Positions 1-64,000 of a DNA stretch of 64,000 nucleotides are shown piece after piece. Under the pieces are notes generated by a model, which saw only the letters and a program-made list of their open reading frames with translations, had not been told where the DNA came from and did no database searches. Both the position numbers and the translations under genes were made by a program. Numbering within the stretch: position 1 is the stretch's first letter; each line of letters opens with the position of its first letter. This stretch comes from Chiloscyllium plagiosum (taxonomy: Eukaryota): contig NC_057733.1 in assembly GCF_004010195.1 (NCBI RefSeq), forward strand, positions 52,066,228-52,130,227, read 5' to 3'.

Positions 1-86
1 AGAGTGGGGGCCGGGTGCGCCGACCTGCTCCTTGCTCCGAGAGCCCGTCATGAAGGAGCAGCCTCCCCAGCCGGGCCGGGCCTGAC

Positions 87-211
87 CTGTGCCTCTGGTA
101 CAAACTGTAGTAAGTGTCCGTCTGCTGCTGCTCCCTGGGTGTCGGCGGCTGCTCCTCCTCCAGCTCCAGGTCCCCGTCCATGGAGTCCTGGAAGGAGGTC
201 TGGCTAATCAT
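87..211 (-). CDS. C17orf75: C17orf75 / Njmu-R1 homolog, first coding exon (gene continues off the left edge)
   Basis: Manual translation from the ATG at 211 gives MISQTSFQDSMDGDLELEEEQPPTPREQQQTDTYYSLYQRH, then an AG|GTCAGG donor at 86. It resembles the recalled N-terminus of human Njmu-R1 (SLQESMDGD...HYCLYSY). It lies in a GC-rich island, head-to-head with ZNF207 as in human. Confidence 0.8.
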
Positions 212-489
212 CGCTAACACCGTCCCGACCCAGAGGCAGATGGAGGAAGCCGTTAGATGGAGCACCAGTCCTTCCGCCCTTCAATAACATTCCGGCTGCC
301 GCCCCTGTCCCGGTACAAACGTTCCTATTAGAGGCTAAGCTGAGGCCTGCACCCATTGCACTGAAATAAATTTCATTAACCTCATGCTCTAAGATCAATG
401 GATAAACTGAACGATCACTTAGACATCAGCTTGCCTCAGTTTAACCACTGACTTGGAATCCGAATACCATATTTTAGTCCACTAAAAGA

Positions 490-662
490 AAGAACTGTAG
501 ATGTTGCAGGTCTGAAACAACACAAATTGTTGGAAAAACCCAGCAGGAAAAAGTTTTGAATCCAGTGACCCTGAAAAAGAGTCATACTGGACTAAATATA
601 TTAACTCTGTTTCTTCTCTCCACAGATGATGCTGGACTGCTGATTTTCTCCAGCAATTTCTA
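490..662. mobile_element. Old MER6-like / Penelope-derived short fold-back element
   Basis: The arms AAATTGTTGGAAAAACCCAGCAGG and CTGCTGATTTTCTCCAGCAATTTC are imperfect inverted copies. Related sequence occurs at ~61095-61230 and ~59000-59125. Confidence 0.5.
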
Positions 663-779
663 CATCATTATTTGTCAGCTTGCTCTATCTGGCTGCTGCT
701 GAACTGCCTGTCCACAAATGCTCTTGCTTCACATTTTCTTCAGCTGTTTCAAGTTCAGGTTCTGGAGGTTGATGTTCAA

Positions 780-850
780 CATATGGCTCAGTGGTTAGCA
801 CCGCTGCACCACAGCACCAGGGACCTGGGTTCAATCCAGTCTTGGGTGAT
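780..850 (+). mobile_element. tRNA-derived SINE head (HE1/V-SINE fragment)
   Basis: A-box TGGCTCAGTGGTTAGC and B-box GGTTCAATCC; matches the heads of full copies at 15545-15850 and 61800-62110. Confidence 0.7.
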
Positions 851-1524
851 GTGAGAAACAAAAGCTCACTCACTTCAATAATTTCAGTCCGAGACCAAAA
901 ATCTGAAACAGTAGTGCCGTTTTATTTGTACACTTGCAAGTGGGTGCAATGTCTAATGCCAGGTAAGGCAATGACAAATACACATCAAATCCAACAAACG
1001 CTCGAAATTTATACAATTTGAATCCCCATATTTTTTCTTATTTCATTGTTTGCCCCCTCCTCCGCTTACGTCACTCATTTCCTTAAGACTGATCCCACAA
1101 CTTCTGTTTATCCGGCCTTGTCCGTGACAAATGCCTATCTCTGGCCCCCATAAGGTTGTTTGACGTCATCTCACTGCAGGTCACCGCTAGGCATGTCCTT
1201 TCTTTATCAGCATTTATTCCTCTCCGGAGGCCACACTGACCTTCATGACCTCTGTAATTAGGGTTTGTTCCTGTGTCCCCATACAAGTGGGAAAACAGAT
1301 GTTTATACAGGCCTCTCTTCACAGCATTTTATCTAGTGCCTGTATTTCTACCATTGTTTTGTAATCACGTCTCATGCTGACATATCATTTTTAACGGATT
1401 ATATATTTCCTCATTCTTGCTAAGTCAGCTCTCGGCCGAAATGATCCCAAACTAATGTGAATTCATTTACTCTGTATCAGAACTTATAATTGCAGAAATA
1501 ACATTAATTCACCTATATCCCACA

Positions 1525-2075
1525 GGTGACTATCTATGTGGAGTTTACATATTCTCCCTGTGGTTTCCTTGAGGTGCTTTGGTTTCTTCCCACAATCCAA
1601 CGATGTTTCTAAAATCATGGATAGGATAAATAGTCAAGGCTATTTCCCTGGGGTGGGGTGAGTCCAGAACTAGAGGGTGTAGGTTTAGAGTGAGAGGGGA
1701 AAAATCTAAAAGGGACAACTTTTCACACAAAGGGTGGTGCATACATGGAATGAGCTGCCAGAGGAAGTGGTGGAGGTTGGTACAATTACAACATTTAAAA
1801 GGCATCTGAATGGGTATTTGAATAGGAAGGGTTTAAAGGGGTATGGGCCAAGGGCTGGCAGGTGGGACCAGATTAATTTAGGATATCTGATCGGCATAGA
1901 CAAGTCGGATCAAAGGATCTATTTCCATCGTGTACATCTCTATGACTGTATGTGCAGGTTGGGTGAATTAGTCATGCTAAATTGCCCATAGTGTTCAGGG
2001 ATGTGTAGGTTAGGTGCATTAGTCTGGAGTAAAACAGAGTAATAAGGTAGGGGAATGGGTCTGGGTGTGTTGCAG
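1525..2075 (+). mobile_element. HE1/V-SINE interrupted by a CR1 LINE 3' fragment (~1610-1950)
   Basis: The V-domain TGTGGAGTTTACATATTCTCCCTGTGGTTTCC...CCCACAATCCAA resumes at ~1950 (TGTGCAGGTTGGGTGAATTAG). The insert encodes WNELPEEVVEVGTITTFKRHL, the CR1 ORF2 C-terminus. Confidence 0.75.
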
Positions 2076-2339
2076 TTAAATCTCATCCTTATCTAACCGG
2101 ATGTCCACACATTTACATGATTACTGGTTGAACCTTGCCTATGGGCACTTAGACCTTTAATACAACCCAAGATGAAGTTATCTTACTACAACTTAAGAAT
2201 CAAACTAGAACATTTCTTTCAAGATCATCACATTTTGTACACTGCACGATTCTTAATTGGATTATGAAGGCAGCTTCCGAACCATTTCAGCTTTTAAAGT
2301 GGAGTTGTATGAGAATCCTTGGTCAGCCAAATAATCAAA

Positions 2340-2600
2340 GAATGCAATGCGGAAATTCACCAATGTTCCTTAGACAGCACCTTCCAAATCATTGACCACT
2401 TCCATCTAGAAGGACAAAAGCATCAGATACACAGGAACACCATCACATGCAAATTCCCCTCCAAGCAACTCACCATCCTAATTTGGAAATATGTTGCTGT
2501 TCTTTCAATACTGCTGGGTCAAACTCCTGGAATTCCCTCTTTAATTATGTTATGGGTCTACTTAATAGAACTAAACTGCTGCCATTCAAAAAGGCCTCCA
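2340..2600 (+). mobile_element. Old L2/CR1-group LINE 3' fragment
   Basis: GGAACACCATCACATGCAAATTCCCCTCCAAG...CCTGGAATTCCCT is homologous to a second copy at ~21150-21430. Confidence 0.55.
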
Positions 2601-2780
2601 GTCCACAGACCAACCCTTTACCATCGTCCTCGAAATTTATATCGTTAAGCCAATTTTGTATACAATTGTCAAGCTCACCCTGAATCCCATGTGATCTAAC
2701 TTTCCGAATTAGTCTACCATGCGGAACGTTGTCAAAGGCTTTATTAAAGTCCATGTAAACAACCTTTCTGCCCTCATCGT
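2600..2780 (-). mobile_element. CR1 LINE RT fragment
   Basis: Translates as VVYMDFNKAFDNVPHGRLIRKVRSHGIQGEL. Confidence 0.8.
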
Positions 2781-3336
2781 TCTTTTTGTTCTGTGTGTTA
2801 GTAACTCCAGTGGCGATGACATACTCTGTAATGGTAAGGATTGGTAACTCAAAATATAAACCTTCATTTTTCTTCAGAAAATCATTTATTATTGCTGAAA
2901 AAAAGTCTAATTTTATTGAAAGTTTTTGTCTTGCACTCATCAGGATAATTTGCGAAAAATACACAAATAAAGGGAAGCGAACATTCATACGGAATGAGAG
3001 GAAAGCATTGATTGTTTGGCAGTTGGATTCTGATAAGTAGACATGTTGCCATGGAGAATGCAACAGTTAAGGATGGCTGATAGTAAACTGCTAAGCTTTG
3101 TTTAAATTTTAAACAGATAGGTTGACTCTGTTTGGTCAAGGCATTGCTGTGAGAATGAACCAGAGAATGGATGAATAGCAAATTTTTGCAATCATGGAAT
3201 CACATCAGCTGAAAGGATCACCACCACTCTCTAGCACAAGCACACTTTCACTGGTCAAACTTTGGGATACCCACTATAAAGGCCATATGTTTTTATTATT
3301 CTGTATTTTCAATAGTGGACCAAAATGGGAAAAGTG

Positions 3337-3505
3337 GCAGCATCCAAGGATCAGGAGAATCGACATTTTGGGCAACAGCCTTTCATCAGGATTGAAGTCT
3401 TTTGCCCGAAATAGTCGATTCTCCTGCTCCTCGGATGCTGCCTGACCTGCTGTGCTTTTCCAGCACCACACTCTCAACTCTAATCTCCAGCATCTGCAGT
3501 CCTCA
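3337..3505. mobile_element. Penelope-derived fold-back element (family A) with degenerate hammerhead
   Basis: GCAGCATCCAAGGATCAGGAGAATCGAC is inverted against GTCGATTCTCCTGCTCCTCGGATGCTGC. It has the same tail as 54620-54711. Confidence 0.75.
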
Positions 3506-5045
3506 GCAAGACGGCGTTTGTATGGAGCCACAGAAAATGGGGGTGATACTAAATGAGTATTTTGCATCAATATTTACTGTGTAAAAGGATATGGAAGATA
3601 TAAACTGTACGGAAATAGAGGGTGACATCTTCCAAATTGTCCATATTACAGAGGAGGAAGTGCTGGATGTCTTGAAATGGGTAAAGGTGAATAAATCCCC
3701 AGGACCTGATCAGTGTACCCTAGAGCTCTGTGGGAAGCTAGAGAAGTGACTGCTGGGCCTCTTGCTGAGATATTTGTATCATCGATAGTCACAGGTGAGG
3801 TGCTGGAAGACTGGAGGTTGTCTAACGTGGTGCCACTGTTTAAGAAGGGCGGTAAGGACAAGCCAGGGAACTATAGACCGGTGAGCCTGTTCGACAAGGT
3901 TCCTCATGGGAGACTGATTAGCAAGGTTAGATCGCATGGAGTACAGGGAGAACTAGCCATTTGGATACAGATCTGGCTCAAAGGTAGAAGACAGAGGCTG
4001 GTGGTGGAGGGTTGTGTTTCAGACTGGAGGCCTGTGACCAGTGGAGTGCCACAAGGATCGGTGCTGGGTCCTCTACTTTTTGTCATTTACATAAATGATT
4101 TGGATGCGAGCATAAGAGGTACAGTTAGTAAGTTTGCAGATGACACCGAAATTGAAGGTGTAGTGGACATCGAAGAGGGTTACCTCAGATTACAACAGGA
4201 TCTTGACTAGATGGGTCAAAAGACTGAGAAGTGGCAGATGGAGTTTAATTCAGATAAATGCGAGGTGCTGCATTTTGGGAAAGCAAATCTTAACAGGACA
4301 TATACACTTAATGTTAAGGTCCCAGGGAGTGTTGCTGAACAAAGAGCCCTTGGAGGGTAGGTTCATACCTCCTTGAAAATGGAGTCCCAGATGGATAGGA
4401 TAGTGAAGAAGGTGTTTGGTATGCTTTCCTTTATTGGTCAGAGTATTGAGTACAGGAGTTGGGAGGTCACGTTGCAGCTGTACAGGACATTGGTTAGGCC
4501 ACTGTTAGAATATTGCGTGCAATTCTGGTCTCCTTCCTATCGGAAAGATGTTGTGAAACTTGAAAGGGTTCAGAAAAGATTTTGCAAGAATGTTGCCAGG
4601 AGAATGTAATCTATAGGGAGAGGTTGAACAGGCTGGTGCTGTTTCCTGGAGTGTCGGAGGCTGAGGGGTGACCTTATAGAGGATTACAAAATTATGAGGG
4701 GTGTTGTTAGGGTAAATAGGTAAAGTCTTTTCCCTGGGGTCGGTGAGTCCAGAACTAGAGGGCATAGGTTTAGGGTGTGAGAGGAAAAATATAAAAGAGA
4801 CCTACGAGGCAACTCTTTAGCACAGAGGGTGGTATGTTTATGGAATGAGCTGCCAGAGGAAGTGGTGGAGGCTGATACAATTGCAACATTTAAGAGGCAT
4901 TTGGATGGGTATATGAATAGGAAGGGTTTGGAGGGATATGGGCCGGGTGCTGGCAGGTGGGCATAGTTTGGGTTGGGTTATCTGGTCGGCATGGACGGGT
5001 TGTACCAAAGGGTCTGTTTCCATGCTGTACATCTCTGTGACTCTA
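3506..5045 (+). mobile_element. CR1 (HER1-like) LINE, 5'-truncated, internal deletion near 3888
   Basis: ORFs carry [28 protein letters not shown] and LYRTLVRPLLEYCVQFWSP; the CR1 3' tail ends ...CATCTCTGTGACTCT. Confidence 0.95.
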
Positions 5046-5049
5046 TATT

Positions 5050-6690
5050 TATCCAATGACCATTTAAATGCTCTTAATGTTGGCAGGTCCATTACTGTTG
5101 CAGACAGGGCATTCCATGCCCTTACTACTCTCTGTATAAAGCACCTACGTCTGGCATCTGTCCTATAAATACCTCCCCTCAATTTAAAGCTATGTCCCCT
5201 TGTGCTAGCCATCACCATCTGAGGAAAAAGGCTCTCACTGTTCACCCTATCTAATCCTCTGATCATCTTGAATGCCTCTATTAAGACACCTGTTAATCTT
5301 CTTCTCTCTAATAAATATGGCCTCAAGTCCCTAAGCCTTTCCTCATAAGACCTTCCCTCCATACCAGGCAATATCCTGGTAAATCTTCTCTGCAAACTTT
5401 CCAATGCTTCAACGTCCTTCCTATAATGCAGCGACCAGAACTATGCACAATACCCCAAGTGCAGCTGCACCAGAGTTTTGTACAGCTGCAACATGACCTC
5501 ATGGCTCCGAAAGTCAATCCCTTTAACACTAAATGCTAACACACCATATGCCTTCTTAACAACCCTATCAACCTGGTGGCAACTTTGAGGGAACCATGCA
5601 CATGGATACTGAGATCTACTCATCCACATTACCAAGAATCTTAACATTCACTCAGCACTCTATATTCCTGTTACTCCTTGCAAAGTGAATCACCTCACAT
5701 TTTTCCGCATTAAACTCCATTTGCCAACTCTCAGCCCAGCCCTGCAGCTTATCTATGTCCCTCTGTAACTTGCAACATGGCACTGCCTACAATTCCACCG
5801 ACCTTAGTGTCATCTGCAAATTTACTAACACATCCTTCTGATTTCTCATTCAGGTCATTTATAAAAATGACAAACAGCAGTGGCCCCAAAACAGATCCTT
5901 GCAACACACCACTAGTAACTGAACTCCAGTATAAACATTTCCCATCAACCACCATCCTCTGTCTTCCTACATCTAGCCAATTTCTGATCCAAACTGCTAA
6001 ATCACCTTCAATCCCATGCCTCTGTATTTTGTACAATAGCCTACCATGAGGAACCTTATCAAATGCTTTACTGAAATCCACATACACCACATCAACCACT
6101 TTACCCTCATCCACCTGTCTTGTCACCTTCTCAAAGAACTCAGTAAGGTTTGTGAGGCATGACCTACCTTTCACAAAACCATGTTGACTATCGCTAATCA
6201 AATTTTTCCTTTCGAGATTATAATAAATCCTATCTCTTATAATCCTTTCCAACAGGTTACCCATAACTGAAGTAAGGCTCATTGATCTATAATTACCAGA
6301 GTTTTCTCTACTCCCCTTCCTGAACAATGGAACAACATTTGCTATCCTCCAGTCTTCTGGCACTATTCCTGTAGACAGCGACAATATAAAGATCAAAGCC
6401 AAAGGCTCTGCAAACTCCTCCATAGCTTCCCAGAGAATCTTCAGATAAATCCCATCTGGCTCAGGGGACTTATCTATTTTCATACTTGCTAACACATCCT
6501 CCCTATGAACCTCAATCCTGTCTAGTCCAATAGCCTGTATTTCAGTATTCTCTTTGACAACATTGTCTTTTTCCTGTCTGAATACTGATAAAAAATGTTC
6601 ATTTAGTGCCTCTCCTGTGTCTTCAGACACCACGCACAACTTCCCATTACTGTCCTTGATTGGCCCTGATCCTACCCTAGTCATATCAAG
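5050..6690 (-). mobile_element. CR1 LINE (second subfamily), tail-to-tail with the preceding copy
   Basis: 321-aa ORF with [36 protein letters not shown] and KFADDTK, plus C-terminal fragments. Confidence 0.95.
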
Positions 6691-6764
6691 CAGCATATCT
6701 CTGAGGCTGTTCATGACAAGGAATTCTCACATTTTTTTTTGGTTGATCACCTGTGATTCCAACA

Positions 6765-7075
6765 GAATCATACAATCCCTATTGTGTGGAAAAATTCCAT
6801 TTAGCATCAAGTCTGTACCGCCCCCCTCCTTAGAGTATCCCATCCAGACTCAGCCCCCAATCCTGCAGCCCCACATTTACCACCCAGACTGCACATCCAT
6901 GGACACTATGGACAGTTTAATATGACCAGTTCTCCCTAACCTGCACATCTTATGTGACAAAATCCACGCAGATATAGGTGGAGTGTGCAAGCTCTACACC
7001 CAAGGCTAGAATCAAACCCCAGTCACTGGTGCTGTGAGGTAACAGTGCTTACCACTGTGTCATTGGGCTACCCAG
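6765..7075 (-). mobile_element. Diverged HE1/V-SINE
   Basis: CCTAACCTGCACATCT and TGCTGTGAGGTAACAGTGCTTACCACTGTG match the other SINE copies. Confidence 0.7.
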
Positions 7076-7466
7076 TTTGGATAATGTAACCAAGAAATTT
7101 TATCTTAGGTTTTGCAAACTTGCATCTCTAATTCAAAGTTAGTTTTGTATTCTGAGAACTTTCATCACTATGCTAACTCTTCTGTAAATTTGCTTTTTAG
7201 TAGATCCCAGTACAAGCATGTTATCCATGTGACATATTACATCATTGGTTGAACCCCTTCCAATGGGTTGAACATTGTTTTTTGAAAAACTTCTGGCGAT
7301 TACAAAAGGCAATCTGTAAAGAAATAATGCTGGAAAGGTGCAGTAAATGCAGTTAACCTTTTGGGGTTTTCATCTAGAGATAATTGGAAAAATCCTCTTT
7401 TAGCATCCAGGGTTCTCTTAGCTAGTTTTGCTACACTTCCATCCACTAAAGCCATTGGGTAGTTAT

Positions 7467-7705
7467 AGAATCATAGAGATGTACAGCATGGAAACAGACC
7501 CTTTGGTCCAACCCATCCATGCCGACCAGATATCCCAACCCAATCTAGTCCCACCTGCCAGCAACTGGCCTATATCCCTCCAAACTCTTCCTATTCATAT
7601 ACCCATCCAAATACCTCTTCAATGTTGCAATTGTACCAGCCTCTACCATTTCCCCTGGCAGCTCATTCCATACACGTACCGCCCTCTGCGTGAAAAAGTT
7701 GCCCC
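7467..7705 (-). mobile_element. CR1 3' end
   Basis: Translates as FFTQRAVRVWNELPGEMVEAGTIATLKRYLD, followed by the CR1 tail. Confidence 0.9.
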
Positions 7706-7789
7706 ATTCTACTGCATTGTTTAACTGAGTTAAAACCATACTGATTCTTATGCAAACATTTGGTCTTGGTGTTGTGACTATACCTGAAC

Positions 7790-8255
7790 ACCACTTTGTT
7801 GGCATAGCAACTGTACTTGCAAAGTTACATTGTACTTTGCTCAAAAACTGCATGAATCCACGTAAGATTGTGTTAATTCATTTTTTAGATTAGAATCAGT
7901 CTAAACATTATGGCACAGAGAGCAGCACACAGGTGCTAATACGCAATACATGATCTGGGCTGACACCAATTGTTAAAGTTTGCTTGAGAATATAACTTTT
8001 TAATAAAAAAGTTTTGCAATTTACATATGAAAGAAATGAAGCTAACATGGTCATTCTAAAAGATGAGAGACTTAACAAACAATCAAGGTATTTTTCAATG
8101 TATAATTTCAGTCACATCACACTATAAACTTTTGCTATAAATTCTGTCTTAAATCGTGTACTCGACAGCCACTTGATGAAGGAACAGCGCTCCGAAAGCT
8201 AGTGCTTCCAATTAAACCTGTTGGACTATAACCTAATGTTGTCTGATTTTTAACC
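7790..8255 (+). mobile_element. Penelope-like element 3' region (family B) with degenerate hammerhead at 8170-8204
   Basis: CAC-TTGATGA-A-GGAACAGCGCTCC-GAAAGCTA-GTG is followed by the same terminal sequence as the element at 8767-8981. Confidence 0.65.
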
Positions 8256-8257
8256 TT

Positions 8258-8520
8258 TTAAATGTTGTAATTGTACCAACCTCCACCATTTCCTCTGACA
8301 GCTCATTTCATACACGCACCACCCTCTGCATGAAGAAAGTTGCCCTGAGGTCCCTTTTAAACCTTTCCTCTCTCATCTTAAACCTATGCCCTCTAATTTT
8401 GACTGCCCTACCCTGAGAAACAAATCTTTGTCTATTGTCTATTTACGCTATCAATGCCCCTCAAGATTTTATAAACCTCTACAAGGTCACCCCTCAGCTC
8501 CAGGGAAACCAGCTCCACTG
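8258..8520 (-). mobile_element. CR1 3' fragment
   Basis: Translates as LRGDLVEVYKILRGIDSVNRQ. Confidence 0.85.
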
Positions 8521-8524
8521 CAGT

Positions 8525-8766
8525 GAATTTGAGTAATTTCCAGAACGCATCCCTTCCCTTGCCAATGTAGGATATTGGAGTAATTTTCAATCTGTATCCC
8601 ACCCCTTGCCAATGTGGAATATTTGAGTAATTTTCAGTCTGTATCCCACCCCTTGCCAATGTGGAATATTTGAGTAATTTTCAGTCTGTATCCACCCCTT
8701 GCCAATGTGGAATATTTGAGTAACTTTCAGACTGTGTCCCTCCCCTTGCCAATATGGAATATTTGA
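8525..8766. repeat. 47-bp minisatellite, about 5 units, with a further partial unit after 8982
   Basis: The unit ACCCCTTGCCAATGTGGAATATTTGAGTAATTTTCAGTCTGTATCCC is read directly. Confidence 0.95.
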
Positions 8767-8981
8767 TTTGGAGATGCCGGTGTTGGACTGGGGTGTACAA
8801 AGTTAAAAATCACACAACACCAGGTTATAGTCCAACAGATTTAATTGGAAGCACTAGCTTTCGGAGCGACGCTCCTTCATCAGGAGATAGTGGAGGGCTC
8901 AATCTGTGTTACAATCCGAAAGCTATTGTGCTTCCAATTAATCCTATTGGACTATAACCTGGTGTTGTGTGACTTTTAACT
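8767..8981. mobile_element. Penelope-derived fold-back insertion (family B) with 12-bp TSD
   Basis: TGGAATATTTGA at 8755-8766 and 8982-8993. Inverted arms AGTTAAAAATCACACAACACCAGGTTATAGTCCAA / TTGGACTATAACCTGGTGTTGTGTGACTTTTAACT. Confidence 0.85.
8851..8884 (-). ncRNA. Minimal type I hammerhead ribozyme core (Penelope type)
   Basis: Minus strand reads C-CTGATGA-A-GGAGC-GTC-GCTCC-GAAA-GC-TA-GTGC: CUGANGA box, 5-bp stem II, GAAA, palindromic AGCT stem III and a UH site. Stem I has one mismatch. Confidence 0.65.
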
Positions 8982-9054
8982 TGGAATATTTGAGGAATTT
9001 CAGTCTGTGTTGGGGAAATCTTTGTACACCTAATTTTAACTCTGCTGCCTTAGT

Positions 9055-9180
9055 AACGGCCGCTGTACCAGTGTCCAATCAGAGGAGCGGATGTTGGGAG
9101 GTGGGGCGGTTGAGGGCGGGCGCCATTTTGTTTGGCTGTTGCTGCGGCGGTAGCGGAGCGAGCGAAAGGCGTGCGTGTTG
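9055..9180 (+). promoter_or_regulatory. ZNF207 CpG-island promoter
   Basis: CCAAT at 9075-9079, GC boxes at 9103-9109 and 9114-9120, YY1 motif CGCCATTTTG at 9121-9130; CpG-rich; no TATA box. A second YY1 motif, AAAATGGCG, is at ~9727. Confidence 0.75.
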
Positions 9181-9242
9181 TTTTTAAATCGCGGAGTCGT
9201 CTCTCGTTTTCTTTCTTTCGCCCTCACAGGTAGCCCAACAGG

Positions 9243-9283
9243 ATGGGCCGAAAGAAGAAGAAGCAGATGAAGCCGTGGTGCTG
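9243..9283 (+). CDS. ZNF207: ZNF207 (BuGZ) exon 1
   Basis: MGRKKKKQMKPWC(W); donor TG|GTATCCTT. Confidence 0.97.
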
Positions 9284-10126
9284 GTATCCTTAGTGCTTGT
9301 CTGGCCTCGCTCTTTGCGGCCGCCATTAGACAGTGGCAGGCCGCAGGGACACAAAGACGAGGAAGGCGACCGGGCCTCTGCAGGAGAGTGGGGGGGGGTG
9401 GGTGGATGCGGACTGGGGGCCTTATGAGGCGGCCTGTCGACCCTGATTCCCGGGGAAACTAGACAATAATGAAATAGGGCTGTGGTTATAACCAGAGGAG
9501 AAAGTGAGGTCTGCAGATGCTGGAGATCAGAGCTGAAAATGTGTTGCTGGTAAAGCACAGCAGGTCAGGCAGCATCCAAATCTGCTGTGCTTTACCAGCA
9601 ACACATTTTCAGCTGTGGTTATAACCGGCAACGTTAGCGACTTGTGTGTTTGGGGCGGAGGAGAGGAAGAGGTGACCATGTGCAATTTATATGACTGTGG
9701 GAAGAAGCCGCCTCTGTTTTCACTGTAAAATGGCGTCATGGTTTGTTTTTCCTCCTTGCTCAGTTCAGGATTACTCAGACTTGACTTTATCCCCAATGGC
9801 CACGGCCGAAAGAACTGCTCGTTTTAAAACAAAAGCTAGGCTAGCGATTCATGTGTGGAATGGCAAATCTTCATGCATTGACATGTTAAGAGTACCTTCC
9901 AACGCTTTCCCCTAAAACTGTTGTTCTTTTGAACTACATATTGTCGTTTAAAAACAAAGATAAGATGGGAGATTTCTAAGATGCGGCCGTTTAGATGGGC
10001 TGCCAATCTAAACTGTATTGGTTGCATGGTAATTTCATTTGGATTGGAATGACTAGTTTTGTCTGCATAGTATGTGTTCGTATTCTATTTCTTTTTGTTT
10101 CCATTTCCTTGACCACAGATGTCCAG
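9284..10126 (+). other. ZNF207: U12-type (minor spliceosome) GT-AG intron
   Basis: 5' splice site GTATCCTT; branch site TTCCTTGAC at 10105-10113, with the branch A 14 nt before the end of the 3' AG; no pyrimidine tract between them. Confidence 0.93.
9494..9614. mobile_element. Penelope-derived fold-back insertion (family A) with 15-bp TSD
   Basis: Perfect 33-bp inverted repeat at 9531-9563 / 9582-9614; GCTGTGGTTATAACC at 9479-9493 and 9612-9626. Confidence 0.85.
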
Positions 10127-10253
10127 GTACTGTAACAGAGACTTTGATGATGAGAAGATCCTTATCCAGCACCAGAAAGCAAAACATTTCAAATGTCACA
10201 TATGTCATAAAAAGTTGTACACAGGTCCAGGTCTTGCTATTCACTGCATGCAG
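10127..10253 (+). CDS. ZNF207: ZNF207 exon 2 (two C2H2 zinc fingers)
   Basis: [42 protein letters not shown]. Confidence 0.97.
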
Positions 10254-10361
10254 GTATCTTACTGGTTAATGTGCCAACATATTTAAGATTATTTTAGTTG
10301 AAGTAACACTAAAAATTCTCTATATTTATGTAAATTTTAAATTTGCAGTTACTGAATATAG

Positions 10362-10562
10362 GAGAAAGTGAGGACTGCAGATGCTGGAGATCAGAGCTGA
10401 AAATGTGTCGATGGAAAAGCGCAGCAGGTCAGGTAGCATCCAAGGAGCAGGAGAATCGACGTTTCAGGCATGATTCCTGAAGAAGGGCTCATGCCCGAAA
10501 CGTCGATTCTCCTGCTCCTTGGATGATGCCTGACCTGCGCTTTTCCAGCAACACATGTTCAG
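10362..10562. mobile_element. Penelope-derived fold-back insertion (family A) with 16-bp TSD and hammerhead core
   Basis: CAGTTACTGAATATAG at 10346-10361 and 10560-10575; ~60-bp inverted arms. Confidence 0.85.
10474..10508 (+). ncRNA. Minimal type I hammerhead ribozyme core
   Basis: CTGAAGA(10477)-A-GGGC-TCAT-GCCC-GAAA-C-GTC; an identical core is at 54621-54648. Confidence 0.6.
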
Positions 10563-12164
10563 TTACTGAATATAGTCAATGAGGTAATTGAATTGAACAT
10601 TAACTGAACTGAGCATAAAGAAGAATCAGTGTTGAACATTTTATTTCTAGTTTTTTTCTGCCTCATTACTTCTGAAATGTACTCCCCTGTAGTAAATGTT
10701 TGTTTCTGCATAGTAAAAGTGTTAAAGTGCAAACAAAATAAATCTTTTTGCATAAATTGTCAGAATTGCCTCACTAGATTTTCCAATTGTGCACTTTTCT
10801 CTGAATAGACTGATGTTTCACCTGAAAATTGGATACTTTAACTGTTTGTGGGCATGTTGAAGCAACCTTTAAGAGTTTTAAGTGATATTTGGGGAGTCTT
10901 TGAGAACTGTCTTTTTGCCATCTGAGTGCAGTGGAACGGTGCAAAACAGAATAAGTATGTTTTAAACAGGATGTTGAGATTTCCTTTCATTATAAATAAA
11001 CTTTTGCACCAGAATAGACTTCCCAGTTGACAAGCAGGCACTGTGCAGGGCTTTGTAATTGTCTTAAATGACTTAATTCTGATACATAGACGACAGCACT
11101 ATGTGGTGTTTTGTCGTGTTCTGAATCTCCCTTTGTAGATTATTTTGAATACTTTTACTGTTATGTTTTAATTCAGAGAGATCTGATTAAAATCTTTAAG
11201 TAAAGATTCCTGTAGACTGACTTTTTCTCATTAGTGCCACTTTAACCCGATTGTTGTTCCTGTCTGATATTATGAAATATAAACTGAGTGCGATATTTGT
11301 CCTTGAGCATGAAATTTGGTTGGTATTTGCTGGATTTGAAACAGTTCACATTCTGAGGTGGCAAATAGTCCAGCTTGCTAGTGGCTTTAATGAGCATTAT
11401 GGACACTTAAGTAATGGAAATGATATTAAGTTGAATGTTTGCCTACATTGAGTATTGTAATGCTCCTTTCCGATTTTAAATTATTTACTATAGGAACAGG
11501 TCACATTGTAATAGTCCACAGGGTTTGTTGATCTAATCTTGTTCATTTTACAAAGACAAGTATGGTTAAAGCTGCAGTTTTTTTTTCGAAAGTTTGGTAC
11601 AGGATAATTCTAATCAGTTGTCTCGTGCACATTTGATTGTAAGGATCTAATTCCGATCCCACCAAAGTAAACTAAGTTTGTTAATAAGCAAACTGCATTC
11701 AGTATAACATCAGTTTGCAACTTTGCGTTCAACAAGTTCACTGTTCATTACCGCAACACGTGTTAAAGTTAGTTTGATATATCTTGGGGGGGGGGAAAAA
11801 AGTGTGGGCATGGGGCCAGGCACTTGGCCTAACATCAAACAAGATGCTTGGATTATAAATTGTCTGGTTTAACCGGAGAGAGATGAATGGGAAGGAAGTT
11901 GTAGAAATGATCCTTCCCACAATGGCTTGAGTTTTCCTAATAGGGCAGGACTTTGGCTAAATCTGAGTTAATCCAAATTTCTTATGGTAAATCAATTCAA
12001 CCTTCCATTATGTTTCAACATACAACCAAATAAGCCTCACTTAAATTGTTGATGACCAGAACCAATCTACCTGGCAAGAAATGTTTAATTCGTGCTGTTC
12101 AGACCACGGGATCTATAAATGAGCATGCTTAATATGGGAAATGTCTACTTTTTTAAATGTTGTT

Positions 12165-12445
12165 AGAACGTAGAATGATAGTGCAGTGCAGGCCCTTTGC
12201 CCCACAATGTTGCGCCGACCTATGAAATTAATCTAATGTTCATCTAACCTACACCGTTCCATTATTATCCTTATGTATGTCCAATGCCCATTTAAATGCC
12301 CTTAACATCAGCGAGTCTACTACTGTTGCGGGTAGAATGTCCCCTCTGTTGGCCTTGTCCATCTAAGGAAAAATGTTCTCACTGACCACCCTATCTAACC
12401 CTCTGATTATCTTGCATGTCTCGATTAAGACACCTCTCAATCTTT
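12165..12445 (-). mobile_element. CR1 3' end (same subfamily as 42425-44060)
   Basis: Near-identical to 42425-42770 (CCATTTAAATGCCCTTAACATCAGCGAGTCTACTACTG). Confidence 0.85.
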
Positions 12446-13185
12446 GTTGTGCTTTTTTTATTTAAATACTTCCAAAAAATTTATAGATACTTTGGTATTA
12501 TTGTATGATATATGTAGTTTATCTTGGTTAATAGGAATGGGGGCCAAATGTCCATAAGTTATTAACCTTTCTTGTTCATAGAGTTGCCAATTCAATGACT
12601 ACAGAATATTATTGCTAATCTGTATCCTGACTGAAGTACGTCACTTATATCCTTGATGTCAGGTCTATTTCTAATAGTATGTAACTATTACAGATCTCTA
12701 GCATTAAGAGATTCTCGTGGAAAAACCCCTGTGCTAAAATGGGTGATGGAAATTCTGTGATAATTGGATTGTCCAGAAAGAATCATTGTTTAACTCATCT
12801 GAGAGATTTTGATGCTGAGCATAGAATATAGAAATTTATTTTTCTTTAAAACACTAAATCCCATGTCTTGAGTGTGTGTTATTTTACTCTGGTCTTATTT
12901 TGTCACTGGAAATTTTACTAGATTCAAAGCAAGCTCATTGTCACCTTGTGATAAAGTGGTTAAGATTGGTGGTTGCATGTGAAATTTACATTTCAGTTTG
13001 AAACAATCTGAAGAAGTTTTGAAATAAATGAGTTGGAGTTTTTGCTGCACATACCCCCTGATTCCAAACAAGTTGAGATGAAACAGACCCTGTTTTGTTT
13101 TAGTTAACTTGGTTGATGCGTTTCTCATTAAATGTCATCACCAAATCCAACAGTTAGTTGACCATTAGTTAAATTTGCTGCTTGT

Positions 13186-13365
13186 GCAGTCCTCTGTATC
13201 CACGAGCGTTCAGTTCCTGAGAATCCCTGTGAATGATGAAATTTGAGAGTAAAGAGTTCAGTTGAAAGGAGGCTAGAAATTTTGCCCATTGATGTTGAAT
13301 TTTGTTACTTAGATTTTTGGCACAGATTGGCAAATTTGTAATTTTGCGGATAGAGGATTTACTAT
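13186..13365. mobile_element. Possible Tigger/Tc1-mariner-type MITE, old
   Basis: Imperfect terminal inverted repeats CAGTCCTCTGTATCCACG / GCGGATAGAGGATTTACTATA. Confidence 0.35.
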
Positions 13366-13925
13366 ATCATGTGATTTGCAACATTAGCCATCTTTGGAAG
13401 GACAAGAGACAGTAAAATGTTTCAGGACTCATTTTGTCTCTGACCGTTATATCGATACTGTCTCTAATTCCCAGACATCACACTTTATGAAGGCTGCCAA
13501 AGCCTTAGAGTGACTACAGTGACTAAGCATTTAAATTAGGTAGGGAAATTGAGGCTTGCTTTTGAGAAATGTTTAAGGGGACAACTTGATAGCTGTTCAA
13601 AATAAAAGCTGGTTTTGGTCAAGCCAGTGAGAAGTTCTAAACATGAATTTCTGGATTTTAGTTTGGAATAAAGATGGGGCAATATGCGCGTGAGAAAATG
13701 TAGCATGTTAAAGACTGAACTACTTGGATCAATCTTTCTGGATCAAACAGCCTCATTTGATAAAATTATTAGTCATGTTTCTTTCTCGGTCCTAGGCTAG
13801 TTCTGCAGTTTGTGTGTTATTTCAATTCATAATTGATTCAATGCATTAAAAATCTTTTGTACCTTGGTATTCTTAGTACATTGTCTCAGCAACATTTGAA
13901 ATTTGTGACTTTTTGTCGTGCATAG

Positions 13926-14064
13926 GTTCATAAGGAAACGATAGATGCTGTTCCAAATGCAATCCCAGGAAGAACAGATATTGAATTAGAAATCTATGGA
14001 ATGGAAGGGATTCCCGAAAAGGATATGGAAGAAAGGAGACGATTGCTTGAACAAAAGACTCAAG
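13926..14064 (+). CDS. ZNF207: ZNF207 exon 3 (GLEBS/Bub3-binding region)
   Basis: [46 protein letters not shown]; AG / GTGAGT boundaries. Confidence 0.97.
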
Positions 14065-14589
14065 GTGAGTAGTGTCATATTCTCTTATCAATTTAATGTT
14101 AAAGTAAGTTTCTATTATCTCTCATGGCATTAAGACTCAGCCATTGTTTCCACAAGTGCTTTTCCCAAGCAAGAAAAAACATTTGTTCCAGTGCCAACTA
14201 GAATAAAGTCTTATTTCAAGTTGGGGTGGGGGGAGAAAAACACAATCAGCAAGTTGTAAGGAGAATGAATCACTTTTTTGTTTATTATTCCTGTGGAGCC
14301 TTGAAAGTGAATGCTGTTAGCATATTTGACCGTGTATACTTTGCCTTAGGTTTACTTCTGACAGACATTTCAGGGCAAAAATTGAGAATGAGAATCCGAG
14401 TGCTTTCTCCCTTTTAAATTACCACTTGAATCACCTCATGGATAAATTGAATCATTGAAGTGGCAATTGTCTTGTGACACTGAACTATACTGTAGACAGA
14501 TGGGGAAGCCAAATCAGGTCAAGTATATTTGCATTACCCTCTCAATCATTTGTGTGCAGTTAAATAACAATAAATCAGGTAGTTTTACT

Positions 14590-14750
14590 TTTGGTGATAT
14601 CTATTGAGGTGTAATGTTGACTAGGATATAGGGAGAACTCCCCTAACCTTGCGGAACGCCTGGGATCTTCTACTTTGGAATCTTTTAAATGTCTAATCTG
14701 GAAGGTAATGCCTCTGATGTCCAGAGGTTCCTCAGTACCTGGCTTCTCCT
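14590..14750 (-). mobile_element. Old Deu-domain SINE fragment
   Basis: Diverged similarity to 59150-59400. Confidence 0.45.
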
Positions 14751-15544
14751 TTAAGACACACTCTCTTTAAAACTTAATTTTTGACCAAGCATTTTGTCAC
14801 CAGTAATATCTCCTTGGATGGCTTGATGTAACTTTGTTTTGTGCTTCTGTGAATCGTCTTATGATATTCCATTCATAACTTGTATTTACATAGCTCTTTG
14901 CACTGAGTGAATTGAAAGTTTTTTTTAATATCAATTTGTTCAGGCTGGTAAAGAAAGTAACAAATTACACTTCTTGTAGATTATGGAGTTTGATTAAAAA
15001 CAGTAAATTGTATTGAGTTGTGATTTTCTTTGACTCCTATTTGTCTTTCATTCGTGAGGGATGGTTTCAAATGCTCTATCAATCGCACCAACATTCTATC
15101 TTGCCCAAGTGAATGAGAAAGGCCATTAGCTGAATGTGGTAAAGTTTCAACCACGAACACTTTTGCACTTTTTCCACTATGATCACTTGCTAATGATCCA
15201 GAATGGAAACTCTTTGAATAGCCAGTGAGACTCCATCACTCTAGCTTACTTAGTGTGAACCATATGTATTTAACTGATCTTGAATTGACTGGATATCTTT
15301 CAATGTGGAATTTCACAATGTAGGGCTGTACATTGACTGAATGGATAATTTCATTTTGTAATGTGGCACGAGGCTGCAAAGGCAAGGAGTTCCCATGGTT
15401 TTGCTTTTGAACTTCATGGAATGGTCGGGATGGAAGTGCTGTCTTGGGTCTTTTAACATTGAAGAGAGGCATAATTAGTCGTAACAGTTGGAAGTTTTGC
15501 TGGAAATGCACTATAATAAAACAAAGTTTAGTCTGTTATGTTAT

Positions 15545-15850
15545 TTAGATTAGATTACTTACAGTATGGAAACAGGCCCTTCAGCCCAACAAGTCCACAC
15601 CGACCCGCCAAAACTCAACCCAGCCATACCCCTAAATTTACCCCTTCACCTAACACTACGAGCAATTTAGACTGTGGGAGGAAACCAGAGCACCCGGAGG
15701 AAACCCACGCAGACACTGGGAGAATGTGCAAACTCCACACAGTCAGTCGCCTGAGGCGGGAATTGAACCCGGGTCTCTGGCGCTGTGAGACAACAGTGCT
15801 AACCACAGTGCCACCGTACCGCACCAACCACTGCCACTGTGCCGCACCAC
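15545..15850 (-). mobile_element. HE1/V-SINE, full length, young, with duplicated 5' tip
   Basis: tRNA-like head (GGTTAGCACTG, GGTTCAATTCC), V-domain and CR1-like tail ending TAATCTAATCTAA. Confidence 0.9.
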
Positions 15851-16076
15851 GTATCTGTTAACCAATTGGGACACACTGTCCATGTTGTCTGTATTGAATG
15901 GTCACCCATGTTGTCTACCTTTCATTAATTCCGTGGTATAAAGATGTCTACTGGAGAATGATAAAAGAAAGTATTTGTGGACAGATTAAAGCTGATTATA
16001 AATGTGTTGTGCTGAACTTGCTTCCTTCCAAGCTGCTTTACAATGCAAGTGTTCAAACATTTGTATTTTTCACTAG

Positions 16077-16250
16077 CGGAAAGTCAAAAAAAGAAGCAGA
16101 AAGATGATGATTCTGATGAGTTTGATGATGACGATGCAGAAGCTGGGACTTCGTACCAGCAGCAAGGGATGCAGCAACAACAGAATTTTGTTTCGAGTAT
16201 GAACCAGTCAAGCATACACCCTGTATCGGGTGCACCTGGAATTCCTCCAG
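16077..16250 (+). CDS. ZNF207: ZNF207 exon 4
   Basis: (A)ESQKKKQKDDDSDEFDDDD...GAPGIPP; phase 1 to 1, 174 nt. Confidence 0.95.
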
Positions 16251-16409
16251 GTGACACAATCTACTTTATTCTTTCTTAGAACCCCTGCTTTGCGTGACCG
16301 AAGTGAGATGATTGAGCTTGTCCTGCTGTACTTATTTACTTTTGGTTCCATTGGGCAAAAGAGAGCATGTTTAATTTTACTAATTTAGCAGAATGTGTAT
16401 TGTGGGTTA

Positions 16410-16600
16410 GAACAATAGAATCCCTACAGTGTGGAAAGAAACCACTTGGCCAGCCAAGTCTACGCTGACCCTCCAAAGAGATTTCCACCCAGTCCCAGAC
16501 CACCACCCTATCCCTCTAACCCTGCATTTACCACGGCCAGTCCACCTAACCTGCACATCTTTGGAGCAAACTGGGGCACCCGAAGGGGAAACACACTTTT
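16410..16600 (-). mobile_element. HE1/V-SINE 3' half
   Basis: CCACCTAACCTGCACATCTTTGGA plus tail. Confidence 0.75.
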
Positions 16601-16984
16601 TTTTTCTAGATTAAGTTTAATGCTTATGTTTGGTTTGCATTCCCCAATGAGTATCTTTTGCTACTAGCCATGACTTTGTATCAGCAGTCAGATTCTTTTG
16701 GGAAACATTACCTGGGTCTCTGGAATACTTGTTTAGCAATAATACTTCCAGGCCATTGCCACCCCAAGCTTGAAAAAAAGTATCATAAGAATTCATCTAT
16801 TGAACTAGAAATAAAAAGGGCCAATTACTGACCAGGAAGCTGGACTGTAAGCAGTTTAAAGTTTCCTTGATCTCAAGGCTCCTTTATTTTTCATGAGCTG
16901 TGCATTGGAGATCTTCTGTATATGCACTTCTTAATTATTTCAATAATTTTCCACTCCGGCCTAAAAGTTTATTTTCTGATCAAC

Positions 16985-19020
16985 TTATGACAGCAGAGAA
17001 ATAAGGCAGGGCAGATAACTGAAGTGTCAGTGGGGGAAGTGCTTTGGGTCCAGCGACCATAATTCTACTGGTTTTAAAATAGTGATGGAAAAGGATAGAC
17101 CGGATCTAAAAGTTGAAGTTCTAAGATGGAGGAAGGCCAATTTTGATGGTATTAGGCAAGAACTTACAAAAGCTGATGGGGGGCAAATGTCAGCAAGTAA
17201 AGGGACAGCTGGAAAATGGGAAGCTTTCAAAAATTAGGTAACTAGTTTAGAGACAGTATGTTCTTGTTAAGGTGAAAGGAAAGGATGGGACGTGTAGGCA
17301 ATGCTGGATGACTAGAGAAAGAGGTTTTGGTTAAGAGAAAGAAGGAAGCATGTGTCAGGTATAGACAGGAGAGATTGAGTGAATCCTTAGAATATAAAGG
17401 CATGAGAAGTATCCTAAAGAAGGAAAACAGGAGGGCAAAAATGGGACATGAGATAGCTTTGGCAAATAGGGTTAAGAGAATCCAAAGGCCTTTTACAAAT
17501 ACATTAAGGAGAAAAGGGTGAGAATAGGGTCCCTCAAAGATCAGTGAGGTAACCTATGTGTGGAGCTGCAGGAAATGGATTCAAATGAGTATTTTTGGAT
17601 CTGTGTTTACTGTGGAGAGGGACATGGAAGGAATAGAATGTGGGGAAATAGATGGAGACATCTTGAAAACTGTCCATATTACAAAGGAGGCCGTGCTGGA
17701 TGTCTTGAAATGCATAAAAGTGGATAAATGCCCAGGACCTGAAAGTGTACCCTAGAACTCTGTGGGAAGCTAGGGAAGTGATTGCTGGGCTCCTTGCTTG
17801 GATATTTCTATCACTGGTAGTCACTGGTGATGTGCTGAAAGTCTGGGGTTTGGCTAACATGATGCCACTATTTAAAAGGGTGGTAAGGAGAAGCCAGGGA
17901 ACTATAGACCGGTGAGCCTGATATCGGTGGGCAGATTGTTGGCGGGAATCCTGATAGACAGGATTTACATGTATTTGGAAGGTGAAGGACTGATTAGGGA
18001 TAGTCAACATGACTTTGTGCGTGGGAAATCATGTCTCTCAAACTTGATTGAGTTTTTTGAAGAAGTAGCAAAGATTGATGGCAGAGCAGTTGATGTGATC
18101 TATATGGACTTCGGTTAGGCGTTTGACTAGGTTCCTCAGGGGAGACTGGTTAACAAGGTTAGGTCTCATGGAATGTAGGGAGAACTATCCATTTGCATAC
18201 AGAACTAGTTCAAAATTGGAAGTCGGAGGGTTGATTTTCACACTGGAGGCCTGTGACCAGTGCTGTGTCACAACGATCGGTACTGGGTCCACTACTGTTC
18301 ATCATTTATGTAAATAATTTGGATGTGAACATAGGTATAGTTAGTAGGTTTGCAGATGACACCAAAATTAGATGTGTAGTGGACAGCGAAGAAGGTTACC
18401 TCAGATTACCACAGGATCTTGATCAGATGGCCCAGTGGGCGGAGTGGCGGCAGAAGGAGTTTAATTTAGATAAATGTGAGGTGCTGCATTTTGGGAAAGC
18501 AAATCTTAGCAGGACTTAATATATTTAATGGTTAGGTCCTAGGGAGTGTTGCTGGACAAAGAGACCTTGGAGTGCAGGTTCATAGCTCCTTGAAAGTGGA
18601 GTTGCATGTAGATAGGATAGTGAAGAAAGTGTTTGGTATGCTTTCCTTTATTGGTCAGAGCATTGAGTACAGGAGTTGGGAGGTCATGTTGTGGCTGTAC
18701 AAGACATTGGTTAGGCCACTTAGAATATAGTGTTCAGTTCTGTTCTTCCTATGGGAAAGATGTGTTCAGAGAAGATTTACAAGGATTTTGCCAGAGTTGG
18801 AGGATTTGAGCTGTAGGGAGTGGACGAATAGGCTGGAGCTGTTTTCCCTGGAGTGTCTGAGGCTGTGGGGTGACTTTATAGAGGTTTATAAAATCGCGAG
18901 AAGCATGGATAGGGTAAATAGACAAAAGTCCTTTCCCTGGGGTGACTAAGTCCTGATCTAGAAGGGTATAGGTTTAGGGTGAGAGGGGAAAGATATAAAA
19001 GGGACCTAAGGGACAGCATT
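16985..19020 (+). mobile_element. CR1 LINE fragment in ZNF207 intron 4
   Basis: Frameshifted ORF2 pieces: [48 protein letters not shown]. Confidence 0.95.
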
Positions 19021-19109
19021 TTATTTGACATCAGGCACATTCCTTGATCGGAGTGTTCCAGGATTATTTGTGAATTTAGTCTTTACACGGCTGCATTTAT
19101 TTTTTTCAG

Positions 19110-19185
19110 GGATGCCACCAGTGGTCCCAGGTGTTCCTCCCATGATGCCAGGAATGCCACCAGTAATGCCAGGAATGCCTCCAGG
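19110..19185 (+). CDS. ZNF207: ZNF207 exon 5
   Basis: GMPPVVPGVPPMMPGMPPVMPGMPP(G); TTTCAG / GTTAGT boundaries. Confidence 0.95.
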
Positions 19186-19745
19186 GTTAGTGTTCTCAAT
19201 TTATTTAATGGCACGAGTTTGCTTTTATGTCTTGGTCTTGTCTATGTATATTAATTGTGTGATTATAAGATGAGCTCGCTAGGCTCTAATTACCCTTGCT
19301 TCCCAGCATTAAGGTGGGAAATGATGCTTCCTCAAATCCAGGTTTCTAACTGCCTGATGTTTGCTCAGAACGATTTAAATTTGTGAATTGTGAGAAATGA
19401 ATTTTCATTTAAAGAAGTTCTGATCTGTTTTCTGCTTTAACTTTATGGTTCCATGTGAGTTACTTTGATGTCTTTCCAAATTGCCCATTATTTACCAGTG
19501 GGTATTGACCCAAAGTTGTGTGAAATAGATGCGGTTTCAGCTACAGGCGCTGATAGAAATCATACACAGTAACTCTGGCTGGCTTCCCACTGCCATTCAC
19601 CTTAACCTGGTATGCAAAGGCAGTTTTAGCCCCCAAAATCTAAATTGCATTTTGATGTCTGTATTACCTATGCATCACTGAGTCCTTATCTTTATATTCA
19701 ATCTTGATTTTGAAATGTGATTTATGTTCACTCTTGTTATAACAG

Positions 19746-19816
19746 GATGATGCCCATGGGTGGAATGATGCCTCCAGGACCTGGAATGCCACCCATGATG
19801 CCAGGCATGCATCCTG
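19746..19816 (+). CDS. ZNF207: ZNF207 exon 6
   Basis: MMPMGGMMPPGPGMPPMMPGMHP; AACAG / GTGGGT boundaries. Confidence 0.93.
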
Positions 19817-20519
19817 GTGGGTATTTGAAAACAGTTGGCAGCAATTTAGGTCTGTATGCAGAGAATCTTGGCATCAAGTTATTTAGAGCAATACATAAAT
19901 GTACTGTTATGTCCCAAAGCACTTATTTCCATATATTGATGTGATTAGTCAAATTTAGCTTTGGTAGCAAGAGAGATGCTTTTTGTACATGCTGCATCTC
20001 TACTTGCATATGCTCACCTAAATGTCTCATATCTGCCTTGAATAACTTCTTGTGACCCGTAAATTATGTAAAATCATTTTGAAAAACAATTTTAAAAAAA
20101 AAATCCAGTCTTTATACCAATTACTGTGAAATCATAGAATTAGACATAAAATCCACATAATACATTTTATAGGTGTCTGGTAATCTTTAATGGGGGCACT
20201 ATTCAGTGACAGTTGAACCTGTGGCTTCTGTCTTTTACCATTTGATGTACATGCAGATCCCTGTATCCACTACTGTAGCAGTACTAATCCACTTTAAGGG
20301 AAATACAGTTTTCTAGACTTGGGTGATGCCACAGGAGATCCAATGGTATTTTTATTTTTAAAAGAAAGCACCTTATGTCAGAAAAAAAATCTCAAACTTG
20401 TAAATCAGTTTGACAGAGAATTGAGTGTGAGTAATTAACAAGTCCAAATGATTGTTCCCTACCTGGAGGAAGCACCAATAAAAGATGTTGTGCAACTCAT
20501 CAGATGAAGTCTATTGTAA

Positions 20520-20590
20520 TAACAGGTGGGACTTGAACCCCAGCCTCCTATTCCAGAGGTATGGGCATTCTCACTGTACCACAAATCCTT
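20520..20590 (-). mobile_element. Short tRNA-derived SINE
   Basis: B-box GGTTCAAGTCCC on the minus strand; a related copy is at ~45765-45870 (+). Confidence 0.5.
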
Positions 20591-20599
20591 GCAAATGTC

Positions 20600-21430
20600 T
20601 TAACCGTAACTGTCTTCACCTGTTTCATCAATGACCTTCCCTCATTCATAAGGTCAGAAGTGGAGATAAATTGTTTTCACTACTATTTCCAACTCCTCAA
20701 GTAGTGATGCACTGCATACCAATGCCAGCATACAAGAAGACCCGGCCAACATTCAAGCTTGGACTAAAGTCTGTTGCAGATTTTGCTTGCCAGTTAAGTA
20801 CCAAATGCTGACAATCAATGCATGACATACAACAGGATTGCCCTCACTACATTGCCCCCATATGAAAATCCTGAGGGGTTGTCATTAATCAAATTTTTGT
20901 GTAACTAGCATTTTAAATAGTGTGGCTATAAGAGCAGGTTAGGCACTGGGAATTCTTCAGTGGGTATGTTGCCTATTAAATTCGCAGGCATTCCTGGCAC
21001 CAGTCTTTTGTCCGTTTGTATGTGGTTTTGGAAGCCTTTCATCCAGGATAAAGCAGTACTTGATTGGCACCATATTCATCACATTAATAATTCACTCGCT
21101 TCCCACCAGTACACAGTGGTTATCTTAAATACATTGCAGGAATTCAGTGTACTTTGACAGCACCTTTCATTGCTGTCTGAAAGGACAAGGGAGGATACTC
21201 AGGTATATGGGAACATCACAGTCTGCAAGTTTCCCTTCAAGTCACATATCATCCTGGCTTGAAACTGTATCACCATTACCTCTGTAATTGTGCTAAAATC
21301 ATGGAACTCCCTCGTGTACAGCACTGGCTCGACCTCGACCATATGGCATGCATTAATTCAAAAAGGTAGCTCACCATTTTTCTAGGATAATTGGAAATGG
21401 GCAATAAATGCTGGTCTTCGCAGCAACATC
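20600..21430 (+). mobile_element. Old L2/CR1-group LINE fragment
   Basis: TTCATCAATGACCTTCCCTC RT remnant; tail shared with 2340-2600. Confidence 0.65.
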
Positions 21431-22236
21431 TCTCTTGAACAAATTTTAATTTTCAACTTTCTTCATAATTCTACTATTTATTGCCCCCCTGCAATTAATA
21501 TGGCATTTATCCTATAATTGAGTTTTCAAAGCTCTACTTGATATTTCTACATTAACGAGTCAAATGCTGCACTCTGCTGATACAACAAATGCAGCTTTGC
21601 CAACATTCTCTGCCAATTTAGCCTTTCTTTTATTTGCCCTGTAAATTAAACTCTCAACTCTTTACTTTATGTTCTTATACTTTTGCACCTATTATCTACA
21701 TTTGAATATTAGCATTTTCAGGAAGAGTTTCTTAGAGGTAAGGGAATCAAAGAGTATGAGGAGAAAGTGGGAACAGGGTACTAAATAGGAAAATCAGCCA
21801 TGATGACATTGAATGACAGAACAGGCTTAAAGGCCCACTAATTCTAAATTTTAAGATTTCTGTTCCTCAGTTCATCTAATTTCTTCCACTATAAACTGGT
21901 AATAAATTCTGAGCTTTATCTATCCAGGTAAATATTTGAAGACACTACTGATGCAGAATATTCAATGTCTTTTTTTTTTAAAGAAAGCATGTAAACCTAA
22001 GACTACTTTATAGATTAATGTAATCTGATGACCGTTTACAGTCTCCAAATAAATCAGTGGTTTTGTTGGTAAGTAAGTAAATTGATTCAAATGAACTTGG
22101 ATTTCTGAACAATATTCTTTGTATTAAGTAAGTATTTTGCAGCAATTAATTGAAGTTCAAGATTGCACCTTAACTGTTTTGCAAGGCTTTAGGTCTTGTT
22201 TGATTTCTTTCTAATAGTTTTCTTGTATCATTCCAG

Positions 22237-22385
22237 GTATGCCACCGCCTGTTCCACGTCCAGGTGGACCATCAATGACCCAGTCGCAGCCGGTGGTTCC
22301 ACCTGGTTTACCCAGTCGAGCACCATTACCTGGACCTAGTCCACAGCCTCCCATTGCAAAGCCACTCTTCCCCAGTGCCGGCCAA
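22237..22385 (+). CDS. ZNF207: ZNF207 exon 7
   Basis: GMPPPVPRPGGPSMTQSQ...KPLFPSAGQ; donor GTAAGC. Confidence 0.95.
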
Positions 22386-22659
22386 GTAAGCACGTGTTAA
22401 TGGGCATTATCAGTGTTGGAATATCTTGTTTACCTGTGAAATATCAGTGCACCATGACTGTTTCCTGATGTGTGAATAACTTTAGTCTCTATCTGGTCTA
22501 GATGAGGTCTACAAGTATTCAGGGTTCTCTGTAAACTGTTTCATAGGAACTTTAAGTGCCTCTAGGTTTTAATGCATTTAATTTCTGACAGTCACCCTTA
22601 TAGTGTAGAGTACTGGCAGCTGATGAGGATTTTCATTGTCTGCTCTTTTTATGCTTCAG

Positions 22660-22764
22660 ATGGGGACTCGTGTTTCGAGCACAACTACAGCCTCCACAAC
22701 AGCTTCATCAAATTCAGCAAATCTCTCAACTTCCTCTAAACCTCTGTTTCCTAGTGCAGCACAA
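22660..22764 (+). CDS. ZNF207: ZNF207 exon 8 (symmetric 105-nt cassette; equivalent of human alternative exon 9)
   Basis: MGTRVSSTTTASTTASSNSANLSTSSKPLFPSAAQ; TTCAG / GTACGC boundaries; phase 0-0. Confidence 0.9.
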
Positions 22765-23227
22765 GTACGCAGGCAGATTCCATCAATTCTGGTGTTAGAC
22801 TAATTCACAGTGCTTCACTTGCCAGAATAATTCTTGAGCATGCTATAAACTAGCTTTAGAGGCTTTTGGAGTGTGTATGGGCTGTGCAATGCTAATCTGG
22901 TGTAGTGTGCTGTACTACTTTGTAGAGTTAGCATTTCTATATAAAAAGCAATCACAAATACACATCCGGCAGCTTTATATCTGCAGATACTGCTGAAGGT
23001 TTGCCAGTTTAAATTGAGCTATTTGTTCTAAATTTCACATTTTTTTTGTTCCTCTAATGCTTCTGAGGATACTTAATCTGAATTGTCAGTACAATTGAAA
23101 CTTGTAAACCTGCATTTTTAGAATAGCATGTTTTTTGGAAAATTAAACTGCTTTGCTTGTGGCTTGGTTTTGATTTTTATTTTGGGATATGCAATAAATC
23201 TAACTTCTTGTGGTGTTAATTCAACAG

Positions 23228-23470
23228 AGCCAGCAATCTGTTTCTGGACCTGTGGGTACGGATTTTAAACCCCTCAACAGTACGCCTGCTACTACTGCAG
23301 AACCTCCAAAGCCCACATTCCCAGCATACACACAGTCAACAGCTACTGCTACCAGCACGTCAAGCAGTTCTACAGCCAAACCAACCATCCCTGTAACTAG
23401 TAAGCCTGCCACTCTAACTACAACTAGTGCAACTAGTAAGTTGATCCATCCAGATGAGGATATATCTCTG
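23228..23470 (+). CDS. ZNF207: ZNF207 exon 9
   Basis: SQQSVSGPVGTDFKPLNSTP...SATSKLIHPDEDISL; donor GTAAGT. Confidence 0.96.
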
Positions 23471-23639
23471 GTAAGTGTGTAAGTCATTCTTCAAACATTC
23501 AAACAAAATCCTTTTGTCTTAATTGGATTTAACTTGTGTGCCAGACTGATATTTAAAAAAAAAAGTAATGGGTTTTAAACTTGTATCGCTTTAAAGAAAA
23601 CTAATGCACCTGTGCAATTTTCTTTTATCTGCTGCTTAG

Positions 23640-23802
23640 GAGGAAAGGCGAGCTCAGTTTCCAAAGTACCAGCGTAACATCCCTCGGCAAGGCCAGACAC
23701 CTCTGGGGCCACCACCAGTTGGGCCAATGGGTGGCATGATACCACCACAGCAAGGAATACCACCTCAGCAACCAGCAATGAGACCTCCAATGCCACCTCC
23801 AG
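23640..23802 (+). CDS. ZNF207: ZNF207 exon 10
   Basis: EERRAQFPKYQRNIPRQGQ...AMRPPMPPP. Confidence 0.95.
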
Positions 23803-24189
23803 GTTAAAAAGCTTTCTGCTTTTTTGTAGGTTCTAGTAATTGTGGTTTAGTTATATTTGTTACAAATAAGGATAAAATTACTCAGTGGTTCTGGGGCCTT
23901 TGTTAATTTTGCACCCATATATATGACCTCCAATAGCTGGTCACTCTTTTGTGAACCTTTTTATTTATGATGGGTTCACTGTGTGCCATGAGTATATGCA
24001 CCTTGTACAAGGTGGTGATGTAATTTTTTAAATGGCATTGATTTGATGTCTAGTGTGAAAACCTAAAGAAGAGTACAGAGATCAATGAATGAGAGAATCT
24101 CCTGTGACTATTTCCCCTGCAAAACAGATATACAGCTTTGAATACTGTTGTGGGCAATTTCCTCTCAGATTTCTGGGGTGGCAGAACTG

Positions 24190-24620
24190 ATGAATGAGGA
24201 GAATTTGCATCGGTTAGAATATATTCACTTGGGTTCAGATGAATTGGTGGGGGGGTGGAGGAATCTCAGAAACCTATAGAATTCTAATAGGGCTAGACAG
24301 GGTGGATGCAAGAAGGATATTCGGGATGGCAAGGGAGTCCAGAGCTGGGGTGACAGTCCAAAGATACGAATAAACTGTTCAGGACTGAAATAAGAAATTT
24401 CTTCACCCAGGAAGTAGTGAGCCTGTAGAATCTGATACAGTGGAAAACATTTGAGGCCAAAGATTGCATGATTTGATAAAAGAGTTAACCATTTGGGTTA
24501 AAGGGATCAATGGATATGGGGGAAAGTGAGACTAGGCTGTTGAGTTGGATGATCACCCATGATCATACTGAATGGTGGAGTACGTTTAAAGGATAGAATT
24601 GACTATTGCTCTTTTTTTTT
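24190..24620 (+). mobile_element. Old CR1 3' fragment
   Basis: AAATTTCTTCACCCAG and the GATCACCCATGATCATACTGAATGGTGG tail. Confidence 0.75.
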
Positions 24621-25697
24621 TTGTTTCTGTGATTTGTTGGTAGAGCTATCCATTAAATCCCTTGCATGCTCATTCCACGTATCCCTAAATGTTTTCCCGG
24701 TCAAGCAAGTGTTTACCAAAATCTTTTGAATGTCAATATTGAATCACGTTCGGCTAGAATTTCCTCCCATTTGAGAGAGGATAGCAGCAACTTCAATGGA
24801 GGCTGGATGATTGTATTTGAGCCTGTGTTAGACAGATGTTTGATGTAAACATTTTTTAAGGATCAGTCAGTTGAGGCCATAATTAGATTACTTTTGATTA
24901 AATGGCAGATCAGGCTGTGGGGCGAAATTAGGCACAAGAATAGCTATTCAGCCCTCTGAGTCTGCTGCACCATTCTGTAGAATCATGGCTTATCCTCTTG
25001 ACTTAATGCCATGTTCCTACTTGCTCTCCCTATTCCTCAAAGCTTTAAAATCTAAGCATATGTCTGTATCTTGTGTGATAATAATCAGTAATTTGGCCTC
25101 CACAACCTTCTGTAGTAGAGAATTCCCCAACGGGAACAACCCTTTGCGTGAAGGCATTTTTCCTCATCTTGATCCTAAATGGCCTACTTAATATTATGAG
25201 ACTGTGTCCTCGGTGCTAGACTCCCCAGCCAGGGAAAAATCCTCCCTGCATCCAGTTTGTCAAGCCCTGTTAGAATTTTATACGTTTCAATCAGATCTCT
25301 CATCCTTCTAAACCAATCTCTCCTCATAGGACAGTCCTGCCACCCCCGGTTTCAGCCTCGTGAACGTCCGCTGCACTCCCTCTATGGCAAGTATTATCTT
25401 TATTGGGCGAGGAGACCAAATCTGCGCACGATATTCCAGGTGTGGTCTCATCAAGGCCTTGTGTAACTGCATTAAACAAGACTATTTCTGAACGCAAAAC
25501 CTCTTGAAATGAAGGTCATTGTACCATTTACCTTTCTAATTGCTTGATCTACATGGCTGTCTGTTTTGGTGTACAAGGAGACCCAGATCCTTTTGTGCAT
25601 CCACATTTCCCAGTGTGTCACCATTTAAATGACTTTCTGCCTTTCTGTTTTCACACTAAAGTTTATAACTTCATGTTTAGCCATGATTGTTTATCTA

Positions 25698-25763
25698 CTG
25701 ATTGTTGCTCACTCAACTAGTCTAAATCATCTGATTGTTGCTCACTCAACTAGTCTAAATCAT
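25698..25763. repeat. Perfect 33-bp tandem duplication
   Basis: CTGATTGTTGCTCACTCAACTAGTCTAAATCAT occurs twice. Confidence 0.95.
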
Positions 25764-28575
25764 CCTGGAGCCTCCTTTCTCTCTCCTCAACACTCAACCC
25801 ACCTAGTTTTGACATCAGCAAACTTGAGAATGTTGCTTTTTGTGCCCTCCTCTAGTTCATTTATATTGTGAATGGTTGGGACCCAAACGCTGATCCTTGT
25901 GATATTCTGTTAGTTACTGCCTGCCACCAGGAAAATGATCCACTTTTTCATGTCAGAATTCTCAATCCATACCAATATATTACACTTATACTGTATCAAA
26001 ACCTGCCTGAAAATCAAGATGCATCACGTCCATTTATTCTCCCTTATCTATTAATCTAATTACATCCTCAAAAGACCGCAATAGATTTGTTACGCTTGAT
26101 TTGCCTTTCCTAAACCCGTGCTGGCTTTGTCCAATCCTGTTAATACTTTCCAAGTGTTCTGTTGTTATGTATTTTATAATAAACTCCAGTATTTTCTCCA
26201 TGAATGATTTTTTGGTAACTGATCTGCAATTCTATTTGTAAAACTATTCCTCCGTTTTAAAATACAAATTACCATCTTCCACTTTGTAGAAGAGTCGCCA
26301 AAACCAAGCCTGTAGACTTTTAGAGGATGACCGCCACCAGTGGAAACTTGGGACATAGAAAATACAAACAGGAATAGGCCATTTGGTGCTTCAAATCTGC
26401 TCCCCTGCTGTATAGGATCATGGCTGTTCTGGCACTCCTCATATCCAATTTACTGCCCTATCCCCATAACCCTTAATTCCCTCTACTGATCAGAAATCGA
26501 TCTCCGCCTTAAATATACTCAAGGACTCTGGAGCCACAGAGCTGTGGAGGCAAAGACATTCTCATGAAACATTCACTAAGTATTTGCTTTGTCTTACCCC
26601 TTAAGAATTGTGTTTCAACGCGATCACCCCTCATCCTTAGCGAATTTAATCTCAACCTATTTAGCCTTTGCTCATATGACAATCCCTCCATCCCAGGGAT
26701 CATCTGAGTGAACTTTCTCTGAACTTCCTCCAATGAAATGATGTTATTCCTTTAAATCGGGGGACCAAAACAGCACTTAATACTCCAGATTTGTTCTCAT
26801 CAGTACCTTGCACAGTTGCAGTAAGATTTCTTTACTCTTATGCTCCAACCCCCTTGAAATAAGGGCCAAAATTCCGTTAAACTTTGAATACCTGCTGCAC
26901 CTGTGTGCTAGCTTTGTACTTCATGTGGAGGTATCTTTGTCCTTTTGTGTTGCAACTTTCTGCAGTTTTTCTCCATTGGCGTAATATTTTGCTCTCTAGT
27001 TCTCCCTTCCAAGTTAACAACATATTTTCCTAAGTTATACTCCGTTTGCCAACTGTTTGCCCTCTTAACCTATCATTATTTCTTTGTATGGTGTAAATAT
27101 TCCTCTGTCAAACTGCCTTTTCACTGATGTTATCTGCGAATTTGGCTACAGTATTTTCACTTCCTTCCTCCAAGTCATCAACATATATTGTAAATAGTTG
27201 TGGTTCAAGCATTGTCCCTATGGAACGCTACTGATTATGGTTGCCAATCTGAAAAATAACCCCTTGTTCGACTGGCAGTTTCCTGACCATTAGTCAATTC
27301 TCTGTTCGTGCCAATATCCTACCCTCGACACCATGGGAAGGCATTTGATAAGGCACTTTTAGAAAGTGCCTCATCAAATGCCTTCTGGAAGTCCAAATAC
27401 AACACATCCACTGATTTTCCCCTCTCCCTGCTTTGGTTGAGACTTTCTCAAAATTCTTAAATTAGTTGTGCACCATTTCCCTTTCAGAAAGTCATGTTGA
27501 CTGTACTTGATTTAGATTATGAATTTCCAAATGTTCAGCTATTACGTCCTCACTAATTGATTCAGTCACTTTTCCAACAATACATTTTAGGCTAATTAGC
27601 CTAGAGCTATCCATTTTTTAGCCTCCTTGCCTTTTTGAATAGGGGTGTCATATTAAAAGTTTTTCAATCCCCTGGTACTTTGACAGAATCCAATGATTTT
27701 TGGAGAGTTACAACCAGTGCATCCACTTTCTCCATTGCTGCCTCTTTTAGGATCCTAGAATGAAAACCATCAAAGCCAGGGTGCTTACCTGCATTTAGCA
27801 CCATTAGCTTGTCTAATACTAGTTTGTGGCTACCTTCCTCCACAGTATTCTTTGTATTAACAGAATGTTTGAAGTATCTTCTGCCATAAAGGCAAATGCG
27901 AAATGTCTGTTTAACTCCCCTCTGCTATTTCCTTGTTCCTCTTTGCCACCACAACCGATTCATTTTCTAAGAGGCCTGTATTCACTTTGACCTCGCTGTT
28001 GCTTTTTATATTATTAAAAGAAACTTTTTTTTAATTATCGCTAGCTTCCTCTCAGTTTAATTTGTCTTTTTTTGGTAGTCCTTTGTTGGTTTCTGAATTT
28101 GCCTCAGTCTTTGGGGCTACCTCTGACTTTTTACTTCCTTTTATATGCCTTTCAACTTTAAACTCTCCTTCACTTCCTTGGTTAGCCTAGGCTGGTTTAT
28201 CCCTCTGTTGGAATCTTTCCTCCTTACTGGAGTGTATTTTGCTGAGAGTTATGAATTACCTCTTTCAATGTCTTGCACTGCTTGCTTACTGTTATTCCTG
28301 CTAGTCTATTCCTCCCAGTTCACTTTACTAACTCTTTCTTCAATTCATTGTAATTCCTTTATTTAAGTGAAGTGCACTTGTTTCCATATCCAGTTTCTCA
28401 TACTGTATCTGAAAAATAAATTCTGTACTACAGTATTATAATTACTAATTCTAAGTGGGTTTTTTAACTCTGGTCATTTAATAACCTGCTTCATTATCCA
28501 TTACCAGATCCAAGAAAGCCTGCTCCCTTAGTTGGCTCCATGTCCCATTGTTCTAGTTGTGTGTATCTGGCGGTG

Positions 28576-28770
28576 GTGAGGACTGCAGATACTGGAAAGT
28601 CAGAGTCGATAAAATGCAGAGCAGAAAAAAGCAGCATCAGAAGAGCAGAAAAGTTTGTTTCAGGTTGGGACCCTTCATCAGAATTGATTGAGTCCCATCC
28701 TGAAATGTTGACCCTCCTGCCCCTCTGCTGCTTGACTTGCTCTTATCAGCTCTGCATTTTATCACCTCTA
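28576..28770. mobile_element. Older Penelope-derived fold-back element
   Basis: GTGAGGACTGCAGATACTGG terminus; GATAAAATGCAGAGC / GCTCTGCATTTTATC arms; minus-strand CTGATGA-A-GGGT-CCCA-ACCT-GAAAC. Confidence 0.7.
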
Positions 28771-29259
28771 GTTATATCTATCGCCTTGTGAACTTAATGC
28801 TTTCAATGGCAGAGCATCCCACAGACTTCCCACATTCTGGGAAATTGCTTGGCGTCTTGGTCCTGTAAGAACTACCTTGCATCCTAAGACTGTAACCCAT
28901 TGTTCTAGATTCCCTTCCTGCATTTACCCTGTCTAGTGGTCTTAGAATTTTTGTTTTCGACATCTCTTCTCCCCTTCCACACCACCAAAGTGTTTCTAAA
29001 TTCCAGTAGATGTAGTTCTAACTGATCCAGTCTCTCTCAGTAGGCCGATGCTACCATTCAGCACAGCAAGCTGGTAAACTTCTGTTGCACTTCTTCCGTA
29101 GCAAGAACAACCGCCACCCTGGCATTCTCAAAGTGGATTTGTCAAGCATGATTTCCCTTTCATACATCTAGGATGATTCAGCCCGATCCCCTCATTGGTT
29201 TCCAAGTGCTCTGCTGTTAAATCTTTTATAGTTGACACTAGCGCTTTCCCTTACTACCA

Positions 29260-30508
29260 TAGAGTCCTAGAGATGTACAGCATGGAAACAGACCCTACGG
29301 TCCAACCTGTCCATGCCGACCAGCTATCCCAACCCAATCTAGTCCCACCTGCCAGCATCCGGTCCATATCCCTCCAAATCCTTCCTATTCATATACCCAT
29401 CCAAATGCCTCTTAAATGTTGCAATTGTACCAGCCTCCACGATATCCTCTGGCAGCTCATTCCATACACGTACCAACCTCTGCGTGAAACTGTTGCCCTT
29501 TCGGTCTCTTTTATATCTTTCCCCTCTCACCCTAAACCTATGCCCTCTACTTCTGGACTTCCCGACCCCAGGGAAAAAACTTTCTCTATTTATCCTATCC
29601 ATGCCCCTCATAATTTTGTAAACCTCTATCCCCTCAGCCTCCGACGCTCCAGGGAAAATAGCCCCAGCCTGTTCAGCCTCTCCCTGTAGCTCAAATCTTC
29701 CAACCCTGGCAACATCCTTGTAAATCCTTTCTGAACCCTTTCAAGTTTCACAACATCTTTCTGATAGGAAGGAGACCAGAATTGCATGCAATATTCCAAC
29801 AGTGGCCTAAACAATGTCCTGCACAGCCGCAACGCGTCCTCCCAACGCCTGTACTCAATACTCTGACCAATAAAGCATACCAAACGCCGCCTTCACTATC
29901 CTATCTACCTGTGACTCCACTTTCAAGGATCTATGAACTTGCACTCCAAGATCTCTTTGTTCAGCAGTACTCCCGAGGACCTTACCATTAAGTGTATAGG
30001 TCCTGCTAAGATTTGCATATGTCTGAATTAAACTCCATTTGCCACTTCTCAGCCCATTGGCCCATCTGGTCCAGATCCTGTTGTAATCTGAGGTAACCCT
30101 CTTCGCTGTCCACTACACCTCCAATTTTGGTGTCATCTACAAACTTATTAACTGTACCTCTTGTGCTCGTATCCAAATCATTTATGTAAATGACAAAAAG
30201 TGGAGGACCCAGCACCGATCCTTGTGGCACTCCACTGGTCACACGCCTCCAGTCTGAAAAACAACCCTCCACCACCACCCTCTGTCTTCTACCTTTGAGC
30301 CAGTTCTGTATCCAAATGGCTAGTTCTCCCTGTAGTCCGTGAGATCTAACCTTGCTAATCAGTCTCCCATGGGGAACCTTGTCGAACGCCTTACTGAAGC
30401 CCATATAGATCACATCTCTGCTCTGCCCTCATCAATCTTCTTTGTTACTTCAAAAAACTCAATCTTTAAGTTTGTGAGACATGATTTCCCACGCACAAAG
30501 CCATGTTG
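29260..30508 (-). mobile_element. Young CR1 nested in an older CR1, in ZNF207 intron 10
   Basis: ORFs [13 protein letters not shown]...[10 protein letters not shown]...KFVDDTKIGG; candidate TSD ACTACCA at 29253-29259 and 30509-30515. Confidence 0.95.
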
Positions 30509-30514
30509 ACTACC

Positions 30515-31450
30515 AGTGCTTCTATTATTTCTATGGTAATTTCCTCTGGGAATTAGATTTTCAGGGCATATGATTTCAGTTTTTTACCTCATTAACGTCC
30601 CTAGCGCATTTTTGTGCTAAAACTGATTTCCTTTAATCCCTCCCTCTCACTGCATCCTTAGTTCCTTAAGTGTTCCATTTTTCTGCAATTTTTTTGTTTC
30701 TCATAATTTCTCTTGTTTCTGATTGTAACATTTGACTTTTAATTATTTATTTTTCACATTTATGAAAGCTTATGTAGTCCTTTTTATGCTTCCTTCAATC
30801 ATACATTCCTCTTACGTTCCCTTCTTGATCAAGCTTTTGTTGTCTTTTGTTGAATTCTAAAATGCTTCCAATCCTCAAGCATGCTGCTGCTTTTCTTGCA
30901 ATTTTGTATGCCTGCTGTATTGGATCTAATACCATCCCTAATTTATTTTTAAGTTTTCAGCCACCTTTTTCCTTTTTTTGTCAGACCGGAATGAATAACA
31001 GTTGTAATTCAGGCATGTTATTTACTTATTGACCATTGCCTATCCACTGCCAGTCCTTTTCATTAGGTTCCCTAATCCCTTCCTGCCAACTTGCACTTCA
31101 TACCTTTCCTTTATTTAGATTCAGTTATTTGGATTTGCCTACATCTATCTCCGTCTTAATTAGGAATTCTATCATATGTAGTCACTGTTCCTTAAGGGAC
31201 TAAAATGAGTTAATCCTTTCTTGTTTGCTCAGTACCACACTCTAGATAGGTTTGGTTCCTTAATGTATTGGTCTAAAGAATTATGTTCTCACTGCAGAGA
31301 ATTGTCATCCATAAAATCACTGCTAGTTTGGTTTGTTCAGTCAAGAGAGATTGAAGTCACCCATGATTACCGTTTTATCCTTATTGTGTGCTGCCTTCCC
31401 TTAAGTTTTCACTACTTTTGGAGGGCCAATAGACAGACCCAGACAATGCT
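30515..31450 (-). mobile_element. Old CR1 remnant
   Basis: T-rich degenerate continuation of the LINE interrupted at 29255. Confidence 0.55.
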
Positions 31451-31627
31451 TTCTCCTTTGTCTGTCTGAACTAATAAAATACTCTGGATTATCTATAGTG
31501 AGAATATGAAACTGCAGTGCATTAGCATTGCCAATTGGCTAAAAGGTGTAGAGTTCAAGCAGAATTTGAAAAAGTCAAGTTTAGAAGCTTGACAGATGTT
31601 TATATTAATATTCTTTTCTGTTCTCAG

Positions 31628-31797
31628 GTCAGTATGGTGGTCCGCCACAGGGCATGCCAGGCTACCTCCCAGGTGGCATGCCTCCATACGGACAGGGACC
31701 TCCAATGGTGCCCCCTTACCAAGGCGGACCCCCTCGGCCACCAATGGGAATGTCAGGAATGAGGCCCCCTGTAATGTCACAAGGGGGTCGCTACTGA
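31628..31797 (+). CDS. ZNF207: ZNF207 exon 11 (last coding exon)
   Basis: GQYGGPPQGMPGYLPGGMPPYGQGPPMVPPYQGGPPRPPMGMSGMRPPVMSQGGRY*. Summed CDS is 1458 nt = 485 aa + stop, with all phases consistent. Confidence 0.97.
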
Positions 31798-32198
31798 AGC
31801 TGGTGTACCTACGTTAATAGGTTTGGAGATTCAACCTTTTCTCAACTTGCTGTTAACTAGACAAGCTTCAGTGAATATAAGTGACTTTAACTTTTTTTTA
31901 AGAAAAACCTGGTAAACCTCTTCTGTCTGCTAATGATGACCACAAAAACGTGCAAAACCCTGGGACGTGCTGTTGTTTGATCACAGTAGCGGGGAAACAA
32001 AAGAATATTCTTGAAAGCAAAATCTTGATGAGTGCCCTCCCCAATTCCCCTTCCCTCTAAACCTCTTCTTCCCCTCCCTCTTCCCCCCCTCTTCTCCCTT
32101 CTCCCCCCACCCTTCCCACCTGAGTCCCCATGTAATTGCAATTCATGTTGTATAGCTTCTTCTCTCATGTTTCATCTAGGTTTTTAGAAGTGAAGTAT

Positions 32199-32655
32199 AA
32201 TAAATATGGTCCATTTATATAATAAAAAAATTGAAGGCGCTGGAGTTACATGAACATACAGTACCACCTTTAAAGGCAAGTTCTGTAAATTAAAATTTGC
32301 TTTTGTATTAAAAACAAAAGTGAGGCCTTCGCAGCACTCTAAGTGCTGTTGGACTTTACTGTCCCCAACATTGTTTGGTGAGGGCTTCTGGTGTAATTGC
32401 TTGTTGCAGCACCAAATTTGTGTTCAGTTGAGTTTTGATTATGTAACTGTTCGACGTACCTCGTATCCAGGGTTCAAAGAGACCATTTAGAACCTGAATA
32501 GGTCGTACCTGATTTCTTAATTTCTGTACTGTTGTAAAGCTCATTGTAATAAAACTTGATGGAAACATTAATGTTGCTTTATTCATGACCAGCTATGGAT
32601 CACTGCTTCAAGGTTTGTACCACTGCATGATACTGCAATTTAGTGCAAAAATAAA
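32199..32655 (+). terminator. Candidate ZNF207 polyadenylation signals
   Basis: AATAAA at 32199, 32221, 32548 and 32650. Confidence 0.55.
32322..32388 (+). ncRNA. Four-way-junction RNA structure, copy 1 (ZNF207 3' UTR)
   Basis: Closing stem GAGGCCTTCG/TGAGGGCTTC; hairpins CAGCAC/GTGCTG, GGAC/GTCC and CCAA/TTGG; only TT is unpaired at the junction. Confidence 0.75.
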
Positions 32656-33002
32656 AGTAAGAGCATTGGAGGGGGAATTTATTGTTTATGCTTTTGAATG
32701 AACCAATATTTAAATCTGTTTATCTCTCTGCATGCTTTAATTTAGCCCAGTACGCATTAAATCGTTCATACTTGTGGCAAACTAGGTCAATAAGCAACTG
32801 AAAAACAATATATATAAAAACCTTTCTGAAAAGATTGTGGAGTGAATGCATGGTTTATGGATGTAGAATTGACCACCCTAACGTTTTTCTAAAATTGGAA
32901 TTTATTTCTTCCTTCCTGTAGCCCTGCCATGGGACAGGCTGAGGCTGAATCTTATTGTCCTCTCAGTCTGAGGCAAGTCAGATTTCATTTTATTCCTTTC
33001 CA

Positions 33003-33075
33003 GGGGCTTTCACAGCTTTTTATGGCTGTTGGATTTCTCTGTCCCCAAACTTGTAGCAAGTTTGGTGAAGGCCCT
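33003..33075 (+). ncRNA. Four-way-junction RNA structure, copy 2
   Basis: Closing stem GGGGCTTTCA/TGAAGGCCCT; hairpins CAGCT/GGCTG, GGAT/GTCC and CCAAACTTG/CAAGTTTGG; same TT linker. Confidence 0.75.
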
Positions 33076-34379
33076 TTTTTAAAAATCTATTTTTAGTAAC
33101 GTATCATGTTGTATTGTGGTTGTATTTGACTTTAAAGCAAAGTGCTATTTGCTGGATATGGGAGCCTAATGCTTGGAGAAATTACAATTTATTGTTCCCA
33201 TATATCTAAATTATAATTTCTTTCCCATTTTAAACAGTTTTCCAGAATGCACAGACTGAGAAGCTGGTGGGGTCAATGGCATATCAAGAGAGATTACACT
33301 TTCAAATTTGTCCAGTTTTTAAAAATATTTTCATTTCCTTGTATCTGGCAAGTGGGACGTTGCTTGGGCTGCACTGATCATTGAACTCTGAGGTCAGAGT
33401 GATGTTACATGTCATAACTTGAACTCTGTCTCTAAGTATTTATACATAGTATAACAACAGAGAACTTGTTACATAAATCGAATATCTAGCGCAGCCAATA
33501 TAGTAGAACTGAAATTGAAACTCCTCTTGTTATTAGCTGCAATTTTATTGCCAAAGTGTTTCAAAAATAGCCTATAGGTGATCCTATGAGCTTCTGTTCT
33601 GATCACCGATGTTTCTTGTGCTCAGTAGATTTTGGGCAATTATCATTATTGCTGCTCCTCTGTACGTTGAATTTCACAGCTGATCATAAAGCCCTAAGGA
33701 TAGGCAGCATAATGGGCACCTTACCCATCGACCCCAGATCGTGGGAAATGGGTCAGCATGAGCTTTTTTAAAAACATTGTGATGCATCTCTATGTGGCAT
33801 CATGCGCATGCTCAGATGATCACTTGTGGTCCTGAGTTTTTGGAGTATTTTAACAATTAGCATTTCCTCCTAGAGCAAGCTAATTAAAATTATGACCAAG
33901 CTGGTTAAAAATCTATGGTGAAAGAAAGACATCACGTGTAGAGATGAGGGCACCTCTTCCATCCCACCCCGAAAGTTAATCCAGAGACAGTTCAATTGTT
34001 TAAAACCGAGATATTTGGACACTGAAGGAATTGCAGAATAAAGGTAGGAGTTTGCATTTGGAACTAGCATTGTCTGACAAAAATCACATGACTGACTAAT
34101 GACCCCTCCCTTTCAGTGTACACTTGATCAAACTGACTGTGATTTCTTTGCTGTGGCATTTGACATGCTGCTTCTCATCAGTATCCAGAAGAATCTTCAT
34201 TCCACTTTTTCAAGTGCACTTGCAAACAAATTGCACCAGTCAACTTTTAGATGAGCATATCGAGACTCTTGGCTCAGTCTTGTAGTACAGAAGGGGTATG
34301 TTTGACCTGCAATTCCCACGCTAGCTCTTAGAGAGCTGACTAGTTTCATTCTCAACTATTTTCTCTTTCTAAACAAAAA

Positions 34380-36010
34380 ACCTGCACACTGGTTCTTGAA
34401 GTATATGTCCAGTTTCCTTTTGAAAATTTTTATGAAATCTGATTCCATTATCCTGTCATGCATTCCGGGCCATTAAACCTTCAAATCGTTTCTTATTTCT
34501 CCTTTAATTCTTTGTTTTAAATCTGTGACACTGATTGCCATCCAACTTGCCAAAGGAAAGTTTATTGCTGTTTATTCTGTCAAAATGCCTCAATTTTGAG
34601 TATCTGTGTTGGGTCTCTTTAACCTCGTTTGCTCTGACCAATCCCAGTTTCTCTAATCTCCCACATCTGTGTTCCTAGTAAATCTCACACATTCAAGTGC
34701 TTCCCAGAATTCTATCAAATACTCAATAAAGGGAAAATTAGTGATTTATAAAGTGTGTATCTTATGTTCTTATATTTAGAACCCTTATTTGCAAGGCTAG
34801 TTGTCTGGTTAGATTTTGAAAATATCTTCCAGCTTGCCCAGCCACCTTTTAAAGATTTGTACGACCCCCAGCAAAAGTGTTGTTTAGAACATGCTTCTTG
34901 GATTTTTCCAAAGTATATTACTTTTATGGTTCAAATTATATTTGACATCAGTGCATGTTTCAAGTATATCTGCCCTCCAGAGGTCTGTGACTGCTCTTGT
35001 GCAAATTTCAAAATTGTTCTGTCTTGCCAAAGAGAGATCATTGTTTTCTTTTTATTATAAACATATAAAAATACACATCCTAACTCAGATCCCTGGAAAG
35101 TATATGCAATATATTGTTCTACAGGATGTAAGCAGGAAAATCTTGACAAAACTATTAATGGCTAACAAGAAAAGTGGTGGAAGGGTGAACAAGTATTTTG
35201 TGTCTTGATTGTAAAATAGTTGGGAAAACTTTCCAAAGACTCTTGAAAACCAATGTGAAAAGCAGAGAGGAACTTAAAACTATCGCCAACACCAGGGAAC
35301 AGGTACTTGGAAAGCTGTTAGACCTAAAGGCGGACTAGTTCACATAATTTGATCTATATACTAGGGTCTTAAAAAAAAATAGTCCTGAAGGTAATAGATA
35401 TACTGGTTATGATTTCCTGAATTCTGGGAAAAGTCCCAACAATTTAGGAGATAGCAAATATGACACCTTTTATTCAAAAAGAGGGAAACAGAAAACAGTG
35501 AAGTATAGGCTAGTTAGCCTAGCATCTGTATTGGGGAACTTGCTAGAATACATTATTCAGGAGGTTAAAACAATACTTAGGAATTTTCTGTGGAATCAGG
35601 CAGGGTTAAAATGGTTTTTTTGAAAAGGAAATTATGTTTTAAGTAATTTATTCGTACTTTGAGAACGTAATAACAGATGTGGTGGATTAAGCAAACCTGT
35701 CCGTTATGTACTTGGATTTCCAGAAGATGTTTGATAAAATGTTGCACAAATTAAGAGCTCTGTGGAGGAGTCAACATAGCAGCATGGATTGTTTAGCTAA
35801 TTTGAAAAAAAAAAAGGATAAATAAGTCTTTTTCTTGGGTTTGCATGCTGTAATTGTGTCTCTGGGATCAGTGATGGGACCTGAATTATTTGCAGTCTGT
35901 TTTGAATTAAGAAAAATATGTTAGCTAAATTTGCTTTATGATACTAATATCTAAAAATGAGGACAGAGGACATAAGAGGAACCTAAGTCTGCAAATGGAT
36001 GCAGATAGGT
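34380..36010. mobile_element. Very old CR1 remnants (minus strand to ~35110, plus strand beyond)
   Basis: Degenerate motifs TACTTGGATTTCCAGAAGATGTTTGATAAA (YLDFQKMFDK) and AAGTATAGGCTAGTTAGCCTAGCATCTG (YRLVSLAS). Confidence 0.6.
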
Positions 36011-37524
36011 TATGTGGGCTGAAATTTGATAATGGGAGTAAAAACTTTTCCTAGCTCCCTATTCTGAAATATCAGATACTCAAGTGTGAAGGTTTAAACA
36101 TTGGTCACCGTCTAACCACATCTCCATAATGGTTATCGTTTTTTAATTTGTAATTAATCTATTTTAAGAATGTTGTCTGTTCAGATATAGTCATCAATAT
36201 GCACTTTACCTTTTTTTGCAAATTCTGGCCTCATCTACATTGCAGTTTTGCATTAATATGTTCTGTCTGTTCCAGCCACACCCAATTTAGCTAGCACTGT
36301 TTGGCTTGTTTAACAAGGCTATTTAATTAACTGAAAGTTCTGTGTCAGCGCTGAGCCTTTGTCTTAAATTTTAGCTTGAGAACAAACTTAGCAATTACAT
36401 GAAACACATTTTGAGGTACTGTAGCTATCTGCATCTCTCTCGAGTGTAGTCTTCTCTGCTTGTCTTTTTGCACCTCATTTGAACAGAATATAACTGAATT
36501 AGAAGCAGTTCAGAGATGGATCCCTTGGCTCATATGAGATGAAGGCTTCACCTTATTAAGAAATGGTGAGCAGGTTAAACCTTTTAATCATTGAATTTTG
36601 GGAGAATGGAATTGATCTTACTAAAGCTTAAGGTCCTGAGGAGACCTGGGATGCATATTTCCAAATTTGGAGGAGACAGTTTAAGATTAAGAAGTCTTCC
36701 TTTTAAGATGGTTTTTTTTTTTCCCCCCTCAGTGCCATCAGTCCATCGATTCCCTTCTCCACAAAGTAGAGGGGAATGACTTGGATTTTCATCTTAATAA
36801 CTCAGCCATTCCTTCAGTTATCATTTTACGTTTTATATTAATTAAATAATTTTACATTTTCTTATGGGTACCTGTTAATCATCATCTCCCTTTTTCCTTT
36901 CCATCAATCTTAATATAAGCTGGCTAAACACTCCGGACTCCAGTCTGTCTTCTAACCTAACTGCTGGCGCGGTGGGTTAATAATTGGGACACTCAGTGAA
37001 TAAACAATCTCTCATTGCCTTCTGTTGTGTTCCAAATATTCTATCCAAAATGAACATCATTACAGTTAAAGATTGATTGGGGTGATATGACCTGAACAAG
37101 TCAGTTCGCTGGCTGGGGTAAAGTATATTGCTTTTAAAAGTTAACTTCGCTCAAACAGAACTGAAGCAAAGATTGCAGACTCAACATGTTTCATTAATAG
37201 CAAGTTAATATCAGTTGGATCTGAAAGGAATTTTTTTTTATACATGGCCTGCCCTACTTATGAAGAGAATGTGATGTCACCTTAATGTTTGCTATCCATT
37301 TCTCTGAAGAAAAGCTTGTGCTAAATACTGGAAGTCATCTGGTCTTGAAACTAGCCCAGCATGGCAAGCACCATCCAGAGAGAAGATTCACATGATTTTT
37401 AAAGACTGCTAAACTTTAAATGTAAGATAATGTTTTGTATGTGCAAGTTTGCTTGTGCTAATTTCCAATGAACATGCAAAATTTTTCTCTCAGACCTTGA
37501 GACTAATGATTTCAAAAGGACCAG

Positions 37525-37825
37525 GTCATAGAATCCCAACAGTGTGGCAGCAGGCCATTTGGCATATCCGGTCCATACTGATCCTCTGAAGAGCATGCCA
37601 CCCAACCCCCCATATTTCCCACAAGTAATCCACCAGCCTGCACATTCTGGGGCACTATGGACAATTTTAGTATAGCCAGTCCACCTAACCTGCATATCTT
37701 TGGACTGTGGCAGGAAACCCACGCAGGCACAGGGAGAATGTGCAAGCTCCACACACAGTCATCCCTAGCTGGAATTGAACTCTGGATCCTGGCACCGTGA
37801 GGCAACAGTGCCAGCCACCCACATG
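37525..37825 (-). mobile_element. HE1/V-SINE
   Basis: Head, V-domain and tail homologous to 15545-15850. Confidence 0.85.
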
Positions 37826-40800
37826 TCTTTGTAGATTGAAATAGTGACCCCAAAAGTTTGAAACCTTTATTGTAATGGCAAACTTCAAGCTTCTGACTAA
37901 CTTAATTTCTATTTAGATTTCAGAACTGCATTTCTTCTAATCCTTTCCAAAAAGTCAACTGATTTCATGTTGTTAAAGAAGCTGTGAAGCAGAGATGGGC
38001 TACACAATATTGCTAAGTTGGTGAAGGGGATTGGAACTTGTAGTTTGAGTGGCTACGAGTGGGTTAGAATTATTAGTTGGGACTGAGATGCAATAACGAA
38101 TTCTGCTTTATTTGTTTTGCAGCCTTAAGTTGTGTGAATGTTTTATCTTGCAGCATAATGTTCCTATGCAGCACAGGACAAATGAATAAACGTAATGGTT
38201 TCTATCATTATTTAAGTGCAAGGTTTCACTTTTGATGCAGTTATCTGTCTAGCATTAGAACAAGTATATTAAAGGGAGAAATTCCTTTATTGCATGGCTT
38301 CAAGGCATAAAATATCTCCTTAATAAAAAAAAATTACCTGCCTAATTTCTGAAGTATGCCACAAACTGGGATTTGCAGGATCCATTAATTCATTTAGTGC
38401 CCTTATGCTAGTGTTTTCTGCATTAAGTTTTGGACAATTGAGTATATTTAATTTCATTTGATTAGTGTAGTTTATGTCTAAGTATATTTATTTCATTTTC
38501 CTTATATTCCATTTGGCACTTCACCATGGTGAAAGCCAGTGGTAAAATGCTAAGTCAGCACTGAATGGAAAATGTCACCCTCTAATTTGCAATGTTGCAA
38601 ACTTTTTTTTAAGTTATCAGTGATTTCCATTCAGATGAATGGGTTCTCAAATGTTCAGCTTATATTAATATGGAAGTTCCCTGCACCCGAAACTGAGATT
38701 TTTCTTCAACATAATTTTTGTTTCAGTTAACTATAACAGCAGCGTTCCGTCACTTGCTTTTTAACGTGTAGGAAAGGAAATGCCAAGAGCTCTGGCAGTA
38801 CAGGTTAGTTTAATCTGTAAGTATCCGTTGTCTCTAAACAGTGTGAATATTAGTGGTGGAAGTTTCCTTCGAAAAGCACATTCAGAACTAATGTCTAATC
38901 ACTTTTTTATATAAAAAAAAATTAGTGATCGACAGTAAAACCTTTATTGAGTGGTCATGTATACGGCTGCAACACAACACTTTCTGCTATAAGTGGTTCT
39001 GTAAGAATCTGAAAAGAACAGACCTTTGTGCTGAATGCTTATTTTTATGGCTATTTATCTGAATTTTGGTTGATTTCTAAATCTATTACACCAAATATAA
39101 TAAAGGATCGCATCAGACATTAGCTAAAATTGAAGTCTTGTTGGGTAAATACTCTAGGGAGGGCACTGACTAAAGAAGTCCCAAACTTACTTGTTCATCT
39201 ACTGAGTTTATTGAGCAGATTTTTCCAGGAAGTCTTTGGTCTTCAGACCTACATAGGATCTGTCTCAATTGCAATGATTTCCACACTCAATAGTCAATTG
39301 TCTAACCTCATAGGAGGAATGAATACTAGTGCTCAAGAAACTGTACCCTGTAAGAGTTGGTACCTTCCTGGAAGAAGGGAGCAAATGAGAAAAATTGAGA
39401 TAAACTATAATTGATGAATATATTACTTTTTATCCAACCCACCCCCAGCCCACATGCAGCATCGTGAAGACCAATCCACTATTATGTCTCGGCAACGCAC
39501 CCATCTACTGCATTTCTTTACGGTTTTTGTTCAGTTGTTGGAAATGTGTGAATGGTTTTGTGCGGGCCTTTATTCAATTAATGAAGCTGGTGACAAGAAA
39601 TCCTTAAGTAGGGCACCTATGTTGCAATATCATAATAAAACTGACTGGAGCACTACTGTCTCAGCATATTCCTGGAAATGGTACAACTCAAGTTGCAGAA
39701 ATTCTAACCCTTATCATCATGTATGGTCACTAGCTGTATCTAAACCGAGCAGCAATTCTGGTGATTACCCAAGAAGTGTTTTGAGAATGGTGTCTTGGCA
39801 ATATGCATTAAATTAGTGACTCAAACTTGTTGGCTACTTTTAAGTTTCAAAACTTCTATCACCCTTTATTTGTTGCACAAACATTGTGTTAACTTCCAAG
39901 GGCAAAATGTTGTAGAATTATGATATGCTACATAAAATGCATTTTTATTTTAGCAGTCTACTAAGTCATCAGGATATGAAGTGTGAGAAACTGGAGGCAG
40001 TATCCTTTTCCTAATGAACACGTGTATACCCTCTATTTCCTTTTGACTTTTAAAAGCTTTCCTTTGTTCGTTTATCAAAGTGTGGTGTACTCCCAGAAAA
40101 TGGCAGGGGTGATCCATTTAAATGAAAATTTAGGCTATATTTGTACAGCCTTTTTAAAGTGTAACATTTAATATAGGTTTTACTGTCGGCAAAATAGAAC
40201 TGTACCAATTGCATCCAGTTGACACAATCTGCATTTTTTATAACTGACTTTAATTTTATCAAGTAATGTACTGATTTGTCAATTTTGATAAATTCTAGGA
40301 ATTCTTTGGATTAAAGGTCTCAGTATATCCAAAGTTAAATTGGATGTACTAATACAATACCACCATGTCACAATAACAAATCTGTATGCAACCAATTCAT
40401 TATTTGGGTATAACACGTGCAAATTTATTTTCTTTCCTCTAAGCTTGCTAGGAAGTCCTTTTTGTCTGATCAATGTACCTCTTTTATTGATATCTCAATT
40501 ATTGCGACAAGTGGTTGGGGGAAGGGGGTGTGTGAGGGAGAAGAATGCAAACACAACTGAATTGACATAACCCAGAAGAAAAGTTGTTCGAAATGAAGAA
40601 CCCATGCCTTCGTGACTATTTACGAAGTGTTTTGAGCAAGATCTCTTCAAGCAATGAATTCCTTCAAAGACCACATCAACGTTTGCCTATATCCAGGCCC
40701 TAATTAATATAGGTACATACTAGAGTAGTTTTCAGAAAATAGATAACATTAATTACATCCAGTGTTAAACAGAATCTAGGCTGTTCAATCATGATACTGT

Positions 40801-42424
40801 CTAGTTGTTTTTTCTGTTGTACTGGTCTGCTTAGTTCATTTACCAAACGTCTCCAGAACACTAAAATGTAATCAAAACCAATCAACATTATGTACGTGGT
40901 AACTCTTAACTGAATTTTGATGCTAATTTTAATTCATTGACTTAGTCTGGATGCCTTAATTGATGATGTAAAGTTTATAAATCACTTCCTCTTAGTTTGC
41001 CATAATATGTAACAAAATAGCAGAACCTTTAATTAGTGATCATTTGACTCCATCTCAGTTTGCACTTTGCCCACTTGGAACTGAAGTTGGGTACCATTTC
41101 CTCTTCTGCCCTAGCTCTGCATTAAGTATGGGCAAAGTAATTGTGTTGGGTAGTAGAGTTCTGATCAGAGCATAGCACAGATAAGAATTTAGAAGCTGGT
41201 TGCTTGGATCTGGCCTGTCTACTATGGGGACATCGTAGGCCTTTGCCAGCAGGTGCTCATTGTGACTTGATCAAAATCTGATGTTCATTGGGAGTCATAA
41301 GTGCACACCTATATCTGCCACTGCAGTGTATTGAAGTATTGAGACTACCTCGATTCAAGGTGGTAAGTAGCACTGCAACAGACTGTTGGTTGTAATCACT
41401 TTATAGCCAAATAAATTTTGTTTATAGATATTTTTATAACTTGCAACAAGCATCTGAAGATCCCCTTTTGAGAACACTGATACCATGAGTGTAGCTTTTA
41501 CTTAGCTATACACGAAGATTTCTTTTTGATGTCTGGGAGCCAATGAAGTATCTGACCTAAGAATTTCAAATTGATGTAGCATATGCAAGGTCCCTACCTT
41601 TAAGGGAAAATTAGCTGTACACTATGGAGTCTCAGGCTCCACATATAAAATTTAAAACAATATTAACATTATTGGGCATTTGCCTCAGTTGACAAAGTGG
41701 ATAAGGAGTATTCTGGTTTTGAATTTATAACTCTAGCATCTCACTTGGTTTAAAAAATAATTCCTTTTTAAACCTCCAGACAGAAACAGGACAACTCAGT
41801 ATCTAAACAAAGTGCCAGTATGACCAAGTTTACTTAAACAAGGGCCAGATGTCTGGGATCTGAAACTTCTGGTCACCCATAAACCTCAGTTTGAATACCC
41901 CTGTTAAGGAGCTCGGCTTATCTTAATGTCTGCATTTGCATTAATTCCTCCGATATTGCCAGAGTTTAGGTTTACATCTGTTGACTGTAGGTAAATAGGA
42001 GAAATAGACAAATCAGCTAGACATAGTTTGTTGCAAATATTAGATTTACAAGAAAAGTTAGTTTTTCTCTATCAGTTAATTGTTCAAACTTAAGGTTTGG
42101 AAAATGTTGCATATTTTAAATAAAGTTGATCTTTGTCTGGTGTTTCTTGTCCCAATGTTTCTTTACTTGAGATTGGGTTGTTTCTCAAACTTTCAATTCA
42201 AATTTCAGGGGCTGATTCAGAGCATATATTCTGAGGCCTCCGCCTTATACACAAACAGTCATGTCCAGTTACTTTGAATACTGTGCTCTATATTTGTTTT
42301 TAACAATCTTTGCAACCATCGGTATCTTTATTGTATTAACCATCCTAATTTTGTACAGTTTGTTTTATAGTTGTCACTTTCTTTCACTGTTTAATCACAT
42401 TTGTGTTGGAAGATCTTAATCTAT

Positions 42425-44060
42425 AGAATGTTACAACGCAGTATGAGCCCTTTGGCCCTCTTGCACCGACCTGTGAAATTAATCTGATACCCATCTAATC
42501 TACACCATTCCATTATTATCCATATGTATGTCCAATGCCCATTTAAATGCCCTTAACATCAGCGAGTCTACTACTGCTGCTGCAGGCAGGCCATTCCACG
42601 CCCCTACTACTTTGAGTAAAGAAACTACCCCGATATCTGTCCTAAATCGATCAACCCTCAATTTAAAGCTACGTCCCTTTGTGTTAGCCTTCACCATCCG
42701 AGGAGAGAGGCTCTCACTGTCCCTCTGATTTTCTTACATGTCTCGATTAAGTCACCTCTCAATCTTCTCTCCAATGAGAACAGCCTCTGTTCCCTCAGTC
42801 TTTCCTCTGAAGACCTTCCTTCCATACCAGGCAACATCCTAATAAATCTCCTCTGAACCCTTTCCAAAGCTTCCACTCCTTCCTATAATGTGGTGACCAG
42901 ATTGTATGCAATACTCTAGGTGCAGCCTTACCAGTGTCTTGTACAACTGACGCATGACTTTGTGGCTCCGAAACTCAACTCAAATCTCCCTACCAATAAA
43001 CGCCAACACCGTATGCTTAACCCTATCAACCTGGGTGGCAACTTTTGGGGATTAATGCACCTGGACACTGAGATCTCTGTTTATCTACACTGCCAAGAAT
43101 TTTACCATTAGTCCAGTACTCTGCATTCCTGTTACTAATTCAAAAGTGAATCACCTCCCACTTCTCTGCATTAAACTTCAATTGCCACTTCTCAGCCTAG
43201 CTCTGTATCTTATCTTTGTCCCTCTGTAACCCACAATCCTTCGGTTGTATCCTTCAGCACTATCCACAACTCTGCATACCTTACTGTTATCCACAAATTT
43301 ACTAACCTGTCCTTTATATCCACATCCAGATCATTTATAAAAATGACAAACAGCATTAGCCCTAAAACAGATCCTTACGGCACACCACTGGTAACCGAGC
43401 TCCTGGTGAACATTTCCCATCAACCACTACCCTCTGTCTTACAGCTATCCAATTTCTGATCCAAACCGTTAAATCACCTTCAAACCAGAAACTCTTATTT
43501 TGTGCAATGGCCTATCGTGTGGAACCTTATCAAACGTCTTACTGATGTCCATATACACACTATTAATCATTTAGCCTTCATCCACCTGTTTTGTCACTTG
43601 CTTTAAGAAGTCTGTTAGGTAGGCACAACTTCACTTGCTCAAAACAGTGACTATCCCTAATCAAACTATTCCTTTCCAGATGATTATAAATCCTATCTCT
43701 CCATAACCTTTTCCAACATCTTACCCACAACCGAAGTAAGGCTCACTGGCCTATAATCACCAGGGTTGTCCCTATTCCCCTTCTTAAACAAGGAAACAGC
43801 ATTTGCTATCCTGCAGTCTTATGGCACGAATGTTGACAATGATTACACAAATATCAAAGCCAGAGGCTCTGCAGACTCATTCCTGGCTTCCCAGAGAATC
43901 CAAGGATAAATTCCATTCGGCCCAAGGGTCTTGCCTATTTTCAGATCTTTCAAAATTATTAAAACCTCCCCTTTGTCAACCACAATCCCTTCTAATCTAG
44001 TAGCAAATATCTCCGTATTCTCACTGACATTGGGAAAGGGCAATGTGAGTACTGACTATA
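42425..44060 (-). mobile_element. CR1 LINE, 5'-truncated
   Basis: ERVQRRFIRMLPGMEGRS and PNGIYPWILWEARNE; homologous to 5050-6690. Confidence 0.92.
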
Positions 44061-46974
44061 AGTGGCATCAATGTGCATGTGTGATGTCATACAAAATCAG
44101 TAGCACTATTCTCCAGAAATATTAGAAGGTGGGGGCTGTTTTAGGCTGAGTGGATCAAATGTTATAATAGCCATGGTTTGGGAACAATTCAGATGTTATT
44201 GATGTTAATGGCACATTGTACAATATTGACAAGAATTATATGTATCATAGATACAGCTTAGGTTATTCATCCCATTTTGCCTGTGCCAAAGTTATGAAAT
44301 AATACTTCAGCGTTAGTCCTTTGCACATAGTTTTTGTTTATAGCTTAGTTTTTTTTCCTCTTTTCAAGAATTTAAGGTCCCTTTGTAAAAGTTGATGCAT
44401 TTGCTTCCACATCTTTGGTGTTTCATTTGAGGTCAATTTTCATTTTTTAAAATCCTTATGTTGTTTCTGTCTGTTTTCACCAATCACCTTAAATTTCTAT
44501 TGTCTCGTTACTGACCTTTCTAGAAGACTATTTTGCCTTTTTTTTTTACTGACTTTTGAACACATTGATTCTCCTGTATTTTTGTTGTTAAGCAAAACAG
44601 CCCAGCTTCTCTTTCATATTGAAAACAAAGCTGGTTTAGGAATATCTGTGGAATATTTTGAGTCCAGTATGACTCCTATTTGGAACATTGCTAAAGACTG
44701 TCTTCCTCTAAAGATGATGGTATGCCTCTTTCACCAGCATCTGCAATTTTTTTAAATCCAAGCTTCTCCAAAAACCTGAAATCCCTGGTATAGTTGTAGA
44801 AAATACATGTTATATGTAATATTTTTACATACAATATTAGCACTCAATGCATTGGATTTTTAAAAACCTCAATTTCTTGAAGAGCAATGATTTCAGGAGC
44901 TATTGGCATTCTCTTACTTATCATTTTGAGGCCGATGTGAAGTAATATCACTTTCCATGTAGGTTGAATAAGCTTTTTTGTGTCTAGGCAGCCATCCTTT
45001 GGTATCTTCATTGACTATGTAAAACCAACTTCTGGGGATTTTTAAAAAATCTTGATCCACGCACCTTTTCAGTTACAACTTGGTTTTGCCAAAAAGAGGG
45101 TGTTGAGGCAAGTAAGTAACTGAATGTTGTAATGATCTATTTCTTGCAATAATTCATTTGGACTGACTGGAAAATTGAGACAGTGTGCAGTGAGTCCAAC
45201 CATCTCAATTTGATCTAAATTCAGCATTCAGGATAATTAAAACAAACCTGTGTGAATATTGTCTGACTCAATTGAAATTTGATTAATTACAATTAATGAC
45301 AGATTTAAAGTTTGCCAAATTCTGTTTCACTAAAATACATTTGATTGCATCTCTGAGCCTTGATGTCTAAAATAGTTGTGCAGGATTTTTAAAAATGAAA
45401 CAACTACCATGAAGCTAAGGGACCCCAAGACCCCTCAAGATTGAAGAGTAGCAGAAAAGTAAAGTAAGCAAAGAATAATCAGTGCCAGTAGCTGGCACTG
45501 GTTTAGATTTGTAAAGTATTACATAAAAGGATGATGGGTGGACAAAGTACAGAACTGAGTTCAGGGATGAAGACTGTGCAGGAGAATCATCAAACAAAAG
45601 TGAGGACAATTCTGAACTGAAGCTTTCATAACCAAAGATTATCTGTGTTAGAACAAATGGGTAGTCATGATCATTTGAGCAAATCCAATTTTACTAAGTA
45701 CTGTAAGCTAATATGCAATTTAACGTACTGGATCAGCTACTTTAAATCCGGGTGAGGCTCTAATGATATCCTGGTAGTGTCCCTTCCTCAGAGCCAAAGG
45801 ACTGGAGTTCAAGCTCCAGAGGTGTGTGTAATAAACCTGCTTTGAACAGGTTGATTTTTAAAAATACATAAATCAGCAAGCAGGCTTTTGAGGAGATTGC
45901 AACAGATCTGTCAATGCATTCCCTCAAGGAGAAAGGATTAGTTTTCATATCATTGGATGGAAAGGAAAAGGTAAAAATAATACATAAAACACTAGGTTCA
46001 GAATTCAGGGATCAGATTTAAAAAGAAAATTATAAAAACAATGAGAGCTTGAGTAAATATTGGTAAGTAAAATTGAGAAAACCCAAAGGTATGGTTCAAG
46101 AGCAAGACAAAGGGCGAAAAAGCCTGAGAAACCCAAGAATTTAATTGTACAGACTTGCTAGCCTGATTCTGTCGTCAATCCCATTTAATTCCTCAGCTGA
46201 CTTGTGCTTTGACAGTTGTACCTGCACAGCCCTTTTTTTGCCTGACTGGAGGCTATTCATGACCAATGCCTCAATGTCAGATCATTGTCTCAGAGTTGTG
46301 CTCTGTATTTTGTCCATTATGAACATTGTGATAGAAAGTGTTTCCTTTTCATTACTAAATATCCTCTAAAAATATAATAGTAATGCTCAGTCCAAATCAT
46401 TTACTTTTTGTGGTGTCATCAATGATTTAAACTGTAATCCAGCTCCATAATTAAGTTTGCATCCAGAGCAATTAACCACTTGCCCAAGTATTGAGATGAT
46501 GTACGATGCAAGTTGTAGGAAGATGTCAAAAGTAATTTTGATACAAGTGAATAGAATTTAGTATGAAAAGGTGTAGTACACATGATGACGTAACAAAAGG
46601 TTTAGGAGAAGTTTAATAAAAGCTTTCAGTTGAGGTTGACGGTGGTTATTGAGTTCATTTTATTACATGTACATTATCACAGTCAAAATAATTACTGCAG
46701 TGACAAATCTGCAGTAGCATTTGTGTCACTTTAGGCTTGTTTCCTCAGCTATAAAGTTGCTCCCAGTGTTATGGATTTACCCAGTCCCTTCTGTTCATAG
46801 TATTTTGACAACCCATTATCCATTTGTTTTCCTTTTCCACTCAAGGTGTCAAATCTTTGAAAAGTGAGAGCCATCTCCCTGTACACTTCGTCCATGGGAT
46901 TGATGCAAATCAAGCATAAGAATTTGCTCATTTCCTACTTGGTGTTGATGAAATTTGATGTAGGGTGGAAATGT

Positions 46975-49770
46975 ATAGGATAGGTTTAAAATGAGAAAGG
47001 AAATGTTTAAAGGAGATGTGCAAGGGAAGTTTTTTAAGAGCGTAGTAGGTGTTCGTAATGCACTACAGAGGTGGTGGTGGAAGCAGAAACCTTAGCAAAG
47101 TTTGAAGCGCTCAGATTATAGGTATAAACCAGAGAGGGGGATGTGGACCATGTTCTGGAAGATGGGATTAAAATAGCTTCATGGTGGACTGAAGACCATG
47201 TACCTGTGCTGTACTGTCCTAAGACCTGAGTGGAATAATTGTATTCAATTTTACATGCCACGGAGATAAGAATAGGCCATTTAGCCTTTTGAGCCTGTTC
47301 CACAGTTCAACAAGATCTTTCACCTCTACCATTTTTCCTGCACTACCTTGTGTTGCTTGATATCTTTAAGTACGTAGAAATCTATCTATCTCCAACTTGA
47401 ATGTGCTCAATAATTGACCCTCCTCATCTCTGAGAGAATTTCAAAGATTTACCATTCCAGATTGATGGAATTCTTCATCTCAATCTCTTATTGTAGGCTA
47501 TGGTTCTAGGTGCATGTGAGCCAAGCCAGGGCAGCATCCTTTAGTGTTTATAGTCAAAAAGTGTAGTACTGGGAAAGCACGGTCAGGCAGCATCCGAGGA
47601 GCAGGAGAGTTGACGTCTTGAGCATAAGCTCTTCTTCAGAAATGTGGCACTTTTTCACTATGATCTCCAGCATCTGCAGTCCTCACTGTCTCCTTTCTGT
47701 ATCTCCTCTATTGTGGTTACCCTTCACTGTTCCAAACTCACGTGCAGGCCCAAACTCTTCAATTTCTCCTTGTAGAACAAATTTACCATCTCAGCAGTCT
47801 GCTGAAATGTTCGTAAGTTTTCTCCTTGGGGAAGAAGACCATGTTGAACGTATCAAATTCTTAAGGTGGAGTGTGATGTCGGTTCTTCATTAAGATGGAC
47901 AGTGACATTCCTAAAACTGAGAAAAGTGATGGCTGGGCTCCTCGCTGAGATAATTGTATCATCGGTAGCCACAGGTGAGGTGATGGAAGACTGGAGGTGC
48001 CACTATTTAAGAAATGTGATAAGGAAAAGCCAGGGAGCTATAGATCAGTGAGCCTGACATAAGTGGTGGGCAAGTTGTTGGAGGGATCCTGAGTGACAGG
48101 ATTTACATATTAGCGATTTTTGAGAGGGACTTATATATTTGGAAAGGCAAGGACTAATTAGGGATAGAGTTGGTTTTTAAAAAAGGTGGTCCAGAGTCCG
48201 TGTGGTTTAATTAGGGATAGTCAGCATGACTTTGTGTTGGAAATCATGTCTCTAACTTTTTTGAAGAAGAAGTAATGAGAGGATTGATGAAGACAGCACT
48301 GCATGTGATCTAGATGGACTTCACTCAGGCTTTTGAAAAGGCTTTGCATGGTAGACTGCAAATTTATGAAATTCTAACCTAATTAGACAAGGTAGATGTC
48401 GGAGGGATATCTTGATTCCTGGAGAGTCCAGAAACAGGAGTCACTGTCTTAGGAAACGGGGTAGGTGTTTTAGGATAAAGGTGAGAACATTCTTCACCCA
48501 GAGAGGTGTGAGCCTGTGAATGATATGCCACAGGAAACTGTTGAGGCTGAAACATTGAAGACTTTCAAGAAGGTTGTAAATATAGTCTTTGGAATTAATG
48601 AGATCAAAGGATATGGGAATGGGGTACTGAGTGGGATGGTCAGCCATAATCATATTGAATAGTGGGGAAGGCTTGAAGGGCGGCATTTTATGAAGTTAAG
48701 TTTTCAGTAGGCTTCAACCAAGTGGTACACAGCAATTTGGGCTCATGGGATTGTGGTTGCTGTGGATGAGCTTGACACTTGGTTAATTAAACAATAGAAA
48801 TGGCCCATTTCAGGCTTTATATTGTAAATTGTGGAGTGGCACAAGGATTTAGACTTGGGCTTTTGATAGTTGCAGTTTGCAATACTGATCTTGATGAGGG
48901 AACCAAGGTAGTATATTCAAGTTTCTGATGATATGAAGTGAAGTTTAAAAAATGAACTTTGGGGAGGACAAAGGATACAGAGGTGGTAGATGGTGCAAGT
49001 GTGAAATTATCCAGTATTTTTAAAAGATGATACAGATGACTGTAGAGGTTTATAAAATCATGGGCATAGATAAGGTGAATGGTAGGTATCTTTTACTTTT
49101 GGGATATTTTGAGACTGGATGGCATGTTTTTTAAGGTCAGAGGAGGATTTTAAAGACATGGGGGCAATCTTTTAGTGGTTTGTGAAACAAACTTGCAGAG
49201 GAAATGGTGGATGTGGGTACAGTTAAATGTTTAAAGGCAATTGGATAAGTACATGAATAAGAAATGTTTGGAGGTACATCGGCCAAATCCAGGCAGGTGG
49301 GGTTAGTGTAGTTTGGGATTATGGTCAGCATGGACTTGTTGGACCAAAGGGACTGTTTCCGTGCTGTATGACTCTTGATATATAAAGTGACTGATTGATG
49401 TGATCTGGCTCAGGAACGGCAAGACTGGGTATTAGATATTCCTGAGTTCAAGATGTTCAAGAAAGGAGGAAGGTTAACAGTATAGTATTAGTTAAGGACA
49501 AAGAATGTCTGACGGTTGAAGAATAGAATCAGTTTGGCTAGAACTAAGGAACATAAAAGATTCAATTGAATTCTATTTGTAGTCTAAAGATGACCAACTA
49601 GTCGAAAGGAGGCAGGGGAACAGATAAGCAGGTAAATTAGAGATGTGAACATTATAGAATAGTTTTAATGGGAAACTTTAATTATGCAAACAAAGACTGA
49701 GAATCTTTTAGTGAATGACTGACTGGAATGAGGGGTGGTGGAGGCAAACAGTAACTGAACAATGGATTAC
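46975..49770. mobile_element. Patchwork of CR1 fragments (mostly plus strand)
   Basis: Multiple CR1 tails and ORF2 remnants, e.g. VMAGLLAEIIVSSVATGEVMEDWR at 47866-48051. Confidence 0.75.
47551..47696. mobile_element. Penelope-derived fold-back element (family A)
   Basis: GGTCAGGCAGCATCCGAGGAGCAGGAG arm and GATCTCCAGCATCTGCAGTCCTCAC terminus; TAGTCAAAAAGTG / CACTTTTTCACTA inverted. Confidence 0.7.
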
Positions 49771-50150
49771 TTTTTTTTAATAGATATTTTTATTAGAAAT
49801 TTAACATTTTTACAAGTTTACAAAAATAAACAAAACCCTCAAGTACAAACATTGATATACAATTAAATCTTAAATATATAATAGCCAAAATTTAACAAAA
49901 GAAAAATACCGAGGAAAAAAACAAAACTCAATCTAACTACTAATCTAACCTACAACTAACCAGAGTGTATATTTAAGTCTCTTACATTATTCAAATAAGA
50001 GAAAGAGGAAAAAAAAAACAACTGATAACCCAGAAATTGGGTAGTGAGATACATACTCGGAATGTGTTAACATCAAATGTAAAAAAAACCCGTATTCGTG
50101 CGGGATTCCTCTCTTAAGGGGCCCTGGACCAGCCAGGTTCGTAATCTCAA

Positions 50151-52341
50151 TTAAATAAAAGCCCTTGTTAGGATAGCCAAAATATCTGTATTCATATAAT
50201 TCAAGAAGGGCTGCCATATTTTATAAAATAATTCGGTCTTTTGGTGCACCATATTTGTAAGGAAGTCAAGGGGAATACATTCCATAATTAATCTGTGCCA
50301 ATTTGAAAGTCCAGGGGGGCCCTCAGTCACCCAGTTTACCAAAATATTTTTCCTTGCACAGAAAGAGAGAATAGAAAATAGTCTTTTCCCGTGCATGTCA
50401 AGGGAGGGAAAGTTCGAAAAGCCCAAAAGGAGAGATACAGGGTCCACTTTAATTTCAGTTCCTAAAATTTCTGTCAGGGTACTTGCTACTTTAGTCCAGT
50501 ATCTACGGATCTTATGACAGGTCCATAGGCAATGTACAAGAGTGCCCACCTCTATTTTACATTTGGGACACATTGGAGATGCTCCTGCCTTAAATTTTGC
50601 CAATCGAGCCGGTGCTATATGGGCCCTACGAAGTATCTTTAGCTGGATAGCCTGAGTTCTGTTCAGTTGGTGATTCTTCTGGCGTTTTCCCAAATGTCAT
50701 TCCACATTTCTATAGAGATTTCTAGTCCCAATTCCTGATCCCATGTTTTAAGCAGATTGTCCATATCTCCCGATACTTCATCATGTAGTAAATGATAAAT
50801 AGTACTGATGGAGGATACCCCCATTGGTCGTAGTACTCTACATTCTCTATCTGATTTATAAAGACTATCTAATAACGTGGTCTTGTTCTGTATATAGTCT
50901 CGAATTTGGAAGTATCGATAGAGGTCTCCATTAGGTAATCCGAATTTCTGACGCAGCTGTTCAAAAGACATCAGGGCCCCATCTTTAAATAGGTCCCCTA
51001 GACATGAGATACCCCTGGATCTCCAGAGTTTAAAAGTGGTGTCTGTAAACCCCGGTTGGAATCCCCATGCTCCCACTATCTGCGCATAGGGGGATGTTTT
51101 ATGTGAGTTGCCCTCATTTTGCCACATTATATTCCAAGCTTTAATGGTGTTTATTATTATAGGGTTTTTACAGTGATCCGTAATGATTTTCCTCTAGTCT
51201 CGATACTAACGTTTTAGAAAGGATTTTAAAATCTACATTTAGCAAGGATATTGGTCTGTATGACGTACAATCTTCTGGGACCTTTGCTTTTATAAGGATA
51301 AGAGAGATATTTGCCTCTTTCAGCGAAGGCGGGAGACAGCCCTGACTGTATGCGGAGTTATACATGTCCATAAGTGGACCAGCCAATATTCCTGTAAATT
51401 CTTTATAGAATTCAGCTTGAAAACCATCTGGGCCAGGTGCCTTACTGCTCTGAAGTTGCCTGATTGCGTCAAGTATTTCTTGGACTATTAGGGGAGCATT
51501 TAGGACCGATACCTGTTCCGGAGTTAGGCCCGGAAAGGTCAAATTTTTCAAAAATGATTGCATCCTCCTAGTCCTGTCTTCACAATCCTGCAATTTATAT
51601 AAATTAGAATAAAATTTTTTAAAGATTGCGTTAATCTTTTTATGATCATGAGTCAAAGTACCCCTGCTTTCCTTGATAGACGTGATAGTTTGAGGGGCCT
51701 TTTTTTTCTTTGCAAGAAATGCTAAGTATCTACCCGGTTTATCGCCAAATTCATATAGCCTTTGTTTTGCAAATAATATTTCCCTCTTAGCCGTTTGGGT
51801 AAGCGTAGTGTTTAGAGCTGTCCTAAGGGCCGTAATCCTTTGCAATGTAATAATAGAAGGTCTATCAGCGTATGCTGTTTCAGCTGCTTTTAAGCGAGCT
51901 TCGAGCAGATGCTGCTGTTCTCCCTTTAATTTTTTCTGGGTCGCTGAGTAGGCGATGATCAAACCTCACGCGTAAGCTTTGATGGTCTCCGACATCATTG
52001 ATGGGTTGCCCGGGGGGGGGGCAGTACAAATTTAAAATCCCATATTCCTCTCCATTTATAAGGGCTTTAATCAGATTTGTCTGATTTAGGATTTTGAAAG
52101 GGAAATTCTTCCGAACAAGAATAACAACTCCCCTACTTTTTGAGCTAAAAGAAGAAAAAAAGGCCTGATCAAATCCACCCTGTCGTAATTTCAAGTGTTC
52201 TTTATCCAACAAGTGTGTCTCCTGTAGGAGAGCTATATCAACTCTTTCTTTCTTGAGGTTTGATAATATTTTCTTCCTTTTGACTGGCAAATTACTCCCC
52301 TTGACATTCCACGTGCACCACTTAACTGACTGATCAACCAT
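50151..52341 (-). pseudogene. L1 ORF2p remnant lacking the RT catalytic core
   Basis: TWNVKG...LLQETHL (endonuclease); KAPGPDGFQAEFYK and YRPISLLNVDFKILSK; then a jump near 51190 to the C-terminal region with CPKC...HCLWTC. Confidence 0.85.
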
Positions 52342-53112
52342 AATCATCTGGGCAAATCCGAGATCCCTCGGGAGGGGAAACCTTATGCAGAACATCCCGA
52401 GCGTAGAGCATATAAAATTTACAAAAATAAAGGCTCTCTAATACACTAACAACAGTATAATAAAAAAACTACTTCTAAATAATAAAAAAAAATAAAACTT
52501 ATTTAAATGGAGATTTTCCCCCTTGTTCCCAGGGGGTATCACTTCCTTTCCAAAGGTCCATCGTATCCTCTCCCAACCAATGCCCTACCCTTGACCCAAG
52601 CGCTCCTCAATAGGATGAGGAGAATTCAGATATAATACAAAACTAAAATTAACAGTGAACACCCTACCCCCACCCACACCAACACCTGGATATATTTGGT
52701 AATGTTAATACCATGTATAAACATATATAACTATAAAATTACAGCCTCAACAAATAATAATTAAATATAATAATACAAAATAACAAGGGAAAACAACCCC
52801 GCTCCTAGAGACAGGTAAAATAGAATAAGGTAACCACCTCCCCCCACCAACATTAACTAAACCCCCTGACTTATACACACATGCACATACATACATATTT
52901 ATATTTATACATACCCACATACATACATAGAAGAACAATTAAAAAAAACAACCCCAAGGGGGGGAGAAAATCGTTAAATAGAGAACAAATAAATAAATCC
53001 CTTTCCCCACCCCCCACGATAATATTAAACAGTAAGGTAAGAAAAAGGGGGGGGGGGGGGATATAAACTGGAGTGGGGGAAAGGCAAACCAACATCCATT
53101 ATTTCTTACAAT

Positions 53113-53969
53113 TTATTTAAGAGAGTCGAAAAATTCCTTAGCCTTTTCTGACGATCCAAAGTTATACACGGATCCTTCATGGTTAAAGCGTAGTGTCGCT
53201 GGGTAGTGTAAGGAGTACTGAATGTTTAAGTCCCTTAAACACTTCTTCGCCTCATCGAATGCCTTCCTCTTTCGGACCAGAGCTGGGGAAAAGTCCTGGA
53301 ATAACAGGATCTTGGATCCTTTATAGATCGTGGCTTGGGAATCTTTTCCAAGATTTCTAGAGGCTTCCAGGAGTAACTGCCTCTCCCTATAGCTCTGCAG
53401 CCGAAACAGGACCGGGCGTGGGCGCTGGTTCGAGCCGGGCCCGCGTATTGCGATCTGGTAGGCCCATTCTACCCTTACCTGGCCTGATCCAGCTTCCAGA
53501 TCTAAAAGCTGTGGCAGCCACTGCTCGAGAACCGCTGTAAGCTGGCCTTCCTCTTCCTGTTCCGGAAGCCCCAGCAAACGAATATTTTTTCGATGACCTC
53601 GATTATCGAGGTTGTCAATGTGATTCTCTAAGGTTCGGACTCGCTGTTCGAGAGTCCAGACCTGATCCACGGCCAATTGCGCTGTAGTTTCGGAGGTCGC
53701 GGCCTTTAGCTCCGCCCCTCCGACTCGGCGCTCGATTTCTTTAATGTCTCAATCGTGCTTTTGCAGCGCGGCCGAGAGTGAGTCCCATCAACTTCGGGAT
53801 TCTTCAATGAAAGCATCGATCTTCGCATCCAGTTTGGAGATGATTTCCACAAGACTTTTCACTGTAGGTAAGTCCCTCGAAGCGGCTGCGGACGCCTCTG
53901 CTGCAGCTGGAGAGGGTGGGGAGGGGTTCCTGCTTGCTGAGAGCTGCGGGCTCCCTTCCCTTTAGTCAT
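53113..53969 (-). pseudogene. L1 ORF1p (coiled coil, RRM, CTD), frameshifted at the 5' end
   Basis: ATG at 53969 (MTKGKGARSSQQ); LENHIDNLDNRGHRKNIRLLGLPE, RPRPVLFRL, ILLFQDFS, YSLHYPATLRF. Confidence 0.85.
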
Positions 53970-54167
53970 TTTTACTAAAGATTAGATTGTTTAAATTTAA
54001 TACTGAGCAACTAATTAAATTAAACAGCTATTTTAAATGATTTGGTGAGTGTGGTGGGGGTGGGTGGCCCACTTTGCCCAAGTCTTGGGAGGAGCACTAT
54101 AGACTCAGACTTGCTGGGTTGCCGCCATCTTGGATCCCCCTGGATTACCTTCAAAGAGGAGATGAGG

Positions 54168-54711
54168 CCGCCTACTTGCGAAACGTTTCAGAGAACACCT
54201 CTGGGACACCCGGACCAAACAACCCAAACACCCCGTGGCTCAACACTTCAACTCCCCTTTCCACTCCACCAAGGACATGCAGGTCCTTGGTCGACTCCAT
54301 CGCCAGGCCATAGCAACACGACGGCTGGAGGAAGAGCGCCTCATCTTCCGCCTAGGAACCCTCCAACCACAAGGGCTGAACTCAGATTTCTCCAGTTTCC
54401 TCATTTCCCCTTCCCCCCCACCTTGTCTCAGTCCCAACCCTCGAACTCAGCACCGCCTTCCTAACCTGCAATCTTCTTCCTGACCTCTCTGTCCCCACCC
54501 CCACTCTGGCCTATCACCCTCACCTTGACCTCCTTCCACCTATCGCATTTCCAATGCCCCTCCCCCAAGTCCCTCCTCCCTACCTTTTATCTTAGCCTGC
54601 TGGACACACTTTCCTCATTCCTGAAGAAGGGCTCATGCCCGAAACGTCGATACTCCTGCTTCTTGGACGCTGCCTGACCTGCTGCGCTTTTCCAGCAACA
54701 CATTTTCAGCT
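54168..54711 (+). mobile_element. Penelope-like element 3' fragment (GIY-YIG endonuclease C-terminus, 3' UTR, hammerhead)
   Basis: RFREHL...VAQHFNSPFHS...RRLEEERLIFRLGTLQPQGLN; pyrimidine-rich UTR; hammerhead core at 54621-54648; family A terminus. Confidence 0.88.
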
Positions 54712-56400
54712 GGGTATAGTCAAGGTACATTTCTGCAATAGGAAAGGTAGGATAAACGAATCCAGAGCGCTCTGAATGACAACGGAGGTAGAAATTAGGA
54801 CAAAGGAGGAAAAGTCAGCTGACGTCAGGGAGAAAATAAAATTGAGAATCTAAATGGTTGCTGAAGGTTCAGAGGGGAGGTGAATAGGCAAGAGGACCAA
54901 AGAGGAATGATTTGAAAAGACTGGCAGCAGACATAAAAGGATGTCCAAATGTTTTCTATAGATATCCAAATAGATATACAAAAGTTGGTAAAAGGAGATG
55001 GGTTGATTCAGGAGAAATGAAGGGATTGGCCCCAAAACATTAAATGAAAACTTTGTGTCTGATTTTAACAAGAGGGATGATATTCAGGCCATAGTGATGA
55101 GGGTACTGTAGCTAGAAGAATTCAAAACTTAAGGAAGAAGTCTTGAATAGACTGTCGGCGCTGGGATCATGAGATGCATCCAAGTATTTTGAAGGAAGTG
55201 TGTGTAGAAATTGCAGGGACATTGGCCATACCCTTTCAGTCTTCCATAGAAGAGGTGCTATATATCCTTTCAGTCTTCCATAGAAGACTAGAAAATTGCA
55301 AGTATTACAGCCTTGTTCAAGAAAGGTTGAAAGGATAAGCTGAACAATTAACTTAATGTCTCAAGTGGGAAAGCTTCTTGAGCCAGTTATTTGGGCGAGA
55401 GTTAGTGATTGCATGGAAAAGGTGGCTGGTGTTTTTTTAAGAGGTAACAGGCTCGATGAAGGTGATAGTGTTGATGTGTATGTGGACTTCCAGAAGACAT
55501 TTGATATCATGCCATACAATAGACTTGAGGAAAGTTATAGGTCATAGACTAAAAGGGTCAGGAGAGATATGGATACAAGATTGGCTGAGTGATATGAAGC
55601 TGTAATTGTGGATATGTTTGGGGCTGGGTGAAGGTTTGTAGTGAACTAAAACAAAGGTTGGTATTGAGACACTTGTTTTTTCTGGCATTTATTCAGTGAT
55701 CTAGATCTTTGTGTGCAGGGGGTAATTTCAAAGTTTGCAGATGACATAAAACTTGGAAGAATTGTAAACTGAGGAGCACTGTGTAGAACTCCAAAAGCCA
55801 TGGACAATTTGGGTGAATGGGCAGATATGTGGTAGATATGATTCAATGCAGAGAAATGAGAGATGATGCATTCTGGTATGAAGGGCAGTATGAAATAGGG
55901 GTACATTTCTAAAGGGATGCAGGATCAGAGGGCCCTGGATGTTTATTTACACATTACTGAAGATGGCAAGACAGGTAGCAAGGGCAGTTAGTAAAGTTTA
56001 TAGTGTCCTCAACTTTGTATTAATAGAGGAATGGAATATGAGAGTAAGAAGGTGATGTTGAACTAATATAAGAAACTTAATAGACTTCATTTGGAGTGTT
56101 GTATACAGTTGTGGGTGTTACATTACAAGAAGGAAATGAACACATTGGAGAGAATGCCAAAGTGGTTTACAGGAATGGTCCCAGGAATGAGAAAAATCAG
56201 TTATGAGGAAAGATTAGAAAAGTTGGAACTGTTCCCCTTGGAGAGAAGGTCGTTAACATTTTCAAAATCATGACCTGGCTGAGTTGGATAAATAGGGAGA
56301 AGCTGTTCATGCTTGTGAAAGGAATGAGAGGGCATGGATTTAGAGTAATTTGCAAAAGAAGCAGTCAAGAGGACATTAGATAATTATTTGGATGAAAAGC
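54712..56400 (+). mobile_element. Old CR1 (continuation of the element interrupted at 49770 / 54150)
   Basis: VDVYVDFQKTFD, SKFADDIKLG, ISYEERLEKLELF; 22-bp local duplication at 55232-55253 / 55266-55287. Confidence 0.85.
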
Positions 56401-57057
56401 ATGTATAAGAATCACAAAACACTTTGGTTCAGTAAGTAGCTAGGCAAATAATTTTAGCTTCAAACTCTTTGCAATAAAGCTATCAATTTATGCCTTTACT
56501 TGTTAAAGTCTAATCCCCTTTTAAAATTCCTATGCGCGCACACATATGCAAACTAAAAAAGAAAAGAAATGGATTTGAGTTGAGGAAATACTGGACTTCA
56601 CAGCTCACTCACATCACTCCACAGGGTTCCTTTTGCTTACCAGGACTTTGGATTTTCAATCCCTTCTCTCCAGGTTTTTGTGGCAGGCACAGTGTATACC
56701 ACAAAGTCTTTTTAAAGGCAACTAGTGTGAGAAAAGACAAGTTTTTTTTCCTGCATTTTTCTTGGTGCTGAAAGAGAAACCCCACCTGACCATAAACATG
56801 TTGAACCACCGTGTGTGCCCCCCCCCCCCCCTTAAAAGAGAGCAGGAAGAGTGAAGGCCATCCTTTGTAAAATATCCAACCAGGATTCAGAAGATCTTTC
56901 CTTTGTGAGATGAGAACAGGTGTTGAATGAGAATCTCCGACCTGTATTGTACACCAGTACCAGACTGCTGATTTTATCAAAAACCAAATAAAACATGGAA
57001 TTAAAGTAAACACCATGCTCCTTCAAGATATTTCCACCTTTTTTGTTTGGAATTCTC

Positions 57058-57063
57058 TTTATT
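57058..57063 (-). terminator. Candidate ADAP2 polyadenylation signal
   Basis: AATAAA on the minus strand, ~890 nt after the stop codon. Confidence 0.4.
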
Positions 57064-57946
57064 ACATTCATAAAGAACAAAGAGTAACCAGAATGAATAA
57101 TCAAATTATTCTGTTTTAAAAATGTTTCACATTTTACAGAGATGGAGCCCTACAGACTGTGGGTCCCCAATTTCATTTCAAATAGCAGTATGGCCCCTAG
57201 TCTGTCTGTGGGGAACCACAATTATTGTGGAAAGCTCCTGAAGGAATCATTTTACTAATGTACAATGTAGCCCATTTTTCATCAGAAGCAAACACTGCAC
57301 ATGGAAACTCCTGACTGTAGTGTTTTATAATTCCAGAATGTATCTATTCAGAGGCTGCACACTAAGATCCCCACCCAATAAAACAGAAGGTGGTGAAGAA
57401 TTGTTCATTTCCCAGTTTCCTCCTCTATGGATTCTGGCACATGGGTTTATGATGCAGCAAATATCCGTATTGTCCAAAACCGGGAGTGTCAGCAGACTCT
57501 GAAATAATGGCATTGGGGTTTCACTTCTGGTTTTCTTGTACTCCAAATTTTTTGGTACAGAAGAATGCCTCCCAGAAATCTTGCTGATTCTGTTCCTGAT
57601 CTGCAGGATGTACAGCTATAGTTACAACACTTCATGAACTGTTGGTACTTGAGTAACTGAATTGTAATGGGTGCTTTCAGTAGGACCAGATGTTGGCAGA
57701 GTGCCCGATGGACAAGTTGGAACACTGATACAGGAGTAATAGCTTTCCTTGGGCTTGAGTATCTGTGTTCAAAGCCCAGAATGTAACAGACATTGTGTGT
57801 TAACCAGCGTTCATGTTTGTTCAATGTCTGTTCAGAGCAAATGGGGATTATCCAAATGAAGAGTGCCTCCCCCTTACTATTTGCAGACTATCTTCTGAAT
57901 GGAATGCCCTGTTCGGAGTCTGGCCACCACTTTTTTTGAGTTATCA

Positions 57947-57978
57947 TCACCTCTGCTTCCGTCTTAAAGAGGCCTCAA
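57947..57978 (-). CDS. ADAP2: ADAP2 last coding exon
   Basis: TTTTTCAG acceptor, (V)EASLRRKQR, then TGA TGA TAA; phase matches the previous exon. Confidence 0.8.
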
Positions 57979-58614
57979 CTGAAAAATAAAAGTGTTAGTT
58001 GGTCAAACAGAACACAAGAACCAGCTTGGGTTATTTACTCCTTTACTACATCTTATTTTGATGATGCTGTGTTTTCACCCTACTGTGTTCTTGTTTTCAA
58101 AAGTCAGAATAGCTGAGGATTTTCTGAGCCAGGAATATGTCTGAATTGGACAATCATGAAGACTTGGTGAGAATGTGGGATGCCCTCTGGTCCATGGGAA
58201 GTGGGGTTCTAGGTTCAGGTTTGCTCCCATTTCTGTGCTGAGGCGATTGTCTCAGATGCGCCAGTTAGAGGCATTAGAGTCTGCACCCCAAACCACAGAA
58301 TTGAACAACATACCGGGCAGAGGGCTGGTCTGGCATACTGTCCACCGGACAAGGCAAACGTATCATACAGACACGATGACCCGAGTGGTGAATAGCTCCT
58401 GATGCTATCTGGCTGCAATTATTGCTGAAAAACAGCAACATGGAATCATATACCAATTTCACGCAGAACTAGCCCTGTCAGCCTATTGGCTGTGTGATAC
58501 TGTGGTCCTATCAGTGTAACACCCAACTCCCTCAAGTATCTGGGCTGTGTTGGATTAGCACGAGGAACACAAAAAGGCATGTTAAAATCAGAAGTTTAAA
58601 ATTGTGGTTCTTAC

Positions 58615-58843
58615 CTGTGTAATCTTGGGAGCACATTGGCTTGAATATCACTTCTTTGAAAGCTACAATCCATTCCTTGAGATCCTGAGCATCTTTGCAG
58701 GTAAATACAAACTTCCGCTCTGGCGTCTCAATCGTTATCCCCAAGTTCCATTTATTGCCTTTCACACCGGGTGGGAGGCCCTCCAGAATATTATACCCAT
58801 ACTGTGAATGCCCAATGAACACCTCGCCTTGTGCATAGGCATC
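58615..58843 (-). CDS. ADAP2: ADAP2 exon (second PH domain, C-terminal part)
   Basis: DAYAQGEVFIGHSQYGY...GITIETPERKFVFTCKDAQDLKEWI; 229 nt; donor GTAAGA. Confidence 0.92.
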
Positions 58844-59149
58844 CTGAAAGAAAGAACTTTGTGAAAAGCGCTGTTAAGCTCAATGTCCCAAAGGTTTTTG
58901 CCATCAGTAAAACTGAAGTGACTGCGGGAAACCCAATTTGTGCCCAGCCTGGCTCCTCCCACACAGCAATGTGACCATGACCACATCATTTGTTGATAGT
59001 GAGTTCTGACAGAAGGATCTTTGATCAAAAATGTGAATTCCATATCATTCTTCATGCAAATTCCCAGATTTGCTGAGGATTTATTTCCAGCATTTCTGTG
59101 ATTATTTCAGATTTCTGGTGTCTGTTGTGTTTTTTCATGTCTATTACTA

Positions 59150-59470
59150 CTTGTGGTAGGTTCACGGATAAATTGATTGAATCAGGATACAGGGAAAGGC
59201 TCACTGTTCTTCTTTGACGTCGTGTCATGGGTTCTTGTATGACTCCTTGCAGGGACAGTCGGGGCTTCTGTTTAACATCTCCTCTGAAAGACAGCATCTC
59301 CAACAGTAAAGCACTCCCTCAGTACTGCCCTGGAGTGGAGCTTAAACCCACAACTTCCATCTTGGTCAAGACAGCATGCCAGCCTTCGGCAAGTCCAATA
59401 TGACAAGGAGGAAGATGGGGCAATAGCTAATCCCGATGATCCCACAGTGAAAACACATGACACTGAGCCT
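59150..59470 (-). mobile_element. Deu-domain SINE (AmnSINE1/SacSINE1-like)
   Basis: Minus strand CAGTACTGAGGGAGTGCTTTACTGTTGGAGATGCTGTCTTTCAGAGGAGATGTTAAAC matches the recalled Deu domain. Confidence 0.7.
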
Positions 59471-60401
59471 CACCAACCAATAGGGATTTCGATTTCAAAT
59501 TACTCCTGTGGGAAACTGATGCTATCAGATTATCTGTCAATTGATAACAAACACAGAGCAGCTGTTCAGATTGTGTTAGGGATAATGTGTTATCACTGAA
59601 TTAATCTGCCAGAGACCCTGGCAAATGATCTAGGGACACTGATTCCAATTTCACCACAGCAGCACTTGGAATTGGAATTCAATGAATTAATCCGGAATTG
59701 AAAAAAAAAAGTCTTGATATGTGAGTTTTTTGAACTGTATTCCTCAAAAGATGGTGGCAACAGAATCCTTGACTGTTTTTACAGTAAAAGTGGATAAAAA
59801 GTTATCAGGGAAGAAGCTAAAGATGTGGAGTAATCAGATTGCAGTAGTTATAATGCCAGATGGTGTTAATGTGGGACAATTAAGGAGCCCTGGCTGACAG
59901 ACATAAACAGGAGTGTCAGGGCTTCTGTTCACTGAGCTGACTCTGAAGGAGCTGGACCAGTGTCAAAGACTTTGCACGTGTAGATAAAGGGTGACTTTGT
60001 GTTGGGATACTCTGTGGAGTTATTTCACACATCAGTCTTGACCTCTTTGAATGGTATAGCAGGCACAAGGGGTAGAGTAGCCCACTGCCCCTGTTATACT
60101 TTTAATGTTAATTTTCATGTGTTTACATTAATTTATATTAACAGCAAGATATTTAAAGATCCCATTGAGCCAATTCCTTAAAATAGCCTATGATTCATTT
60201 AGCATCTCAGTAACTCTTCTCACCTCATCTGAGGAACAATCATGTCAAAGGTTGAGAGGAATCGTGTTCTTGTTGCCATTGTATGAATCTTAGATCAATC
60301 TGACACCAACAGTGGTGTACTTCATTGAGTGATGTATCAGCCCTTGGGTGTTTTGCTGTCCCTGGCATGCTTCGACAACTACTGCCTTTCTGAGCACTTA
60401 C

Positions 60402-60479
60402 CAGCGGTTCCTTAAAGTACAGCAGTTTACGATCCTGAATATCCAGTGTGAACCATCTTCTCTTAAAAGGTTCCTTTTG
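60402..60479 (-). CDS. ADAP2: ADAP2 exon
   Basis: QKEPFKRRWFTLDIQDRKLLYFKEPL; the QKEPF motif and 78-nt length favour ADAP2 over ADAP1. Confidence 0.92.
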
Positions 60480-60619
60480 CTGAAGGAAAGGGCCATACTT
60501 CAGTTTATTTCTATGGTATATGATGAAATTTCTGTCTTTTTGACACTTGAATGCTTTACATGTATATTTAGTTTTCTTAACATTTTAATATATATCAGAC
60601 GAAATAAGGTTCAATTTAC

Positions 60620-61340
60620 ATAGAATTACATTATAGAAGTGAGTCTTTCAACACTTGACCCATGCTGATGTTTCTAGTCCACAAGCCTCCTTCACCTTAC
60701 TTGATCTGACCACAGCTCTGCATCATTCTTTTCCTTTTCCCCCTCAGATAGTTATTGAGTTTTCCCTTGAATGCATTTCCCTTATTTTTTTGTTCCACGT
60801 TCCTTAAGATGATTTTGCTAAATTTCTTTAGTAACTGTCTGCTTGGTTTGGTCACCAACAAATAGAAACATCTTCCCTATCAAACCTTGGAGATAAGATC
60901 TTCAGCCTGTTCATCCTTTACCAAAATTTTAAAATGTTCTAGCTATGATTAATGTCCTTGCATTTGCCTCTATGTACTACTTAAAATATGGAGTTAGAAT
61001 TCTATTCTGAATGTGATGTAACCAAGATTTATATAAGTTTACTCCATCCCCTTGCCACACTCCATCTTCAGAATAAATACCAACCTTTCCTCAGCTACAG
61101 TCAGTTCTGAAGGAGGGTCATTGGACCTGAAACCTTAACTCTGCTTTCTCTCCACAGGTGCTGCCAGACCTGCTGAGCTTTTCCAGCAATTTCTGTTTTT
61201 GTTTCTGATTTCCAGCATCTGCAGTAATTTGTTTTTTTGTTTAATACAACTTCTCTGCTTTTCAATTCCATCCTTCTCAAAATGAATCTCAGTGCTTTAT
61301 TTGTTTTATATATAGCTTTAGTGTTCTGCATTAGTCCTTT
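60620..61340 (-). mobile_element. Old CR1 remnant with a nested MER6-like/Penelope-derived tail (~61095-61230, plus strand)
   Basis: KTNKALRFILRRMELKSREVVL; the insert CTGAAGG-A-GGGTC-ATTG-GACCT-GAAAC is a degenerate hammerhead. Confidence 0.6.
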
Positions 61341-61799
61341 CATAAATTCCTACCTCCAAGATAGAGAGGGATTCCTGATCAGAGCTAGTATGGTAAGGTG
61401 ATCCTCCAAATTCTCCTCGTATCCTGAGTGCGCTAGCCAGAGAGAATGCTCTGGAACATCTGACATAAAAGCAATGACACTGCTGACCAGAGCACTTGAA
61501 TGTTTGCTATTCTGTGTCTACTGTTCTGGGAATCTCCCTTGACGGCGATATAGTTAATTGATGATTCTAGTTTTATTGCAAGAGTTGTTGACTATATCCA
61601 AATTTCTGGATCATATTTTTAAAAAGTATTAAAAATTAATTTCAAATTCCTGAGAAAGCCTTCCTGGAAAGACTACTTAAACACCAACTAATCTCACCCT
61701 TCTGTACGCAATTAGATTTTGTAGTCTTAAAGCAGAGAAGAATACATTGTATAGTGTGAGATATAAAGTTCCTCAAATTTTGAGAGTGTCATGTATTTT

Positions 61800-62110
61800 A
61801 TTAGATTACTTACAGTGTGGAAACAGGCCCTTTGGCCCAACAAGTCCACACTGACCCGCCAAAGCGCAACCCACCCAGACCCATTCCCCTATGCTTACCC
61901 CTTCACATAACACTGTGGGCAATTTAACATGGCAAATTCACCTAACCTGCACATTTTTGGATTGTGGGAGGACACCGGAGCACCCGAAGGAAACCCATGC
62001 AGACATGAGGAGAATGTGCAAACTCCACACAGTCGCCTGAGGCGGGAATTGAACCCTGGTCTCTGGCACTGTGAGGCAGCCGTGCTAACCACTGTGCCAC
62101 CGTGTCGCCC
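61800..62110 (-). mobile_element. HE1/V-SINE, full length, young
   Basis: High identity to 15545-15850. Confidence 0.9.
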
Positions 62111-62216
62111 CATTTTAGAAAAGCAGGAGGCTGGAAGAACACAGCAATTCCATGAAAGATTTACCATTTCTACAATAAGCGCATCATATTTATTCTGTAA
62201 TGCACAATGTACATAC

Positions 62217-62279
62217 CGTGGGGCCAGTTTTCTCCATATATCCCTCCTTTAAATAATTTCTCGTTAATTTTGGTATGAG
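62217..62279 (-). CDS. ADAP2: ADAP2 exon
   Basis: LIPKLTRNYLKEGYMEKTGPT; 63 nt; donor GTATGT. Confidence 0.92.
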
Positions 62280-62599
62280 CTGAGAAAATAACAATATAAA
62301 AATCCATCAGTTCAGTAGACACACTATACAGACACATGAAACAGTGGTCCAGTCGTGGTCCTTTCTCACAGCTACCATTAGCTCATTTTAATTCTTCCAT
62401 CTAGGGAGATCTGAATCCTGTTGCTGAACTGACTTCCCTGTTCCCAGAGGTATCCTCATGCTACCTCATGCTATCATTTTAAAAAGTGTATTCTAAGAAT
62501 TCAACTATTCTCGTTAGTTCTGGGGTAATTTCCCCCTCAATCAAACATTTTCTAAACCATTTGTAAAGCAGCCTCCAGACTCTATAATGTGAAGTATGT

Positions 62600-62910
62600 G
62601 GCTCTGTTAATGTATGTATAAATTTGTGAAAGTATCTATGCATATATCTGTATATACTGGTATTTGCATAGTGTATTTTGTGCATATGTACATTTCAAAG
62701 CCTGTGTTTATGCAATTGTTTGTGTTATTCATAGTGTCTTCATCTGGAAGTGTTTATGTATGTCCATATGTTTGTATCTTTGTGTGCATGTCTGTGCGTA
62801 TCCATGTGATCGTGTGTGTGTATGTGCATCTCAGTGTGTGTCCATGGCTATGTCCATAGATGTATCCGTCCGTGTGCATGGCCTGGTGGGTGTCTATGTG
62901 CATGTTATTG
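62600..62910. repeat. Degenerate (TG/TA)n low-complexity tract
   Basis: TGTGTGCATG / TGTATGT-rich sequence. Confidence 0.8.
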
Positions 62911-63136
62911 AACAGGGTTGCATAGGTGGAGCCAGATAAACTCTGATAGGATGGTGGGCACTCGGAGTAGAGGGTGTAAATGTGCAGGTGATGTAGAAGA
63001 TCAACAGTGTTGTTGTTGAATGACCAAGCAAGTCCAAATGGCCTACTCTACATTTTATGTGTTCATTTACGTTATGTGTTTCTCTGTATCTTTGCAGCTC
63101 TTTGTCAATATATGATTCACACATATGTGAGCTCAC

Positions 63137-63220
63137 CTCTGTGTCACTGGTTGTAGGGAAAGCATTTTTCAGATATCTGAAACGGGCTGCCCTGATTGCA
63201 TTGAACCAATCCACAATGTC
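63137..63220 (-). CDS. ADAP2: ADAP2 exon
   Basis: DIVDWFNAIRAARFRYLKNAFPTTSDTE; 84 nt. Confidence 0.93.
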
Positions 63221-63234
63221 CTAGGAACAAAACA

Positions 63235-63530
63235 GGAGAGTCAGTCATTAGGACTGAGACAGACAGACAGAGAAAAAGAGGGAGAGTCAGCATTGAGTGA
63301 AAGTCAGTTTTGGGGCAGAGAGAGAGTCAATATAGAAAGAGGGTCAGTATTGAGACAGATAGACTGGGAGAGGGAGAGTCATGTCGACAGAGGGTCAGTA
63401 TTGAGAGTGGATTAGTACTTGAACAGAGAGTGAGAGAAGGTCAGTATTGGGACAGACAGACAGACGGTGGGGGGGGGGGGGGGGGGGGGTCATATTGAGA
63501 GTGGATCAGGATTGGGACAGAGAGACACTG
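63235..63530. repeat. Degenerate GA-rich minisatellite with a G21 run (63469-63489)
   Basis: Recurring AGGGTCAGTATTGAGA(CAGA)n units. Confidence 0.75.
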
Positions 63531-63588
63531 AGGAATGTGTAGCTTCTGTTTGCTGTGGAGCTTTTGAGGCTGTTAGACCCTCCCTTAC

Positions 63589-63735
63589 CTTGCCGTTTTT
63601 GTGGTAGACAAACATACTCCTGGTACGCCCATCTTTCAGGTAGGTGATTTGCAGCCCATTTGGATTGCCAATTTTTTCTGGCTGGAATGTGGCATTAAGC
63701 TCTGACACGTGAATGACTCCTTTTGGCTCTTTATC
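63589..63735 (-). CDS. ADAP2: ADAP2 exon (first PH domain); upstream exons lie beyond the window
   Basis: DKEPKGVIHVSELNATFQPEKIGNPNGLQITYLKDGRTRSMFVYHKNGK; 147 nt. Confidence 0.93.
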
Positions 63736-64000
63736 CTGTTAAAACAGATTGTGTTGTTTCATTTGTAACACCTCTGCCTGCTTTCCTCTTCTCACACTGT
63801 ACTTGTGTGGTTTCTCCATGGGATATCAGATCCTGAACAGCTGGAATATCGGAATTATCCTGAAGGAGTCAGCCTGGGATGAAATGGAGTCGAGCATGGG
63901 AGAGATGGAGAGATGTGCAACTATGGAATGACATCTGCTCTTTTCATGTCATCTGTTTTTTTTTTAACAGATTCCAAGTAAACAAAATAAATTCGTAATT

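Follow-up and report, generated by a model that had tools for sequence, protein, structure and literature searches.

What do two cloverleaf-shaped RNA folds do downstream of the stop codon of ZNF207? The question is raised by a 64,000-nt stretch of the genome of the shark Chiloscyllium plagiosum (here called the window; features lie on its + strand unless noted otherwise), in which the original prediction placed a duplicated four-way-junction element that it could assign to no nameable RNA family. It also mentioned a similar segment in the human ZNF207 3' UTR, and the element turned out to have been described already. In Fig. 6 of their 2006 EvoFold study, Pedersen et al. (PMC1440920) presented a pair of clover-shaped folds in human ZNF207, for which the passages on the pair give no function. 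Among the long clover-shaped predictions of that eight-genome screen, the two ranked first and fourth; the shorter fold is part of the 3' UTR, and the longer one is intronic in a splice variant (PMC1440920).

The shark and human pairs agree in the gene, the presence of two copies, the clover shape, the near-identical central stems, the differing loops, and the greater length of one copy. They differ in spacing, since the human copies are less than 3,500 nt apart and the shark copies are separated by 680 nt. In the shark, copy 1 comes before a likely poly(A) signal and copy 2 comes after a predicted splice donor (donor B below). By gene, number, shape, and published description, the shark pair is almost certainly orthologous to the human pair. 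The passages of the 2006 paper that deal with the folds do not mention GC donors, small exons, or decay. No later work on the function of the ZNF207 folds was found in the literature searched, and the 2011 EvoFam paper may list the family. ZNF207 is absent from the searched supplements of PMC11310781, PMC6547761, and PMC1440920, and "ZNF" does not occur in the text of the 2026 RLM-Fam preprint. The folds themselves are known; their link to GC donors and stop-carrying exons, which is the subject of this report, was not found in print.

RESULTS

Two cloverleaf folds lie downstream of the ZNF207 stop codon

The host gene is ZNF207. The exon at positions 23240 to 23470 matches a Chiloscyllium punctatum protein with 100% identity, and its identity to mammalian ZNF207 is 84%. 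The last coding exon (31628 to 31797) ends at a normal TGA stop (31795 to 31797), and the end of this exon matches the canonical GGRY-type C-terminal tail found in 269 of the 340 proteins compared. The predicted element is located downstream of this stop. Further upstream in the same gene, the donor of intron 1 (at 9284) reads GTATCCTT, and the acceptor end, at about 10100 to 10125, holds a TCCTTGAC word; judging by the consensus, this intron looks like one of the minor-spliceosome (U12) type. The exons at 58500 to 63750 (-) presumably belong to a neighboring gene for a PH-domain protein of the ADAP/centaurin-alpha kind, and the long broken reading frames at 50150 to 53750 (-) are presumably those of a LINE retroelement.

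Folding confirmed the coordinates and the shared architecture of the two predicted segments. Copy 1 (32322 to 32388, 67 nt) and copy 2 (33003 to 33075, 73 nt), spaced by approximately 680 nt, both form a four-way junction, and in each copy this junction is both the minimum free energy (MFE) structure and the centroid (-32.1 kcal/mol for copy 1 and -35.6 kcal/mol for copy 2). The stability z scores, -3.56 and -4.71, with 1/200 and 0/200 shuffled sequences being as stable, are flattered by the fact that the folded segments were cut around the folds themselves. When 6,392 windows of 80 nt were scanned on both strands, a tight four-way MFE structure below -22 kcal/mol was obtained for six. Copies 1 and 2 ranked as the two most stable among them, and another was the reverse strand of copy 2. 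In each copy, the closing stem consists of standard pairs throughout (10 of 10), and hairpin 3 has 4 bp in copy 1 and 9 bp in copy 2, in agreement with the 10-bp stem of preserved pairing and the lengthened hairpin 3 claimed for the element. According to these folding models, both cloverleafs are real structures.

Other details of the predicted architecture required revision. Two junction registers fit all four copies now known (two from the shark and one each from a bird-like locus and a teleost-like locus described below). An invariant unpaired TT, as originally drawn, is compatible with all four copies, yet its register is the less favored one: pairing of the junction purine with the first U has a probability of 0.59 to 0.83, compared with only 0.10 to 0.32 for pairing with the U after hairpin 3. 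Similarly, the 6-nt loop ascribed to hairpin 2 is true of the shark, but the same loop has 5 nt in the bird-like copy and 4 nt in the teleost-like copy. The flanks of the two shark copies are dissimilar base by base, as had been noted, with 10/30 identities upstream and 14/30 downstream, but they have one motif in common, the GC donor AG/GCAAGT. At the foot of copy 2 (32985 to 33004) there is a pyrimidine tract followed by CAG, with no such tract at copy 1, and P0027, a gene model from the titi monkey, seems to enter by splicing at this place. The closing stem of copy 2 could mask an acceptor at its foot.

The cloverleafs have no Rfam or tRNA match. Across the whole 64-kb window, no Rfam family reached its gathering score. 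Between 31700 and 34000, two matches alone were returned, with E values of 5 to 7, and the shark and bird-like regions gave chance-level E values of 5 to 9. No tRNA was predicted, and the element has neither a T-loop motif nor a 3' CCA. No C/D box pair was found, and a box-C-like word occurs solely after the teleost-like copy. The earlier statement that the element is not a tRNA and matches no RNA family therefore holds for Rfam and for tRNA prediction.

The cloverleaf is conserved in distant vertebrates

Metagenome contigs were scanned with the last coding exon, and 2 loci were obtained from 198 candidate stretches. Judging by their peptides, one locus is probably teleost-like (L005) and the other bird-like (L006). 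When the shark pair was the sole input to the model, it found one copy in each, scoring 57 bits in the teleost-like locus and 60 bits in the bird-like locus; the E values of these copy 1 matches were 3e-15 and 3e-16, respectively. Both copies fold as the same cloverleaf, with z scores of -4.35 (teleost-like) and -1.63 (bird-like). Copy 1 has 48/69 positions identical in the three loci. In the alignment of all four sequences, 40/77 columns are invariant and cluster at the junction, while all three loops vary, also in length.

In this alignment, 95% of the stem cells are paired, compared with 38 to 54% when the partners were slid, and three pairs change on both sides. The covariation itself, measured on four sequences, is suggestive but not significant, since 29 and 38 of 500 shuffles reached the observed values. 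Copy 1 recurs in the bird-like and teleost-like loci with its junction core fixed and its loops free. The original view that ZNF207 has a conserved RNA structure acting in cis and maintained by selection is upheld. The proposal that the element is recognized by its shape covers only half of this: because the invariant columns concentrate at the junction, the junction sequence matters too.

Copy 2 and exon B (see below) were not found within 4.5 kb past the stop in the bird-like locus or within 0.96 kb in the teleost-like locus. The read-through peptide of the titi-monkey model P0027 aligns to the translation of copy 2 with a score of 63, which was reached by 0/300 shuffles. The element is confined to this gene in the searches performed. 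A DNA search of the shark genome with each copy returned just that copy, the core pattern with all three hairpins had two genome matches, both at ZNF207, and the element model found no third copy in the 64-kb window. A looser pattern picked out a third site, L004:1466-1542 (-), which carries the core words of hairpins 1 and 2; being without hairpin 3 or the closing stem, failing to adopt the cloverleaf fold, and having a model E value of 2.1, it was dismissed as a chance match. Wider element patterns had no match among viral contigs or prokaryote genomes.

Each fold follows the GC donor of a small exon

The motif shared by the flanks marks the end of a small exon on either occasion. Exon A (32180 to 32275, 96 nt) ends at a GC-type donor, donor A, which reads AAG/GCAAGT (32273 to 32281) and is identical at 10/11 positions (-3 to +8) in the three loci. 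Exon B (32922 to 32972, 51 nt) ends at donor B, GAG/GCAAGT (32970 to 32978), which is predicted in the shark from sequence. Of nine positions compared, the GC-donor word is complementary to the 5' end of shark U1 at 7. Upstream of each GC donor lies a pyrimidine-rich acceptor, and these sites delimit exons A and B. A unit consisting of an acceptor, a small exon, a GC donor, a U-rich spacer, and a cloverleaf thus occurs twice in the shark, and unit 1, along with the poly(A) signal, is kept across three vertebrates that are only distantly related.

Three-way identity is concentrated in islands: 55/96 positions of exon A are identical in the three loci, compared with 32/281 in the spacer preceding it and 31/151 in a second spacer. 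The order of donor A, exon A, the fold, and the poly(A) signal is kept in the teleost-like and bird-like loci while the spacers drift. The consensus GC-type donor AGGCAAGT occurs three times in 128 kb (both strands), and two of these occurrences lie within 50 nt before a cloverleaf; its expected frequency under a dinucleotide model is about 0.002 per 100 nt. This adjacency of donor and fold was noticed after the fact and was then borne out in the two new loci. The distance from donor to stem is 45 nt for copy 1, 29 nt for copy 2, 35 nt in the bird-like locus, and 69 nt in the teleost-like locus, and the four intervening spacers are 38 to 63% U. Sequestration of the donor by the fold was considered and rejected, since no pairing between donor and fold was predicted and the pairing of the donor differs among species.

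Exon A has the makings of a poison exon. In phase 1, the phase in which the coding donors would enter it, it reads Gly-Phe-stop, with the stop 88 nt before donor A. The corresponding exons of the other two loci are 80 and 85 nt long, with the stop 72 and 80 nt before the donor, so that an in-frame stop falls within three codons, 72 to 88 nt before the donor, in all three species. In all three, exon A has the features by which a poison exon is recognized, namely, predicted splice sites and a stop located over 50 nt ahead of the next junction. Exon B, for which phase 1 entry gives an Ala-Leu-Pro start, does not qualify in the shark: its stop ends 1 nt before donor B, and that junction alone would therefore not trigger decay.

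The shark has no GT directly after CAAG, the donor that human and crocodile isoforms appear to use, and the upstream donor in the shark is therefore uncertain. Candidates read from the sequence are a site 23 nt past the stop, a site at 31912, and the donor of the penultimate exon. A conserved post-stop block (31816 to 31850) contains a donor-like TAG/GTTTG, 23 to 25 nt past the stop, as a candidate; 33/35 positions of this block are the same in shark and bird, and 19/35 are common to all three loci. From 31816 to 31862, the donor-like word is followed by a pyrimidine run and AG, possibly another splice site pair. A long hairpin is predicted over this region in the teleost-like locus, and the shark and bird folds differ. 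Past copy 2, the first strong candidate acceptor is at 33238 and is a possible partner of donor B.

A conserved AATAAA (32548 to 32553; 10/13 positions in all three loci) is the likely poly(A) signal of a short mRNA. It lies 273 nt after donor A in the shark and 244 and 284 nt after it in the other two loci. Sixty nucleotides past this signal is a conserved donor-like AAG/GTTTGTAC (32610 to 32620; 11/12 positions in three loci), with a CAG before it in shark and bird (32595 to 32620). This word is a possible micro-exon or U1 site.

Taken with the folds, this arrangement narrows the range of functions first suggested, namely, stability, localization, or processing. A cis-acting RNA is upheld; since both copies follow the GC donor of a conserved exon, however, the context indicates a role in splicing and 3'-end choice rather than in general stability or localization.

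Gene models in other vertebrates are consistent with use of the exons

Four of the 340 proteins compared, all of them database gene models, point to splices of exon A or B. P0123 (UniRef J3QRS9; human and 30 boreoeutherian records by UniRef name) and the crocodile model P0041 end in VMSQ-ALP, which corresponds to the start of exon B, and the frog RefSeq model P0067 ends in GF, which corresponds to the start of exon A. The tail of the eel model P0110 aligns to exon B. When exon A was joined to exon B at the predicted donor and acceptor, this tail scored 70, the best of 1,556 pairs; the runner-up donor-by-acceptor pair scored 47, the exon A part alone scored 45, and a donor shifted by 3 nt scored 65. 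P0110 is named only as a "hypothetical protein." Gene models from hamster, newt, and arapaima read through the exon A sequence, which speaks for conservation and not for splicing. Annotation, and annotation only, supports splicing of exons A and B and of donor A in other vertebrates.

The fold is not a recognizable copy of U1 or U11

The four-way geometry of the element had been called snRNA-like. Model searches gave this idea no support: the shark U1 locus contained no match to element model R2, nor did the U11 gene up to an E value of 2, and the Rfam U1 model gave no match on the cloverleaf. The pairwise score against shark U1 was reached by 0 (bird-like), 31 (shark copy 1), 102 (shark copy 2), and 138 (teleost-like) of 1,000 shuffles and by 5, 20, 262, and 31 of 1,532 natural windows, which amounts to eight comparisons made after the fact and not independent of each other. 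Shark U1 (L007:189-352) shares two short words with the part of the element between hairpins 1 and 3, alike in order and spacing. The words common to U1 and the cloverleaf sit in different helices. With no structural match and marginal sequence scores, a mimic or derivative of U1 or U11 was rejected, and the likeness to U1 is kept as a weak lead only.

DISCUSSION

The reading that we prefer, and that the sequence leaves evenly poised, is that the cloverleaf promotes the use of a weak GC donor and in this way diverts the ZNF207 transcript to unproductive, decay-prone forms, likely as feedback. By default, donor A would be ignored, the mRNA would end at the 32548 signal, and copy 1 would be part of the 3' UTR. 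If donor A were used instead, copy 1 and the 32548 poly(A) signal would leave as intron, and a junction would remain 72 to 88 nt past the exon A stop. Nonsense-mediated decay usually obeys a 50-nt rule for a junction downstream of a stop, and at that distance the exon A junction would be a decay signal. Donor B and copy 2 would then pose the same choice again at the next exon. Beside a weak donor, a fold whose core is fixed would most simply be a docking site for a factor that sets donor use. GC donors are described as depending on extra enhancers (PMC3167603), and intronic tRNA-like cloverleafs can enhance splicing (PMC7722341). As for whether the fold helps or hinders the donor, we favor enhancement, with about equal chances of being right and wrong; a brake would belong to the reading with an unspliced donor taken up below, a reading that has perhaps one chance in four.

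The least certain step is the identity of the factor that would read the junction core. ZNF207 itself, or its U1 complex, may fill this role, a suggestion that falls somewhat short of an even chance. ZNF207 is the natural candidate sensor because its zinc fingers bind U1 snRNA and U1-70K and because it promotes poison exons, driving their inclusion in LUC7L, LUC7L2, and SNRNP70 (PMC12952242). Autoregulation by ZNF207, one of the functions named in the original prediction, would fit the known activity of the gene. More speculatively, the cloverleaf might be a ligand of the ZNF207 zinc fingers that replaces the U1 junction region and loads ZNF207 at the GC donor, with self-silencing as the result. 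In that case, an RNA sensor present in duplicate would have persisted between sharks and humans, and GC donors would have an enhancer of a new kind; we regard this specific version as tentative and rather unlikely. Overexpression of ZNF207 alone gave minimal genome-wide splicing change (PMC12952242), which counts against a strong feedback loop, and the string "autoregulat" does not occur in the text of that paper.

Splicing at donor A is not the only route by which such a layout could act. A second reading, possible though clearly the less probable, is that the GC donor ahead of the poly(A) signal stays unspliced but is occupied by U1, which together with ZNF207 either keeps the short mRNA in the nucleus for decay or prevents use of the poly(A) site; the role of the fold would then be to tune U1 occupancy, possibly as a brake. 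A precedent comes from reporters whose 3' UTR has a 5' splice site ahead of the poly(A) site: their nuclear retention and decay need ZNF207, and tethered ZNF207 lowers reporter output (PMC12363940). The short ZNF207 mRNA has the same layout, with 244 to 284 nt from donor to signal in three species, and 269 of 340 annotated proteins end canonically. On the other hand, the conserved acceptors, the in-frame stops, and the isoform ends that fit the splices all argue for splicing, no conserved poly(A) signal was identified past copy 2, and the reporters, as described in PMC12363940, apparently had no GC donor. The unspliced-donor route can run alongside the splicing route, and both give negative feedback.

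The main reading of the original prediction, an ordinary 3' UTR element that acts in the cytoplasm on stability, localization, or translation and has nothing to do with the nearby donors, appears improbable to us. Copy 1 does lie within the 3' UTR of the likely main mRNA, in human by description (PMC1440920) and in the shark by the position of the signal, and its conserved junction core and free loops would suit such an element. That reading leaves unexplained, however, why a GC donor precedes both copies, and precedes copy 1 in three species, and why the second copy is placed past the conserved poly(A) signal and, in human, within an intron (PMC1440920). A small RNA cut from the transcript or from a spliced-out intron, as happens with mascRNA and intronic snoRNAs, would account for a compact, stable, cloverleaf-like fold that becomes intronic once the donors are used, but the lack of a tRNA call, T-loop, C/D pair, 3' CCA, or Rfam match, together with the variable loop lengths, makes it very unlikely. 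Finally, a neutral local duplication or repeat remnant, which two similar copies 680 nt apart and nonsignificant covariation might suggest, is refuted in the main by conservation and is scarcely credible, given 48/69 positions the same in three loci, 95% of stem cells paired versus 38 to 54% when slid, an element unique in the genome by pattern, and its top rank in the eight-genome screen (PMC1440920).

What is new here is the fixed position of the folds after the GC donors of conserved stop-carrying exons, which makes an orphan prediction testable. If the proposed fold-aided use of GC donors is true, it would reveal the feedback by which the level of ZNF207, a U1 helper with links to progerin splicing and mitosis, is set, and it would supply a natural RNA ligand for mapping what the ZNF207 zinc fingers read. 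It would also illustrate how a structured RNA can act as an enhancer of GC donors, the selection of which is little understood. Targeting the fold or the donor with an antisense oligonucleotide would then offer a means of tuning ZNF207.

Autoregulation through alternative splicing coupled to nonsense-mediated decay (AS-NMD) is familiar from TDP-43 and from the USSE of U11/U12-65K. Poison-exon and 3' UTR-intron systems of this type have also been described for RBM39 (PMC10477243) and hnRNP A2/B1 (PMC3091714). What such cassettes share with ZNF207 are conserved early-stop noncoding exons, weak splice sites, and splicing, in ZNF207 only predicted, that either removes a poly(A) site or leaves a post-stop junction. 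ZNF207 differs from them in that its unit is duplicated, its donors are of the GC type, and a four-way-junction RNA stands by each donor; its feedback is putative.

Two further comparisons concern the fold. The MAT2A 3' UTR hairpins, which are read by METTL16, and the polyadenylation-inhibition element of U1A are copies of a recognizable piece of an snRNA. Like the ZNF207 folds, they are repeated 3' UTR structures, through which an snRNA-binding protein controls splicing or 3'-end formation; unlike them, the ZNF207 fold is linked to neither U1 nor U11 by model searches, and its sequence resembles that of U1 only weakly. The cloverleaf can be likened to these elements by analogy only. The nimtRNAs (PMC7722341) are, like copy 2 in human, intronic cloverleafs, and in their case the shape is needed to raise splicing. 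They are of mitochondrial tRNA origin, whereas the ZNF207 fold is not called as a tRNA, has an invariant junction with free loops, and is conserved across jawed vertebrates. The ZNF207 unit, with its putative feedback, is best classed with the feedback cassettes of splicing factors.
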